Shown here: piece after piece, positions 1 through 64,000 of the stretch
How positions within the stretch are numbered: the first letter of the stretch is position 1
How the letters are laid out: every line of letters begins with the position of its first letter
Assembly (NCBI GenBank): GCA_963710375.1
Contig: CAVPZX010000007.1
Coordinates: forward strand, 1 to 64,000
Direction of reading: 5' to 3'
From: Nitrospirota bacterium
Lineage (GTDB): Bacteria > Nitrospirota > Thermodesulfovibrionia > Thermodesulfovibrionales > Dissulfurispiraceae
DNA: 64,000 nt
Translations under genes and position numbers: made by a program
The notes under the pieces: generated by a model
Told to the model about the DNA's origin: nothing
The model's database searches: none
The model's input: only the letters and a program-made list of their open reading frames with translations

Positions 1-2
1 AA

Positions 3-89
3 CGGAGAGGGAGGGAGTCGAACCCTCGATGAGTTTAACCCCATACACGATTTCCAGTCGTGCTCCTTCGGCCACTCGGACACCTCTCC
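3..89 (-). tRNA. tRNA-Ser(GGA)
   Basis: Reverse complement GGAGAGGTGTCCGAGTGGCCGAAGGAGCACGACT-GGA-AATCGTG...GGGTTCGACTCCCTCCCTCTCCG: acceptor stem, D-loop GG, anticodon GGA, long variable arm, TTCGA T-loop; CCA not encoded. Confidence 0.96.
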
Positions 90-240
90 ACGGGATTAAC
101 AATAAAAGTAAACTGTTACTGTCAATTAATGAATATCTTAGCATACTTTTAAGGGGCATTGAAAATTCATTCAGAATGTGATAAAAATCGCTTACAGGTT
201 TTATGCCGAACTCTTCATGGGCCGACAGATTTCGTTCCTG

Positions 241-543
241 TCAGTTAATTATGCTCATCATCTTCAAATTTGAATAAATTTTTTCAATTTCGTTCTGTCC
301 AAACCACTGAAGGCACGATTGAAGACTCTTCATTAACAATTTAGCTTCATCTGTACCGGAAATGAGGAAATCAATAAGTTCCCAATCCGGCACCAGTTCA
401 AGCCACATGAAGGCATCCCATGAAGCAAGACATGGGGCATGATATATGTCCTTCAGATGCTCTGTCCAGTATTGTCGGGCGTTCTTAATTGCGTAATACC
501 TGAGGGCATCGATCAGTTTACTGATCTTCTCTACTTCCGGCAT
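241..543 (-). CDS. hypothetical protein
   Basis: 100-aa ORF co-oriented 24 bp downstream of tupA; no recognised motif. Confidence 0.45.
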   Translation of the reverse strand: MPEVEKISKLIDALRYYAIKNARQYWTEHLKDIYHAPCLASWDAFMWLELVPDWELIDFLISGTDEAKLLMKSLQSCLQWFGQNEIEKIYSNLKMMSIIN

Positions 544-567
544 TCAAGAACCTCTGTTATGCGCATA

Positions 568-1356
568 TTATTTTTTTGTTTTCTTTCCCTCCGATATTGG
601 AACAGCGTCCGGATAAAAGAGATTAACACCATGCTTGTTGTATGAAGCTATGATTTTCTGCCCCTCGGTCGATGTAACGAAGGCGATAAAGTCCATAGCT
701 TCGCGATATTTGACAGACGGGAATTTTGCCGGACTTACCGCTATGACACTATACTGGTTCTTCAGGAGAGGATCGCCCTCAACCATAATTTTCAGCCGAA
801 TCTTGGACTCATAGTTTAGGAATGTGCCGCGGTCCGAGAGCACATAAGCCTTTTTCCGGTCTGCTAAGAGGAGAGTGTCTCCCATCTTGGCGATAGCTTC
901 AGCATACCACTTCCGTCCTTTCGGTATTACGCCGGCATCATCCCAGATATCCAGTTCTTTCATATGTGTGCCGGAATCATCGCCACGCGAAACAAATCCT
1001 GCCTTTTTTTCGGCAATCAACTCGAAAGCGTCAATTGCACTTTTCATCCCTTTGATCTGCGCCGGATCGCTTTTCGTCCCCAGAATCACGAAATCGTTAT
1101 GCATCACCAATCTTCGGTTCACCCCGTATCCTTCGGCCAGAAACTTCTCTTCCCTGAAAGGCTCATGGACAAAAAGCACATCTGCCTCCCCCTTCTTCGC
1201 AATGCGCATTGCCTTGCCAGTTCCAACCGCAATGACTTCGACCGACACGTCATACCGGGTGGATTTCTCATACATCGGGATCAAAATGTCAAAGAGTCCC
1301 GAATTCTGCGTGCTCGTCGTTGAAGCTATCACAAGCCTCGTTTTTCCTTTCGACAT
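568..1356 (-). CDS. tupA: tungstate ABC transporter substrate-binding protein (TupA-like); start uncertain
   Basis: STTSTQNSGL, VGTGKA, FVSRGDDSGTH, SDRGT motifs; AAGGAGG precedes ATG at 1356; no signal peptide from this start. Confidence 0.85.
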   Translation of the reverse strand: MSKGKTRLVIASTTSTQNSGLFDILIPMYEKSTRYDVSVEVIAVGTGKAMRIAKKGEADVLFVHEPFREEKFLAEGYGVNRRLVMHNDFVILGTKSDPAQIKGMKSAIDAFELIAEKKAGFVSRGDDSGTHMKELDIWDDAGVIPKGRKWYAEAIAKMGDTLLLADRKKAYVLSDRGTFLNYESKIRLKIMVEGDPLLKNQYSVIAVSPAKFPSVKYREAMDFIAFVTSTEGQKIIASYNKHGVNLFYPDAVPISEGKKTKK

Positions 1357-1489
1357 AGTATATCTGTCCTCCTTTCTGCAGCCTATCGCCATAGCTGGCG
1401 TTGCGTCTTTTTCTGCCGCAGAGATGCTTGAAAGTCAGCGCACAGCTCCCATAACAGGGCCTGCCGCCCTCTCCCAGTCGTCATATGCA

Positions 1490-1518
1490 ATACTATCATA
1501 AATTTTACCATGTTGCAA
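1490..1518 (-). promoter_or_regulatory. putative sigma70 promoter of tupA
   Basis: TTGCAA-N17-TAGTAT on the minus strand. Confidence 0.5.
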
Positions 1519-1521
1519 AAG

Positions 1522-1545
1522 CGTTAGGCCTTAATGTATATAGCG
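1522..1545. promoter_or_regulatory. ModE-like box
   Basis: CGTTAggcc-N6-TATATAGCG resembles the ModE palindrome (one good half-site), abutting the -35 of an oxyanion-binding gene. Confidence 0.35.
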
Positions 1546-1866
1546 CTTTAAAAATGGACAATAGATTTTCTCATAAAGAGCTAACGTTATCCCCTTCTCT
1601 CAGAGGCCATATCTGGATCGAGGGAAGCGAAGCCACCAGGGTCACATCTGAGGTTGAAAAGGCAATTGTTAACCGGCTTCAACAATCGACCCACCATCGG
1701 CGTCCAATTTTGACATAGCCCGACCGCTAATGTCATATTAATTAATGGTCTTCTCCTATACTACTTTCGGGTAATATCCAGGCCAATATGTGATGTGTTA
1801 TAAATAGTTTGAAAGGGTATATGTTGTGCAGATTAACAATTGCAGTCCAAAAGGTAATATTAGAAT

Positions 1867-2259
1867 ATGGACCAAGCCACATTATGCAATAAGCGGCAAA
1901 CTTACAGGGTCAACACCCCGGCGCTGATAGCCTGCCTCCCGCTTTCCACATCCGGTGATGGCGATGACCTTTTAACGGATCATTTACGGCGGGTGAGGCA
2001 GCGATTGTTTGATGTCAACCTCAGCATAGGCGGCATTGCGTTCCCCGATAGGTTTGGGTGGGGATATAATTGCGGAGACTTGATCCAGATTTATATTAAG
2101 CCTTTGTCCGGACCGCCTGTTACAGCCGTAGCTCAAGTTGTTCGTAGGGACAACGCTGATGATGGCGTGGCAACGGTGGCTGCGAAATTCCTCCAGTTGA
2201 GTCCTGAGGCTGAAAGGAAACTGTCCTCTGCGATACTGAATTGTCAGCGGAAACAGTGA
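1867..2259 (+). CDS. PilZ domain protein (c-di-GMP receptor)
   Basis: RQTYR (RxxxR) and NLSIGG (D/NxSxxG) motifs. Confidence 0.75.
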   Translation: MDQATLCNKRQTYRVNTPALIACLPLSTSGDGDDLLTDHLRRVRQRLFDVNLSIGGIAFPDRFGWGYNCGDLIQIYIKPLSGPPVTAVAQVVRRDNADDGVATVAAKFLQLSPEAERKLSSAILNCQRKQ

Positions 2260-2405
2260 TCTGTCAAAGGGCTGCTCTAAGCGCATGGATTCAGTAGAGT
2301 GACAAAGGGAAGTGAATAAGGCCAAGAAGACAGAAGAGAAAAAGGCTGGCGAAAAAGCTCCTGAAGCTCCGGCAAAATAACTCGACTCATTTCGATAAGT
2401 TCATG

Positions 2406-2448
2406 AAGGCAGGTTTATTTGGATTTGACCAACACCTGCCTTTTCTTT
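2406..2448 (+). terminator. intrinsic terminator
   Basis: AAGGCAGGT...ACCTGCCTT stem followed by a T-rich tract. Confidence 0.55.
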
Positions 2449-2632
2449 ATTCGTAATCCGGTTCACGTCCAGTTTTAGGAATATACAGTTTTCTATTGAC
2501 TATAATCTCACCCGGGAGGTATATGCATGCTACAAAGGAGAATGAGCATGATGGAAAAGAGTATAATAACGGAATACGTCAGGATGATAGCTGAACCACT
2601 CAAGAAGTTGAGTGGCGATGAGGAGGCGGAGA

Positions 2633-2962
2633 ATGGAAAAGTGCGCATGCGGTAAAGATGCTGAATCACAGGTTGGAGGACAGTGGATATGCGGGGCTTG
2701 CATGCTTCTTAAGGATTGTGTGAAATGCGGTAGTAAGGAAGTATATCTGCTTAATGAGGACTCTGATTATGCCTTGTGCAAGGTGTGCTGGAAAAAGGGG
2801 ATAGAGGATTGCTTAAGCAGAATGGAAACAGGGTTGAAGCAGATGGAAGAAGACGAGCGCTTCCTCCGTTGCGATAACTCTGTAAACACGGATACATTGC
2901 TTTACGGACTCGAAATTATAAGACAGCAGGTTGAAACATTGAATAGTATCCGCAAGTCATGA
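2633..2962 (+). CDS. small Cys-rich (putative double zinc-ribbon) hypothetical protein
   Basis: AGGAGG SD; CAC, CGAC, CVKC, CKVC pairs followed by a helical tail. Confidence 0.55.
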   Translation: MEKCACGKDAESQVGGQWICGACMLLKDCVKCGSKEVYLLNEDSDYALCKVCWKKGIEDCLSRMETGLKQMEEDERFLRCDNSVNTDTLLYGLEIIRQQVETLNSIRKS

Positions 2963-3042
2963 AGGCATGCAAACTTGACACTTAAAACATCAGTGTGTTT
3001 AAATTTTGCATCATATAGCTGCATTTCCAGGAGGCTAAGGTT

Positions 3043-4140
3043 ATGCGCTGTCCAATAATGATTTCTGCCTTAATATTTTCTCTTTTGCTTGCGTTCACAC
3101 AAGCATTTGCCGAAACCCTCACTTTCACCAGGGAATATACTTATGAGAGCAGCCAGTTCGATTCCCAGGCTTCAAGCAGGACTCTCGCTTTGAGTAATGC
3201 CAAAAGATTTATATTGGATGAACTGGGAGCGTTTCTCGTCAATTCGCTCGAGGCAAAAAAAATGCAACTTACTAAAGACCAGATAATCACCTACATGGCT
3301 GGTATCATCTCTGCGGAAACAATAGATGAAAAATGGGACGGCAAGAATTACCTGGTCAAGGCAAAGATGTCAGCGGACCCGGATGAAGCAATGAAAGCAA
3401 TTCAGAAGATTGTCCAAGACAATAATAGTATACAAACGCTTGAAGATGCAGCGAAAAAGACGAAAGAACTTAGCAAAGAGAATGAGAAACTTAAAAGAGC
3501 ACTTGAAGATGGAGCAATAGCCAAAAAACATGATGCAAAAGCAGAGGCAAAAAATATAAAAGAATATGAAAATACAATAAAAGGGCTTGAGGCCGTTGAG
3601 TGGCTTGAGAGGGGTTTTAAGAATGCTTTCTATGCTAATTGGAAAGAAGCACTGGACGCATATACAAACGCAATAAATCTCAAGCCTGATTATGCAATTG
3701 CCTATATGAGGCGGGGAATGGTTTATAGCCGCTTTTTAGACAACTATCAGCAAGCGATTAAGGATTTTACCAAAGCTATAGAACATAAGCCTGATTTTGC
3801 CGAGGCTTATTTTTATCGCTGCTCTGTGCATAGCGACTTGGGAAACTATAAGCAGTCTATAAAAGATTGTACCAAGGCAATAGAACTCAAGCCTGATTTT
3901 TCCGGAGCCTATAATAATAGGGGATATGCTTATGTCGGATTAGGTTATCAGGAAGCAATCAAGGATTATGATAAAGCGGTCGAACTTGACCCCAAAGATG
4001 TCTCCGCTTACTTTAGCCGGGGAATTGCTTATGACGAATTAGGAGATCATCAACGGGCTGTCAATGATTTCAAAACAGCCGCCAAATGGGGAGATAAAAG
4101 AGCCCAGGACATTCTGACCAAAGAAAAAATTCAGTGGTAG
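3043..4140 (+). CDS. exported tetratricopeptide repeat protein
   Basis: Signal peptide ending AFA-E, coiled coil, about 5 TPRs (AIKDFTKAIE.KP / AYNNRG); AGGAGG SD. Confidence 0.9.
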   Translation: MRCPIMISALIFSLLLAFTQAFAETLTFTREYTYESSQFDSQASSRTLALSNAKRFILDELGAFLVNSLEAKKMQLTKDQIITYMAGIISAETIDEKWDGKNYLVKAKMSADPDEAMKAIQKIVQDNNSIQTLEDAAKKTKELSKENEKLKRALEDGAIAKKHDAKAEAKNIKEYENTIKGLEAVEWLERGFKNAFYANWKEALDAYTNAINLKPDYAIAYMRRGMVYSRFLDNYQQAIKDFTKAIEHKPDFAEAYFYRCSVHSDLGNYKQSIKDCTKAIELKPDFSGAYNNRGYAYVGLGYQEAIKDYDKAVELDPKDVSAYFSRGIAYDELGDHQRAVNDFKTAAKWGDKRAQDILTKEKIQW

Positions 4141-4316
4141 GCGGGGTCTCTAAAATTTCTCATCTTAACAAGCACATCATTATCTCGTGGCCTGCACTGA
4201 ATAGTCTGAGGCCGCTGTCCTCTGACATACCTGTCAGCAACTATTTTACTGGCTAAACTGCGGCTGTTATCATATAATAAATAATGTAGAATTCACTATG
4301 AAGGAGGAATAGTGAT

Positions 4317-4763
4317 ATGAAAACTGTCAAAGATATCTTAAAAGACCCAGGTCATACAATTTGGTCAGTTTCTCCCAGGACGACGGCATACGAGGCTCTC
4401 GAAGTGATGGCTGATAAGGATATCGGAGCTTTATTAGTTTTTGAAAAGGAACAACTTGTCGGAGTTTTTTCGGAACGTGATTATGCGAGAAAAGTGATCC
4501 TGCAAGGAAAGGCTTCCAAGGACACACCTGTCAGTGAACTGATGAGTCGTCAGGTATTCTATGTTAAACCGGAAAATACGCTTAATGAATGCATGGCGCT
4601 GATGACAGCGAAACATATCCGTCATTTGCCTGTTTTTGACAATAACCGAGTTATGGGAATCATAACGATGCGCGACGTGGTTAAGGCAATTGTTTCCGAA
4701 CAGGAGATTACAATTAAAGCCTTCGAAGAGCTTATGTCCTATGTAAGAATTGATGGATTTTAG
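4317..4763 (+). CDS. CBS domain pair protein
   Basis: DIGALLV, GVFSERDYARK, HIRHLPV, GIITMRDVV. Confidence 0.92.
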   Translation: MKTVKDILKDPGHTIWSVSPRTTAYEALEVMADKDIGALLVFEKEQLVGVFSERDYARKVILQGKASKDTPVSELMSRQVFYVKPENTLNECMALMTAKHIRHLPVFDNNRVMGIITMRDVVKAIVSEQEITIKAFEELMSYVRIDGF

Positions 4764-4863
4764 TGAGTACATGCAATACGGGTGTCGAGGTCCAGAGATA
4801 ATCCCCACTCAGGTCCAAAAGAATTCCCCACCTGGGTTCAGAATAACGGAGAGGCTTTCTTCT

Positions 4864-7449
4864 TTATATCTTTTGTATCGTAACTTCGCAGCCCTCAATT
4901 CCTGGGGCCTTTGTGATCGGGTCAAGGTTATAACCAAGGAGTCTGAAAGCCCCTCTGCCCTCAAAGTTATTTGTGAGCATCACTGCTGATTCATTCACTG
5001 TAGTATCAAAGACAACAGGAAGGTTTAAGGTGCTAAATTCAGTTGAGACACTTACTATGTCTCCATTCTTCAATCCCAGTCTCTCTGAAATAATGGGGTT
5101 AATCCTCACAACTGCCTCTGGATAAATACTGTTTAGTGCCACGGACCTTCTGCTTAAAGTTCCTGAATGGAAGAGTGGTTTTTCGATAACTATATAAAGT
5201 TTTCCATCTGAGGCGCGAGGTTTTAGAGGTGAAATGTCTTTTATCATGATTTCCTCTAACACCCCCCTGAGAGGCTCACCCGTATATGGCCAGAGAACAC
5301 CTCCTTTTCCAATCTCTTCATATGTAAGGCCTCTGTAGAGAGGAGAGACCTCGCTGATCTCCCTCATAATATCGTCTGAAGATAAGTAATTCATAGCTAT
5401 ACCCATGTTTTTAGAAATCTCAGCAATTATTCTCCAGTCCTCCATGCCATCGTTTTCCAATGCCTTTCTCAATCTCTGAATCCTTCTCTCAAGGTTAGTA
5501 TAGGTACCATCTTTCTCTGCCCAGCTCAATGAGGGTATGACAACATCTGCTATACGTGCAGTTTCTGTTAAAAAAATATCCTGAACAACTAAAAATTCAA
5601 TATTCTTAAGGGCTGATTCTATCTTCTTAGAGTTTGGCAGATTGAAAACTAAATTTTCACCCATGACATACATCGCCTTTATCGATCCCTCTTCTACTGC
5701 CTCTATCATTTCAAACAATGTAATACCACTTTCTGCAGGTATGCTTGCACCCCATGAACTCTCATATCTCTTCCTAAAATCAGCTAAGCCAATAGGCCGA
5801 TATCCAGGCAACATATCAGGTTCACAGCCCATATCAAGAAGACCTTGTTCGTTTGGCCATTCAGACAGCAGATATATACTTGCGTTAATAACGTGACTCA
5901 AGGCAGAAATAAGCAAGATACTGTAACTGCCGTCAGTCCTTTGTATTAGTTCCGGACCAATCACAATGGCTGGTGTTTGCGCATTGAACAATATCTCTAT
6001 AAATTTTTCAATGTCAGGTCTGGTTATGCCACATTTCTTCTCAACATCTTCCAATGAGGTCTTTATATCCTTTATCCTTGCCTCAAGAATACGCTGTCCG
6101 CCGGTAAGGGCCTTACCTTTTGTGAGTTCTTTAACAAGCCCTTCGAGGAGGATATTCTCAGAGTAAATATTGGGTTCAATAATTATAGGTCTGAAATGCT
6201 CAAGGCCTTTCATATATCCAACTGTCAAGATATTTCCGCCATTATTATGCGATGCCCTGATCTGTAAACCAAGGATAGGATTTATAGTAGTGGGATCCCC
6301 GCCAATACATAATATCGCGTCAGAATTGGTAAGACCTGAAATCATATTTGCAGTGGCTCCCTGCCCAAAGATATTTTCCATTAATCTCTGGGCGCCTGCA
6401 TAACCCATCCTCGCTATGCTATCTATGTTGTTAGTCCCAACGGCAATCCTCATAAATTTCTGGAAAACATAATTGTCCTCATTTGTACATCCTGGCGAGG
6501 CAATACCTCCGATCGCTTTACCGCCATGCAAATCTCTTATCTCACTTAACCTCTTTACAACAAGGCTGATTGCCTCTTCCCATGTAGAAGGCTCAAGCAC
6601 CTCGCCCTTTCTGATGAGCGGGGTCTTCAACCTCTCGCGGCTCCCTACAAATTCATAACCAAATCGTCCCCTTGTACAGGTCAGCCCATTATTTACACCC
6701 ACGCCGAATTTTGCGGCAACCCTTACAATGCTGTTAGATCGAGCTTGAATAACGAGTGTACATCCTACACCGCAATATGGGCAGATTGTCTCCGTTTCAT
6801 TTTCGATGTACCATGGCCTATAAGCATGCCCGTGTAACCTCGACATAATTGCCCCTACAGGGCAGGCTGAAATACAATTACCACAGTATTCACAGTTAAA
6901 GGCGCCACCCGAAAAAGGCTGTACGTGAGAAGAGCCTCCACGATTAATAAAACCAATTGCGAATGCACCCTGAACCTCCTCACACATCCTGACACATCTC
7001 GCACAGACAATACATCTCTCCATATTGCATGCAATAATCGGATCTTCTACGGTGTCAGGAATTTTCCGCTTTTCCTCTATACAACGGCTTTTGGTAGGGC
7101 CGTATTTGTCAACAAGGTCCTGAAGTTCGCACTCACCTGCTTTGTCACAGTAAGGACAATCAAGAGGATGATTTATCAGTAAGAATTCCAGCATACCCCT
7201 TCTGGCTTTAGCTATCTGTTCAGACTCGGTCCTTACAACCATACCGTCCACGGTAAAAAGTGTACAAGCGGTCTGTAACGCCTTCATTTTTTTCACTTCA
7301 ACAAGACACAGCCTGCAGCCTCCAAAAGGTTTAAGTAGTTCATCATGACAGAGTGTAGGGATTTTTATTCCTGCCTGCTTTGCGGCCTCAAGAACCGTCA
7401 TTGTTTTCTCGAGCTTTATTTCCTTGTCATTAATAGTTACTGTAATCAT
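4864..7449 (-). CDS. nuoG: NADH-quinone oxidoreductase subunit G-like Fe-S protein (molybdopterin-oxidoreductase fold, no Mo ligand)
   Basis: IPTLC..GCRLC [2Fe-2S], HPLDCPYC..GEC, CIVCARC, CEYCGNC..CP, CPYCGVGC clusters; FDH catalytic Cys/Sec region reads DSIARMGY. Confidence 0.82.
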   Translation of the reverse strand: MITVTINDKEIKLEKTMTVLEAAKQAGIKIPTLCHDELLKPFGGCRLCLVEVKKMKALQTACTLFTVDGMVVRTESEQIAKARRGMLEFLLINHPLDCPYCDKAGECELQDLVDKYGPTKSRCIEEKRKIPDTVEDPIIACNMERCIVCARCVRMCEEVQGAFAIGFINRGGSSHVQPFSGGAFNCEYCGNCISACPVGAIMSRLHGHAYRPWYIENETETICPYCGVGCTLVIQARSNSIVRVAAKFGVGVNNGLTCTRGRFGYEFVGSRERLKTPLIRKGEVLEPSTWEEAISLVVKRLSEIRDLHGGKAIGGIASPGCTNEDNYVFQKFMRIAVGTNNIDSIARMGYAGAQRLMENIFGQGATANMISGLTNSDAILCIGGDPTTINPILGLQIRASHNNGGNILTVGYMKGLEHFRPIIIEPNIYSENILLEGLVKELTKGKALTGGQRILEARIKDIKTSLEDVEKKCGITRPDIEKFIEILFNAQTPAIVIGPELIQRTDGSYSILLISALSHVINASIYLLSEWPNEQGLLDMGCEPDMLPGYRPIGLADFRKRYESSWGASIPAESGITLFEMIEAVEEGSIKAMYVMGENLVFNLPNSKKIESALKNIEFLVVQDIFLTETARIADVVIPSLSWAEKDGTYTNLERRIQRLRKALENDGMEDWRIIAEISKNMGIAMNYLSSDDIMREISEVSPLYRGLTYEEIGKGGVLWPYTGEPLRGVLEEIMIKDISPLKPRASDGKLYIVIEKPLFHSGTLSRRSVALNSIYPEAVVRINPIISERLGLKNGDIVSVSTEFSTLNLPVVFDTTVNESAVMLTNNFEGRGAFRLLGYNLDPITKAPGIEGCEVTIQKI

Positions 7450-7456
7450 CAGGTTA

Positions 7457-8716
7457 TTACCGCTCTACACTTTTATTTCTTATATGCTCTTCAAATTCAT
7501 CTTTAAAATGCATAAGCATAGGCTCGATAACTATCGGCAAGCTTTCACCGAGGGGACAGAAGCACCTATCCCTGATATTATCTAAGATATCATTTATAAC
7601 CTCTATATCATCATCCCTACCTTTACCATTTTCTATCCTCTCGACAATACGCCTCAGCCATCCAGTCCCTTCTCTGCATGGCGTACATTTCCCACACGAC
7701 TCATGTTCATAAAATTTTAAAGCCCTCCACAATACCCTGACCATGCAGGTTGTCTCATCTATAACCATTACAGCACCACTGCCTAACTCGCTCCCAGCCT
7801 TTTTCATAGAATCAAAATCCATAGCGCACTCTATTTTATCAGCTGGTAAAACGGGTGTTGAGATCCCACCAGGTATAACAGCCTTAAGCTTCTTACCACC
7901 TTTTATCCCACCCGCATGTGTATAAATAAGTTCTCTCAGGGATGTGCCCATAGGAAGTTCATAAAGCCCCGGTTTATTTACATGTCCGCTAATCGCGAAT
8001 AGCTTTGGACCTGGACAATCAGAAGGACCCATCTTTCTATATTCCTCTGGACCTATCTGGATTATTAAAGGGACATTTGAAAGAGTCTCTACATTATTTA
8101 CGATGGTTGGTTTTCCCCATGCTCCCACATTTGCAAGGCGATAATATGGTATTCTCGGGTGTCCCCTCTTTCCTTCAAGAGATTCTAATAGTGAGGAGGC
8201 TTCACCGCATATATATGCACCTGCGCCCTGATGAACCATCAAATGGAACTTCACCCCTTTGCCGATAATATTATAGCCGAGATATCCTTTGCTATATGCC
8301 TCTTCTATAGCCTTGTTCAATATTACCTTTGCCTTTGGATATTCGCCCCTGAGGTATATATATCCATATTCCGCACCATAGGCATAACCAGCTATAACCA
8401 TGCCTTCTATTAATAAATGAGGCCTCTTCTCAAGTATCGTCCTGTCTTTAAATGTTCCCGGCTCTCCCTCATCAGCATTAGCTATAAGGTATTTGGGAGA
8501 AATATCTTTATTGAGACTGCAAAAATACCATTTCATTCCTGTAGAAAATCCGACACCACCACGCCCCCTGAGGTTCGCTTTCCTTACCATGTCAATAACA
8601 TCTGCCGGCGCTATCTCAAGGGCTTTTTGGAGGGCTTGGTACCCCCCTTGCTCAATATAAAAATTGATATCTGCAGAATTAGGATTTTCTATGCCCTTTA
8701 AAAGAAATCTTTCCAT
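7457..8716 (-). CDS. nuoF: NAD(P)H-binding flavoprotein, NuoF family
   Basis: LRGRGG.GF.TG.KW, NADEGEPGTFKDR, GAGAYICGE, ESCGKCTPCREG, CPLG. Confidence 0.93.
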   Translation of the reverse strand: MERFLLKGIENPNSADINFYIEQGGYQALQKALEIAPADVIDMVRKANLRGRGGVGFSTGMKWYFCSLNKDISPKYLIANADEGEPGTFKDRTILEKRPHLLIEGMVIAGYAYGAEYGYIYLRGEYPKAKVILNKAIEEAYSKGYLGYNIIGKGVKFHLMVHQGAGAYICGEASSLLESLEGKRGHPRIPYYRLANVGAWGKPTIVNNVETLSNVPLIIQIGPEEYRKMGPSDCPGPKLFAISGHVNKPGLYELPMGTSLRELIYTHAGGIKGGKKLKAVIPGGISTPVLPADKIECAMDFDSMKKAGSELGSGAVMVIDETTCMVRVLWRALKFYEHESCGKCTPCREGTGWLRRIVERIENGKGRDDDIEVINDILDNIRDRCFCPLGESLPIVIEPMLMHFKDEFEEHIRNKSVER

Positions 8717-8743
8717 CACTATTAAACCCTTAGCTTCAAGATT

Positions 8744-9208
8744 CTAACTATACTTAGCAAGAATTTCTTCTATCGTCTGTTCTGTAAGATCCCCATAACT
8801 ATCTTCATTAACAAGCATTGCAGGGGCATTGCCACACATCCCGATACATTCCATTATAACAAGAGAAAACCTTTTATCAGGGGTAGTGCCGCCATCCTCA
8901 AGACCATATTTATTCTTTAATAGGTTTATCAGTCTTTCAGCGCCTAATATCATGCACGATACATTCGTACAGAGCCTTATCACGTTTCTTCCCATAGGCT
9001 TGTGCCGTAACATAGAATAAAAGGCGCCAACACTCCTAACAGTAGCCTTTGGGATGCCTAAAGCAGTAGAGACAGCCACATACGCATCGGGACTCAACCA
9101 GCCAAATTCTTTCTGGGCAATATAAAGGGATGGAAGGAGTGCTGCCTTGCTATCAGGGTATCTTGCCTTTATCTCCTCTATTTCTTTTATTGCTGTCTCA
9201 CTTAACAT
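8744..9208 (-). CDS. nuoE: NuoE family [2Fe-2S] subunit
   Basis: CTNVSC...ECIGMC..AP motif, FYSM. Confidence 0.93.
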   Translation of the reverse strand: MLSETAIKEIEEIKARYPDSKAALLPSLYIAQKEFGWLSPDAYVAVSTALGIPKATVRSVGAFYSMLRHKPMGRNVIRLCTNVSCMILGAERLINLLKNKYGLEDGGTTPDKRFSLVIMECIGMCGNAPAMLVNEDSYGDLTEQTIEEILAKYS

Positions 9209-9255
9209 CTATACCCCCGAGCACATTCTCCCAGAACTTTGTCTTCGATTAACAT
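9202..9255 (-). pseudogene. relic of a nuoD C-terminus
   Basis: Translates MLIEDKVLGECARGYRC*; VLGECAR is one base change from the NuoD terminal VLGECDR and lies directly before nuoE. Confidence 0.45.
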
Positions 9256-9354
9256 GCAGTAATCCAAAAACTGTTTCAATAACCGGGAAGATGAAAATTG
9301 GCACATAATTTGAGAGCATATTAGATTCTCTTTTTAACCTAGAAATTTTCTACC

Positions 9355-9384
9355 TTTATACTCGAACCTATTCGTTTTTGTCAA
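9355..9384 (-). promoter_or_regulatory. putative sigma70 promoter of nuoEFG
   Basis: TTGACA-N18-TATAAA on the minus strand. Confidence 0.35.
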
Positions 9385-9390
9385 GCCAAA

Positions 9391-10476
9391 TTACACGAAA
9401 TTAAACCCTTTCTCGATAAAGACCTTCAAGCAAGCATCTACCACATCAGGATCAAAAAGGGTGCATCTTTGTTTGAAGATTTCTACCAGGACCTTTTTTA
9501 TACTGAGAGGCGGCCTGTGAGAGCGGTGGGAGGCCATAGCCTCGACAGCGTCAGCAACACCCAAAATTCTTGCTTCGAGGAGAATCTCGTCACCGGCAAG
9601 CCCCTTTGGATATCCGGAACCATCCATCCTTTCGTGATGCTGGAGCACGACCTGGGTGACCAACCTATCAAATTCTACCTCCTTCAATATGTTATATCCG
9701 ACTTGAACATGACCCCTAAGGATATCTAATTCATTCTTGTCTATTTTGTCACGTTTCCTAAGAATCTCTTCCGGTATAGTTATCTTGCCTATGTCATGAA
9801 GGAACCCAGCTATGCGAATCGACTCAATTCGATCCTCTGAAAGGTTCATCTCCCCGGCGATGGCACAGGCAAGCTGAGTCACCCGTCGCTGATGGCCAGA
9901 CGTGTCAGGATCCCATATTTCAATCATCTTGGCCATAACCTGGATAGTGCCTTCTATGTTTCTTTGTAACTTTTGGGAGCTCTCTCTTATCACCTCTTCT
10001 GCCCGTTTTCGCTCGCTGATGTCGCGGGCAACAACGAAACAAATATCTTTTTCTCCCTGCCTGATTTTACTTGCCGTCAACTGAACATCTATCGTTGATC
10101 CGTTTTTACGTCGCCATAGCCGGTCTCCTATAATAATCGCAGCGGACGTTAATATTTGACGAACATACTCGTCAATGCTCTCTCTATCGTGTGCGATGAA
10201 GTCATATAATATTAATTTGGTTACCTCTGCCGGCGCGTAGCCAAGCAAATCGGTGAATGCATTATTTGCTTCCAGGATGCACTTTGTTTCCGGATCAAAC
10301 ATGTAAATTGCTTCTACTGATTGCTGAATGAGCTTCTGATAGCGTTCTTCGCTTTCCCGTAGCGCCTTCTCTGTCTGTCGCCGCTTGCTTTCTGATGCTT
10401 GCAATTCCTCAATCCGCCGGCGAGTTTCCGCCAATTCATTTATGAGTTGTTCTTTTGATTTTTCTTCATCTTTCAT
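9391..10476 (-). CDS. PAS + HD-GYP c-di-GMP phosphodiesterase-like protein
   Basis: N-terminal coiled coil, PAS ending RDISERK, HDIGK, HHERMDGSGYP. Confidence 0.88.
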   Translation of the reverse strand: MKDEEKSKEQLINELAETRRRIEELQASESKRRQTEKALRESEERYQKLIQQSVEAIYMFDPETKCILEANNAFTDLLGYAPAEVTKLILYDFIAHDRESIDEYVRQILTSAAIIIGDRLWRRKNGSTIDVQLTASKIRQGEKDICFVVARDISERKRAEEVIRESSQKLQRNIEGTIQVMAKMIEIWDPDTSGHQRRVTQLACAIAGEMNLSEDRIESIRIAGFLHDIGKITIPEEILRKRDKIDKNELDILRGHVQVGYNILKEVEFDRLVTQVVLQHHERMDGSGYPKGLAGDEILLEARILGVADAVEAMASHRSHRPPLSIKKVLVEIFKQRCTLFDPDVVDACLKVFIEKGFNFV

Positions 10477-10623
10477 AGCGTATTCCATAAAAGATGGCAA
10501 TTTTAATAACTGCCGGCTTGGATGAAATGATTTTTCGGTATATTTTAACTAACTATCTAGTTTTAACTTGATATTTCTATTATATTTATTATATATAGTA
10601 GTATAAATGTTTTGCAAATAACT

Positions 10624-12198
10624 ATGGACTTAAAGAGATTAACCTATTCTTTAACCGGGAAACTTATCCTCACGATAGGCGCCATGATGATTACGGGAAA
10701 CGCCATCCTCTTGTATTGCTTGTTGAACCAACGAGAGAAGGAAATTATAGATAATTCTATCAGAGGGGCTATCAATATCGGGGAAATCGTAAAAAGGAGT
10801 ATCGATTATGGAATGCTGACTTATCATAGAACTATGGTACAACATACAGTGGAAAGCATAGTTCAGACCGACCAGGTTATGCTCGTAAGAATTTTTAACA
10901 GTAAGGGCAGGATTGCATACTCATCGAGAAAAGAAGATATTGGAAAAATGCTTGACGCAAACGCTCCGATCTGTAAGTCTTGCCATTTAGGATCAGGGAC
11001 GCCAATAGCTACGTCAAGTTGTTCAATTAGAAAATCTCCTGAAGGTTACAGAATTCTAACCACTGCGCTGCCTATCTATAACCAGATGAAGTGTTACACT
11101 TCAACATGCCATGTGCATTCTCAAAAAGAGAAGGTTCTTGGCATGATTGAAGTACGTCTATCACTTCAATCTCTTGACACGAGGATAAAACAGAACAAAA
11201 CAACCCTAACATTATATGTCCTCGGTATTTTAGTCATATCGGCTGTTGTTCTTTCGATAATCCTGTGGAATATCATCTCAAAACCTCTCCGTATTCTGAC
11301 AAGAGGTTTGAGGCAGGTTACCGAAGGTAATCTTGAGTGTACTGTCAATATTGATACCAAGGATGAGATAGGAGAACATGCAAAGGTCTTCAATGCTATG
11401 ACATCAGAACTTGCAAAGACAAAGAAAGAACTCGTTGAGTGGGGGCAAACACTTGAAAAGAAAGTTCAGTGGGAAAAAGATGAAATTCAAAAAGCCCACG
11501 CACACCTTGTACATTCTGCAAAACTCGCATCCCTCGGAAGGATAGCTGCAGGTGTAGCCCACGAGATAAACAACCCACTTACAGGTGTAGTTACCTTTAG
11601 TCATCTCTTGAAGGATAGATTTCCAGAGGGAAGTCAGGAAAGAGAGGACATTGAAGTCATTATAGAACAGGCAAATAGATGTTCAAATATTATTAAGGGA
11701 CTCCTTAGCTTTGCAAGAGCTACTACGGCAGATAAAGGCCCTGTCAACATTAATGAATTACTGAAGAATTCTTTGAATATGGTAAGGCATAAAGCAGATT
11801 TCTTCAATATCAATATTATCCTGGATCTTGATGAATCTCTCTCACTTGTAAATGCAAACTCATCTCAGATTCAGCAGGTTTTCTTAAACATGATTATCAA
11901 TGCAGCGGATGCGATGGAGGGAAAAGGGACACTTACCCTCTGCACCCGAAAGGTTACTGAAGATGGTAAGCACTTTGCAGAGGTTGAGTTTACCGATACA
12001 GGTCAAGGTATATATGAAGAGGATAAAACAAAACTCTTTGAACCTTTCTTTACTACAAAACCAGTTGGGAAAGGGACTGGACTTGGTCTTGCTATAAGCC
12101 ATGGGATTATCCATGACCACGCAGGCAATATATCTGTAAAAAGCAAAGTCGGAGAGGGAACAAGCTTCTTTGTGAGGCTCCAATTTTACGAAGGATAA
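10624..12198 (+). CDS. membrane sensor histidine kinase with periplasmic CxxCH motif, HAMP, HisKA, HATPase
   Basis: Two TM helices flanking CKSCH and CYTSTCH; AHEINNP H-box; N, DTG.G, FEPFFTTK, GTGLGL boxes. Confidence 0.92.
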   Translation: MDLKRLTYSLTGKLILTIGAMMITGNAILLYCLLNQREKEIIDNSIRGAINIGEIVKRSIDYGMLTYHRTMVQHTVESIVQTDQVMLVRIFNSKGRIAYSSRKEDIGKMLDANAPICKSCHLGSGTPIATSSCSIRKSPEGYRILTTALPIYNQMKCYTSTCHVHSQKEKVLGMIEVRLSLQSLDTRIKQNKTTLTLYVLGILVISAVVLSIILWNIISKPLRILTRGLRQVTEGNLECTVNIDTKDEIGEHAKVFNAMTSELAKTKKELVEWGQTLEKKVQWEKDEIQKAHAHLVHSAKLASLGRIAAGVAHEINNPLTGVVTFSHLLKDRFPEGSQEREDIEVIIEQANRCSNIIKGLLSFARATTADKGPVNINELLKNSLNMVRHKADFFNINIILDLDESLSLVNANSSQIQQVFLNMIINAADAMEGKGTLTLCTRKVTEDGKHFAEVEFTDTGQGIYEEDKTKLFEPFFTTKPVGKGTGLGLAISHGIIHDHAGNISVKSKVGEGTSFFVRLQFYEG

Positions 12199-12315
12199 CA
12201 AAAAGCAATGGCAATCAAAATTTGAGAATGGAAATTGCAAAAGTGCAGGTGTATGTTTATTTGAACTTACATTAACACATTCACCCTCATAAATTTACAT
12301 CGAGAGGAGTTCGCA

Positions 12316-12705
12316 GTGAGTAAAGGCAAGATCCTTGTTATAGATGATGAAGATATAGTGCTGAGATGCTGCCAAAGAATACTTACCCCAGAGGGTTATG
12401 ATGTAGATATATCAAAGAATGGAATGGATGGCCTGAAATTGCTCAAAGATAAAGCCTTCGACCTTGTTTTGGTAGACATCAAGATGCCTGAGATGGACGG
12501 CATGGAGGTCCTCAAACAAATCAAGAAAAAATGGTCTGATACCCAAGTAATAATCATAACAGGATATAGTACCCTTGAGTCGGCTATATTTGCCATGAAA
12601 CTTGGTGCATATGACTATGTTGAAAAGCCTTTTACACCTGATGGGCTCACCTCGGCAGTAAAAAAGGCCTTTGATGAGGAAATGGGAGAACAGAAAGAAA
12701 AATGA
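12316..12705 (+). CDS. single-domain response regulator
   Basis: VIDDE, DIKMP, ITGY, KPF; GTG start after GAGGAG. Confidence 0.92.
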   Translation: MSKGKILVIDDEDIVLRCCQRILTPEGYDVDISKNGMDGLKLLKDKAFDLVLVDIKMPEMDGMEVLKQIKKKWSDTQVIIITGYSTLESAIFAMKLGAYDYVEKPFTPDGLTSAVKKAFDEEMGEQKEK

Positions 12706-12772
12706 ACATCCATGAGAAGCAGGGACTTAAAATTCTGCGATACGTGACAATGTAATAAAAGGGGGTATATCT

Positions 12773-13543
12773 ATGGAAAAAAGGGGGAAGATATTAGTAG
12801 TAGATGACGACCCTGTTGTAACCCTGAGTTGTAAAAGAATACTCGGTGCTGATGGCTATAATATCATAACAGTTGATAAGGGAAAAGATGGGATAAAGAG
12901 AATTAATAGCGAGGAGTTTGATCTTCTAATTTCGGACATGAGACTGCCGGATATTAACGGAATGGAAGTAGTAAAAGAATCCAGGATTATTCAACCAAAG
13001 TTAGATGTTGTCATTATTACAGGCTATCCTAATCTGGATGATGCTAAAGAATCAGTACGACTCGGTGTATTTGAGTATATTGAAAAGCCATTCACGCCTG
13101 ATTTTATGAGAAACGTAGCAAAGAAGATATTTGATAAGAAAGGCTGGATACTAAGGCAATCATTTATCGACGAGTTCAGAGACTATTTTGTCCCTTTATT
13201 GGATGAAGAAAACCCTGTTATATTTTATAAGGAAGGCACATGGGCAAGACCGATTAAGGAGGAAATATGGGAGGTTGGTTGTGATGTTAGGTACTGGCTC
13301 CTTGGCGCCGAGCTCCTCTATATAGATATTCCTGAAGGGCTGAACACCCTTGTAGCCGGGGAATCTTTTGCCAAGGTATCTAGCAGCAATGGTGAGACAC
13401 ATGAATTAATAGCCCCGATGACGGGTGTTGTTAAAGAGATTAACCGTCGCGCAAATGAGGCCATGAGTGCCCTTATTCGCGACGACCTGAGTGGTGGCTG
13501 GCTACTCTGGTTAGCACGAATGCAACCAATAACGTCTGCTTAG
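12773..13543 (+). CDS. response regulator fused to a glycine cleavage H-like domain
   Basis: REC (VVDDD, DMRLP, KPF) then YKEGTWAR..VG..IDIP..AGESFAKV..LIAPMTGVVKEIN..GWL, matching the GcvH pattern. Confidence 0.8.
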   Translation: MEKRGKILVVDDDPVVTLSCKRILGADGYNIITVDKGKDGIKRINSEEFDLLISDMRLPDINGMEVVKESRIIQPKLDVVIITGYPNLDDAKESVRLGVFEYIEKPFTPDFMRNVAKKIFDKKGWILRQSFIDEFRDYFVPLLDEENPVIFYKEGTWARPIKEEIWEVGCDVRYWLLGAELLYIDIPEGLNTLVAGESFAKVSSSNGETHELIAPMTGVVKEINRRANEAMSALIRDDLSGGWLLWLARMQPITSA

Positions 13544-13581
13544 AATTCAAATTAACACAAAATGATGTACTGGAGGGGACC

Positions 13582-13749
13582 CTATTTTTCTTTCTTCAGT
13601 ACCTTATTCAGAAGTTTAAGTGCATTTTCCTTTGCCTCCTCCGGCGTTTCACCAGCAGCCTTTGCTGCCTCCTCAAATGTTTTATTAGTGATATTCCTTG
13701 GATCTCCCATGCTGTCGTCCGGCTTGCCACATCCACATGTGTAACACAT
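13582..13749 (-). CDS. small CxxCxC protein (55 aa, absent from ORF track)
   Basis: AAGGAGG 4 nt before ATG; MCYTCGCGKPDDSMGDPRNITNKTFEEAAKAAGETPEEAKENALKLLNKVLKKEK. Confidence 0.75.
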   Translation of the reverse strand: MCYTCGCGKPDDSMGDPRNITNKTFEEAAKAAGETPEEAKENALKLLNKVLKKEK

Positions 13750-13812
13750 ATATCCTCCTTTCGGTCTATTAATGCTGCTTGTACAGATATCTCCCGACTT
13801 GCCGTCAAAGAT

Positions 13813-14527
13813 CTAATAGCCCATAAATCTATCGGTGCGGATGCTCTGTTGTTTGACACCGATATGTTCGAGCAGTTCCCTGCATGTGCCCACCATGCCC
13901 GGAGGGCCGCTCACCCAGAAACACAATCCTTCGGGATCAGGAACCCACTTGCTCAGGATCGCTTCCCCTAATTCCCCCTGTTCGCCCTTCCAACCTTCTT
14001 CATGCTCTGTGAGCACGTTAACCAGTGAAAACGTCGGCATCTGCCGCGCTATGCTTTCCAATTGAATCCGAAAGATTATGTCCGATGACAGACGACTGAA
14101 GTATAACATGAGTACGTTTAAGGGCTCGTTCATGTCCGCTGAGCAACGCAAGATAGAACGGTAAGGCGTTATGCCTATTCCTCCGGCGATAAAGACATGA
14201 CGCAGGCGTGTATCTCCCTGCCGTAAGATAAATTCTCCTTCAGGGCTTTCACAGGCGAGTTCGTACCCTATCGGCGCCTGACGCAGCGTTTCTTTGAACC
14301 CGCTGCCTCTCATTCTCGTTGTGAACATCACGATCCCTTTTTCAGTGGGAGAACTAGAAATAGTAAAATGTCTTCTGTTACCGCGTTCATCCGGAAATGC
14401 AAGTGCATCCAATTCATAATCTAAGACTTGTCCGGCCCTGTATTCAAGCTGTTGGCCGCCCAAGTCGAAAATGAACGACATTACCTCAGTCTGTCTCGGG
14501 GCGGCGTTCCTTCAAACGAATGCGCAT
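13813..14527 (-). CDS. FNR-family FAD/NAD(P)-binding oxidoreductase with +1 frameshift near codon 13
   Basis: RHFTISSSP, FIAGGIGITPY, SGPPGM; upstream out-of-frame MRIRLKERRPETD fits before EVMSFIF. Confidence 0.8.
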
Positions 14528-14736
14528 ACGGTTCCTTATCTGATGATTCAGATCTGATATTAATTAGATAACATATATCACTAAATTGCGGTCTTGTCAA
14601 ATAGGATGATTTGCATCCGATTATAATACGTGATAAAATATTATTAGAGATGGATAGGTGCAGGCCATTAGGGCCTGCCGGAACCAGGGTTTAGCCCCAG
14701 GCTCCTTTTATTCACTCAAAATGAAAGGAGGGCGTT

Positions 14737-15006
14737 ATGATCGGCTTAAAAGACACCAAAAGCTTTTGCGATTACGTCTTTTCCGAGTTGAATCATATGA
14801 AGAAGACGCTCATTGAAATAGGGAATAGGGTGCAGGCTCTTCCGCTTGAAGAGAGAAAGATAGTTTCTGAGGGTTTCCTAGCCAATTTGAAGGAGCTTTC
14901 AACTGAGATCGATGCGAAAATGGATATCTTCAGCCGATATTGTCCGATCGTTACCTTTGAGCGTGGGGAGAAGACCAGCGAGTATCATGCTGCAGCAGGC
15001 GTATAA
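14737..15006 (+). CDS. small helical hypothetical protein
   Basis: AAGGAGG SD; 89-aa ORF followed by a terminator. Confidence 0.7.
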   Translation: MIGLKDTKSFCDYVFSELNHMKKTLIEIGNRVQALPLEERKIVSEGFLANLKELSTEIDAKMDIFSRYCPIVTFERGEKTSEYHAAAGV

Positions 15007-15032
15007 GCAAGAGCTGAAAAACTTTGCTTTGC

Positions 15033-15062
15033 GGGGCGGAGAACATCTCTGCCCTTTTTTTG
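15033..15062 (+). terminator. intrinsic terminator
   Basis: GGGCGGAGA-loop-TCTCTGCCC followed by T7. Confidence 0.7.
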
Positions 15063-15101
15063 TTCAGGATTGTATTTGAGCCGTATTTCCCATATGTTTA
15101 T

Positions 15102-16277
15102 TTAAAGGTATACGATGTCGTCCGGCAGATCTGTCAGTTTTTCACATCCCTTATCTGTTATTGCCAGGGTGTTCTCTATGCCTACGGCCCCTTTGCCGGG
15201 GAACAGAAATTTTGGTTCAACGGCAATTGTCTGACCTGCTTTAAGAAGGGCCCTGAACTTAGGTGCGAGGACAGGCAGTTCATCCAGTTCGAGCCCAACA
15301 CCATGTCCCACGAACTTTGCCAGTTCGCCGGGGTGTCCCATAAAATGTTCCCCTATGCCTGCATCAGCCGCCATCTTTGCTGCACCATGGAAGAGGTCTT
15401 CGCAGATATTTCCGGGTGTAAGGTCCTCTTTGATCAATTCCTGTATGCCAAGAGAGATATCAAAGGCCCGTTTAAGTTCCGGGTCGAGCCTCCCAAAACA
15501 ATAAAGACGGGTCATATCTGTAATATATCCATTGTAATATCCCCCATAGTCTACGATGATAGGGACCCCTTTCCCAATCACGTCTATCGAAGGTCCAAAA
15601 GGTGCAGCAGTCCAATGCCCTTTGCCTGTAACAGGCGCGTCAAAGCAGCCGGCTACTGCACCGTTTCCTCCTGAAACCGCAATGCCCGTTACCTCCTGGT
15701 TGAATCCGCGAATACGAACATATCCGCCAATACCGGCTTTTCGGAGACGGTATTCAAATTCTGCAGCGAGGTCGAGCTCACGCATGCCGGGCTTGAGGAA
15801 GTCCGGTATCTTGCTGAATTCGTCCGCGAGCAACCTGCCGCTCATACGCATCTGTTCAAGCTCCCACGCCGATTTCACAGACCTTATTTCGCGGTTCATT
15901 GCAGATATATCCAGAAACTCGCAATCCCGAATAGTCTTGCGGAAAAAGTTAAAATGCTGCAGAGGGAGCATATCAAAGGTGAGACCGATCTTTCTTATCT
16001 GCTTCCCTATAATATCAGGCAGGTCGCTGCTGGAAGGGAAGGGACGAACATCTTCCACAATGCTCTCCCGAAGACCCCGGATGAAACTTTTTCTCACAAG
16101 CAGGACAGGAGCGCCGTATATCGGAATCCATATCACAGCATTCTGTCTGGTGCCGGTGAAATAGTAAACATCGATTGCGTGATTGAATAGGGCGCCGTCA
16201 AGCTCTTCGGCTGCAAGCCGTATTTTGAGTTTCTCTATCCTCTGACTGATCTCTTCTTTCGGAGTTGTCGTATTCAT
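15102..16277 (-). CDS. Xaa-Pro aminopeptidase family (M24) protein
   Basis: VDYGG..GYITDMTR, GHGVGLELDE.P, AVEPK, GIENT. Confidence 0.92.
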   Translation of the reverse strand: MNTTTPKEEISQRIEKLKIRLAAEELDGALFNHAIDVYYFTGTRQNAVIWIPIYGAPVLLVRKSFIRGLRESIVEDVRPFPSSSDLPDIIGKQIRKIGLTFDMLPLQHFNFFRKTIRDCEFLDISAMNREIRSVKSAWELEQMRMSGRLLADEFSKIPDFLKPGMRELDLAAEFEYRLRKAGIGGYVRIRGFNQEVTGIAVSGGNGAVAGCFDAPVTGKGHWTAAPFGPSIDVIGKGVPIIVDYGGYYNGYITDMTRLYCFGRLDPELKRAFDISLGIQELIKEDLTPGNICEDLFHGAAKMAADAGIGEHFMGHPGELAKFVGHGVGLELDELPVLAPKFRALLKAGQTIAVEPKFLFPGKGAVGIENTLAITDKGCEKLTDLPDDIVYL

Positions 16278-16441
16278 GTCAATATTATTTTATCTCACTT
16301 TTGATTGACTAATCCATGTGTCGCGCCTATAATTTTTAAAAAGACGCATGCGACATGAAGTGAGCGTTTAAATCAGAGTAATATTGTAAGGTAGGAATAA
16401 GCTGTAGTCTTATCGAAACGTCGATTGATGAGGGTTAGGCG

Positions 16442-17446
16442 ATGTCTCTTCCAGGCACTATGAAATATGTTGACCATGGCACGGGTGGACCTGCCTCTTG
16501 TTTGCGAGTAAGGCAAGGCCAGCTACCGGAACTCAAAACCGGTGAGGTGCTGATCGAAGTGGCTTATGCAGGGGTGAATAGGCCTGATATAATGCAGCGC
16601 GCCGGATCTTATCCCCCGCCTCCAGGCGCCTCGCCGGTCCTGGGCCTGGAAGTTGCGGGTAAGGTGGTTGCCGCTGCAGGTGACGTCAGCAGGTGGAATA
16701 TCTATGACAGTGTTTGCGCGCTTACCCCTGGAGGCGGGTATGCCGAGTACTGTGCTGTGCCCGCTTCCAATTGTCTCCCGATCCCAAAAGGACTGACTCT
16801 GATTGAGGCGGCAGCTCTGCCTGAAAACTATTTTACAGTCTGGACAAACGTTTTTGCTCGCGGCCGCCTGCAGGCTGGAGAAACTTTCCTTGTCCACGGA
16901 GGTTCAAGCGGTATCGGTATCACGGCCATCCAGCTTGCCAAGGCCTTTGGCGCACATGTGTATACGACTGCAGGCAACGCAGAGAAAATCGAGGCGGTTA
17001 AAAAAATAGGCGCAGATGAGGCCTTCAACTACAAGGAGCAGGACTGGGTCGAAGAGATATCCAGACTTACAGGACGGCAAGGGGTGAATTGCATTCTCGA
17101 TATGGTCGGCGGTCCTTATATACAGAAGAACCTCCAATCTCTGGCGTTGGAGGGGCGGCTGGTACAAATCGCCTTTCAGCAAGGAGCGAAAACCGACCTC
17201 GACTGTATGCCGATCCTGGTCAAGCGTCTGACTTTTACCGGTTCGACATTGCGGCCGAGAACGGTTGATGAGAAAGCAGCTATCGCGCAGGCTTTATTGA
17301 GAAATGTTTGGCCCCTTCTTGAGGCGAGAAAAATCCGACCCATTATTCACGCCACATATTCTTTTGCCGATGTGCGGAAGGCCCATGAACTGATGGAGAC
17401 TTCGACGCATATTGGTAAGATTATGCTGAAGGTTAAAGGAGACTGA
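16442..17446 (+). CDS. NAD(P)H:quinone oxidoreductase, PIG3/zeta-crystallin family
   Basis: AGVNRPD..QRAG.YPPPPGAS, LGLEVAG, HGGSSGIG, GSTLRPR, HIGKI. Confidence 0.93.
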   Translation: MSLPGTMKYVDHGTGGPASCLRVRQGQLPELKTGEVLIEVAYAGVNRPDIMQRAGSYPPPPGASPVLGLEVAGKVVAAAGDVSRWNIYDSVCALTPGGGYAEYCAVPASNCLPIPKGLTLIEAAALPENYFTVWTNVFARGRLQAGETFLVHGGSSGIGITAIQLAKAFGAHVYTTAGNAEKIEAVKKIGADEAFNYKEQDWVEEISRLTGRQGVNCILDMVGGPYIQKNLQSLALEGRLVQIAFQQGAKTDLDCMPILVKRLTFTGSTLRPRTVDEKAAIAQALLRNVWPLLEARKIRPIIHATYSFADVRKAHELMETSTHIGKIMLKVKGD

Positions 17447-17472
17447 TTATCCAGGTTTAAAGGAGACATTAT

Positions 17473-17922
17473 ATGCGTGTAAAGACGAGCAGTTTGGGCA
17501 AAGGGCTTTTAACCTGCCTGCTTCTTGTATCATTTGTGTCTGTCCTCCATGCTGCTGATCATAGGAGATTCACTTTAAAAGATGGTGTTATTTATGACTC
17601 GGAACTCGGACTTCAATGGGCGCCTGCTAACGGGCAGGCCATGACCCACTATAAGGCAGCGGAGTATGTACGGAATTTAAGACTTGCAGGCGGCGGGTGG
17701 CGGCTGCCCACAAGGGCGGAACTGAAGAGTCTGTATGATAAATCCAAGCCCGGTAATGCAGAGACTGTCTTTAATATCAATAATAATTGGGTATGGACGT
17801 CGGAGTTGGATGGACCGTCGCTCGCGTGGGCCTTCAGTTTCGGCTATGGTTTTGAGCTCAGCTACCTCAGGGACAACTCTGACTACTTTCGCGTTCTGGC
17901 GGTACGGTCCAGACGGTGCTGA
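17473..17922 (+). CDS. exported DUF1566 (Lcl C-terminal-like) protein
   Basis: Signal peptide; D..LGLQW, GWRLPT..EL..L, WTS, AW.F.F, VLAVR. Confidence 0.8.
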   Translation: MRVKTSSLGKGLLTCLLLVSFVSVLHAADHRRFTLKDGVIYDSELGLQWAPANGQAMTHYKAAEYVRNLRLAGGGWRLPTRAELKSLYDKSKPGNAETVFNINNNWVWTSELDGPSLAWAFSFGYGFELSYLRDNSDYFRVLAVRSRRC

Positions 17923-19133
17923 AAAGCGACTCCTTGTCCGCAAGCCGGCTTCTCCTGACCGCCAGCACCATCAGCTTCGTCTGCTTCCTCGGTTCCTACA
18001 TGCGGATTCCGATCGTTCCTCTGCTCGCCACGTCGCTCGGCGCTAATACGGTTCAGGTTGGGATGATTAATGGCGGTTTTATGCTGATGGCAGGAGCGCT
18101 GTCAATTCCATCGGGGATCATCTCGGACCGGGTGGGGCGCCGGCTCCCCCTGTTGGGAGGACTGGTCCTTCTCGCCGGTTCGTCGTTTCTACTTTATTGG
18201 AGCAGCAGTCCGCTCCAGATGGCCGTCATCTACCTTTTTTTTGGGGTGGGACTGTCTGCCTTTTCGCCGACCCTGATGTCCTATGTGGCTGACGTCACCC
18301 CTCCCGAGGTTCTGGGCCAGGCCTACGGCTGGTATACCATGGCCCTTTATGGCGGCATGACCCTCGGACCGGCAGTGGGCGGCTTCCTTGCCACGGCACT
18401 GGGTCTGCGCTTGGTGTTCCTGGTTTCGGGAGGGTTGATCTTCACCATGTTTTTGGTGGCGCTGATCTTCATCCCAACCCATTCCGGCCACAACCGCCCC
18501 CGCGGGACCTTTCCCGCTATAATGCCTGATTTGTATCGGCTCATGCACAATCGCCCACTCATTGCCTGCCTTGTTGCCACACTCGGCAGCTGCGTTGGTT
18601 TTGGGATGTTTGTTACCTTCATGCCGCTCTACATACAGAGCCAGGGTATGCATACCGGCCAGGTGGGGTTAGTTTTTGCGACACAGGCACTGTCCAATGC
18701 CCTGTCGCGGTTGCCGTCAGGGCGGTTGTCAGATCGGGTAGCTGACCGGAGTATCCTCGTGGCTGTCGGCCTGGCGTTTTTTGCCGTGGCACTGGCCGCA
18801 TTCGGTCTCTGCCACACTGTAGTGGCGCTTATGGCCACAGCTGCAGCGATGGGGATGAGCATGGGGGTCGCATTCACGGTTATCTCCGCTCTGATTGCCG
18901 ACGCAGTGCCGCGGGAAATGAGAGGACTTGCCATGGGGTGCTACAACACCTGCGTCTATGCCGGAATGATGTTGAGCTCGTTCTGTATGGGTACGGTCAT
19001 CAAAGGAGAGGGCTTCAGTGCCGCCTTCTTTCTGATCGGGGTAGTGGGAGTGATTGTACTGTTCCTGTTCAGATTCCTGTATCGCCGTCCAAATGGTGCT
19101 GAGAATGAAGAAGCAAGAATGAATTCATCGTGA
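17916..19133 (+). CDS. MFS transporter
   Basis: About 12 hydrophobic helices; motif A GIISDRVGRR and GRLSDRV. Confidence 0.92.
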   Translation: MLKSDSLSASRLLLTASTISFVCFLGSYMRIPIVPLLATSLGANTVQVGMINGGFMLMAGALSIPSGIISDRVGRRLPLLGGLVLLAGSSFLLYWSSSPLQMAVIYLFFGVGLSAFSPTLMSYVADVTPPEVLGQAYGWYTMALYGGMTLGPAVGGFLATALGLRLVFLVSGGLIFTMFLVALIFIPTHSGHNRPRGTFPAIMPDLYRLMHNRPLIACLVATLGSCVGFGMFVTFMPLYIQSQGMHTGQVGLVFATQALSNALSRLPSGRLSDRVADRSILVAVGLAFFAVALAAFGLCHTVVALMATAAAMGMSMGVAFTVISALIADAVPREMRGLAMGCYNTCVYAGMMLSSFCMGTVIKGEGFSAAFFLIGVVGVIVLFLFRFLYRRPNGAENEEARMNSS

Positions 19134-19237
19134 ATTTAGGTACCGAATTTGGGACGGAAATGGTAAAATATTTTACCGGCTAAAAATGATACAACGGAGG
19201 GAAAAGTAACATCCAATGTCAGAAGAGGGAGGGGCCA

Positions 19238-19420
19238 GTGAGCATTGAGACGGCTTTCAAAGCTTTAGAGACCGCATTGTCGCGTTGCACCGCGCTTCAG
19301 GTGGAGATGAAAACGGTTCCGGCAGAGGACAGAGGCCGCCTTATGCGAGCTTACGAACTTCTGGATCTCCTTGAACATGCCCTGCTTGAGACGGCAAGGG
19401 AATTAAAAGAGGCAAAATGA
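19238..19420 (+). CDS. small coiled-coil hypothetical protein
   Basis: GGGAGG SD with GTG start; helical 60-aa product. Confidence 0.5.
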   Translation: MSIETAFKALETALSRCTALQVEMKTVPAEDRGRLMRAYELLDLLEHALLETARELKEAK

Positions 19421-19476
19421 TTAAGTCTGCCATTTACGCAGGCGCATCAGCCAGCGACAAGCAGGAGTAAGAAGGT

Positions 19477-20751
19477 TCATAAGACAGCGTTCACTTTTCC
19501 AACATGTTCTTTCACTTCCTCTTCCACCTTGTTCAATATCCCGGTATTCAAATTCATTAATCGAGCTGATTTGCTCCCCAGTAGGTCTTTTTCCTTTTCG
19601 ATCCTGAGGCTAAAGCCGAGTTCCCTGACGAACAAGTTTGCGAAATTGACAACGACCAGCTCCGGTTCAGGGTCGTCAAAGGCCGATATATCCTCATGAT
19701 TAAGCGCCACCGATGAATAAATAGGTGGGAATGACCATTTCGACAGGAGCATATATCCTGCCTTGGTGTGGAGCGAGTTCATTATATCCATGGAAAGTGT
19801 AAGGTCTATTCCATGCATATCTTTTGTCAGTTCGGACAGCACTTGCAGTACCAGTAGTTTCCCTATGTCGTGAAAAAGCCCCAGGGCAAAATAATTATGT
19901 GAGTCAGAGATCTGCAGATGTTTTGCTATTGATTGGTAGGCTGCACCGCAGGCAGTCGCATGGATATGCATGTCCTTAATGGTCTCTTCAAACCGTGAGT
20001 CCTTCAGCGCGAAAAGGCTTCTGTTTGATATTAGGTATGCAAGCTGTCTGGTCTCATCCATTCCCAACCTGGTGATTGCTTCCTCTACCATGGTGCATTC
20101 TTTTATCCCTCTGTAATAGACCGAATTCGCCACGCCTATGAGCCTTGAGGAAATACCCGAGTCCATTTCCATCACCTCTGCAATGTCATGAACATCTGCG
20201 TCCAGTCTTTTCATGGTTTCTTCGATTGTGAAAATAACCTGCGGCAGGGCCGGCAGGGTCACCTCTCCTTTGCCGATGAGTTCCATGATTTTTACCGATA
20301 TGGATTTCGGGTCAATGGCCCCTGAAACCGGGGCCTCTGCACTTTTCTCCTTTTCCACCTGACGCCCGGAATTTTCCCCCACCAACTTTTCTATTTTTTG
20401 AATCAGCAATGTTTTGTCAAAGGGCTTGATCACATAATCGCTTACCCCTGCTTTTACTGCTGCGGCAACGCTTTCGACGTCTTTTCTTACGGTCAGCATC
20501 AAAAAGGGGATTTTGCTTGTCCGCTCCTCTGTCTTCACCTTGTAGAGGAGTTGGTTGCCATCCATACGCGGCATGTTCCAGTCTGAAAGCACAAGATTAT
20601 AATTTCCAGCCTGTATCTTTTTCCAGGCTTCCATACCGTCAATTGCGGTATCAACTACCTCGCATGAGAAGTTGGCATTGACGATAAGCTTAAGGGCCAA
20701 TGCTATATTCACGTCATCGTCAGCAATCATCACCCTCAATTTTTCCGCCAT
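19477..20751 (-). CDS. response regulator with HDOD domain
   Basis: REC (ADDD, DWNMP, KPF) plus LPALP, ANSVYY, AITRLG, LFHDIGK. Confidence 0.9.
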   Translation of the reverse strand: MAEKLRVMIADDDVNIALALKLIVNANFSCEVVDTAIDGMEAWKKIQAGNYNLVLSDWNMPRMDGNQLLYKVKTEERTSKIPFLMLTVRKDVESVAAAVKAGVSDYVIKPFDKTLLIQKIEKLVGENSGRQVEKEKSAEAPVSGAIDPKSISVKIMELIGKGEVTLPALPQVIFTIEETMKRLDADVHDIAEVMEMDSGISSRLIGVANSVYYRGIKECTMVEEAITRLGMDETRQLAYLISNRSLFALKDSRFEETIKDMHIHATACGAAYQSIAKHLQISDSHNYFALGLFHDIGKLLVLQVLSELTKDMHGIDLTLSMDIMNSLHTKAGYMLLSKWSFPPIYSSVALNHEDISAFDDPEPELVVVNFANLFVRELGFSLRIEKEKDLLGSKSARLMNLNTGILNKVEEEVKEHVGKVNAVL

Positions 20752-20795
20752 TCAGCCAACCCTCCCTTTATATAATACCCAACGTGAACACTGAA

Positions 20796-23700
20796 TTAAA
20801 TATTACCCGCAAGTTCATTACTTTCCCTGAATTTTTTTGATACTGGCATATATATTTGAAAGGTAGTCCCCTGTCCGACCATGCTTGTCGCCGTGATATG
20901 CCCTCCATGATCCTGGATTAAGCCGTATACTATGGCGAGCCCGAGCCCGGTTCCGGTTTCTTTTTTAGTGAAAAAGGGTTCAAAAATAAAAGGCAGATCC
21001 TCTTTTCGTATTCCCATCCCTGTATCAGAAAATGTTAGATTGACATATAGGCCGCTTATTATATCAATCGGGATATCTATAGAGCCTGGTCCCAATTCTA
21101 CGACTGTTGTCGTAATATTAATATCTCCTCATTCAGGCATTGCATCTTTGGCATTGAGAAGCAGATTCATAACTACCTGCTCCAATTTGCTCTCATCACC
21201 ATCAACAGGAGTCAGGGATTCATCCAGGTTCTGATGGATTGTTATGTTCTTTGGTATAAGCCTCGATACCAGCGTTATTGTTTTTTCAATAACGTTATTC
21301 ATGGAAACCTGGACAAAATTTTTGTACTCACGTTTTGCATATGAAAGAAGCTGAGTCACAACATGTTTACCCTGTTCCGCAGCGCTTTCAATTATCCTCG
21401 CATATTGGGCAATATCTGAAGGCAAATTATTGCTCGAGGAAACCAGATCTGCATATAGGCGGATTGATGTCAGTATGTTCCCAAAATCGTGGGCGATACC
21501 GCCCGCAAGTGTTCCGATAGATTCCATTTTTTGCGCATGGATAAGTTGCGCCTGCATTTTCTTTCTCTCAGTTATATCTCGATGAAACGATTGTATGAGC
21601 ATTTTTTGATCTATCTTCATAGCCTTGGCACTGATCTCGATAAAGCAATACCTCCCGTCTTTTCTATGATATCTTCTCTCGTATAACAATGTTTCACCCT
21701 GCCGGAGCTGTTGCATCCGCTCCGTCGAGATCGATCTGTCCTTTTCCGATTCAAATAGTATAATGTGTTGGCCGATCAATTCATCCCTGTCCGTTTCATA
21801 CATTAAACATGCCTGTTTGTTTGCATTTACGACAACTCCGCTGTCATCGTAAATGACTATTCCCTCTGAGGAATTATCTACAATAGCTGCCAGTTGATAA
21901 ATTGCCGCTTCCGCTTTCTTGCGCTCTGTTATGTCCTCAACAATGCCATCCAGCCATTTGAGGTGTCCATTTTCATCATATTGTGCGGTAGCAGTCAACG
22001 AACAAAATATTGGCGTACCATCCTTTTTTTTGAGGGCCAGCTCTTTGTTCCTCACATAACCGCTGAGCTTAATTTCGTCAATAAAGTCTTTTCTGTGTTC
22101 AGGATGCTGATACGCCTCTTTAACCTGGAGTTTCAATAATTCTTCTACAGAATCATACCCGAGGATATTTGCTAAAGCCGGGTTTGCCTGGATGAAACGG
22201 CCATCGCCCGCAGGATTCCTAAAGATGCCGATATTTATATTGTTAACAAGTGTACGGTATTTCTCTTCGCTTTCCCGTATTGCCGCTTCCGATTTCTTGC
22301 GCTCGGTTATGTCCTCAACAATGCCATCTATCCATTTGACGTCAGCATGTTCATCATACTGTGCAGTAGCAGTCACTGAACACCATATTGGCGCCCCATA
22401 CTTTGTCCCATCCCTTTTTCGGAAGGGCAACTCTTTGTTCCTCACATAACCGTTACGCCTAATTTCGTCAAGAACGTCTTCTCTTTGTTCAGGATTCTGA
22501 TACCCCCATTTCACCTTCATTGTCAATACCTCATCTACAGAATCCAACCCGAAAATATTTGCCATAGCCTGGTTTGCCTGGATGAAACGGCCTCCTATCC
22601 CAGGAGTCCTAAAGATACCGATATTTATATTGTTAACGAGTGAACGGTATTGCTCTTCGCTCTCCCGCAATGCCGCTTCCGATTTCTTGCGCTCGGTTAT
22701 GTCCTCAACAATGCCATCTATCCATTTGATTATTCCATTTTCATCATACTGTGCGGTAGCGGTCAACGAACACCATCTTGGCGTACCATCCTTTTTCAGC
22801 AAGACTACCTCTTTGTTCCTCACATAACCGTTACGCTTCAATTCTCTAACGAAGTCTTTCCTGTCTTCAGAATGCTGCCATACGTCTTTCACCTGTACTT
22901 TCAATAATTCCACTACAGAATCAGAACCGTGCATATTTGCCAAAGCCGGGTTTACCTGAATGTAACGGTCCCCGCTGGCAGTGGCCCTAAAGATGCCGAT
23001 ATTTATGTTGTTAACAAGTGAACGGTATTGCTCTTCGCTCTCCCGCAGGTCCTCATCCCTTTTCCTTATTTGTGTTGTCATATTGTTAAAGGCGTATGCA
23101 AGAGCTCCGATCTCATCACTTGAATCGGTTTCAGCCTCTACGGTTAGGTCTCCGTCAGCCACTTTTCCGGCAGCAGCGGTCAGCTTCAAAATGGGTTTAG
23201 AGAGCAAACCTGCCAGGACGAATGCGACAAAAACATCGAAGAGCACGGCACAGGTCATGATTATAGTGTTGTATTTCTCTATTCTGGTAACGCCGGCCAT
23301 AGCCTCGTCCAGAGGCTGCTCGGCAATAATCCCCCATTGGGTGACCGGGGCATAGCTGTAGCCGGCCAATTTCTTCCGGCCGTCAAGCTCATAGCGCACC
23401 CACCCAGTCTGCCCAGTGATGACGGCTTTAACGGGGGCCAGAGAAGAGAAGTCTGTCATCTTCTGAACCAAACTGCGGTCCTTGTGTATAAGGATTTTGC
23501 CATTTTTATTGACTGCATATGCGTATCCTGTGTCGCCTATTTTAGTCTGAGCTATCAAGTCGTCCAGCCTCTGCAAGTCGACAACGCCTATCAGCACGCC
23601 GCGCACGGTACGGTCTTTGCCATTAATCGGTTCGGCAATGATAATGGACAACCTACCTGTGCTCTTGGCATTGATGACATCCGATATTGCAGTAGTTCCT

Positions 23701-24125
23701 GTTGTGATCACCTTCCTAAAATAGTCTCTGTCATCATTCCTGATACCGAGATCCCTGCCGTCAGAGCGCGCTACTTGCTTGCCGCTTGCAGCATCGCATA
23801 CGATTATCAGCGGCATTCCCTGAGGGTACTGGGTGGCAATGTCACTTAGCGCCGGCACTTCCCTGACAGGGTTCATAGACCTAATATCCGCGCTGTTGGC
23901 AGCTATTTTCAGCACCCGCATTTTTTCCCTGATCGACTGATCGACTTTGCCGGCTATGGTTTCTGCCAGAATCCTGTTCTTTTCGAATACGGTGTTCTCC
24001 ATACCCTGCTTAGCTATGGCTGCAGCTATAATCGTCATTAAAACCATAGGCAATGCAGTTACCGCAAATGCTATGAGCATTTTTCTCCGCTGGGTAAGTC
24101 CCATTAATGCTTTGATTGATTTCAT
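20796..24125 (-). pseudogene. dCache-HAMP-4xPAS histidine kinase interrupted by in-frame TGA at 21129-21131
   Basis: IAHDFGN H-box, NAKDAMPE*GDI.. continuing in frame into DTG.G, FEPFFT, GTGLGL. Confidence 0.8.
21900..23045 (-). repeat. three tandem near-identical PAS-encoding units (about 378/390/378 bp)
   Basis: Repeated RESEE.YR.LVNNINIGIFR...GIVEDITERKK with long identical nucleotide runs. Confidence 0.9.
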
Positions 24126-24472
24126 AGGGAAGACCGGAAAATACGGTTCTGCCGATCGGCAAAGAATCCCAGCGCACTCTGCTGGAATGGTCTGTCTACC
24201 TGCGTGTGTCGTAACATAACCTTTATAAAACTGGCAATAATAATCTTTATGATAACATAATCCAATGTTACAGTTTTATTACGTGAATGTTAATTATTTG
24301 TTACACAATTGCAGCAGTATGTGCGACACTCAATAGCCTCTGTAAAGTTGTTATAGTTTGTTTAAACTCAGAAAATGTTGAAGTTTTGCTACAATACGTG
24401 TAGTGACTTAATTTATCACTATTGGAAAAATACAAGGGAGATGCTCATGCCTGAGAATGAACGCATGATGGC

Positions 24473-24688
24473 ATGGATAATTATATGGCAAAGTACACTG
24501 CACCGATTGACGAAGATACGCGTCAGAGGATTCTTGCATTACCTGGTAGAGTAAAATTCTCTGCCTTTATGCGAAAGGCCATAACTGTATTTGTTGAGGA
24601 GATCGAGAAAAATCCTGACCTGAAACCCGAGAATTTTGTTATCACCGTCACATCACGGAACGATGCCTCAGATAAAAAAAGAAAATGA
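24473..24688 (+). CDS. small hypothetical protein, possibly ribbon-helix-helix
   Basis: KYTAPID strand then helices with SAFMRKAI; ends 4 bp before the next gene. Confidence 0.5.
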   Translation: MDNYMAKYTAPIDEDTRQRILALPGRVKFSAFMRKAITVFVEEIEKNPDLKPENFVITVTSRNDASDKKRK

Positions 24689-24692
24689 CGGC

Positions 24693-25892
24693 ATGAAAAA
24701 AAACAAGATTCTTATTACCTGTGCAAAGGGGATACCGCCGTATTTGATGGCAGAACTTCTTGCACTGGGTTTCCCTGTGCTCGACGAACTTATTGCAGGC
24801 ATAGCGACGGAGGGGACTATCGACGACACTATCCGTCTCAATCTTATGCTTCGCACTGCTCATCGTGTGCTCTTTCTCATCAGGGAGTTTGTCGCACCTG
24901 ATCCCGATGCTCTTTATCGGGCAGTATCGGAAATTGCATGGGAGGAATATATAGCACCGGACGGGTATGTCTGCGTTACTTCCAGCGTGGACAACCCGAC
25001 CATCAGGGATTCACGCTTTGCAAATGTAAAGTGCAAGGATGCTATTGTCGACAGGATTAAGGAAAAGTGCGGACAGCGTCCTGACTCAGGTCCTGATCAG
25101 GACAGGGCAGTGGTAAATCTTTACTGGAAGGACGACCGATGTTCCCTGTATATAGATACCTCGGGAGAACCCCTATCCAGGCGCGGGTATAGAAAGATCC
25201 CCTTGACTGCGCCCATGCAGGAGACCCTTGCGGCTGCTGTTATACAGGCAACAGGCTGGACGTCTGTGCAGGCGTCCGGCCAAAACAGCAGCGGCCACTT
25301 CATCAATCCCATGTGTGGCAGCGGCACTCTTGCTATCGAGGCTGCGCTGATAGGACTGAACAGAGCTCCCGGGCTGTTACGGGACAATTTCGGGTTCATG
25401 CACATCAGGGGCTTTAATGAAGCTCTATGGGATGATCTGCGTTTTCAAGCGAAAAAAGCAGCAAAAAAGACGCTGGATTGCAGGATTATTGCGACCGATA
25501 TCAGGCAAGAGGCTGTTGAGGCGGCAAAGAAAAATGCCGCTACAGCCGGCGTGGGGCATCTGGTTGAATTCGGTGTATGTGATTATTCCGAGACCCCAAT
25601 CCCTGATGTAGGGTCCGGCGGAAGGGGTAGTGTAATACTTAACCCGGAATATGGAGAAAGAATGGGAAAGATCAAAGAGCTTGAGAGTGTTTATAAGGGG
25701 ATCGGTGATTTCTTTAAGCAGAAGTGCAGGGGATATACCGGTTATCTTTTTACAGGAAACCTTGACCTGGCAAAGCAGGTTGGACTGCGAGCAAAGCGAA
25801 GGGTTCCATTTTTTAACGGTGGCATAGAATGCAGGCTACTTGAGTATGAATTGTACGAGGGTAGCAGGAAGAATAAAAACTCAGGGATATAG
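24693..25892 (+). CDS. THUMP-domain class I SAM RNA methyltransferase (RlmL/YpsC-like)
   Basis: LRTAHRVL, KDAIVD, DTSGEPL..RGYR, APMQETLAAA, PMCGSGT, NPEYGER. Confidence 0.9.
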   Translation: MKKNKILITCAKGIPPYLMAELLALGFPVLDELIAGIATEGTIDDTIRLNLMLRTAHRVLFLIREFVAPDPDALYRAVSEIAWEEYIAPDGYVCVTSSVDNPTIRDSRFANVKCKDAIVDRIKEKCGQRPDSGPDQDRAVVNLYWKDDRCSLYIDTSGEPLSRRGYRKIPLTAPMQETLAAAVIQATGWTSVQASGQNSSGHFINPMCGSGTLAIEAALIGLNRAPGLLRDNFGFMHIRGFNEALWDDLRFQAKKAAKKTLDCRIIATDIRQEAVEAAKKNAATAGVGHLVEFGVCDYSETPIPDVGSGGRGSVILNPEYGERMGKIKELESVYKGIGDFFKQKCRGYTGYLFTGNLDLAKQVGLRAKRRVPFFNGGIECRLLEYELYEGSRKNKNSGI

Positions 25893-25917
25893 CAATGAAT
25901 AATTTCTTTTGGGGGTT

Positions 25918-26337
25918 ATGGTGAAAAGCAGCAGTGATGAGGGAAGGGCTGACAGGCCGCTTTATCCAATAGGCGTTGCAGCAGAATTGATAGGCATTAC
26001 GGAACAGACGTTGAGGCTTTATGAAAAGCACGGCCTTATTAAACCCGCCAGGCGAAATAAGAGACGGCATTATTCAGACAATGATATCAAATGGCTCACC
26101 TGTGTCAGAGATTTGATACATACCAAAAAAATAAGCATAGAGGGGATAAAGAAACTGCTCGGCTATGCCCCTTGCTGGGAAATCACCGGGTGCCGTGAGG
26201 TAACAAAATCCATGTGCACTGCCCATGTTAATAAATCCAAGCCATGCTGGGAACTTAATAAAACAATATGTAATGACAAATCGGGCAAACGCTGCAATAA
26301 ATGCATAATCTATCTTGCGAGGCATAAGCAAGCCTAG
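25918..26337 (+). CDS. MerR/HspR-like regulator with C-terminal Cys-rich CW domain
   Basis: YPIGVAAEL..TLRLYEK.GLI.PAR..R.YS..DI; tail with two PCWE motifs and 7 Cys. Confidence 0.88.
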   Translation: MVKSSSDEGRADRPLYPIGVAAELIGITEQTLRLYEKHGLIKPARRNKRRHYSDNDIKWLTCVRDLIHTKKISIEGIKKLLGYAPCWEITGCREVTKSMCTAHVNKSKPCWELNKTICNDKSGKRCNKCIIYLARHKQA

Positions 26338-26465
26338 CCTGTCATATATATTTGCGAAGTTTTAATCAATAGCTTATTTGATAATTGTAATTTTATCATG
26401 TTATATTATTCACGCAAACCGAATATTAACTTTATTCAAATCAATTCTTAAAAGGAGCCAAAGAT

Positions 26466-27320
26466 ATGGAAGACGAAAGGACGTTTGAAGAACAAATTTC
26501 ACGAAGGGGACTTATCAAAACAGCAATCGGAATGGGCAGTTTAGCTGTAATTACATCAGGAGGGCTGGGTCTTTTATCTAATGCAGAGGCCGCCAAGAAT
26601 AAATCCCAGAAGTTTCCGTGGCCGTACAAGAAATTGAGTGATCAAGAGATTAAACAAGCAGGTGAGACGGCTTATAATAACTGGTTCAAGGGGTTTTGCG
26701 CATATGCAGCTTTAAGTGGGATAGTCCAGACGCTCGCGGCAAAAGTCGGAGGGCCGTACAAGACTTTTCCCATGGAAGCTATCATGTTTGCCCATGGCGG
26801 GACAGCCGGCTGGGGCGGAACTTGTGGAACATTGATTGGGGCCGGCATAGGAGCTTCTCTCGTGGCAGGCCATAAGGATGCTGAGGAAATAATTAACGAG
26901 GTCATGTACTACTATTCGGATACCGCACTGCCGACTTTTGTACCTGCCAACCCGATAGCATATAAAGATCTCAAGGCAACAAGCACGGCGAATTCTACTC
27001 TCTGTCACATCTCTGTAGGCAAATGGATGAAGGCGGAAGGGATTGCGGAAGGCAAAGGTCCCGAGGGCGTTGGGTTCCTGAGCCATCAGCAGATAGACAG
27101 GTGCGCCAGGATGGCGGCAAATATGTCCATGAAAACACTCGAATTCCTGAATCAATGGAAGGACGGCAAATTCGAGGCTAAGAATGAGGCCCCGTCTGTC
27201 GCCAACCATATACCGTCTCAGAACAACTGTACCGATTGCCATCATGATAATGTCCCAACACCCGGACCATTCGGCACAGGAGTAGGAATACTCAAAGGAA
27301 GATATGGTATCGGACTCTGA
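26466..27320 (+). CDS. Tat-exported split-Soret cytochrome c-like protein (C-GCAxxG-C-C family) with C-terminal CxxCH
   Basis: SRRGLIK twin-arginine signal, FPWPYKKL, GFCAYA, GG.AGWGGTCG, LCHISV..W, RCARM, CTDCH. Confidence 0.8.
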   Translation: MEDERTFEEQISRRGLIKTAIGMGSLAVITSGGLGLLSNAEAAKNKSQKFPWPYKKLSDQEIKQAGETAYNNWFKGFCAYAALSGIVQTLAAKVGGPYKTFPMEAIMFAHGGTAGWGGTCGTLIGAGIGASLVAGHKDAEEIINEVMYYYSDTALPTFVPANPIAYKDLKATSTANSTLCHISVGKWMKAEGIAEGKGPEGVGFLSHQQIDRCARMAANMSMKTLEFLNQWKDGKFEAKNEAPSVANHIPSQNNCTDCHHDNVPTPGPFGTGVGILKGRYGIGL

Positions 27321-27463
27321 AATAATAAGTGACAACAAATTATGGCGCTCTCTTAGTACATGAAAAAAGGGGAACTAGCTTAAGAAGAACTAAGGTGCAA
27401 GATACATATTAAAATGTTGTAACTTTTTATAAGGATTTTAGGCTGAAAGGAGGTGAAAAAAGG

Positions 27464-27718
27464 ATGAAGAAATTGCTCGCAATAGTTGTAGCTATAATTT
27501 TTATTCTGGGTCTTGCCTCTTTCGGTTTCGCAGGAACCGAGAAATGCGACAAGTGCCATAAGGGTGAAAAAGCGGTAGAGAAAATGATAGCGAAAAAGAA
27601 AATTACTACCGCTGCCGATCTTACAAAGGCTTTGAGAGAAGGGCCTAAAGCCGGCATGCACAAGAAATTAACCGATGGCGAAATTAAATCAGCTGCGGAA
27701 GCACTTAAGTTGAAATAG
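27464..27718 (+). CDS. small monoheme cytochrome c
   Basis: Signal peptide, CDKCH, distal M/H (AGMH), AAGGAGG SD. Confidence 0.78.
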   Translation: MKKLLAIVVAIIFILGLASFGFAGTEKCDKCHKGEKAVEKMIAKKKITTAADLTKALREGPKAGMHKKLTDGEIKSAAEALKLK

Positions 27719-27736
27719 CACTATTAATAATCGAGT

Positions 27737-27763
27737 AGGCTGAGGGGTCACCCCCTCAAGCCT
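27737..27763. terminator. hairpin after cytochrome c gene
   Basis: GGCTGAGGGG...CCCCTCAAGCC stem, no U tract. Confidence 0.35.
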
Positions 27764-27810
27764 CTCACATCGCGCGGATGTGAGAGCTTTTAACGAAAAA
27801 GGGGGCTGAC

Positions 27811-28167
27811 ATGGCGAAATTTCTTTTTGTTTTGAGTCGGGGAATGGACGATCCAGTTCGGGCTACCAGATGCATCCACCTGGCAAAAGTTGCCAAAGAG
27901 GAGGGGCATGAAGTAAATGTATTCCTTATCGATGATGGCGTAACGATTGCCAAAATAGGTATGGCTGACAACATGAAATCCCCAACCGGCGACGAACTCA
28001 AACCCCTGCTGGATTATCTCGCAAAAGCATCGGTCCCGACCATGGTTTGCACTCCTTGCGCAAATGCACGGCATATGGGGCAAGAGGATCTGATTCAGTC
28101 GGCCCGGTTTGAAACGGCAAAAAAGCTGATTGGTTTAGCTGCAGAATCAAAGGTGTTTACTTTTTAG
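27811..28167 (+). CDS. DsrE/DsrF-like family protein
   Basis: GHEVNVFLIDDGV, VCTPCANAR, C-terminal VFTF. Confidence 0.88.
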   Translation: MAKFLFVLSRGMDDPVRATRCIHLAKVAKEEGHEVNVFLIDDGVTIAKIGMADNMKSPTGDELKPLLDYLAKASVPTMVCTPCANARHMGQEDLIQSARFETAKKLIGLAAESKVFTF

Positions 28168-28168
28168 T

Positions 28169-28388
28169 ATGGACTATGATTCATTGAGCCGGGCCGAGCT
28201 CGAATCGGTGATGGATCACCTGCAGAGAAACCTCGAAGACATTGAGGAAATGATAGAGTTTGATTACAATTTTACGTCAGCGCATATCAGCGGACATCGG
28301 GTAAAGAAAGATGAAGAAAGAATCGCAGAGGCTGAAGGACAATATCTCACAGGTTCAGCGTATCTTATATGCCAAGTATGTACAGTAA
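28169..28388 (+). CDS. small coiled-coil hypothetical protein, probable +1 frameshift near 28318
   Basis: MDYDSLSRAELE..TSAHISG..KKDEE; removing one A continues ESQRLKDNISQVQRILYAKYVQ*. Confidence 0.5.
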
Positions 28389-28431
28389 GTTTTTTTGTTA
28401 ATCGGATGGTAAAAACAACTTTCCCATAACA

Positions 28432-28700
28432 TTAACTTTCAATAGCTATTCCCACATTCGCAAAAAAGAAACGCTCTTTCAGCGCGGCATGCAGCAGCGA
28501 TGCTTTCATCAGCCCGGTGCAATGTGAGACACCGAAATGTTCGATACGATATTTGTCAATTACCTTTAACGTTCCTTCGAATTGTTCCTCACTTGAAAAG
28601 TTCAAGTGCGTGCCTCCAATGACAGCGTAAATGGTATCTTGTTTGAGCATCCCAACGATGTGATCGAGTATGTTTATTACTCCGGCATGCGCACAGCCGG
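28432..28700 (-). pseudogene. C-terminal fragment of an MBL-fold metallo-hydrolase
   Basis: GCAHAG.IN, VIGGTHL, GVSHCTG present; N-terminal HxHxDH region missing. Confidence 0.75.
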
Positions 28701-28720
28701 GCGATTTCCGCAATACGCGG

Positions 28721-28876
28721 TTAGTTGTTAATATCCTCCGGTATGGCGTCATTTGCCTTGTTTTCTTTCTTTATTGTGGGACGGGATTTCCTATTCCGCC
28801 AACAGAGAAAAGCCCCTATGCTGAACAGCACTATGGCCGCCAAATCAAATATGCCATTAAGGTCAGGTGATATCAT
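28721..28876 (-). CDS. small single-pass membrane protein (51 aa, absent from ORF track)
   Basis: AAGGAGG SD; MISPDLNGIFDLAAIVLFSIGAFLCWRNRKSRP...; start overlaps the end of the upstream regulator. Confidence 0.45.
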   Translation of the reverse strand: MISPDLNGIFDLAAIVLFSIGAFLCWRNRKSRPTIKKENKANDAIPEDINN

Positions 28877-29294
28877 GAGACTTGCTCCTCCTTATAGTCA
28901 GGATATTATTGAAAGCTGCCATTAGCCTCTTGCTCAGGAAATCTGCGGCGATCGGCTTCGTTATAAAGTCATTTACACCCATATCCATCGCTTCCGCGAG
29001 AACACTCTCTTCGTTATGAGCCGTCAGCATCAAAAACAGTGTATCCTTTTGCTTATCCTCCTCCTTTATCCAGGCAAGGAGTTCCGTTCCCTTTGCCCCC
29101 GGCAAATTCCAGTCACACAACACGACGTCGTACGGCTTTACCGACAATTTTGCCATTGCCGCGTCCACGCTGCCCGCCTCATCTAATTCGACCTTTATTC
29201 CGGCTTGTCCGGGGAACGACGATTTGATGCTGGCTTTTATGAAAGCCCTCATGGGAGATTCATCGTCAACTATCAAAACTCTTATATTTTCCAT
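28863..29294 (-). CDS. CheY-like single-domain response regulator
   Basis: IVDDE, CDWNLP, MLTA, TKP. Confidence 0.88.
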   Translation of the reverse strand: MENIRVLIVDDESPMRAFIKASIKSSFPGQAGIKVELDEAGSVDAAMAKLSVKPYDVVLCDWNLPGAKGTELLAWIKEEDKQKDTLFLMLTAHNEESVLAEAMDMGVNDFITKPIAADFLSKRLMAAFNNILTIRRSKSHDIT

Positions 29295-29569
29295 ATTCCC
29301 GGATAATAGCTCGTCAGTTCTCCTCAGGAGCAAGTTGCCATGCAAGAGCCCTGTCTCTGTCTTCGCTATCAGGCATGGGCATAGTTTACGTAATAACGGC
29401 ATGGGCAGTCAATAAGGCAACGGGTATTATAGTACTATCGGGTGTGTCCCTGTTCTTGACTCATACGCATTTCTGTTCTATGATTTTCATGAGAACGGCT
29501 GTTGCACAGAACATAATGCGGATGGGTGCAGCAAGCACTCGCCTTACTTCGTCTTGGAAGGAGCCCCGG

Positions 29570-29731
29570 ATGGGGGAAAGGACGTTTCCATTGTCCCGTG
29601 TCTATCAGCTGCTCGAACCCGGTCCTGTTGTGCTGGTCACAACGGCCAGAGCGGGGCGGGCGAACATCATGACTATGTCGTGGCATACGATGCTGGATTT
29701 CGAGCCGCCAATAGCGGCTTGCGTGAAATGA
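29570..29731 (+). pseudogene. N-terminal fragment of a flavin reductase family protein
   Basis: VYQLLEPGPVVLVTT..NIMTMSWH...FEPP then stop after 53 aa. Confidence 0.75.
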
Positions 29732-29800
29732 CTATCGGGAGTCGGAGTTTAAGACAGACTAATACCGCAGGCAGAAAATATTGGCAGAGGAGGAATGTTC

Positions 29801-30172
29801 ATGCCGGTCAAGATCAGGATAACAGTTCGGGACATTACGCTGAATGCAGAACTTTTTGATACTCCATGCGCAAAGAAAATTGCAGGAGCACTGCCTATCG
29901 TCGCCAATCCTCAAGAATGGGGTGATGAGTTTTACTTTGAAATCCCGGTAAACATGTCACCTGATGAAACGGCAACGACCGTCGTCAAGGCCGGCGATAT
30001 CGGCTATTGGCCTCCGGGAAGAGCACTCGCAATCTTTTTCGGGCCCACGCCAATGAGCAAGTGCAACGACCCTGTTCCTGCAAGCGCAGTGAACCTTGTG
30101 GGAAAGATTAATGGAGATTCAACCGTCCTCAGGCGCGTAAAAGGCGCTGGAGAAATACGTATTGAGCACTAA
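29801..30172 (+). CDS. cyclophilin-like fold protein (DUF369/TM1367-like)
   Basis: WGDEFYFEIP, GDIGYWPPG.ALAIFFGPTP, PASAVN. Confidence 0.85.
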   Translation: MPVKIRITVRDITLNAELFDTPCAKKIAGALPIVANPQEWGDEFYFEIPVNMSPDETATTVVKAGDIGYWPPGRALAIFFGPTPMSKCNDPVPASAVNLVGKINGDSTVLRRVKGAGEIRIEH

Positions 30173-30183
30173 GCGGTGAGCAT

Positions 30184-30522
30184 ATGGATATCGAACACTA
30201 TTCATTCGGAAAGATTGTCATTAAGGGCAATAGGTATTCCAAAGATGTTATCATCTTCTCCGACAGGGTTCTTTCACCCTGGTGGAGACAAGAGGGGCAT
30301 TACCTCAGGATAGAAGACCTCGAGGAGGCACTCAAAGAAGAACCGGAGGTGCTTGTGATTGGGAAGGGATATTTTGGTATGATGGCAGTACCGGATGAGC
30401 TTGTAGCAAAACTCAGCAGTAATGGTATCCAGATAATCGCACAAAAATCTTCAGAGGCAGTAAAGACTTTTAACAATCTGAGCACTAAAAAAAAGATTGC
30501 GGCCCTCCACCTTACCTGCTGA
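30184..30522 (+). CDS. Mth938-like (DUF498) protein
   Basis: IEHYSFGKI, WWR.EGH, VIG.G..G.M, AALHLTC. Confidence 0.88.
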   Translation: MDIEHYSFGKIVIKGNRYSKDVIIFSDRVLSPWWRQEGHYLRIEDLEEALKEEPEVLVIGKGYFGMMAVPDELVAKLSSNGIQIIAQKSSEAVKTFNNLSTKKKIAALHLTC

Positions 30523-30559
30523 AACATACCTATTACCTATCACCAATCACCAATTCGGC

Positions 30560-31096
30560 TCAGCCTCTTGATAGATAAAGAAGCAGGGCCCTTGCTATCG
30601 AGAAAAGTCGCAAGTAACGGTCATCATAATAGTCCCTGTATGTGTGGGGGAGAGAGACGTAACGCTCTTTGTCTTTGCTGTACGACAGTGTTACCTCGGC
30701 AAATATCCCGTCTGTAAGATATATCCTGTGCGAGTAGTCCTTTGTCGAAGCGAGCACCAGCTTTGCGAAAGTAAGATAGCCGGGGTCCAGGTTTATCGTT
30801 CTTTTTCCATTAACCGACAATGAATTTTCAATCTCGCAGGTTTTCAACTTGGCTGCAGCAAGGCGGTCTTGTTCTATCAGTTCCTTGAAAAAAATGAATC
30901 TCCGGAAGATTGGCTCCCCCAGTTCCTCTTTATAATGCTCTGAGAAATCCCATTGAATGGCAGGGCTTTCCATAAGCACTTCACCGAAGCAATCTTCAAG
31001 ATGATGGAGTGATTTGATATAAATGTCTTCCTTTGAAAACAGCGCTCCGACAAGGAGAAGAGCATTTTCGGGAGGTGTTGGGACTCGTCGCCTCAT
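30560..31096 (-). CDS. DUF4416 family protein
   Basis: RTINLDPGY...LVLASTKDYSHRIYL..GIFAE. Confidence 0.85.
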   Translation of the reverse strand: MRRRVPTPPENALLLVGALFSKEDIYIKSLHHLEDCFGEVLMESPAIQWDFSEHYKEELGEPIFRRFIFFKELIEQDRLAAAKLKTCEIENSLSVNGKRTINLDPGYLTFAKLVLASTKDYSHRIYLTDGIFAEVTLSYSKDKERYVSLPHTYRDYYDDRYLRLFSIARALLLYLSRG

Positions 31097-31102
31097 TGAC
31101 GG

Positions 31103-31627
31103 CTATTCGTTTTCGAGGCGTGTCAGTGTGGCCCTTATGTCAGGCGAGTCCCATTGCAGCGGACCTACTACGTGGTGTTTGAGGGTACCTTTCTTATCTA
31201 TAATAAAGGTTTCAGGCACGCCGGTAATGCCGTAAAGCTTGGCTGTGTCGCTGGTATCGATGAGTACGGGAAAAGCAAAACCTTTCGCTTTCAGGTACTC
31301 AAGCGCTTTTTCCTGGCCGTCATTGTAAAGCACAGATATAAAAATCAGCTTGCTATTGCCTTTTTCGATGTCGATCAGGCTCTGAATAGAGGGAAGTTCT
31401 TCCTTGCACGTTTCACACCAGGAGGCCCAAAAATTCAGAAGTACCACTCTTCCCCTGAGATCGGCAAGCCTCCACAGCTTGCCGTCAGTGTCTTTAAGCT
31501 CGAAGGCAGGTGCCTCAAGGCCGACCGCTGCCTTGCTGACAGGATGTTCCCGGTTTTTTAAAGCTAAGATGATTCCGATAACGCCAAGAACCAGAATAAC
31601 TGCGAGAATGACCCCTTTCGATTTCAC
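31103..31627 (-). CDS. TlpA/ResA-like membrane-anchored thiol:disulfide oxidoreductase
   Basis: N-terminal TM, NFWASWCETC, GVPETFIID. Confidence 0.9.
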   Translation of the reverse strand: MKSKGVILAVILVLGVIGIILALKNREHPVSKAAVGLEAPAFELKDTDGKLWRLADLRGRVVLLNFWASWCETCKEELPSIQSLIDIEKGNSKLIFISVLYNDGQEKALEYLKAKGFAFPVLIDTSDTAKLYGITGVPETFIIDKKGTLKHHVVGPLQWDSPDIRATLTRLENE

Positions 31628-31642
31628 AGACTCAGGGCTCGC

Positions 31643-34094
31643 CTAATTTACCGAAACGAGCATCGAGGTCTCGGCTTCTTTAAAAACCAGCTTGTCCTCC
31701 TCTAACACGACTGTCACTAAGGAAGTATTCTTGAACTTGTTCTTAATGAGGTCTTCTGAAAGAGGGTCCTCAATTTCACGGTAAATCGCCCTGCGCATAG
31801 GCCGGGCCCCATATGTAGGCTGATAATATTTGTTGAGCAGCCATTCCTTGACCTCTGGAGACACATCGACCGTCAAAGCGTGTTCGGCCAGCTTCTTATT
31901 GGTTTCAACAAGCAGCAGATCGATAATAGACAGCAGATGTTCCTTCTCCAGTTGGTGGAAGACCACAGTCTCGTCGACACGGTTCAGGAATTCGGGATTA
32001 AAGGTCTTCTTGAGTTCGGACAACACATTTTCTTTGATCTTATCATACGCACTATCGGAAGTTACGTTGTGAAAGCCTAGCGGTGTTGCCTTTTCGATGA
32101 TCCGTGCTCCGAGGTTGGAGGTCATAATAATAATAGTGTTTCTGAAATCGATCTTCCTCCCGTAACTATCCGTAAGAACACCCTCGTCAAGGATCTGCAA
32201 CAGCGTATTGAACACATCCTGATGCGCCTTCTCGATCTCATCAAAAAGTATTACGGAATAGGGCCGCTTCCTGATTTTCTCGGTCAGCTGTCCACCTTCC
32301 TCATAGCCCACATAGCCCGGAGGCGAGCCTGTCAGTCGCGACACGTTGAAACGCTCCATATATTCCGACATATCGACTTTAACAAGAGCGCTTTCATCGT
32401 TGAACATGAACTCGGCAAGGGCCTTTGCAAGCTCTGTTTTGCCGACGCCGGTGGGTCCCAGGAAGAAGAACGAGCCGATAGGCCTGTTTTTGCTCTTCAG
32501 TCCGGCACGCGATCTGCGGATAGCCCGGGCAACAGCCCTTAACCCTTCATCTTGTCCTATAATACGCTGGTGAAGGACTTCTTCCATTTTCAAAAGCTTC
32601 TCCGATTCAGTCTCTTCAAGCTTGTGCAAAGGGATGCCGGTCATTTTTGAAACAGTATAGGAGACATCCTCCTCACTCACAGATGGAATCTCTTTGGACA
32701 ATGAGTCCTTCCATTTCTTATATTGAAGCTCGTAGGTCTTTTTCAGCTTGTCTTCCTCTGCCCTGACGGTCTGGGCCTTGTCGATATCGTGCAGACGGAC
32801 ATAGAGGCTTTTTTCTTTCGAAAGCTGGATCAGCTCGGTCTCCATGTCTCTCAATTCCTGCGGCATGGTTGCCCTTTTGAGCTTGATTCTCGATCCGGTT
32901 TCATCTATTACATCGATTGCCTTGTCAGGGAGAAACCTGTCGGTAATATACCTGTCGGATAACTTAACGGCAGCCACTACCGATTCGTCACTAATCTTGA
33001 CTTTATGGTGCTCTTCATAACGGGGCCGTAAACCCTTCAGGATATCTATAGTCGTTTCAGCGGCAGGAGGCTGGATGTATATTGACTGGAACCTGCGTTC
33101 CAGCGCCCCGTCCTTCTCGATATACTTTCTGTACTCGGAGGGCGTTGTCGCTCCGATGCACTGCATCTCACCCCTTGACAGGGCGGGTTTCAACATATTG
33201 GAGGCATCGACCGATCCTTCAGCCGCACCTGCTCCGATAAGCGTGTGGAACTCATCGATAAAGATAATAATATTTTCGGACTGGAGAATTTCACGCATAA
33301 CGGCCTTGAGCCTTTCTTCAAACTGTCCCCGATATTTTGTGCCCGCAATAAGGGCGCCGAGATCCAGCGAAATAATTCTCTTGCCCAATAGGCTGTCAGG
33401 CACATCGCCTAAAACGATTTTCTGGGCGAGACCCTCAACAATTGCGGTCTTGCCGACGCCGGGTTCGCCGATGATGGCAGGATTATTTTTTATCCTCCTG
33501 CCCAAGATTTGCAGCACCCTCTCTATTTCATCCTCACGGCCTATCACAGGATCAAGTTTCCCTTCTATCGCAAGCAAGGTCAAGTCCCTGCCAAATTCGT
33601 CCAGGGCAGGAGTATTGGTTTTCCGCCGCTCTTTCTGGTTTGGCTGCTGGAACTGCGGTTTAATAGCAAGGTTAATAGTGAGCCTGCCTGGCAGCAAGAA
33701 GGTTTGCTCCCAGATTTCTTATTACTTTTCCGGCAACGCCTTCGTCCTCCCTTACTATACCCAGAAGAAGGTGCTCACTGCCGATATAGTTATGGCCCAG
33801 AAGCCTGGCTTCTTCAATAGCTAGCTCAAGTACCTTCTTTGCGCGGGGAGTAAAGGGGATGTCGCCGAACGTAAGGAGACTGCCTCCAATAGGAAGGTTT
33901 TTTTCGACTTCGAACTTTATCTCATCAACAGTAAGCCCCATTTTTTTTATGATGGTAATGGGAATACTGTCTTCCTCTCTTAATATCGCCAGCAGAAGAT
34001 GTTCGGTACCCAGGTAGTCGTTATTGCGCCTTTCCGCCTCTTCCTTAGCATATATGATGATTTTCCTGCCTCTTTCTGTAAACTTTTCAAACAT
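31643..34094 (-). CDS. clpC: ATP-dependent Clp protease ATPase ClpC, +1 frameshift near 33684
   Basis: Clp-N repeats (33672-34094) and two AAA modules (GEPGVGKT, GPTGVGKT), UVR-like middle domain, LGF loop; an extra G in CAGG-CTC splits the frame. Confidence 0.9.
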
Positions 34095-34193
34095 TTTTTC
34101 TCTCCTTGCAAATCACGCCTGTTAAATATCAACCCTTAAAAAAATTCTACTCTTTGTACAGCGTTAATGTCAACTAAACCGCCAATTCGCTTA

Positions 34194-34274
34194 AAATTTT
34201 GAATGCTGAATGCTAAATTTTGAATTAATGAAAAAGTCCATAATTTATCATTTAAAATTCAACATTCAACATTT
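34194..34274. repeat. inverted heptamer tandem repeat element
   Basis: aaattttgaatgctgaatgctaaattttgaatt ... tttaaaattcaacattcaacattt. Confidence 0.7.
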
Positions 34275-34318
34275 CTTTGTTCTTGTATTCTTCTTTACCT
34301 ATTATATATCTTTAAAGC

Positions 34319-36289
34319 ATGTATGTAAACGTGGTCTTTCCACTGAAAATACCTCCCCTTACTTATAAGGCCCCTTACGGAGCGCCTGCTGATCTTAGAG
34401 GAAGAATAGTACGGGCTCCGCTGATGGGGAGAAGCATCCGCGGTCTTGTCATGAGCACCAGCGAAAAGCCGGAAATGCTGATAAAAAAAGATATCAGGGA
34501 GATCCAGGAAATTTATCAAAATGTTATGTCAACCAGCGGCATTGCATTTCTGCAATGGCTGGCAGACTACTATCTCACTCCCGTGGGCACAGCTCTCAGA
34601 AGCAGTTTTTTTGAAGAGATTGCATCCATAGTGACGCAAGGGACAGAAGAGCAGGCGGCTGAGGGCGGGCCGGGGGGACATGCTATAATTCCGTGCGAAT
34701 CTGCAGATAATGCCGCGGTATCAGCTATCTGCACAAGCATCAGCAAGCATGGATACCGCTCATTCCTTTACCGCGCAGAGTCCTCAGGCGAAGAGAGAGC
34801 ATTATTAATCTCGGCACTGACGCGTTTGAAGGACTCTCTTCGTCATGCGGTCATACTCGCGCCTGAAATTGCGCACCTGGAGTACATCGTATCACCCCTC
34901 AAAGACCTTTTCGGTGAGCGTGTTTGTGTGCTACACAGTAAACTTTCGAGAAAAGAGACTGCAGCTGCACTCAAAAGAATCATCACAGATGTATCGGACA
35001 TTGTTGTCGGGACGCGTTCCGCTATCCTTGCGCCTCTCAGGAAGGTTTCATTTATAGCAGTGCTGGCCGAGCACAGCCGTTCATATAAGGCGGAAGAGGG
35101 GCTCAGATACAGCGGAAGGGACATAGCTGTCATGAGGGGGTTTCACGAAAAGGCATGCGTTCTTCTTTCTTCAATCTGTCCGTCGGTGGAATCTGTATAT
35201 AATGTGAGTGTCGGCAAATATGTGATGCTTGAAAATGATAGACATATGTCGAAAGAGGGGCGTGCAGAACGACCTAAAATAAAAATTATCGCTATGGGCG
35301 GCGCAAGGGGCGACCGTATGATTTTGGCCTCTGAACCCATTAAGGAAGCCAAACGCCTTGCCTCGCTGAATGAGCGGTTCCTTTTTCTGTCGAGCAGGAA
35401 AGGCTATTCGTTGCTGCGCTGTGAGGATTGCGGATTTGTGGAGCGGTGCGGGTTATGTGATGTGCCTCTTGTGTTTCATAAGGGAGAGGACGTCCTGAAA
35501 TGCCAGTACTGTGGGTCCGCAGAGAAAAGCTCTGTATCGTGCAGTCAGTGCGGAGGAACCGCGATAGGGGCTTATGGCGCCGGCACTGAGAGGGTCAAAG
35601 AGCAGGTCGAGAAATTGCTGAAAGCCGAGGCCCTGCTTGTTGAAAAAGGCAGGTCTGTTGGCCGTGTCATCACTGAGGACGGGGATGACCTTGCTGCACT
35701 CGTGGTCGGCACCTCTTATGCAAAGGGTCTGGCTTACAAAAAAAGTGCCGAGCAAAGGCCATTTGGCGCAGCTGCTTTTCTTAATACGGACGCACTCCTT
35801 TTACAGCCGGACTTCCGGCTCTACGAGAGGGCGTTTCAGGAGATAATTACAGTTGCCCAGCTAGTCAAGAGGGACGGCACTGTATTTCTTCAGACGAAAA
35901 TGCCTCAGAACAATGTATTGCGTTTTATCAGGGCCTATGATTTCGACGGCTTTTACCGTTATGAGCTGGAACAGCGGAAAGCTTTTAATAATCCTCCTTA
36001 TACGAAGCTCGTACTTTTTACTGTACCTTTCCAGGACGTTCAGAAAGAGCCGGGACGGGTGCTGGACGAAATGCAACGTGCCGCAGGCGCACTAAGCTCC
36101 GGAACTGTGGAAGTCCTTGGTCCTGTGGAACTCCCGTATCATTCAAAGAAATATCACCGCTGCATACAGTTGCTTTTGAAGTCAAAGGACAGAAATGCGC
36201 TGCACGATGCGGCCAGGGCTGTGCTGAAGGGACTTGGGAAGATAAAAGGCGCAAAAATAGTTGTGGAAGTTGACCCTCTGAAAATCTAA
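34319..36289 (+). CDS. priA: primosomal protein N' (PriA) with degenerate helicase motifs
   Basis: N-terminal 3'-binding domain, LHSKLS, VVGTRSA, four CxxC, G.GTERV, PDFR..ER, PPY, GP, VDP. Confidence 0.85.
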   Translation: MYVNVVFPLKIPPLTYKAPYGAPADLRGRIVRAPLMGRSIRGLVMSTSEKPEMLIKKDIREIQEIYQNVMSTSGIAFLQWLADYYLTPVGTALRSSFFEEIASIVTQGTEEQAAEGGPGGHAIIPCESADNAAVSAICTSISKHGYRSFLYRAESSGEERALLISALTRLKDSLRHAVILAPEIAHLEYIVSPLKDLFGERVCVLHSKLSRKETAAALKRIITDVSDIVVGTRSAILAPLRKVSFIAVLAEHSRSYKAEEGLRYSGRDIAVMRGFHEKACVLLSSICPSVESVYNVSVGKYVMLENDRHMSKEGRAERPKIKIIAMGGARGDRMILASEPIKEAKRLASLNERFLFLSSRKGYSLLRCEDCGFVERCGLCDVPLVFHKGEDVLKCQYCGSAEKSSVSCSQCGGTAIGAYGAGTERVKEQVEKLLKAEALLVEKGRSVGRVITEDGDDLAALVVGTSYAKGLAYKKSAEQRPFGAAAFLNTDALLLQPDFRLYERAFQEIITVAQLVKRDGTVFLQTKMPQNNVLRFIRAYDFDGFYRYELEQRKAFNNPPYTKLVLFTVPFQDVQKEPGRVLDEMQRAAGALSSGTVEVLGPVELPYHSKKYHRCIQLLLKSKDRNALHDAARAVLKGLGKIKGAKIVVEVDPLKI

Positions 36290-36306
36290 TTTCCCTCAGC
36301 ATACAT

Positions 36307-36361
36307 CGCGTCGAAAAATATAAGGAAGGCAGGAGAAGGGTAGCACTTGTTTTTCGACGCG
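36307..36361. repeat. perfect 12-bp inverted repeat
   Basis: CGCGTCGAAAAA-N31-TTTTTCGACGCG between convergent genes. Confidence 0.6.
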
Positions 36362-36368
36362 CTGAAAG

Positions 36369-36461
36369 AGTGAATAGTGAAAGGTGAATGGTGAATAGTT
36401 AAAAGCTAAAGATTTTTTGTTTTACGTTTTTCCTTGAGCCGTTGACGATTCACTATTCACC
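36369..36461. repeat. inverted GTGAAnn heptamer repeat element
   Basis: gtgaata gtgaaag gtgaatg gtgaata ... ttcactattcac. Confidence 0.7.
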
Positions 36462-36466
36462 TCTCT

Positions 36467-37174
36467 TTATTTGTAGAATTTCAGCAACTTCTCAGCTGGG
36501 ATGCCCATGGAATATAGTGTTATCAGTGCCCAGTTTCTCAATGTACAGTAAATTACACCTTCTTTTTCCCATCTGCGGGGCGAGGTCCTAACTTTTTCTG
36601 AGATAATATAAATTTTGTCCCCCCTTCTTTTTATCCGCCGCATCAGTTCTACATCTTCCATTAATGGTATCTCCTTAAAATCACCTATCGAATGAAAATA
36701 ATCCTTACTTATGAATATTGCCTGGTCGCCGTAAGGTGCGCCTGTAAGGCGGGAACGCAGGGAGGCCGCAATTTCGATTAACCTGAAAATGGGCCTTTTG
36801 GATTTTATGCCTAAATCAAAGGCCCCACCCACGAAGTCTCCTTTCCGCATGACCGAGGAGATTTTATTCAGCGCATTTTTCGGCAGTTCCGTGTCTGCAT
36901 GCAAAAAAAGCAATATGTCTCCGCGGGCATTAATCGCACCTTGATTCATCTGATGCGCCCGTCCTTTTTTGCCGAGGATTTTTCGTACTTCACTCTTCTC
37001 GATGGCGCTTAGGGTTTCTCCATCAGGACTGCCATCGACGACTATAACTTCCACCTCTCCATCAAATGGCAGGTCAAAAATGCTGCCGATGGCCTCATTG
37101 ATCATCGTTTCCTCATGCAGCACAGGAACAATAATCGAGATTCTATAGTTAGTGTGTGCGCTCTGTGGTTTCAT
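36467..37174 (-). CDS. GT2 glycosyltransferase, TIGR04283 family
   Basis: SIIVPVL.E, VVDG, GRAHQMN.GA, FLHAD, PYGDQAIF, PLMEDVE, TSPRRW. Confidence 0.9.
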   Translation of the reverse strand: MKPQSAHTNYRISIIVPVLHEETMINEAIGSIFDLPFDGEVEVIVVDGSPDGETLSAIEKSEVRKILGKKGRAHQMNQGAINARGDILLFLHADTELPKNALNKISSVMRKGDFVGGAFDLGIKSKRPIFRLIEIAASLRSRLTGAPYGDQAIFISKDYFHSIGDFKEIPLMEDVELMRRIKRRGDKIYIISEKVRTSPRRWEKEGVIYCTLRNWALITLYSMGIPAEKLLKFYK

Positions 37175-37790
37175 TTTTTCCCTTGCTTTTTAATAGCAAC
37201 AACAGATCATCAAAGGTATCGACATCATTTAATACTCTCAGGACATGAACACTGAGGCCGGATTTCCCCAAAACTTTCATTGTTTGACGAAACACGGAAT
37301 CAGTGCTCCATTCAATCCCCTGAAAAATATCAGGCAGAAAGGAGGTCTTGTTAAAGCCTATTAAATAATATCCTCCGTCATGAGCAGGGCCGATTACCGA
37401 GTCGCTGGAATCGAGGGCCTTAAACGCTTCATTAATTAATGAAATTGACAGATCGGGAATATCACTGCCGACGAGCAAAACTTTTTCAATGCCGTCTGAA
37501 AAGGCCTGAACAAAAGCACTCCACATTCTTTCGCCGAGATCTCTCCCTTGTTGAGGAGCATAGTAAAACGAATCCCCCAGCCAGCTTTTGATAATTTCGC
37601 CGGATTCGGGCGGATAAAAGCAAAGCCTGAAAAGATAGTTACCGTCCTTCAGGCCTTCCAAAGTGTTGAATGCGAGGCATTTATAGACATCAAGCGCCGC
37701 ATCTTCACCAATTGCCTTTGCCAGGCGGGATTTAACTTTTCCCTTTTCAGGTGATTTTATGAATAGCAGGACTGCTGAACGGTCAGACAT
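37149..37790 (-). CDS. glycosyltransferase-like protein, TIGR04282 (DUF2064) family
   Basis: K.P..GKVKSRL, DLGERM, GSDIP, GPA.DGGYYLIG, WST, DVDT. Confidence 0.9.
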   Translation of the reverse strand: MSDRSAVLLFIKSPEKGKVKSRLAKAIGEDAALDVYKCLAFNTLEGLKDGNYLFRLCFYPPESGEIIKSWLGDSFYYAPQQGRDLGERMWSAFVQAFSDGIEKVLLVGSDIPDLSISLINEAFKALDSSDSVIGPAHDGGYYLIGFNKTSFLPDIFQGIEWSTDSVFRQTMKVLGKSGLSVHVLRVLNDVDTFDDLLLLLKSKGKNETTERTH

Positions 37791-37805
37791 ATTTTCCAAA
37801 AAATA

Positions 37806-37879
37806 AACCACAGAGAACACAGAGCTTCTTGGGTTTTTTTTCTGTATCAATAAAGAATCTCTCTGTGAACTCTGCGGTT
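37806..37879. repeat. inverted CACAGAG repeat element
   Basis: aaccacagagaacacagag ... ctctgtgaactctgcggtt. Confidence 0.65.
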
Positions 37880-37898
37880 AAGTTATTTTGAAGCATTT

Positions 37899-38432
37899 TT
37901 ATTTCTTAAACAGTTTCAGGTACGTTCCATACCCCTCCTTTTCAAGGGCCTCTTTTGGAATGAAACGAAGTGCTGCCGAGTCCAGGCAGTAACGCTTATG
38001 GGTTGGAGGAGGGCCGTCATCAAAAACATGCCCTAGATGCGAGTCAGCGTAAAAGCTCCTCACCTCTTTCCTTTTTGTAAAGAAAGTCCAGTCGTCTTTA
38101 TAAACAATATTTCCAGGTTCCAGAGGTTTTGTGAAGCTCGGCCATCCGGTGCCTGAATCATACTTGTCAGTTGAAATGAATAGTGGTTCGCCCGAGACAA
38201 TGTCTACATAGATACCCTCCTTTTTGTTGTCCCAATATTCGTTGTGGAACGCAGGCTCGGTGTCATTTTTTTGCGTAACATTGTACTGCATCGGCGTCAA
38301 TATTTTCTTCAGTTCTTCCTGTGAAGGCTTCACGAAACCCTTGTCATTTCTTTCAGTGTCGGCTGCATGAGCGGACTGCATAAATATCACCCCCAATATA
38401 ATCATTAGGCACGGTATCATTCTACGGAACAT
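37899..38432 (-). CDS. msrB: exported methionine-R-sulfoxide reductase
   Basis: Signal peptide [35 protein letters not shown]. Confidence 0.93.
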
Positions 38433-38502
38433 AATTGTTCAGCCTCCTTTTTGTGCTTCCTATATATAATGATAGCACGGATCTACAACAAACTAAAGGG
38501 CT

Positions 38503-38548
38503 GTGAATAGTGGATAAAGACAGTGAAAGGTGAATAGTGAATGGTGAA
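38503..38548. repeat. GTGAAnn heptamer tandem repeat
   Basis: Same unit as at 36369 (gtgaaag gtgaata gtgaatg gtgaaaa). Confidence 0.6.
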
Positions 38549-38659
38549 AAAGGAAACGAGCAAAAAAGCAGTGAACTGATTGATTTGACAACACCGGCTT
38601 AATCTGCTATACATTTGTATAACCAGCGCTGATGAATTAACAGGAAGCAGACAAAATAC

Positions 38660-39004
38660 ATGGAGGACATGGGCATGAGTTTTAACAAATATACTTATTT
38701 ATTTTTATTTGCTGTCGTTTTTTTATGCGGAGGCTTTATTTATTCTTCAGTATCAGCAGAAGAGCCTAAAGATAAGTCTACTCTTGAGAAAAACAAAACA
38801 GAGATACTTAACGATATCGAGCTATTTGAGCATAGTGCGCACAGTACCAGGAGTTGTGTATCCGAAGCCAAAACCCCTGAGGAATTGAGGCGTTGTCCTA
38901 CAGAGGAATCAATACAGAAATATCAAAGAATTCAGGATGACCTGTTAGAAATAGGGATGACCCCTGATGAAAGAAGAATGTTCGAACTAAGACCACAGAG
39001 GTGA
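38660..39004 (+). CDS. exported hypothetical protein
   Basis: Signal peptide ending VSA-E; helical mature part with two Cys. Confidence 0.65.
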   Translation: MEDMGMSFNKYTYLFLFAVVFLCGGFIYSSVSAEEPKDKSTLEKNKTEILNDIELFEHSAHSTRSCVSEAKTPEELRRCPTEESIQKYQRIQDDLLEIGMTPDERRMFELRPQR

Positions 39005-39085
39005 ACAAAGCTTTTTTTCACACTCCTCAGGAAATTGCACGGCGTAACCTTTTGATTGTTTATATCGACTATATAATTAAAAAAT

Positions 39086-39188
39086 AAGGCAAAGGTTAAG
39101 GTTAAGGTTAAGAATGTAGGCAAGACTTCTTAATATCTTTTTTGCTTTCAGTCCATCTTTCTCAACCTTAACCTTTGCCTCAACCTGC
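39086..39188. repeat. inverted AAGGTT hexamer repeat element
   Basis: aaggcaaaggttaaggttaaggttaag ... ctcaaccttaacctttgcctcaacct. Confidence 0.7.
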
Positions 39189-39205
39189 TGTTATAAGGAG
39201 AAGTT

Positions 39206-39676
39206 ATGAAAACAAGAATATATTTCACAATATTAGCCCTGGGACTTTTGATGGTCTGTTTTGCGTCAGCCCAGCGGGTCCAGGCCGCGCTTGGCGGTTC
39301 TGTCAACTCGATCGAATCGGACAGAAAAGCAATGTCTGCAGTAAATAGAGGCGTGACAGCCGGCAATGGTTACACGGTCCAGGAGATATACTCGCCATCC
39401 AACACAGTGCGGGAATACGTTTCGCCATCAGGTATTGTATTCGGAATTGCCTGGAACGGGCTGGTCTACCCTGATGTCACTCAGCTTTTGGGCTCCTATA
39501 CAGACGAATATCAGAAAGCCCTGCAGCAGACCCCGCGTCAAAAAGGCAGCAGGCACCTGCGGGTGAAGTCGGCCGGTGCTGTTGTCGAGCAGTGGGGACA
39601 TATGAGGGACCTGAGGGGCAGGGCCTATGCCCCGGCCTTGATCCCGCCTGGCGTGAGCATTGATGAAATCAAGTAG
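39206..39676 (+). CDS. DUF2844 family exported protein
   Basis: Signal ending QA-ALGG, VREYVSPSG.VF.IAW.G...PD..QLLGSY, GHMR...GRAY.P. Confidence 0.85.
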   Translation: MKTRIYFTILALGLLMVCFASAQRVQAALGGSVNSIESDRKAMSAVNRGVTAGNGYTVQEIYSPSNTVREYVSPSGIVFGIAWNGLVYPDVTQLLGSYTDEYQKALQQTPRQKGSRHLRVKSAGAVVEQWGHMRDLRGRAYAPALIPPGVSIDEIK

Positions 39677-40883
39677 CATAATGTTTGTCCTTTTTGTTTT
39701 TTTTCTTTTGCCTGGTTGCGGAGGGGGAGGCAGCAGTAGCAGCACCAGCAGTCAAACAGCTAACGTACTTGCTCTCACTGTCAACGGATCGACATGCGAC
39801 TCGTCCATCGGCCCTTATATGAACGAACCATGCGTAAGTGTTACGGTTTGCACCCCCAACACCTCAACCTGTGTGACAATCAATGGCATTTTACTGGATA
39901 CGGGAAGCTACGGACTCAGAATTTTTAAACAGGCACTGGGCAGCGTTTCTCTTACGCAATTGGCATCAGGTTCAGGTTCTCTTGCAGAGTGCGTTCAATA
40001 CGCAGACGGCACGGCTGACTGGGGACCTGTTCAGACTGCGAGTGTCGTTCTGGGGAACGAGTCCGCTGTGCAGGTTCCAATCCAGGTAATAGACTACAAG
40101 TTTCCTACTGTCGCAGTTGCTGACAGTGTATGCCCGGGTTCAGACCAAACTCCGTCTGACACCGGATTCAACGGAATCCTCGGGGTTGGCCCCTTTGACC
40201 AGGACTGTGGTTCGACATGTGTAAATTCCAGTGTTGGGCAGTATTACACATGCAGCGGGTCCCAGTGCAGCGGAACTACGGTACTTCTCAGCAATCAGGT
40301 TTCGAACCCGGTGGCTGCTCTTCCCACTGACAACAATGGGTTGATAGTGGAACTCCCCACTGTTGCTGCCGGCGGTGCTGCTTCGGTGACCGGCTCTCTT
40401 GTGCTCGGGATTGGCACAGAATCTAATAATTCGTCTGCCGGGGTTACTGTGTATACAGTCGATCAGAATGATGAATTTGCCACAACCTTTAGCGGGGTCA
40501 CTTATGCCGATGTGCCTCCCAACTATAGCGGCAGTTTTATCGACACCGGTTCGAACGGGCTTTATTTCCCTTCTCCTACCTCAGGCACTTACAATGGCGA
40601 GCTGCCGGACTGTGGCGGCGTTAATTCCGGCTTTTTCTGCCCCTCGTCAACAACGAACTTTTCCGCCACTATTACTGGAGCCTCCGGCTCTCCGACTGGT
40701 ACTGTCCCGTTCTCGATAGGCAACTTTAACACCCTCGCAAAGTCGGGCAATAACGTGTTCAGCGATATCGGCGCCAATAGTCCCGGTTTCGACTGGGGGC
40801 TTCCGTTCTACTTTGGACGAAACGTGTTTATCGGGTTTGAGAACCCGTCCAACCCTGGCACAGGTCAATATTTCGCGTATTAA
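39663..40883 (+). CDS. DUF3443 family lipoprotein (pepsin-like aspartic protease motifs)
   Basis: Lipobox LPGC, N.P.VSVTVC.P, LLDTGSYGLR, NGILGVG, NPV...DNNG, FIDTGSN, FDWGLPFYFGR. Confidence 0.85.
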   Translation: MKSSSIMFVLFVFFLLPGCGGGGSSSSTSSQTANVLALTVNGSTCDSSIGPYMNEPCVSVTVCTPNTSTCVTINGILLDTGSYGLRIFKQALGSVSLTQLASGSGSLAECVQYADGTADWGPVQTASVVLGNESAVQVPIQVIDYKFPTVAVADSVCPGSDQTPSDTGFNGILGVGPFDQDCGSTCVNSSVGQYYTCSGSQCSGTTVLLSNQVSNPVAALPTDNNGLIVELPTVAAGGAASVTGSLVLGIGTESNNSSAGVTVYTVDQNDEFATTFSGVTYADVPPNYSGSFIDTGSNGLYFPSPTSGTYNGELPDCGGVNSGFFCPSSTTNFSATITGASGSPTGTVPFSIGNFNTLAKSGNNVFSDIGANSPGFDWGLPFYFGRNVFIGFENPSNPGTGQYFAY

Positions 40884-41171
40884 GCATCTTGGCAGCGATT
40901 ATTATCGTCAGGAAATGCGCGGTGCATATGAGAGTCCTCCTATTTCAAATGCATCCCCTGGATTAAGAAGCCCTGCGGTGCCGGGAAAGAATTACCATGA
41001 GCGGAAAAAATATCACTATGCGAACATTTCACCTCGAAAATACAATTGCAAACCGCAAAGTGAAAAGAGAGACTTCCATCAACAAATAAAAACCTGATAT
41101 TCCAGATAGTTATCTGTGCCATGGCTCAAAAACCCTACCTTTGGCTGTGGTTAACTATAGTACTTAATATT

Positions 41172-41187
41172 TGGTATGTTTTTTGCT
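41172..41187 (+). promoter_or_regulatory. sigma54 -24/-12 promoter
   Basis: TGGTAT-N5-TTGCT (GG-N10-GC) upstream of the GGDEF gene. Confidence 0.6.
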
Positions 41188-41231
41188 AGATAAATATAAG
41201 GTGACAGCAATTAAATGAAAAGGGGTCACAT

Positions 41232-42011
41232 ATGGGATTTAACACGATAATAAGAGACCTTGCGAAATACCTGAATCGGATGGTACTCCTGAACATGCTC
41301 TTTCTTGGGCTGACCATCTCGGTTGTCTTTATAGCCCTTGGAGCAGAAAAATTATCAGTAGCGCTGATCACTTCATCAGGAGGATTTATTATCTGCATTG
41401 CCAATTTACTCTTTATAAACCGATATTTTGTGCGTAAAACCGAATCTTCCCTTACAACGTCTTACGACTCGCTCCAGAATGATTATCTTTATGATGACCT
41501 CACAAAGGCTTATAACCGGCGTGCAGGCCTGGTCCGTCTAAATGAGGAATTCGCGCGCGCAAGGAGAAATTGCTCAACTCTGTCGGTCGCCATGGTCGAT
41601 GCCGACCATTTCAAAAACATTAACGATACTTATGGCCATCTGGTAGGCGACAAGGCTTTGATCCACTTAGCATCCATGTTGAGATCAGGGCTTCGGGAAT
41701 GCGACATCCTTGTAAGATATGGGGGAGAAGAGTTCCTGGTCCTTCTTCCTGATACGAGCTGCAGACAGGCTGCCCTGCCTCTTGACCGGCTCCGCTACAG
41801 GCTTGCCGAACAGAAGTTTTTTAATGACAACGCCGAAATAAGGTTATCCATCAGCATAGGCATTGCCACTTTATCTGCTCTCGATAACAATCCGATGGAC
41901 GTGATTGAGCGCGCAGATAAAGCCCTTTATTCAGCCAAGAGATCGGGTCGCAACAGGGTTGTATACGACTGTCAAATGCCTGGATTCAGTCCGGCGTTAA
42001 GCAATGCGTAA
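41232..42011 (+). CDS. membrane-anchored diguanylate cyclase
   Basis: Two TM, D.LT..YNRR, DADHFKNINDTYGH..GD, RxxD I-site (RECD), RYGGEEF. Confidence 0.92.
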   Translation: MGFNTIIRDLAKYLNRMVLLNMLFLGLTISVVFIALGAEKLSVALITSSGGFIICIANLLFINRYFVRKTESSLTTSYDSLQNDYLYDDLTKAYNRRAGLVRLNEEFARARRNCSTLSVAMVDADHFKNINDTYGHLVGDKALIHLASMLRSGLRECDILVRYGGEEFLVLLPDTSCRQAALPLDRLRYRLAEQKFFNDNAEIRLSISIGIATLSALDNNPMDVIERADKALYSAKRSGRNRVVYDCQMPGFSPALSNA

Positions 42012-42106
42012 TTACTCGATAACTCCACATCGCTCCTGACATAGATCATTAATTCTTCTTGTCCCAAACAATACAATCAATCCTGTACTGTCTGAATTGA
42101 AGATGA

Positions 42107-42139
42107 ATACTTGACAAAATCAGTAGGCCATTATAGCAT
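42107..42139 (+). promoter_or_regulatory. sigma70 promoter with overlapping IscR type-1-like operator
   Basis: TTGACA-N17-TAGCAT; ATACTTGACAAAATCAGTAGGCCAT resembles the IscR type-1 site. Confidence 0.65.
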
Positions 42140-42145
42140 ATTTAC

Positions 42146-42613
42146 ATGCTGCGATTATCGACAAAAGGACAGTATGGAGTCAGGGCTATGTATGAAATAG
42201 CGCGTGGATACCCTGATAAGCCGGTCACTATAAAAGAGATATCCGATGAACAGGCTGTCTCTGTCCCCTATCTTGAGCAGATATTGAACAAGCTCAGGAA
42301 AGCAGGATTGATCAGGAGCGTAAAAGGGCCGGGCGGAGGTTATCTTTTAAACAAAGGGCCGGAAGAAATAAGCATTGCATCTATCGTGAGCGAGCTTGAA
42401 GGACCTGTTGCGATTACATCTTGTCTTAATCCTGAAGAAGGGTGCATAAGGGTTGACAACTGTGTTACTCACCTGCTGTGGAAGGCGCTTGGTGAACAAA
42501 TAGAAGCTTTTCTGGAAACAATAACATTACAAAACCTGATGTCAGGTGATGTTTATACTATCAAAAAGAAAATTCGGGTTAATGCAGGCAAGATGCCCAG
42601 GGCGACGATATGA
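42146..42613 (+). CDS. iscR: Rrf2 family Fe-S regulator, IscR-like
   Basis: LSTKGQYG, YLEQI..KL..AGL..S..GPGGGY, three Cys plus His (C..C..CVTH). Confidence 0.88.
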   Translation: MLRLSTKGQYGVRAMYEIARGYPDKPVTIKEISDEQAVSVPYLEQILNKLRKAGLIRSVKGPGGGYLLNKGPEEISIASIVSELEGPVAITSCLNPEEGCIRVDNCVTHLLWKALGEQIEAFLETITLQNLMSGDVYTIKKKIRVNAGKMPRATI

Positions 42614-42900
42614 AGTTTGTTCACGGAGTCAAGGCGGATATTACTGCTGATATCGTATACATGATGTGCCCGATGCATCTCCTTAAACTCGAAGAGATGA
42701 TCAGAGGGCTTGACGAGGGCCAGGTGCTTGAGATACTTACCGACTATGATGGCGCGCTGGAGGATATCCCTCAATGGTGCGATCGTACAGGAAACGAATT
42801 TATCGGACTGGATGAGGATGAGGACTATTACAGATTTTATATAAAGAAAAAAAGCAAGGACGCAGGTGATGGGAAAGAAAAAAAGGAGAACATATCATGA
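42610..42900 (+). CDS. TusA family sulfur carrier
   Basis: MCPMH (CPxP-like), GQVLEILTD..A.EDIP.WC. Confidence 0.85.
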   Translation: MKFVHGVKADITADIVYMMCPMHLLKLEEMIRGLDEGQVLEILTDYDGALEDIPQWCDRTGNEFIGLDEDEDYYRFYIKKKSKDAGDGKEKKENIS

Positions 42901-44096
42901 GAAGGTGTTATTTTGATCATGTTGCCACAAATCCGTTGCATCCGGAAGTGCTTGATGCAATGATGCCTTATTTCAAAGACGATTTTGGAAACCCTTTGAG
43001 TGTTTATGACCTTGGTATGTCTGCTCGGGACGCCATAGAAAAGGCCCGGCAACAGGTGGCGGGCCTGATAAATGCAAAACCTCCCACAGTGGTCTTTACC
43101 TCAAGCGGCGCAGAAGCCAATAATTTTGCACTCAGGGGAATTGCCTTTGCCAGCCAGAACAAGGGCAAACATGTAATAGTTTCAAAGGTCGAGCACCACT
43201 CAATTCTTAATGCGGCGCGCTTTCTCGAAAAAAACGGTTTTGTCGTTACTTATTTGCCGGTCGATAAACATGGCATTGTCGATCCCGAAACGGTAAAAAA
43301 ATCACTTAGCAAGGAGACTGTTCTTATTTCAGTGACTCACGCGAGCAGCGAGATCGGCAGCATAGAGCCCATTCGTGAGATAGCAAAGGTTGCGAAAGAG
43401 AGGGGCATAGTCATGCATGCTGACGGCGTTGCAACGTCCGGAAATATTCCTGTTGACGTTAAGGAGCTTGGCGTGGATCTTCTCAGCATGGCTGCGCACC
43501 AGTTCTACGGTCCTAAAGGCGCCGGTGCTCTTTATGTAAGGGAGGGTTTGCGAATTGCGCCGCTGATTTACGGCGGAATTCAGGAAGGCGGCAGAAGGGC
43601 GGGCACCGAGAATGTGCCTGCGATAGTGGGTATGGGTAAGGCTGCCGAGATGGCGGTGCAGGAAATGCCTGGCAGAATGGAGCACTGCAGGCAACTGAGG
43701 GATGCTTTGATCGGGGGTGTGCTGAAGTTGCCGAACGTGTATCTTACAGGGCATAACGAAGTCAGGCTTCCGCACCATGCTAGCTTTGTTGTTGAATTTA
43801 TTGAGGGTGAATCCATGATCCTGATGCTGTCGATGAAGGGAATATTGTCTGCAAGCGGCTCTGCATGCTCTTCCAGGGCGTTGAAGTCCTCGCCTGTTTT
43901 GCTCTCGCTTGGCATCCCATCAGCGCTTGCACAAGGGTCTATCGTCTTCAGCCTCGGCATGGACAACTCTATGGAGGATATAAATTACTTCCTTGAGGAA
44001 TTTCCTCAGGTGGTCAAAAAATTGCGTGACATGTCTCCTTTCTCAAAAGGATGGGGCTCAGATAGCCAGGGAGAGGCGTGTTACACAGGAGGTTAG
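42897..44096 (+). CDS. iscS: cysteine desulfurase IscS/NifS
   Basis: YFDH.AT, GNP.S, EHHS, RAGTEN, SGSACSS; the usual PLP HKxYGPKG motif reads HQFYGPKG. Confidence 0.85.
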   Translation: MRRCYFDHVATNPLHPEVLDAMMPYFKDDFGNPLSVYDLGMSARDAIEKARQQVAGLINAKPPTVVFTSSGAEANNFALRGIAFASQNKGKHVIVSKVEHHSILNAARFLEKNGFVVTYLPVDKHGIVDPETVKKSLSKETVLISVTHASSEIGSIEPIREIAKVAKERGIVMHADGVATSGNIPVDVKELGVDLLSMAAHQFYGPKGAGALYVREGLRIAPLIYGGIQEGGRRAGTENVPAIVGMGKAAEMAVQEMPGRMEHCRQLRDALIGGVLKLPNVYLTGHNEVRLPHHASFVVEFIEGESMILMLSMKGILSASGSACSSRALKSSPVLLSLGIPSALAQGSIVFSLGMDNSMEDINYFLEEFPQVVKKLRDMSPFSKGWGSDSQGEACYTGG

Positions 44097-44099
44097 ACT

Positions 44100-44471
44100 A
44101 TGTATTCTCAAAAAGTGATGGACCATTTTATGAATCCGAGGAACGTGGGTGAGATTCCGAATGCTGACGGTGTTGGCATGGAGGGGAACCCTGTATGCGG
44201 GGACTCCATGCAGATTTTCATAAAAGTCGAAAATGACCGCATTATTGATGCTAAATTCAGGACATTCGGGTGTGGTTCGGCCATAGCCGTCAGCAGTATG
44301 ATTACGGAGCTGGTGAAGGGGAAGACACTTGACGAGGCGCTGAGCATCTCAAAAGAGACCGTTGCCGAGGAACTGGGAGGACTGCCGCCGCAAAAGATGC
44401 ATTGCTCAAATCTCGGTGCAGATGCCTTGAAAAAGGCGATAGAGGACTACAGGAGCAAGAAAAAATCTTGA
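44100..44471 (+). CDS. iscU: Fe-S scaffold IscU/NifU-N
   Basis: YSQKVMDHF.NPRNVG, CGD, FGCGSAIA, LPPQKMHCSNL. Confidence 0.94.
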   Translation: MYSQKVMDHFMNPRNVGEIPNADGVGMEGNPVCGDSMQIFIKVENDRIIDAKFRTFGCGSAIAVSSMITELVKGKTLDEALSISKETVAEELGGLPPQKMHCSNLGADALKKAIEDYRSKKKS

Positions 44472-44496
44472 CAAAATTACTGTTTACTTCTAAAAT
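44468..44496 (+). promoter_or_regulatory. sigma70 promoter
   Basis: TTGACA-N17-TAAAAT. Confidence 0.7.
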
Positions 44497-44559
44497 CTGT
44501 GGACTGTTGCTGCAAGGGTATTACAGTTGGGTTGACTGCGTTTCTGGAGGAAACAGATC

Positions 44560-45492
44560 ATGATACCATCTAAGCTGCTTTTGGCTGATGACAGCCTTAC
44601 CATTCAGAAGGTTGTTGAGTTGGTACTTGCTGATGAGCATTTTGAAATAAAGACGTGCAACGATGGAGAACAGGCCCTTGCCGCGATTGAATCATTCGGC
44701 CCCAATATAGTGCTTGCGGACATTGAAATGCCCAAATTGAACGGCTATCAACTCTGTGAAAAAATCAAGAAGAATTCTGCGACTGCTCATCTGCCGGTCA
44801 TCCTTCTTGCAGGCGCGTTTGAACCCTTTGATGAAAATTATGCAAAATCGGTCGGAGCAGACGATTACATTATAAAACCTTTTGAATCCCAGGAATTAAT
44901 CAGCAAGGTCAAATCTCTTCTTATCAACGCCGGACCGGCACTTGCCGGGGCGCCTGAAGCCTTTGCTGTTCAGCAGGAAGTAGCACAACCTTCTTTCGTT
45001 GAAGAGCCCACATGGGACGAGGCGATGCCGGTTGTGGGAGAGGAAAAAAGCGAAGATAAAGAGATAGCTGATATTGGATATGAGGCAAAGGAGACCTTTG
45101 CATCAACGGGTAAGGGTTTTGAAGAGGAGATGGCGGAGGCATTAAAAGAGGAGACGCCTCAGGCGTCCGGTATCAGCGGGAATATCGATGCACTTGCCTT
45201 ACCTTCTAAAGAAGAAATCCTCGAGATCGTGAGTCGGTCTGTTGAGAAGAGGATCTCGGATATCATTGACAGTGACAGTATCTCGGCGCTTTCTGCTGCA
45301 ATGAAAGAGGTGGTTTCCGCGACTTTGGCGCAAGATGCGCCAAAGATCATCGAGGATGTGACAAAAGAACTTGTAATGGAAATGATGCAATCTCTGCGCG
45401 GTGAAATTATGGCGGTGATCGAAAGGGTTGTTCCTGAAGTGGCGGAGACGGTCATAAAAAGAGAGATTGAAAAAATTACTGCAGAGCACTGA
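44560..45492 (+). CDS. RomR-like response regulator (REC, acidic linker, helical C-terminus)
   Basis: LADDSLTIQKVV, GAFEPFDE, KPFESQ, C-terminal VVPEVAETVIKREIEKI; upstream of valS. Confidence 0.8.
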   Translation: MIPSKLLLADDSLTIQKVVELVLADEHFEIKTCNDGEQALAAIESFGPNIVLADIEMPKLNGYQLCEKIKKNSATAHLPVILLAGAFEPFDENYAKSVGADDYIIKPFESQELISKVKSLLINAGPALAGAPEAFAVQQEVAQPSFVEEPTWDEAMPVVGEEKSEDKEIADIGYEAKETFASTGKGFEEEMAEALKEETPQASGISGNIDALALPSKEEILEIVSRSVEKRISDIIDSDSISALSAAMKEVVSATLAQDAPKIIEDVTKELVMEMMQSLRGEIMAVIERVVPEVAETVIKREIEKITAEH

Positions 45493-45559
45493 AAAATTGT
45501 TTTGTAAAATTCCCTGCGCCCTTAGCTTGTAGTCAAATAGTATCTATTAACGTGTAACA

Positions 45560-48373
45560 ATGCTTGAGATAAAACAGAACTATAACCCTGACGATATTGA
45601 GGACAAATGGTACACTCTCTGGGAGTCCAGCGGATATTTCAAACCGGACCCCGGCGTTGACAAACCCCCATTCTGTATAGTTATACCTCCGCCTAATGTT
45701 ACCGGTTCCCTTCACATGGGTCATGCGCTCAACGCTACGCTGCAGGACATACTTGCCAGGTGGAAAAGGATGTCCGGATATAATGTGCTTTGGGTCCCGG
45801 GCACTGACCACGCAGGTATAGCAACTCAGAATGTGGTGGAAAGAGAGCTTGCGAGAGAGGGGCTGAACAGATATGAGCTTGGCAGAGACGCCTTTATCGA
45901 AAGGATATGGCAATGGAAAGCCGAATACGGAGGAAAAATAATTCACCAGCTTAAGAAGCTGGGCGCTTCGTGTGATTGGTCGAGAGAACGCTTCACCCTT
46001 GATGAGGGTCTGTCCAGGGCGGTACGAGAGGTGTTTGTAAGGCTTTTTGAAGAGGGACTGGTATACCGTGACAACCGGTTAATCAACTGGTGCCCGCGCT
46101 GCCATACCGCATTATCTGATCTTGAAGTGGAATATGAAGAAATTGACGGGGCCCTCTATTATATAAAGTACCCGCTGACCGATGCCGCAGGGTATATAAC
46201 TGTTGCCACTACAAGACCAGAGACAATGCTCGGCGATACGGCGGTAGCAGTGAATCCAGAAGATGAACGATACCTGAGGCTGATAGGCAAGGCTATAGAG
46301 CTTCCGTTTACTGGAAGGACCATACCCATAATAGCCGATCAATTGGTTGAATCCTCATTCGGGACCGGGGCTGTCAAGGTGACGCCGGCCCATGACTTTA
46401 ATGATGAGGCAATGGGAAAACGCCATGGCCTCCCTTCCATAAGCGTTATTACCGAAGACGGTCATATGAGCGCAGAAGCAGGAGAAGCGTGCAGGGGCCT
46501 CGACCGGTACGAATGCAGAAAGAAACTGCTTGGCAGCCTGAAAGACATGGGATTGCTTGCAGGAGAAAAAAAGCACCGGCATGCGGTCGGCCACTGCTAC
46601 CGCTGCAAAACAGTCATCGAGCCGCTCCTGACTATCCAGTGGTATGTCAAAATAGAATCGCTTGCGTCCAGGGCGGTGAAAGCGGTCGGGGACGGAGAGA
46701 CAAAACTAATTCCATCTTCATGGGACAATAATTACTTTGCATGGATGCGGGACATTAAAGACTGGTGTATTTCGCGGCAGATATGGTGGGGCCACCGTAT
46801 ACCGGTCTGGTACTGTCCTGGTTGCAGCACTAAAGATGGGCGCACACAGGGTGCGATGATCGAGCATATTTTTTTCAGGACTGTGATACTCTCCGGCAAA
46901 ACAGTTGCAGGAGGCACTTACGCTGATTTGCGGTCACAAGGCATGAGCCATGACGAGATTCTCAGGAACTCTAAAATAATACGTGTAACGAAAGAGGTAA
47001 TTCCCCATTGCGGGAGAGAAGACATAAAGGAATGCCCTTTATGCGGGAGCGGCCATGTTATTCGTGACCCAGACGTTCTCGATACATGGTTTTCATCGGC
47101 GCTTTGGCCGTTTTCCACTCTGGGTTGGCCTGACGCGACCGCTGATTTGAAAACATTTTATCCCACCAGTGTTCTTGTCACCGGTTTCGATATTCTCTTT
47201 TTCTGGGTGGCGCGCATGCTCATGATGGGGTTGAAATGCATGGGTGAGGTACCGTTCACAGATGTTTACATTCACGCCCTCGTGCGCGATGCCAAGGGGC
47301 AGAAAATGAGCAAATCAAAGGGTAATGTAGTTGATCCGCTGGTTATGACAGGAAAATACGGCGCCGACGCCTTCAGATTTTCTCTTGCCGCTTTTGCGGC
47401 CCAGGGGAGGGATGTAAGATTTTCGGAAGAGCGGCTGGAGGGCTACAGGCATTTTATAAATAAGCTCTGGAATGCCGCCAAATTTATTGTCAAAAACGAA
47501 CAGGTATGGGACAGAAAGGAACCATATGCTTATGGTGCAACCCTGGATGTTGCGAGCAGATGGATACTAAGCAGGCTGGCATTTACCGTTAGTGAGGTCA
47601 ACAGGAATCTAGGGAATTACCGTTTCAATGACGCTGCCGGCAGCGTCTATCATTTTATATGGCATGAATTCTGCGACTGGTACCTCGAAATAACAAAGCC
47701 CACACTTTATCAGGAGGACAGCGAGGAGAAGACTGCGATTGTTTCGTGCCTGTTTTTTGTACTTGAGCAGAGCCTTAAATTATTGCATCCATTTATCCCT
47801 TTTGTCACCGAGGAGTTATGGCGCAATTTATTTGACCGCGAATCGTCATTGATGCGCGTGAGCTATCCCGCGGAGCTGCCGCGATTTCCTGACGCGGAGC
47901 GGCAGATGGAGATATTGCTCAATGCCGTAACAGGAATACGAAGCGTAAGGGGGGAGTTGAACATAGCCCCTTCTGTGGAGATCAGGGCGGATATCAAGAC
48001 ACTTTCAAAAGAGGTTGAAGATGTTCTGGAAAACAATCTGGTGTCAATAAAAAAATTGACGAGATGCGGGGAGCTTAACACCGGACCGGGCATTCAGAGG
48101 GTCGAGGGTTCCGCAGTCGCTGTTCATGAAGGGATGGAAGTGTATATCCCTCTGAGTGGATTGCTCGATGTCGGTTCTGAGGTCAAAAGGCTCCAGAAGG
48201 AAATGGACAAAATCGACGAGGCGTTGCGGTTTTTGAATAAAAAGCTGCTTAATGAGGATTTCTTAAATAACGCCCCTAAGAATGTCCTCGAAAAAGATAA
48301 GACGAAGCATGACGAGCTTTTGACCAGGAGAGCTAAGCTCGATGAGAACATGAATCTCCTGAAAACTATTTAG
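45560..48373 (+). CDS. valS: valine--tRNA ligase
   Basis: PPPNVTGSLHMGH, DWCISRQIWWGH, DVLDTWFSS, KMSKS, C-terminal coiled coil. Confidence 0.98.
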   Translation: MLEIKQNYNPDDIEDKWYTLWESSGYFKPDPGVDKPPFCIVIPPPNVTGSLHMGHALNATLQDILARWKRMSGYNVLWVPGTDHAGIATQNVVERELAREGLNRYELGRDAFIERIWQWKAEYGGKIIHQLKKLGASCDWSRERFTLDEGLSRAVREVFVRLFEEGLVYRDNRLINWCPRCHTALSDLEVEYEEIDGALYYIKYPLTDAAGYITVATTRPETMLGDTAVAVNPEDERYLRLIGKAIELPFTGRTIPIIADQLVESSFGTGAVKVTPAHDFNDEAMGKRHGLPSISVITEDGHMSAEAGEACRGLDRYECRKKLLGSLKDMGLLAGEKKHRHAVGHCYRCKTVIEPLLTIQWYVKIESLASRAVKAVGDGETKLIPSSWDNNYFAWMRDIKDWCISRQIWWGHRIPVWYCPGCSTKDGRTQGAMIEHIFFRTVILSGKTVAGGTYADLRSQGMSHDEILRNSKIIRVTKEVIPHCGREDIKECPLCGSGHVIRDPDVLDTWFSSALWPFSTLGWPDATADLKTFYPTSVLVTGFDILFFWVARMLMMGLKCMGEVPFTDVYIHALVRDAKGQKMSKSKGNVVDPLVMTGKYGADAFRFSLAAFAAQGRDVRFSEERLEGYRHFINKLWNAAKFIVKNEQVWDRKEPYAYGATLDVASRWILSRLAFTVSEVNRNLGNYRFNDAAGSVYHFIWHEFCDWYLEITKPTLYQEDSEEKTAIVSCLFFVLEQSLKLLHPFIPFVTEELWRNLFDRESSLMRVSYPAELPRFPDAERQMEILLNAVTGIRSVRGELNIAPSVEIRADIKTLSKEVEDVLENNLVSIKKLTRCGELNTGPGIQRVEGSAVAVHEGMEVYIPLSGLLDVGSEVKRLQKEMDKIDEALRFLNKKLLNEDFLNNAPKNVLEKDKTKHDELLTRRAKLDENMNLLKTI

Positions 48374-48386
48374 AAAAACAAAGCGA

Positions 48387-48513
48387 ACCACAGAGACACA
48401 GAGACACGGAGAAAATAATTTATTATTCAAAAAGAAAAATTAAAAATTAATGAAGACCTCATTTTTTCACTTTATTAACTGTGATTTTCTCTGTGTCTCT
48501 GTGTCTCTGTGGT
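48387..48513. repeat. 30-bp terminal inverted repeats built of CACAGAGA units
   Basis: ACCACAGAGACACAGAGACACGGAGAAAAT ... ATTTTCTCTGTGTCTCTGTGTCTCTGTGGT (29/30 match), AT-rich interior. Confidence 0.8.
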
Positions 48514-48538
48514 AAAATTTAAGGGGGAGGGGGCTGCG

Positions 48539-49021
48539 ATGGAAAAAGAGATGATGGATATAGAAAGCAAAAGCCTGGACCTTGTTGAGGCCGAATTTAT
48601 CACTATTAAACAAAGTACAGTCAGGGCCGTAGACGGAGGTAACATTGAGTTGCAGCAGGTAGGTGCGCTGAGCATTGACGGCGAGCGTGTTGAGGTGACC
48701 CAGGGGGCCGCATTACTCATGAAGGGGGAAACACTTACCCTGAACCAGAGCATCGGGGTATTGGCCGCAGGCGGCACGACAAACCTTAACTTCTCATTTA
48801 CGCCGGTCGCTGTGGCTTCCGGAGAAATTAATGCGAATAAGAGCGCTGTTGGGATTCTGGCCGGCAATCAGGTCAACGCCAATAACAGCACCGCCATTCT
48901 CATGATCGGCAAAGATATAGACGGTACGGTGACCACGCTTCTGGATTGGCGCAGCGCGCTTGCCATCGGAGCTGTCGCAGGCGGCATCTTCGGACTTTTT
49001 TCTCTATTCAGAGGGCGCTGA
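48539..49021 (+). CDS. hypothetical protein (possible beta-solenoid, C-terminal TM)
   Basis: Quasi-periodic Q.ga..I.G...V segments; hydrophobic tail. Confidence 0.7.
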   Translation: MEKEMMDIESKSLDLVEAEFITIKQSTVRAVDGGNIELQQVGALSIDGERVEVTQGAALLMKGETLTLNQSIGVLAAGGTTNLNFSFTPVAVASGEINANKSAVGILAGNQVNANNSTAILMIGKDIDGTVTTLLDWRSALAIGAVAGGIFGLFSLFRGR

Positions 49022-49026
49022 AAACA

Positions 49027-49854
49027 ATGGTTTCCGGTTTGGCAAGGGATACGATACGTCTTGCCCTTCTCGAAGATCTCGGACATGGCGATATAACCTC
49101 ATTGCTGATCGTGGCGGAAGGCAAGGTTGCGAAAGCAACCATACGCGCTAAAGAAGACCTCGTCGTGGCCGGAATGCCTTTTGTCAAAGAGGTTTTTTCG
49201 GTAGTTGATCCCTGCATAGAAATAAAATCTTTTTTTAATGAGGGTGACGAGATAGTAAAGGGAGCGGTAATAGCAGAGGTGACGGGAAATGCGCGGGCAC
49301 TGCTCGCAGGAGAGCGGACTGCGCTTAACTTACTTCAGCGTGTATCCGGCATCGCAACGCTGACGCATTCGTACAAGAAGCTTGTTTCAGACCTGAGAGT
49401 CAAAATTGTTGACACGCGGAAGACCTCGCCCGGAATGCGTTTTTTTGAAAAGTATGGGGTCCGCACCGGCGGCGGTGATAATCATCGTTACGGGCTTTAT
49501 GACGGAGTGCTCATAAAAGACAACCACATCAGAATTGCCGGAGGGATCAAGGAAGCTGTGAGGCTGGCAAAAAAAACTCACCACTTGTTGAAGATAGAAG
49601 TGGAAGTCGGAAATTTTGATGAACTCCGGGAAGCTCTGGACGCAGGGGCGGATGTAATTATGCTCGATAACATGTCCTCAAGTGATATGACGCAGGCTGT
49701 AAAGATTACAAACGGCAGGGCACTTCTTGAGGCATCAGGCAATATAAATATTGATAATATCAGAACAATTGCAGAAACCGGAGTTGACCTGATATCCATC
49801 GGTGCCCTGACTCATTCAGCAAGGGCTGTGGATATAAGCATGAAAATAGTCTGA
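49027..49854 (+). CDS. nadC: quinolinate phosphoribosyltransferase
   Basis: EDLG.GDITS, ERTALN, DTRKT.PG.R, NHR, LIKDNHI, EVEV, MLDN, EASG. Confidence 0.96.
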   Translation: MVSGLARDTIRLALLEDLGHGDITSLLIVAEGKVAKATIRAKEDLVVAGMPFVKEVFSVVDPCIEIKSFFNEGDEIVKGAVIAEVTGNARALLAGERTALNLLQRVSGIATLTHSYKKLVSDLRVKIVDTRKTSPGMRFFEKYGVRTGGGDNHRYGLYDGVLIKDNHIRIAGGIKEAVRLAKKTHHLLKIEVEVGNFDELREALDAGADVIMLDNMSSSDMTQAVKITNGRALLEASGNINIDNIRTIAETGVDLISIGALTHSARAVDISMKIV

Positions 49855-49857
49855 ATT

Positions 49858-50889
49858 ATGGAAGAAATTACATATAAGAAAGCAGGTGTTGATATTGACG
49901 AGGGGGACCGCTTTGTCCGCCTTATTTCACCTGTTGTAAGAAAAACGTTCAGGCCTGAAGTCCTCACTGACATCGGTTCCTTCGGCGCCTTATTTAAGCT
50001 TGACACCGTACGTTATAAAGATCCGGTGCTGGTGAGCGGGACCGACGGCGTAGGGACGAAACTCAAAATAGCATTCATGGCGGACAAGCATGATACAGTG
50101 GGCATTGACCTTGTGGCAATGTGTGTTAATGATATTATCACCCTTGGTGCAGAACCGCTTTTTTTTCTCGATTATTTTGCCACTGGTAAGCTCGATGCAG
50201 ATAAGGCCAAGGATGTGGTCAAGGGCATTGCCGACGGATGCAGCGAGGCGGGGTGTTCTCTGATCGGAGGAGAGACCGCTGAAATGCCCGGTTTTTACCA
50301 GGACAAGGAATATGATCTTGCAGGTTTTGCTGTAGGAGTCGTCGAAAAAAGCGGTATTGTGAGCGGCGAAAGGATCGAAGCCGGCGATGCGATTATAGGG
50401 ATAGCATCGAGCGGTCTTCACAGCAATGGATATTCCCTGGCCAGGAAGATTTTTTTTGAAGTCGCGCATTTTGAGGTTGATAAATACATGCCTGAGCTGA
50501 ACGCTTCACTCGGGGAGATACTGCTTGCCCCGACAAGAATATATGTCAATGCCGTTAATGCGCTTAAAGAACACGCCGACATAAAAGGAATGGCGCATAT
50601 CACCGGAGGCGGTATTACCGGCAATGTGCCCAGGATTTTAAGGGACGGACTTACCGCTGTGATAAAGGAGAACTCGTGGCCTGTCCCGCCGGTTTTTAAT
50701 GTCCTGAAGGCTCTGGGCAATGTTCCGGACAGCGATATGAAAAAAACATTTAATTTGGGTATCGGTTATGTTATAGTAGTTCCTGAAGAAGTTTCTGACC
50801 TGTCCATTTCAAATTTAAAACATTATGGATTTGATGCATATCATATTGGTTTTGTTGAAAAGGGAGGGGGAAAAATTCGGTATGCATAA
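49858..50889 (+). CDS. purM: AIR synthetase
   Basis: TYKKAGVDI, GTDGVGTK, GIDLVAMCVND, GGETAEMPG, SSGLHSNGYSL, HITGGG. Confidence 0.97.
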   Translation: MEEITYKKAGVDIDEGDRFVRLISPVVRKTFRPEVLTDIGSFGALFKLDTVRYKDPVLVSGTDGVGTKLKIAFMADKHDTVGIDLVAMCVNDIITLGAEPLFFLDYFATGKLDADKAKDVVKGIADGCSEAGCSLIGGETAEMPGFYQDKEYDLAGFAVGVVEKSGIVSGERIEAGDAIIGIASSGLHSNGYSLARKIFFEVAHFEVDKYMPELNASLGEILLAPTRIYVNAVNALKEHADIKGMAHITGGGITGNVPRILRDGLTAVIKENSWPVPPVFNVLKALGNVPDSDMKKTFNLGIGYVIVVPEEVSDLSISNLKHYGFDAYHIGFVEKGGGKIRYA

Positions 50890-51748
50890 AGCAAAAATTC
50901 TTCTAAGAAGGCTTTTCACTCCCGTTTCCATAATGCTCATCCCCCATGACAGCAAGCGCACCATAAATTTTAAATTGCCGTCGATCGGCATTGTTGCTTC
51001 GGTAATTCTATGGATTGTGGGCTCAGTCTACGTTATTTCTATTGCTGTCAGCACTGTCGAATACTACCAAATGAAGAACAAACTGAGTTTTTATACCGCC
51101 CAGTTTACTCAACTGCAGTCCACCATAACTTCTCTGAAAAAAGCCGAGTTGGAATTTGAAAGGCTGTTGTCATTCGGGACCAAAAATAAAATACTCGAAA
51201 ATGTCGACACTAAGATGACCGCTCATGATACCGGTTCAATCGATATGGACTTGTTGCAGGAGCAGATAAGAAAAACGGTTGAAAGCGTCGGGGCAATAAA
51301 AGACTTCTTGAAAGGCCAGAAAGATATTTATGTTGCGACACCGAGAGGGTGGCCCATTGACGGCAGGGTCACATCTGAATTCGGACCCAGAGAAAATCCG
51401 AGGGACGGCAGTCCGGAATTCCATTCAGGCATCGACATATCAGCTCGGGATGGTACCCCGGTACGGGCGACCGCCGATGGCATTGTCAGTTTCGCCGGTT
51501 GGAGCAAGGGCAGCGGGAATCTTGTAGTTCTCGAACACGGGTTCAGTTATTCCACATGTTATGCGCATAATAGTTCAATTATAGTGAGTGTGGGGAAGAA
51601 GGTGCGTAGAGGTGATATTATCTCGTACTCCGGCTCCACTGGCGATTCTACCGGACCTCACCTTCACTATGAGGTACGGCATGATGGCAAAGCGATTAAT
51701 CCACGCGAATTTATTATGGAGGCAAGGAATGTTCACAAGGAAAAATAA
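50882..51748 (+). CDS. M23 family metallopeptidase
   Basis: TM and coiled coil, HSGID, YAH, TGPHLHYEV. Confidence 0.92.
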   Translation: MHKAKILLRRLFTPVSIMLIPHDSKRTINFKLPSIGIVASVILWIVGSVYVISIAVSTVEYYQMKNKLSFYTAQFTQLQSTITSLKKAELEFERLLSFGTKNKILENVDTKMTAHDTGSIDMDLLQEQIRKTVESVGAIKDFLKGQKDIYVATPRGWPIDGRVTSEFGPRENPRDGSPEFHSGIDISARDGTPVRATADGIVSFAGWSKGSGNLVVLEHGFSYSTCYAHNSSIIVSVGKKVRRGDIISYSGSTGDSTGPHLHYEVRHDGKAINPREFIMEARNVHKEK

Positions 51749-52109
51749 TAAACTGGAAGCCCTGATAGGTCCGAATTCGGAATTCAGGGGAGATATTACG
51801 ACGCAGGGCACATTTCGAATTGACGGCGTCTTTTCCGGCAATATCATTGCTGACTGGGTCATTCTCGGCGAAAGCGGCTCTATTAATGGTGATATAACGG
51901 CCCGTTCTGTCATCATCGGCGGCAAAGTGGACGGCAATGTGAGGGCCGAGGAACTTGTGGAGATCAAACATACTGGTCAGCTCACGGGAGACATCAATAC
52001 AAGAAAGTTGTCTGTTGCCGAAGGCGGGGTCTTTGAAGGACGTTCCCTGGTACAGAAGGATGAGTCCAAGATAGTCGATTTCCCCGGCAAAGAAGCGCTT
52101 ACCAAATAA
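51729..52109 (+). CDS. bactofilin
   Basis: LIG....F.GDI...G.FRIDG...GNI; G.V.GNV.A; V.EG.VFEG. Confidence 0.92.
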   Translation: MFTRKNNKLEALIGPNSEFRGDITTQGTFRIDGVFSGNIIADWVILGESGSINGDITARSVIIGGKVDGNVRAEELVEIKHTGQLTGDINTRKLSVAEGGVFEGRSLVQKDESKIVDFPGKEALTK

Positions 52110-52128
52110 AGCGCTAACCTCTTTTTAG

Positions 52129-54057
52129 ATGAAACAGGTTTTTCTTGAAACCGCATCGCTTGAAAAAGCCCTTGAGCTTCTCTTCAGGCGCCTTGACGAG
52201 CTTGGATTGAAGGCCCTTCCTGCCGAGATTGTCCGTGTTATCGATACTCTAGGGAGGGTTGCTGCAGAGCCGGTTTTTGCAAAGTATTCGTCTCCTTTTT
52301 ATCATTCCGCTGCGATGGACGGCTATGCAGTCAGGTGTGCGGATACGTTTACAGCTGCTGAAACAGCTCCACTTTTGTTGAAGACCGGCAGTCAAGCAAT
52401 CTATGTTGATACCGGCGATCCAATGCCGGAAGGATTCAATGCAGTCATCATGATAGAAGATGTGAATCTGTCTGGTGGTCATATCGAGATTTACCAACCA
52501 GTGACTCCTTACCAGAATGTGCGGACAATCGGTGAAGATATTGTAGCTACGGAGTTGATAATTCCTGAAAATCATATTATAAGACCGATTGACATAGGAG
52601 CGATGCTTGCCAGCGGGCATCTCGAAATAAAGGTCAGGAGAAAGCCCATACTGGCCATTATCCCTACAGGTACCGAAATCATTGAGCCTGAAAAGGTGAA
52701 AGAGCGCCCGCCGGTTCCACCGGAAATTATCGAATATAATTCTGCAATGCTTCAGGGACTTGCTCTGGACCTCAATACAGAACCCATACGGTTCACTATT
52801 GTTAAAGATGATCTTGAAGCCATTAGAAAGGCTCTCTACGATGCATCCCTGTTGTCAGATATTGTTGTTATTAATGCGGGTGCTGGAAGAGGTTCAGAAG
52901 ATTACACTCTTGAGGCGATACGATCTCTTGGAGAGGTGCTCGTCAACGGTGTATCTATTAAGCCCGGGAAGCCTGTTATCATCGGCATTATTAACAACAA
53001 ACCGGTATTCGGCATCCCCGGGTATCCTGTATCAGCCTACATCACTTTCCAACTTTTTGTCAGGCCTGTAGTAGCAAGGTTGTCAGCTGTACCAGCATTA
53101 GTCGGTGAGGAGATACAAGCGGTAATTTCGAGGCAAATAGCATCATCGCTTGGCATCGATGAATTCATCCGGGTGAAAGTGGGAGTTGTCGGCGATAAGC
53201 AGATCGCAACCCCGGTTGGCAGGGGAGCTGGATTGCTTATGTCACTGGTGAGGGCTGATGGAATAATTAAAATACCAGCAGATTCAGAGGGATTGAGTGC
53301 AGGACATAAAGTAACAGTTGAGCTGCTGAGGAATAAGGACGAGATAAAAAACACTATTGTCTGCATTGGAAGCCATGATAATACACTCGATTTATTGGCC
53401 AATAGTATAAAAAAGAATTATCCTGACTACTCATTGTCCTCTGCCCATGTAGGGTCTATGGGAGGATTGATGGCTCTCAAACGGGGAGAGGCGCATTGTG
53501 CCGGAACACATCTGCTCGATGAAAGCTCCGGAGAATATAATGTACCCTTCATGAAACAGTTTTTTCCGGATCGGAAAATGGTTCTCGTAAATCTTGTATA
53601 CCGGCAGCAGGGACTTCTTATAAAGAAAGATAATCCTAAAAATATAAACGGATTTGAAGACCTCCTGAGGGATGATGTGCTATTTATAAACAGGCAGCCG
53701 GGTTCAGGCACGCGATTGCTGCTCGATAAATATCTTAAAGAAAAGGGCATCAGTCCGTCTATGATCAAAGGGTATGAAAAGGACGAATACACGCATATGG
53801 CTGTTGCATCGGCTGTGCTAACAGGACTTGCCGATACAGGGCTTGCCATTTACTCATCCGCAAAGGCACTCGATCTTAATTTTATCCCTGTTGCCAACGA
53901 ACGCTATGATATTGCAATCCCGTATGAGTTCATGGAGACAGAGATGCTTCATATTATGCTTCGGGTAATACGGGAGGATGAAGAATTCAGGAGTACAGTG
54001 CGGTCCCTGGGCGGGTATGATACCAGGGACATGGGGAAGGTGCTTTTTGAGGGTTAG
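52129..54057 (+). CDS. moeA: molybdopterin molybdenumtransferase MoeA fused to a C-terminal PBP domain
   Basis: SAAMDGYAV, DTGDP.P, PTGTE, IKPGKP, PGYPVSA; then GSHD, VGSMGGL, FINRQ.GSGTR. Confidence 0.92.
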   Translation: MKQVFLETASLEKALELLFRRLDELGLKALPAEIVRVIDTLGRVAAEPVFAKYSSPFYHSAAMDGYAVRCADTFTAAETAPLLLKTGSQAIYVDTGDPMPEGFNAVIMIEDVNLSGGHIEIYQPVTPYQNVRTIGEDIVATELIIPENHIIRPIDIGAMLASGHLEIKVRRKPILAIIPTGTEIIEPEKVKERPPVPPEIIEYNSAMLQGLALDLNTEPIRFTIVKDDLEAIRKALYDASLLSDIVVINAGAGRGSEDYTLEAIRSLGEVLVNGVSIKPGKPVIIGIINNKPVFGIPGYPVSAYITFQLFVRPVVARLSAVPALVGEEIQAVISRQIASSLGIDEFIRVKVGVVGDKQIATPVGRGAGLLMSLVRADGIIKIPADSEGLSAGHKVTVELLRNKDEIKNTIVCIGSHDNTLDLLANSIKKNYPDYSLSSAHVGSMGGLMALKRGEAHCAGTHLLDESSGEYNVPFMKQFFPDRKMVLVNLVYRQQGLLIKKDNPKNINGFEDLLRDDVLFINRQPGSGTRLLLDKYLKEKGISPSMIKGYEKDEYTHMAVASAVLTGLADTGLAIYSSAKALDLNFIPVANERYDIAIPYEFMETEMLHIMLRVIREDEEFRSTVRSLGGYDTRDMGKVLFEG

Positions 54058-54068
54058 TGCGCGAGCCC

Positions 54069-55229
54069 TCAGTCTGTTTTTATCGGTAACTCGCTGAAAC
54101 TTATATCTGGGTCGTTATCCGGGATAATGCGTTTGGCCCCGATAAAATGCCTGAAATAGTAAGGGGTTTCGAGACTGTCGATCGTTATCTTTTTGGAAAG
54201 CGAAGATGCATGAATAAAAAGATTATTCCCCAGGTATATCCCTACATGCGAGGGAAACGATGCATATGTTCTGAAAAAGACGAGATCTCCTGTTGCAAGG
54301 TCATCTTTGTCAACAGATTCACCGATGTTAAACTGCTCACGGGCACTGCGCGGAATATTCTGTCCGATAAAGCTATACACTTTTTGTACATACGCAGAGC
54401 AATCCAGTCCGAAAGACCCGTTTCCGCCGAAACGGTAGGGGAGGTGAAGCATTTTTTTGGCAAAAAGAACCAGGCGTTCTTGTATGCTTAGATCTGCAAG
54501 AACATCTTCTGAAGTAGACAGTTCTTTGACTTCTTCCAGACGGGCTGAAGTAACGGCTGGTGTGGCTTTTTCAGCAGGAATGCCGTAAGCTTTAGTCGTC
54601 TCTTCCTTCACCTCGGTGTTTATTTTTGCAAGGTAAATTTTTTGACCTGCTTTTAGGGCATTGCCTTTCAACCCGTTTATTTCTTTCAGATCATCTCCGC
54701 TAAGCCTGAACCGCTTTGCAACTTTGCGGACAGTATCTCCTTTTCTGGCAACATATGTATTGGGCGTATGACTTCTGCGTTTGATTGAAATGTGCTGACC
54801 GACCTTTAATCTGCCTTTCTTAAGGTTATTGGCATTTCGTAATTCATTTACTGTGATCCCGTACTTTTTTGCAACCGATATTAACGTGTCTCCTTTTTTT
54901 ACTATATGAACTGTCTCCTTGATTTCAGTTGATGGTTTATTAGAGACCAAATGTTTTGCCGGATATTTTTTGGAACTATGAGCGGCCTCTTTATTCCTGT
55001 GTTTTTTTTCAGAATTCGGAAGGGACAGCTTTGTCCCTATACTTAATTTGGAAGACTTCAGCCCGTTGGATTCTTTAATTTCGGAAACGCTGATGCTGTA
55101 CTTTTTTGAAATCCTCTGTAATGTATCGCCCTTCCTTACCGAGTAAGAGATATGTGCTGATGATGTTGAAGCGAAAGAAACAAGAATGATAAAGGATAGT
55201 ATTGCATATAAACCTTTCAGCTGTTTCAT
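54069..55229 (-). CDS. 3xLysM + NlpC/P60 peptidoglycan endopeptidase
   Basis: Signal peptide, three (V/A)xKGDT LysM repeats, PYRFGG..GLDCSAY, HVGIY, FIHAS. Confidence 0.93.
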   Translation of the reverse strand: MKQLKGLYAILSFIILVSFASTSSAHISYSVRKGDTLQRISKKYSISVSEIKESNGLKSSKLSIGTKLSLPNSEKKHRNKEAAHSSKKYPAKHLVSNKPSTEIKETVHIVKKGDTLISVAKKYGITVNELRNANNLKKGRLKVGQHISIKRRSHTPNTYVARKGDTVRKVAKRFRLSGDDLKEINGLKGNALKAGQKIYLAKINTEVKEETTKAYGIPAEKATPAVTSARLEEVKELSTSEDVLADLSIQERLVLFAKKMLHLPYRFGGNGSFGLDCSAYVQKVYSFIGQNIPRSAREQFNIGESVDKDDLATGDLVFFRTYASFPSHVGIYLGNNLFIHASSLSKKITIDSLETPYYFRHFIGAKRIIPDNDPDISFSELPIKTD

Positions 55230-55250
55230 GCTGCATCCTCCCGTTTAAAG

Positions 55251-55292
55251 CAGGTTAAGGCAAAGGTTAAGGTTGAGAAAAACCCTTGACCT
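55251..55292. repeat. AAGGTT hexamer repeat (same family as 39086)
   Basis: caggttaaggcaaaggttaaggttgag. Confidence 0.55.
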
Positions 55293-55297
55293 TTTTT

Positions 55298-55828
55298 TCA
55301 TGCTGCATCTTCCTTTAAAAAATCACTGATAGGCGGCAATTCGCTTAAACTTTTGAGACCAAAATATTGCAAGAACTCCTTTGTCGTACCATAAAGAAAA
55401 GGCCTGCCCGGCGTCTCCTTTTTGCCGACAATTTTAATAAAATGCTTATCCAGCACGCTCTTGATTGGACCATCAGAATTAACACCCCGCAGCTGGTCTA
55501 CCTCGAGTTTTGTTACAGGCTGCTTGTATGCAATAATAGCGAGTGTTTCAAGGGCAGGCTGCGAGAGTTTGTTTGACTGGCTGACGTGTTTAAAACGCTT
55601 AATCCAGAGGGCATGATCCTGATCGGTGACCATCTGGTATCCCTCAGCAATACCAATGACAAGGATACCGGAATTCCTAGACTTATAGTTGGATGCCAAT
55701 TCATCCAGCAGTTTCTTGATTTCCTGTTCAGGGAGATCCGTAGCCTTTGAAAGGCTGCTGATGGTTACGGGTTCTCCGGCAACAAATAGCAGCGCCTCAA
55801 GAACCGCTTTTTTAAGGGAATCCTCCAT
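55298..55828 (-). CDS. scpB: SMC-Scp complex subunit ScpB
   Basis: EALLF.AGEP, LS..ALETLAIIAYKQPVT, RGV, PGRP.LYGTT..FL..FGL. Confidence 0.95.
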   Translation of the reverse strand: MEDSLKKAVLEALLFVAGEPVTISSLSKATDLPEQEIKKLLDELASNYKSRNSGILVIGIAEGYQMVTDQDHALWIKRFKHVSQSNKLSQPALETLAIIAYKQPVTKLEVDQLRGVNSDGPIKSVLDKHFIKIVGKKETPGRPFLYGTTKEFLQYFGLKSLSELPPISDFLKEDAA

Positions 55829-55836
55829 TGCTGAAC

Positions 55837-55865
55837 ATTATAACAAAGCGTTACTTGAAATTCAA
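55837..55865 (-). promoter_or_regulatory. sigma70 promoter of scpB
   Basis: TTGAAT-N17-TATAAT with extended TG; ATG 8 nt downstream. Confidence 0.65.
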
Positions 55866-55924
55866 ACAAATAATTGGTTAAAGTAAACGAGTAGTGGGTC
55901 AAAGCAGCGCCGGAGAGAGCGTTT

Positions 55925-55979
55925 ACCACAGAGCCACTGAAACACAGAGGATAAAATGCCTGTATCTGTGCCACTGTGG
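55925..55979. repeat. degenerate inverted CACAGAG element
   Basis: ccacagagccactgaaacacagag ... tctgtgccactgtgg. Confidence 0.5.
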
Positions 55980-56019
55980 CTGATTTTAACAATACAAATT
56001 ACTTTGCGAGGGGACATAA

Positions 56020-56805
56020 ATGATGATTAGATTTGCCGCAGTGCTTGCCGCAGTGATTTTATTTTTTAATGCAGTTCCAGGTCACACTTTCAGTGAGAGC
56101 GGATGTGACGGTGATTGCAAAAAATGTCATTCACTCACCAATGAGGAAGCTATGGGCATGCTCAAAAAAATGAACTCTGCTGCAAAAGTTGTCGGTATCC
56201 AAATGAGTCCTGTTAAGGGACTATGGGAAGTCACCATTGACAATATGGGCAGGAAAGGCATTTTCTATACGGATTTTTCAAAGAAATTTATGATAGCCGG
56301 ACCTATCGTAGAGCTTGATAATGGATCCAACAGGACGCGGGAAAGCGTTGAAAGATTACAGAACAACAGGAAAGTAGATGTATCGAAGATTCCCCTCGGC
56401 AATGCCCTGGTATTAGGCAGTCGCAGCGCTCATAAAAAAGTGATTGTTTTTACCGATCCGGATTGCCCGTTCTGTGCAAGACTCGACAAGGAGATGAGAA
56501 AGGTGGTGGAGGAAAGGAAGGATATCGCTTTTTATATAAAATTGTTCCCTCTGCCTGCGCATAAAGATGCATATTGGAAGGCCACGGCTATAGAATGCAA
56601 GAGGTCATTGAAAATGATGGAGGACAATTTTGAAGGCAGACCTATCAGTAGGGACAACTGTGGCACAAAGGAAATTGACGACAATATAAAACTTGCCCAA
56701 TCCCTCGGCTTTTTTGGTACTCCAACACTGGTGCTCCCTGGTGGGACTGTGCACGAAGGAACGCTGCCGGCAGATAAGCTTATAGAGCTTATCAATGTTA
56801 AATAA
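56020..56805 (+). CDS. dsbC: DsbC family disulfide isomerase with N-terminal CxxCH
   Basis: Signal peptide, CDGDCKKCH, SPVKGLWEV, FTDPDCPFC, GTPT. Confidence 0.88.
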   Translation: MMIRFAAVLAAVILFFNAVPGHTFSESGCDGDCKKCHSLTNEEAMGMLKKMNSAAKVVGIQMSPVKGLWEVTIDNMGRKGIFYTDFSKKFMIAGPIVELDNGSNRTRESVERLQNNRKVDVSKIPLGNALVLGSRSAHKKVIVFTDPDCPFCARLDKEMRKVVEERKDIAFYIKLFPLPAHKDAYWKATAIECKRSLKMMEDNFEGRPISRDNCGTKEIDDNIKLAQSLGFFGTPTLVLPGGTVHEGTLPADKLIELINVK

Positions 56806-56832
56806 GCTTATACAACTTATCAGTGGTAGAAA

Positions 56833-57681
56833 ATGAGAGCTTACCACGAGACGCTGATTGTTTTATTGGCGGCCTCGCTTATTTTAGTCGTACTTTTTTT
56901 TCTCGCCGTTTATTTGCCCCGCCTTTTCAAGAAAAAGACACAGGAACCAGAACCTATTGAAATTAATACTCTTATGGGTGCTTTCAGTGCGCTTGGCGGT
57001 GAAATCAACTCCCTTAAAGAACAGCTCATATTGAAGGAAAGGCTTGCCGCGCTAGGAGAGGTGGCAGCAGGCATTGCTCACGAGTTCAGGAACCCCATGG
57101 GCGTTATTGCCGGGTATGCTAAGCTGCTCCTTAAAGGGCTGGAGGGTTCTGACGACAAAAAGGAAATTGTCCAGGCAATCCTGAATGAAATTGAAGAGAT
57201 GAACCGGGTCATGGAAGAACTGCTGAAGTTTTCAAAATCCGAACCAATAAACAGGATAGACATAGACCTGGTAAGTTTTATTACGGATACTGTAAAGAGC
57301 ATGGGGCAGACGGCATCCGAAATCAAATTCTCACCTTGTGGTCCTGTTTCAATCAAGGGAGATAAGACCCTTCTCAGACAGGCCCTTAAAAATCTTCTTC
57401 AGAACGCTGTCCATGCAGGCGATAAGATAAGGATAGATGTCGAACACACTGACCTGTCCGGCAGGCACGGGGTATATATTGCCATTAAGGATAACGGTAA
57501 AGGCATACCGGAGAGTGATTTTAATAAGATATTCATGCCATTTTATACTACAAAGAGCAGGGGCGCAGGAATCGGGCTGGCTCTTGTGCAGAAGATTGCA
57601 TTAGCTCATGGGGGCAGCGTGAGTGTGAACAGTAAAGAAGGGAAGGGCAGCACGTTCCGGCTGTTTTTGCCGGTGAATTAA
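56833..57681 (+). CDS. short single-TM histidine kinase (PilS-like position)
   Basis: AHEFRNP, NLLQNA, DNGKG, FMPFYTTK, GIGL. Confidence 0.9.
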   Translation: MRAYHETLIVLLAASLILVVLFFLAVYLPRLFKKKTQEPEPIEINTLMGAFSALGGEINSLKEQLILKERLAALGEVAAGIAHEFRNPMGVIAGYAKLLLKGLEGSDDKKEIVQAILNEIEEMNRVMEELLKFSKSEPINRIDIDLVSFITDTVKSMGQTASEIKFSPCGPVSIKGDKTLLRQALKNLLQNAVHAGDKIRIDVEHTDLSGRHGVYIAIKDNGKGIPESDFNKIFMPFYTTKSRGAGIGLALVQKIALAHGGSVSVNSKEGKGSTFRLFLPVN

Positions 57682-57697
57682 TGGACAAACATTAATT

Positions 57698-59050
57698 ATG
57701 CAAACTATTCTTATTGTTGAAGATCAGCAGAGCATGGCGGACATGCTCGCCAAGACGCTTGAGTCTGAAGGTTACACTGTTCGCTTAGCCATGACGTTAA
57801 GGGACGGGCTTGACGCGCTTTCCTCCGAGGACATCAGAGCGGTGATTACCGACCTGAGACTGCCTGACGGGGACGGAATGGAAATGGTGAAGGCAGCAAG
57901 GGAAGGGTCCCCTTTTATCCCGACAATAGTTATGACCGGGTTTGGCAGTATTGAAATTGCGGTCAATGCAATCAAAAAAGGGGCTTACGACTTTATCACT
58001 AAGCCGTTTGACCCCGACCATCTTATTTTGCTCCTTAGACGAGCCCTGGAAGAGCAGACTCTGCAGAAGGAGAATCTTGTCCTTAAGCACGAATTCTCAA
58101 AATTTCTTAAAATGCCTGAAATTATAGGGCTGAGCAGCCAATGGACTAATATAATGGAAAAAATCAAAAAAGTGGCGCCGCTCAAAACTACGGTACTTGT
58201 TCTTGGTGAAAGCGGAACTGGAAAGGAACTCGTTGCCAGGGCCATCCATTATCTAAGCCAGAGGGCCAAATATTCTTTTATTGCAGTTAATTGCGCTGCA
58301 ATACCTAAAGATTTAATTGAAAATGAAATATTCGGACACGAAAAGGGAGCTTTTAGCGGGGCTGCTGAGATCAAGCCAGGCAGGTTTGAACTTGCCGACA
58401 GGGGCACTATATTCCTTGATGAGATCGGTGATATGGAACTCTCATTGCAGTCAAAACTGTTGCGTGTGCTCCAGGAAAATGAGTTTGAACGCGTGGGCGG
58501 AACAAAAACCGTACGTGTCGATTTGCGCGTTATCGCGGCAAGCAACAAGAATCTCGAAAAAGAGGTTTCAGGAGGACACTTCAGGGAGGACCTGTTTTAC
58601 CGGTTGAATGTTTTCCCTATAATTATTCCACCCCTGCGGGAACGGAGGGAAGATATTATTCCGCTCGCAAGGCATTTTATCGGTATGTTTTCATCCGAAA
58701 TGAACAAAAAGGCTCCGCTGCTTTCTCCTGAATCCGAAAGGATGCTGCTGGAGAATGAATGGAGGGGAAACGCAAGAGAACTGAAAAACATTATAGAACG
58801 GGCGGTTATCCTATGCGACGGTCAGGTTCTCCAGCCGGAGTATTTCAATTTTGTCAAATGCGTACCAGAAGAACAGATAGGTGCTGAAGCCCCTTTATCT
58901 GAAATTGCCCAATTTGCAGTTAAAACCGCTGAAAAATCCCGGATAGAAACCGTTCTTACTCAAACAGGCGGCAATAAGAGCAGGGCAGCCGAAATACTTA
59001 AAGTAAGTTATAAAACATTGCTTACTAAGATCAAGGATTACAGGATATAA
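57698..59050 (+). CDS. sigma54-dependent response regulator (PilR/NtrC-like)
   Basis: REC, GESGTGKE, GAFSGA, FLDEIG, FREDLFYRLNV, Fis-type HTH. Confidence 0.94.
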   Translation: MQTILIVEDQQSMADMLAKTLESEGYTVRLAMTLRDGLDALSSEDIRAVITDLRLPDGDGMEMVKAAREGSPFIPTIVMTGFGSIEIAVNAIKKGAYDFITKPFDPDHLILLLRRALEEQTLQKENLVLKHEFSKFLKMPEIIGLSSQWTNIMEKIKKVAPLKTTVLVLGESGTGKELVARAIHYLSQRAKYSFIAVNCAAIPKDLIENEIFGHEKGAFSGAAEIKPGRFELADRGTIFLDEIGDMELSLQSKLLRVLQENEFERVGGTKTVRVDLRVIAASNKNLEKEVSGGHFREDLFYRLNVFPIIIPPLRERREDIIPLARHFIGMFSSEMNKKAPLLSPESERMLLENEWRGNARELKNIIERAVILCDGQVLQPEYFNFVKCVPEEQIGAEAPLSEIAQFAVKTAEKSRIETVLTQTGGNKSRAAEILKVSYKTLLTKIKDYRI

Positions 59051-59207
59051 TTAAAACATCTAATAGGTTATAGGTTTTTCCAATTACTCATCACCTGTGA
59101 CCTATTTATATGAATTGTCTTACATAATTATGTGTAACTAGTTGTATACTGCTATATTTCCAATCCGTAATTCCCTGATTTTAACAGCAAAAACATTTTC
59201 CGCTAAC

Positions 59208-59223
59208 CGGCATTGAAATTGCT
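59208..59223 (+). promoter_or_regulatory. sigma54 -24/-12 promoter
   Basis: CGGCAT-N5-TTGCT between the enhancer-binding protein gene and pilY1. Confidence 0.7.
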
Positions 59224-59240
59224 CTATAAACTATGAAATC

Positions 59241-62200
59241 ATGAAAAAACGCTATCAAATTCCGGCAATTATTTCGTTGTCTATTGTTGTCGTGCTGTCA
59301 TTGGGTTTCCTGTCTGATTCTATGTCGAGTTCATCTATGAATACATATTGTTACACTCCTCCCTTTGTCACCACAGCTGTGCCGCCGCTGGTAATGCTTG
59401 TCATGTCAAAGGACCACAAGCTCTTTTTTAAGGCTTATGACGATGTTGTCGATCTTGACGGAGACGGGATCCCCGATGTCACTTATAAAGACACAATTAC
59501 CTATTTCGGATATTTCGATTCCGGCAAGTGCTACTCCTACATTTCTGCCAACAACCGCTTTGAGCCTCAGGTATTGGCTTCGGGCACTAACAATCATTAT
59601 TGTTCAGGTATGTGGAGCGGCAACTTTCTTAATTGGGCCACGATGGCAAGGATCGATATCCTGCGTGCGGTGCTGTATGGAGGCAAGCGCGATATAGATC
59701 AGAGTGGCGGAATAACTGTTTTAAGCAGAACGACACTCACTCAGGACGCGCACTCCTGGGCCAAGGTGTACATCGGCGCCGACATTGCGCAACTTACCCC
59801 CGCCGGCGGCGCGAGCAATCAAACCGCTATAACGATATGTAATACAAATACAAGCAACTCAGGAAATCAGGCCAACTGGTCTCTTATGAACTTCTATTGG
59901 GGAAACGCTGCAAATGGACCTGCTTCGCCTATAAATACTGGTGGTCAATACTATCCTTACGCTGCTGCCCTGGATGGCGGCGTGCAGTGTACAAAGAAAT
60001 ACAACACGGGACCTAATGCAGGTCCCGCCCTGCCAACAATCCCGTCACCCGGATCAGCGGCCAACAGCAATGGTGGTTCTTATTATGTCAATGTCTTAGT
60101 GTGCAATCCAACGGTTGGGCTGGAATCAAACTGTCTCCAGTACGGCTCGTCCACGCTATCATATAAGCCTGCCGGGGTCATGCAGACATTGGGACTGAAT
60201 CCCATAACCAATGCGCCGCGAATGTATTTTGCTCTCATCACCGGAAGCTATAATAATAATCAGAGCGGAGGAGTGTTAAGAAGTAATTTTACCGATACGA
60301 CCCAGGAGATCAATACCAGCGACGGCACAATCAATACAAGTACCTCAAAGATTATAAAGACCATTGATTTGCTTCAATTGATCTATTATGATTTCACGAA
60401 TCATACATGGGCCAGTTCACCCGGCAACTGTGGCTTGAGCGCGACCTTTACCCAACCGAACTGCCCGGACTGGGGTAACCCCATGAGTGAGATGTACTAT
60501 GAAGCGCTCAGGTATTTTGCCGGAAAAAGCGGTCCCACATCACAGTTTTCAGCTTCACCTCCGGACCCAACGTCAGTGTTTAATACAGATCTATATGCCA
60601 CAGGTGTAACTTCACTTCCGGTTGCCTCCTCGTGGGCCAATCCTTTCAGTTCATCAGGAGGCAACTATCCTTCCTGTTCCAAGCCTTTTATTCTTATGCT
60701 AAGCGATGTCTACTCCTCGTGGGACTCCGACCAACTACCAGGAGTTTATTCCTCCTGGCAAGCCACGATAACCCCCAATAACGATATCGGCGCCCCCGGC
60801 GTTTCTACCATGTTCAGCAATAGCTATTCCAATATGAATTCTCTTGAAGGAATATCCAGCGCCTTCGTGGGACAATTCGGGGCCACAAATACCGGCAATT
60901 GCTCCCAAGAGCCTTCTTCTGGGACCGGGTTTGATTTCGGCCAGGCACGCGGACTCTGCTCTGAAGAGCCTACGAAACAGGGCTCATACTATATGGCCGG
61001 GCTGGCCTGGTGGGCGCATACGACAGGCGTTACTAATCCTTCTGTCAGCAATAACCTGCAGGTTAATACCTATGCAGTGGTCACTCCTTCCGACGTACCT
61101 AATCTCAGTTTCGCAGTCGGTTCCAATACTGTTTTTCTCCAGCCTGACTTTAACGTTATCTCCTATACGGGTCTTACCGGCTCCAAAGGACAGTTTGTCG
61201 ACTTTAAAATATTGGCGACGCCTAATATCAGTTGTCCATCGCTTGACACGGAATGTACCACTGAAACCACTACTAACGGCTATCAGTATGGATACGAAGT
61301 TGCCTATGATGATTCCGGACAGGGGAATGACTACGACCTTGATGTGCGCTGGAGATTGTTTGTCAAGACAAACCCGACGGCAAATACAATAACAATCAAA
61401 ACCAAGGGCGAGTATTATGCGGCAGGCGCTAACGATGGGTCCGGGTATTTGATAACCGGTGTTAACAACGGGGGGGGATATATTGAACTCCAGGGAGCAG
61501 GAGACGGCGTGAGTTTTACGGGATATTGCAACGGAGCGGCATGCCCTTCAACTTGCAATGGAGGCGGAGAATGCTCACATGGCAGTTCATCCTCAACACC
61601 CGGTGTTGTATATGTTGAAAGGACTTTTAGTGTTACCGGGTCGTCGGCAAGCTTTACGCATGACCCCTTCTGGTACGCTGCCAAATACGGAGGGTTTAAC
61701 AACAATAATCCACTTGCACCATACCCTGCCCTGACGAGCCAATGGGACACTACCGGAGACGGTATGCCTGATAATTATTTTTATGCCTCCAATCCGCTCC
61801 AGTTGCAGCAGCAGCTCGTTAATGCATTCAGCGCAATCCTCAACCAGGCCTCATCAGGCACCACTGTTGTGAGCCTGCCCCCATCTCAGACTATATCATC
61901 CAATATCGTGGCCCAGGCCTATTTCTTTCCCGAGCAGCAGGATAACGCTGTAAGGCTTACATGGCTCGGATATCTGAGAACGTTATGGGCCGACGCTGTG
62001 TCAAATATCAGGGAGAACACTGCCGGCACGGATATCCTGGATATCATACAAGACAAAATAGTGGCGTTTCTTTATAACTCGGCGCAGCAGCAGTTTGTGG
62101 CAACTGTTTATACTGATACGAACAGCAGTTCCGGCCTGAACAGCTGCACATCTACTACAAAGGATATTTCTGCCGTGGCGCCGATTTGGGAAGCAGGCTC

Positions 62201-64000
62201 GATACTTCAAAACACTGACCCAGCCAACAGAACCATTTATACTTGGATTGACAGCCAGACGTCAGGCGCAACAGGTGTGGTTGACTCCGGAGAATTTGTA
62301 CAGTTTAGTTTAAGCGGTACAGGCGGTTTAAGTTCCTCGCAGCTCACGGCACTGAGCGGTTACTGGACGTATAGCGACATAGGAGCCTGCAACAGCGCTT
62401 GTGCGAATTCGGTTGTTCAATATGTAAGGGGGTATGACCTGCCCAGTCCTTCCGGTTCCCTGTTCAGATTAAGGCAATCGGATTCCACAGGCAGTAATGT
62501 TATCACATCATGGAAACTGGGCGATATCATTTTTTCAACTCCGCAAATTGACCCCAATGGTAAGGTCAACGGATATGATACGCGATATGGCGACACAACT
62601 TATGGGGCATTTATTAACAGTACTATCAAGAATAATCCGCCTGTTGTATTTGTCGGCGCCAATGACGGGATGGTGCATGCATTCATCCTGGGGACGCTTT
62701 CCGGCATCAGCCCACCGGTAGGAAACGGCACTTCGTCGTTAGAGGTAGCCCAGTTGTCACCTTCACCAGGAAAGACGCTAGGAAGTGAGGCATGGGCATA
62801 TATTCCATGGAATGTAATACCGTATCTCAGGTGGTATTGCCAGAACAATTATTGTCATATCCCTATGGCTGATGCCACATTTACGATTGTTGACGCCTCT
62901 ACAGGCACCCCAACAAGTCCGGCCAGTGCTGCAGCTGTGAAGCCCTCTGATGGTTCTACCTGGCGGCGCTTGCTTATAGGCTCCATGGGGTTCGGCGGTA
63001 CACCGATCACTGTAGGAAGTCCAAGCGTGACCTTCAGCTCTTCTATTTTTGTTATGGACATTACCAACCCTCTCTCTCCGGTCCTTTGGTGGGAGAAGCA
63101 GATGCCTGACAATACACTGACTGAAGGGATTCCGGGTATCGTAAGACTCGGGGCAGGCAATGCTAACGGCAGCTGGTATCTGGTTATGGGAAGCGGAGCG
63201 ACGACAATAACCACTGCAAGTCTCACTTATCCTGCAAATCCAAAAATTTATGTCTTTAATCTCCTTGATGGCAGTCAGGCAGCGTTTGACGCGAACAATG
63301 TACCTGGTTTGCCCATTACAAATGCCGAGGGCGCTACTAATAATACGGCGGCCAATGTAGCTGTCGGAGATTTAGAGTCTGCTGATCTTGATTATCCGGC
63401 TGGCGATTACCAGACTGATGTTGTCTATTTCGGCACCTATAGTGAAACAGCGGGAGGACTTTACAGGTTAAGGATACGGAACGGATCGACAGGAAACACC
63501 CCCAATTACATTGCCGGCCCGTCAAACTGGCTGATATCAGCAGTTGTCAACCCCGGACACCCTGTCTTTGCCGCTCCTTCATTAGCCATAGACGCTGCCC
63601 AAAACCAATGGCTTTATTTCGGGACCGGCCTTTATGTTACTTCAAGCGATACAAGTGTCACTAACGAGCTGTTGTATGGTGTGAAAGAGTCCACTACTTG
63701 CTGGCAGAGCGGTGGTTCAGGCTGCAATTATACAAATTTTATAAACATGACCAATGCTGCTTACACCGGTGCCAGGGCACTGACATACTCCTGTGAATGT
63801 ACGGGCGGCGCAACCGTCCTTACAGGAAAGTGCGACGGCCTTGGCAACTGTCCCAATGCCACCAATCCTGGCTGTCCTTCCAATGAAGGCTCCCTGGTGG
63901 TAACGTCAGTTGCAGGCGCGACATTGAGCGGCTCAGGCGCTAGCTGCAATGGCGCAAGCTGCGATGGCTTAAAAGATACGGCAGCAGCCAACTGTCTTGT
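59241..64000 (+). CDS. pilY1: type IV pilus tip adhesin PilY1/PilC-like, 3'-partial (absent from ORF track)
   Basis: Signal peptide; PLVMLVMSKDHKLF.KAY.D..DLDGDG, WSGNFLNWATM; same frame at WKLGDIIFSTP, VGANDGMVHAF and the window end (about 1586 codons; frame spot-checked). Confidence 0.88.
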   Translation, partial: MKKRYQIPAIISLSIVVVLSLGFLSDSMSSSSMNTYCYTPPFVTTAVPPLVMLVMSKDHKLFFKAYDDVVDLDGDGIPDVTYKDTITYFGYFDSGKCYSYISANNRFEPQVLASGTNNHYCSGMWSGNFLNWATMARIDILRAVLYGGKRDIDQSGGITVLSRTTLTQDAHSWAKVYIGADIAQLTPAGGASNQTAITICNTNTSNSGNQANWSLMNFYWGNAANGPASPINTGGQYYPYAAALDGGVQCTKKYNTGPNAGPALPTIPSPGSAANSNGGSYYVNVLVCNPTVGLESNCLQYGSSTLSYKPAGVMQTLGLNPITNAPRMYFALITGSYNNNQSGGVLRSNFTDTTQEINTSDGTINTSTSKIIKTIDLLQLIYYDFTNHTWASSPGNCGLSATFTQPNCPDWGNPMSEMYYEALRYFAGKSGPTSQFSASPPDPTSVFNTDLYATGVTSLPVASSWANPFSSSGGNYPSCSKPFILMLSDVYSSWDSDQLPGVYSSWQATITPNNDIGAPGVSTMFSNSYSNMNSLEGISSAFVGQFGATNTGNCSQEPSSGTGFDFGQARGLCSEEPTKQGSYYMAGLAWWAHTTGVTNPSVSNNLQVNTYAVVTPSDVPNLSFAVGSNTVFLQPDFNVISYTGLTGSKGQFVDFKILATPNISCPSLDTECTTETTTNGYQYGYEVAYDDSGQGNDYDLDVRWRLFVKTNPTANTITIKTKGEYYAAGANDGSGYLITGVNNGGGYIELQGAGDGVSFTGYCNGAACPSTCNGGGECSHGSSSSTPGVVYVERTFSVTGSSASFTHDPFWYAAKYGGFNNNNPLAPYPALTSQWDTTGDGMPDNYFYASNPLQLQQQLVNAFSAILNQASSGTTVVSLPPSQTISSNIVAQAYFFPEQQDNAVRLTWLGYLRTLWADAVSNIRENTAGTDILDIIQDKIVAFLYNSAQQQFVATVYTDTNSSSGLNSCTSTTKDISAVAPIWEAGSILQNTDPANRTIYTWIDSQTSGATGVVDSGEFVQFSLSGTGGLSSSQLTALSGYWTYSDIGACNSACANSVVQYVRGYDLPSPSGSLFRLRQSDSTGSNVITSWKLGDIIFSTPQIDPNGKVNGYDTRYGDTTYGAFINSTIKNNPPVVFVGANDGMVHAFILGTLSGISPPVGNGTSSLEVAQLSPSPGKTLGSEAWAYIPWNVIPYLRWYCQNNYCHIPMADATFTIVDASTGTPTSPASAAAVKPSDGSTWRRLLIGSMGFGGTPITVGSPSVTFSSSIFVMDITNPLSPVLWWEKQMPDNTLTEGIPGIVRLGAGNANGSWYLVMGSGATTITTASLTYPANPKIYVFNLLDGSQAAFDANNVPGLPITNAEGATNNTAANVAVGDLESADLDYPAGDYQTDVVYFGTYSETAGGLYRLRIRNGSTGNTPNYIAGPSNWLISAVVNPGHPVFAAPSLAIDAAQNQWLYFGTGLYVTSSDTSVTNELLYGVKESTTCWQSGGSGCNYTNFINMTNAAYTGARALTYSCECTGGATVLTGKCDGLGNCPNATNPGCPSNEGSLVVTSVAGATLSGSGASCNGASCDGLKDTAAANCL

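Follow-up and report, generated by a model that had tools for sequence, protein, structure and literature searches.

Which nicotinamide nucleotide enters complex I through the NuoF encoded at this locus, and where did the gene come from? NuoF-containing complex I is regarded as specific for NADH, E183 of the E. coli protein binding the adenosine ribose of NADH, and to our knowledge NADPH use via NuoF is known from engineered variants only; Morina (2011) and Auriol (2011) reportedly dealt with engineered E. coli NuoF E183 variants, of which E183A and E183G are said to allow NADPH oxidation. In the literature searched, with most subscription journals outside its scope, neither a natural NADPH-type complex I nor a natural NuoF E183 variant was described. 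The preliminary description of the present gene had proposed such a variant, in a paralog preferring NADPH.

The nucleotide pocket of NuoF

The window, by which we mean the whole 64,000-nucleotide stretch analysed, comes from a soil bacterium of the Nitrospirota. Its nuoF is an intact ORF on the minus strand; the plus strand of 7457-8716 has many stops. The product, P0001, scores 560.3 bits against the curated NuoF model TIGR01959, passing the threshold of 558.65, and shows four Pfam domains, with FMN, SLBB and N3 domains and without the BfuB extensions. The accompanying NuoG scores 469.4 against TIGR01973 (cut-off 470.05). A promoter and terminator scan of the region gave nothing usable, and a search for RNA runs that contain it listed none.

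The motif YICGEAS (residues 168-174), its Ala codon and the PRIPYYRL segment are all present as first described, on the minus strand. The register was set by a block of 41 residues, equal in length in P0001, Aquifex and Thermus (176-216), E. coli (174-214) and T. kivui HydB (311-351); the Aquifex alignment has no gaps across the pocket stretch, and the equation of the Ala with E. coli E183 is borne out. Both the NADH-site Glu (183/185) and the aromatic residue at 205 are missing, with Ala173 and Arg193 in their places. The loop that stands where PRxKPPFP is expected has lost its Lys and has Tyr for two Pro, one of these Tyr being His in two of 10 clade proteins. Nine pocket residues are altered together in the clade (Val55, Ser58, Ala173, Ser174, Pro190, Tyr191, Tyr192, Arg193 and Leu194), while Phe57, Lys62, DEGEPG, Tyr168, Glu172 and NNVET are retained. 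An AlphaFold model of the protein matches the fold of Aquifex NuoF (TM 0.90), with pLDDT below 50 at residues 185-195, which makes it unreliable at the key loop that holds Arg193.

Table 1. The nuoEFG region: genes, pocket residues and divergent cassette (window positions)
Feature	Position	Strand	Remarks
nuoF	7457..8716	-	419 aa, FMN/NAD(P)H-binding subunit, Ala/Arg pocket variant
nuoE	8744..9208	-	154 aa; four [2Fe-2S] Cys at 80, 85, 121, 125
nuoG	4864..7449	-	861 aa; Fe-S cysteines present
Ala173 codon GCC	8198..8200	-	= E. coli E183, Thermus and Aquifex E185, T. kivui HydB Ser320
Arg193 codon CGC	8138..8140	-	= Thermus/Aquifex position 205 (aromatic), E. coli 203, T. kivui HydB Arg340
Remodelled loop PRIPYYRL, residues 187-194	8135..8158	-	in place of PRxKPPFP
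Gly-rich loop GRGGVGFS, residues 51-58	8543..8566	-	Ala>Val and Pro>Ser in 10/10 clade members
EPGTFK motif, residues 85-90	8447..8464	-	complex I type, not DPGAFM of bifurcating BfuB
Cluster N3 ligands C341, C344, C347, C387	7556..7696	-	all four present
Kinase-like gene, response regulator, receiver-GcvH-like gene	10612..13543	+	divergent from nuoEFG

Ala is found in nine of the best 120 database clusters (79-99% identity, one of them the window's own) and Glu in the other 111; all nine have the Arg loop too, together with Val/Ser in the Gly-rich loop, and the named matches of this clade are Nitrospirota (Thermodesulfovibrionia). The Ala is therefore neither an error nor due to chance. Sequencing error can also be set aside on the assembled contigs from runs X2, X3 and X6 (three studies, X3 being the possible source study), in which both codons are unchanged; three of four runs span both, X10 having no coverage there. 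The clade is rare: among 134 genomes of the same class sampled, the form YICGEA[ST] occurs in this one only, and a form F[VI]CGEA, also with Ala, in 25, where it is BfuB-type in the loci read.

In four of the five other clade genomes found, the variant lies inside a nuo operon (L038, nuoD-N; L040, nuoA-F; L041, nuoD-F; L042 with L043, nuoC-N), and it is therefore a true complex I subunit; each of these four has one complex I nuoD, the MAGs being incomplete. Four clade pairs give dN/dS values of 0.08-0.10, against 0.09-0.10 for Glu orthologues, and the two copies that postdate the transfer described below (this genome and G003) give 0.27 at a dS of 0.13. Within this small clade of Nitrospirota the variant has become fixed, and it is under purifying selection. 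Three other identities were considered and rejected. A decaying gene is at odds with the intact Fe-S ligands and a dN/dS of about 0.1. A bifurcating BfuB/HydB subunit would not have EPGTFK rather than DPGAFM, 419 aa and neither thioredoxin-like nor 2x[4Fe-4S] domains; the non-bifurcating type, earlier recognised from EPGTFK and GAYI, stands. An NAD(P)-linked formate dehydrogenase beta subunit fails on its partner, which is NuoG (Fdh-alpha score 428.9, cut-off 666.25), with no Cys or His at the position that we take to be the formate-dehydrogenase catalytic site.

Arg193 and the choice of nucleotide

On the alignments, the second change, Arg193 for the aromatic residue at Thermus 205, would count for more than Ala173. 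The altered loop had been noticed before; the meaning of Arg193 within it is added here. The role suggested for the Arg rests, by analogy, on one solved NADP enzyme, T. kivui HydB (8A6T), which has Ser320 and Arg340 at the two pocket positions, a small residue plus Arg that Ala173/Arg193 matches; Val55, Ser58, the two Tyr and the loss of the loop Lys are features of the clade absent from it. C. autoethanogenum HytB is another NADP-specific homologue. Six other solved Bfu subunits (7Q4V, 7T2R, 7P5H, 9N5U, 9BOV and 8OH5) retain Glu with Phe or Tyr, and of these 7T2R and 7P5H are presumably NAD-using. For 7Q4V, 8OH5, 9BOV and the 9N5U complex, NAD use is stated in text passages or entry titles. 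Passages of PMC10021017 describe the T. kivui enzyme as working on NADP+, with the nucleotides held by the Gly-rich loop, Phe205 and Arg340; the figure legend in that paper does not state that Arg340 binds the 2'-phosphate.

The two positions also vary together. When 149 of 150 unselected 50%-cluster representatives were realigned, 131 had the Glu and none of these had Arg, His or Lys at position 193; of the 18 lacking it, 15 had a basic residue there (Arg in 7, His in 8). A tree of 205 rows, drawn with the motif columns dropped and taking in motif-selected loci, gave 10 independent pairs, of which 7.4 changed the same way and none the opposite way (median p 0.008, range 0.008-0.06). Under a strict filter (93 of the 150 representatives) four pairs were left, and the result was not significant (p 0.625).

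Loss of the acidic residue has been engineered in C. necator HoxF, whose E341 we take to be the equivalent of E. coli NuoF E183. According to passages of PMC10127272, the E341A/S342R variant gained NADP+ use, with an affinity for NADP+ similar to that for NAD+, and the change of Glu to Ala relaxed the specificity rather than switching it. The WorB protein of A. mobile (9MQX) has Ser and His at the two positions and is described in PMC12318220 as NAD-reducing, in passages that mention no NADP test, and was solved with NAD(H) bound; since it lacks the Glu and is yet so described, Glu loss alone is not diagnostic of NADPH use. The preference for NADPH proposed in the preliminary description thus survives as a lean towards NADP(H), drawn from the match of Arg193 to T. 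kivui HydB Arg340, and not as something that the missing Glu could prove. Both HoxF and WorB speak for a relaxed specificity in P0001 as well, with NADH and NADPH oxidised about equally and both pools coupled to complex I, and so does the finding that the Ala/Arg type is the only complex I found in genomes G041-G044, which favours retained NADH use. We think such a dual enzyme unlikely: all 10 clade proteins have Arg193 as a fixed residue and none of the 131 representatives with Glu has an Arg there, a pattern that positive recognition of a phosphate would produce, and all four Ala/Arg gammaproteobacterial genomes checked have a Glu/Phe NuoF beside a nuoD in addition to the Ala/Arg one, suggesting a division of labour.

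A native core and an imported module

The genome (G000) is 98.8% complete and P0001 is its sole complex I-type NuoF, so that the term paralog used for it earlier has to be dropped in favour of a horizontally acquired gene. Just one further protein resembles NuoF, a BfuB-GltD fusion of 1038 aa that has both Glu and Phe. The loci G000:C9:42804-48008, C6:107739-110423 and C3:116391-119594 hold this fusion followed by a molybdopterin enzyme, and molybdopterin genes; three molybdopterin genes of the genome have an in-frame TGA, probably for selenocysteine.

A native core of 11 genes, nuoABCDHIJKLMN, lies on contig C2, separate from that of nuoEFG, with nuoD followed directly by nuoH and without nuoEFG of its own. 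Three genus mates have a Glu-type nuoEFG adjoining nuoD, two of five genus mates checked have a split operon with a detached Glu-type nuoEFG, and in two with the split operon no such nuoEFG was found. NuoD nests in its own genus (100/98) and NuoF in the Ala clade (100/99); monophyly of the genus for NuoF is rejected (p-AU 6.5e-42; 15 rows, motif columns removed). GC3 is 0.37-0.40 in nuoEFG against 0.52-0.58 in five native nuo genes. The nuoEFG genes are horizontally acquired. The divergent cassette (Table 1) is 61/63/82% identical to one divergent from nuoA in L040, which has a full Ala-type operon, and was likely transferred with them. The simplest history would be that operon and cassette arrived together and that only the three genes missing from the host core were retained.

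Several observations concern the neighbourhood of such modules. A fusion of a response-regulator receiver with a GcvH-like domain (Pfam E 3e-5; window 12773-13543, L040 3674-4441, L039 13914-14681) accompanies Ala-type nuo genes, apparently without the lipoyl lysine motif, judged by what we take that motif to be. An nfnAB-like pair adjoins the L040 cassette, and beside it (L040 271-1164) a response-regulator receiver is fused to a NuoE-like [2Fe-2S] thioredoxin domain. In G003 the flanks are unlike those of this genome, and the ORF directly upstream of nuoE (L039 8076-9239) is presumably transposase-like.

It is conceivable that the pocket takes no pyridine nucleotide at all and that the flavin site serves flavodoxin, ferredoxin or a lipoyl/GcvH-type carrier, given that nine pocket residues from Val55 to Leu194 have changed together and that the receiver-GcvH-like gene travels with the module. 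We regard this as highly improbable, in view of the residues retained around the site (Phe57 to NNVET), of the match of both key changes to an enzyme solved with NADP+, and of the Lys-to-Pro change, which is common to the Gly/Arg complex I lineage.

The proteins might also form a free soluble NAD(P)H diaphorase, leaving the 11-subunit core to be fed by ferredoxin without NuoEFG. In this genome and in G003 nuoEFG does stand alone, with a native operon in which nuoH follows nuoD, and G002 and G004 (90% and 81% complete) have the nuoD-nuoH operon with no NuoF of the P0001 type found; both have an E. coli-type complex I. This we hold to be very unlikely: four relatives encode these proteins within the nuo operon, as subunits, every cluster ligand of NuoG is in place, the adjacent genes include no catalytic partner, and nuoEFG alone, with the upstream cassette, was kept from an operon that was apparently transferred.

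We consider it rather probable, from sequence comparison, that the imported NuoEFG prefers NADP(H) and docks on the native 11-gene core, the docking being something we infer since the two lie on different contigs. With Ala/Arg in place of Glu/Phe, resembling the small residue and Arg of the known NADP-using relative, it likely feeds NADPH, and not NADH, into respiration. Loss of the Glu would open room for the 2'-phosphate, and Arg193, replacing the aromatic residue, may stack on the adenine and neutralise the charge of the phosphate; electrons would then pass from FMN via N3, NuoG and NuoI/B of the native core to menaquinone, with proton pumping, and the reverse direction, i.e. NADPH production, may also be possible. 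With potentials of about -380 mV for NADPH (E'), -280 mV for NADH and -74 mV for menaquinone (PMC9304861, Table 1), the drop to menaquinone is about 300 mV from NADPH and about 200 mV from NADH, so that four-proton pumping would be easier with NADPH. Genes for NfnAB lie next to those for CODH/ACS in this genome, which also encodes PntB, cytochrome bd and a haem-copper oxidase and has two genes of the menaquinone (Mqn) family, with no match for dsrA. Since PntB and NfnAB already interconvert the pools, a need for NADPH entry does not prove its use. There are also 22 ORFs with at least three CxxCH motifs and up to 26 haems (G000:C3:143337-170909 and others).

Other lineages and known systems

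The Ala/Arg pair also occurs in NuoF of nuo operons in Thioalkalivibrio and other gammaproteobacterial MAGs, with the pair in all of the best 120 matches. Six gammaproteobacterial loci (L073, L074, L089, L097, L102 and L105) are second nuo operons with an Ala/Arg NuoF and a short NuoG of about 475 aa, and upstream of nuoA in L073, at about 6 kb, lie rbcL and a LysR gene; the motif Cys is Ala in 61 of the best 120 Ala/Arg matches (P0312 and 60 more). A Gly/Arg NuoF is found in E. coli-type operons of Desulfobacterota-like MAGs, in 119 of the best 120 matches. Loci L069, L064 and L072 are Desulfobacterota-like E. coli-type operons with Gly/Arg, Ala/Arg or Ser/His, among them the cultured Pseudodesulfovibrio karagichevae 9FUS, with Ser/His and a one-residue loop deletion. 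The NuoF of S. meliloti pSymA is canonical.

In Nitrospirota family f23 (loci L045, L046, L054, L058; L044, L050-L053), 11 of 12 genomes have Ala without Arg; there the in-operon NuoF combines Ala with a retained Tyr and a Trp for Gly in the Gly-rich loop, and a second, stand-alone nuoEFG has Ala or Asp. Many BfuB of Thermodesulfovibrionia (L033, L127, L125, L137, L197-L215) have Ala or Ser with Arg, the Ala pattern being matched in 12 of 13 genomes of family f12, and are candidate NADP-linked bifurcating enzymes.

The best tree keeps the Nitrospirota, gammaproteobacterial and Desulfobacterota-like lineages separate; the AU test does not reject joint monophyly of this clade with that of the Gammaproteobacteria (p-AU 0.077). 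We give an even chance to the broader proposal that a natural NADP(H)-specific proton-pumping complex I arose at least three times by the same two substitutions, in this Nitrospirota clade, in Thioalkalivibrio-like Gammaproteobacteria and in Desulfobacterota-like bacteria, with an input module that genomes can exchange and that gives a resident core a new fuel. What is new here is a lineage with the variant as its sole complex I input, together with evidence of a module swapped in. If the cofactor reading is right, the pair of residues would serve as a signature from which to tell, in genomes, the cofactor of complex I and Bfu enzymes; metabolic models would change for menaquinone-using anaerobes and for chemolithotrophs that have two complex I operons, and strains that respire or make NADPH would have a natural template.

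Among known systems, the NuoF/Nqo1 proteins of Aquifex aeolicus (6HL2/7Q5Y), Thermus thermophilus (2FUG) and E. coli (7AWT) have the same fold, domains, EPGTFK motif, N3 ligands and nuoE-F-G order as the present module, the Aquifex protein (TM 0.90) being about 50% identical to P0001, which differs from them in having Ala for Glu183/185, Arg for the aromatic at 205, the remodelled 187-194 loop and Val/Ser in the Gly-rich loop. The HydB of T. kivui (8A6T, HydABC) shares the small residue and the Arg; it is, however, a bifurcating subunit of 630 aa that carries DPGAFM and additional Fe-S domains and belongs to a soluble hydrogenase, whereas P0001 is a 419-aa subunit of complex I. In the engineered E. 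coli E183 variants and HoxF E341A/S342R the acidic residue is likewise removed, and HoxF gains an Arg too, but the change in P0001 is natural and clade-fixed, and its Arg lies 20 residues downstream. A. mobile WorB (9MQX) shares the loss of Glu (to Ser) and a basic residue at the aromatic position, and differs in being a bifurcating subunit with His instead of Arg, described in a passage of PMC12318220 as NAD-reducing.
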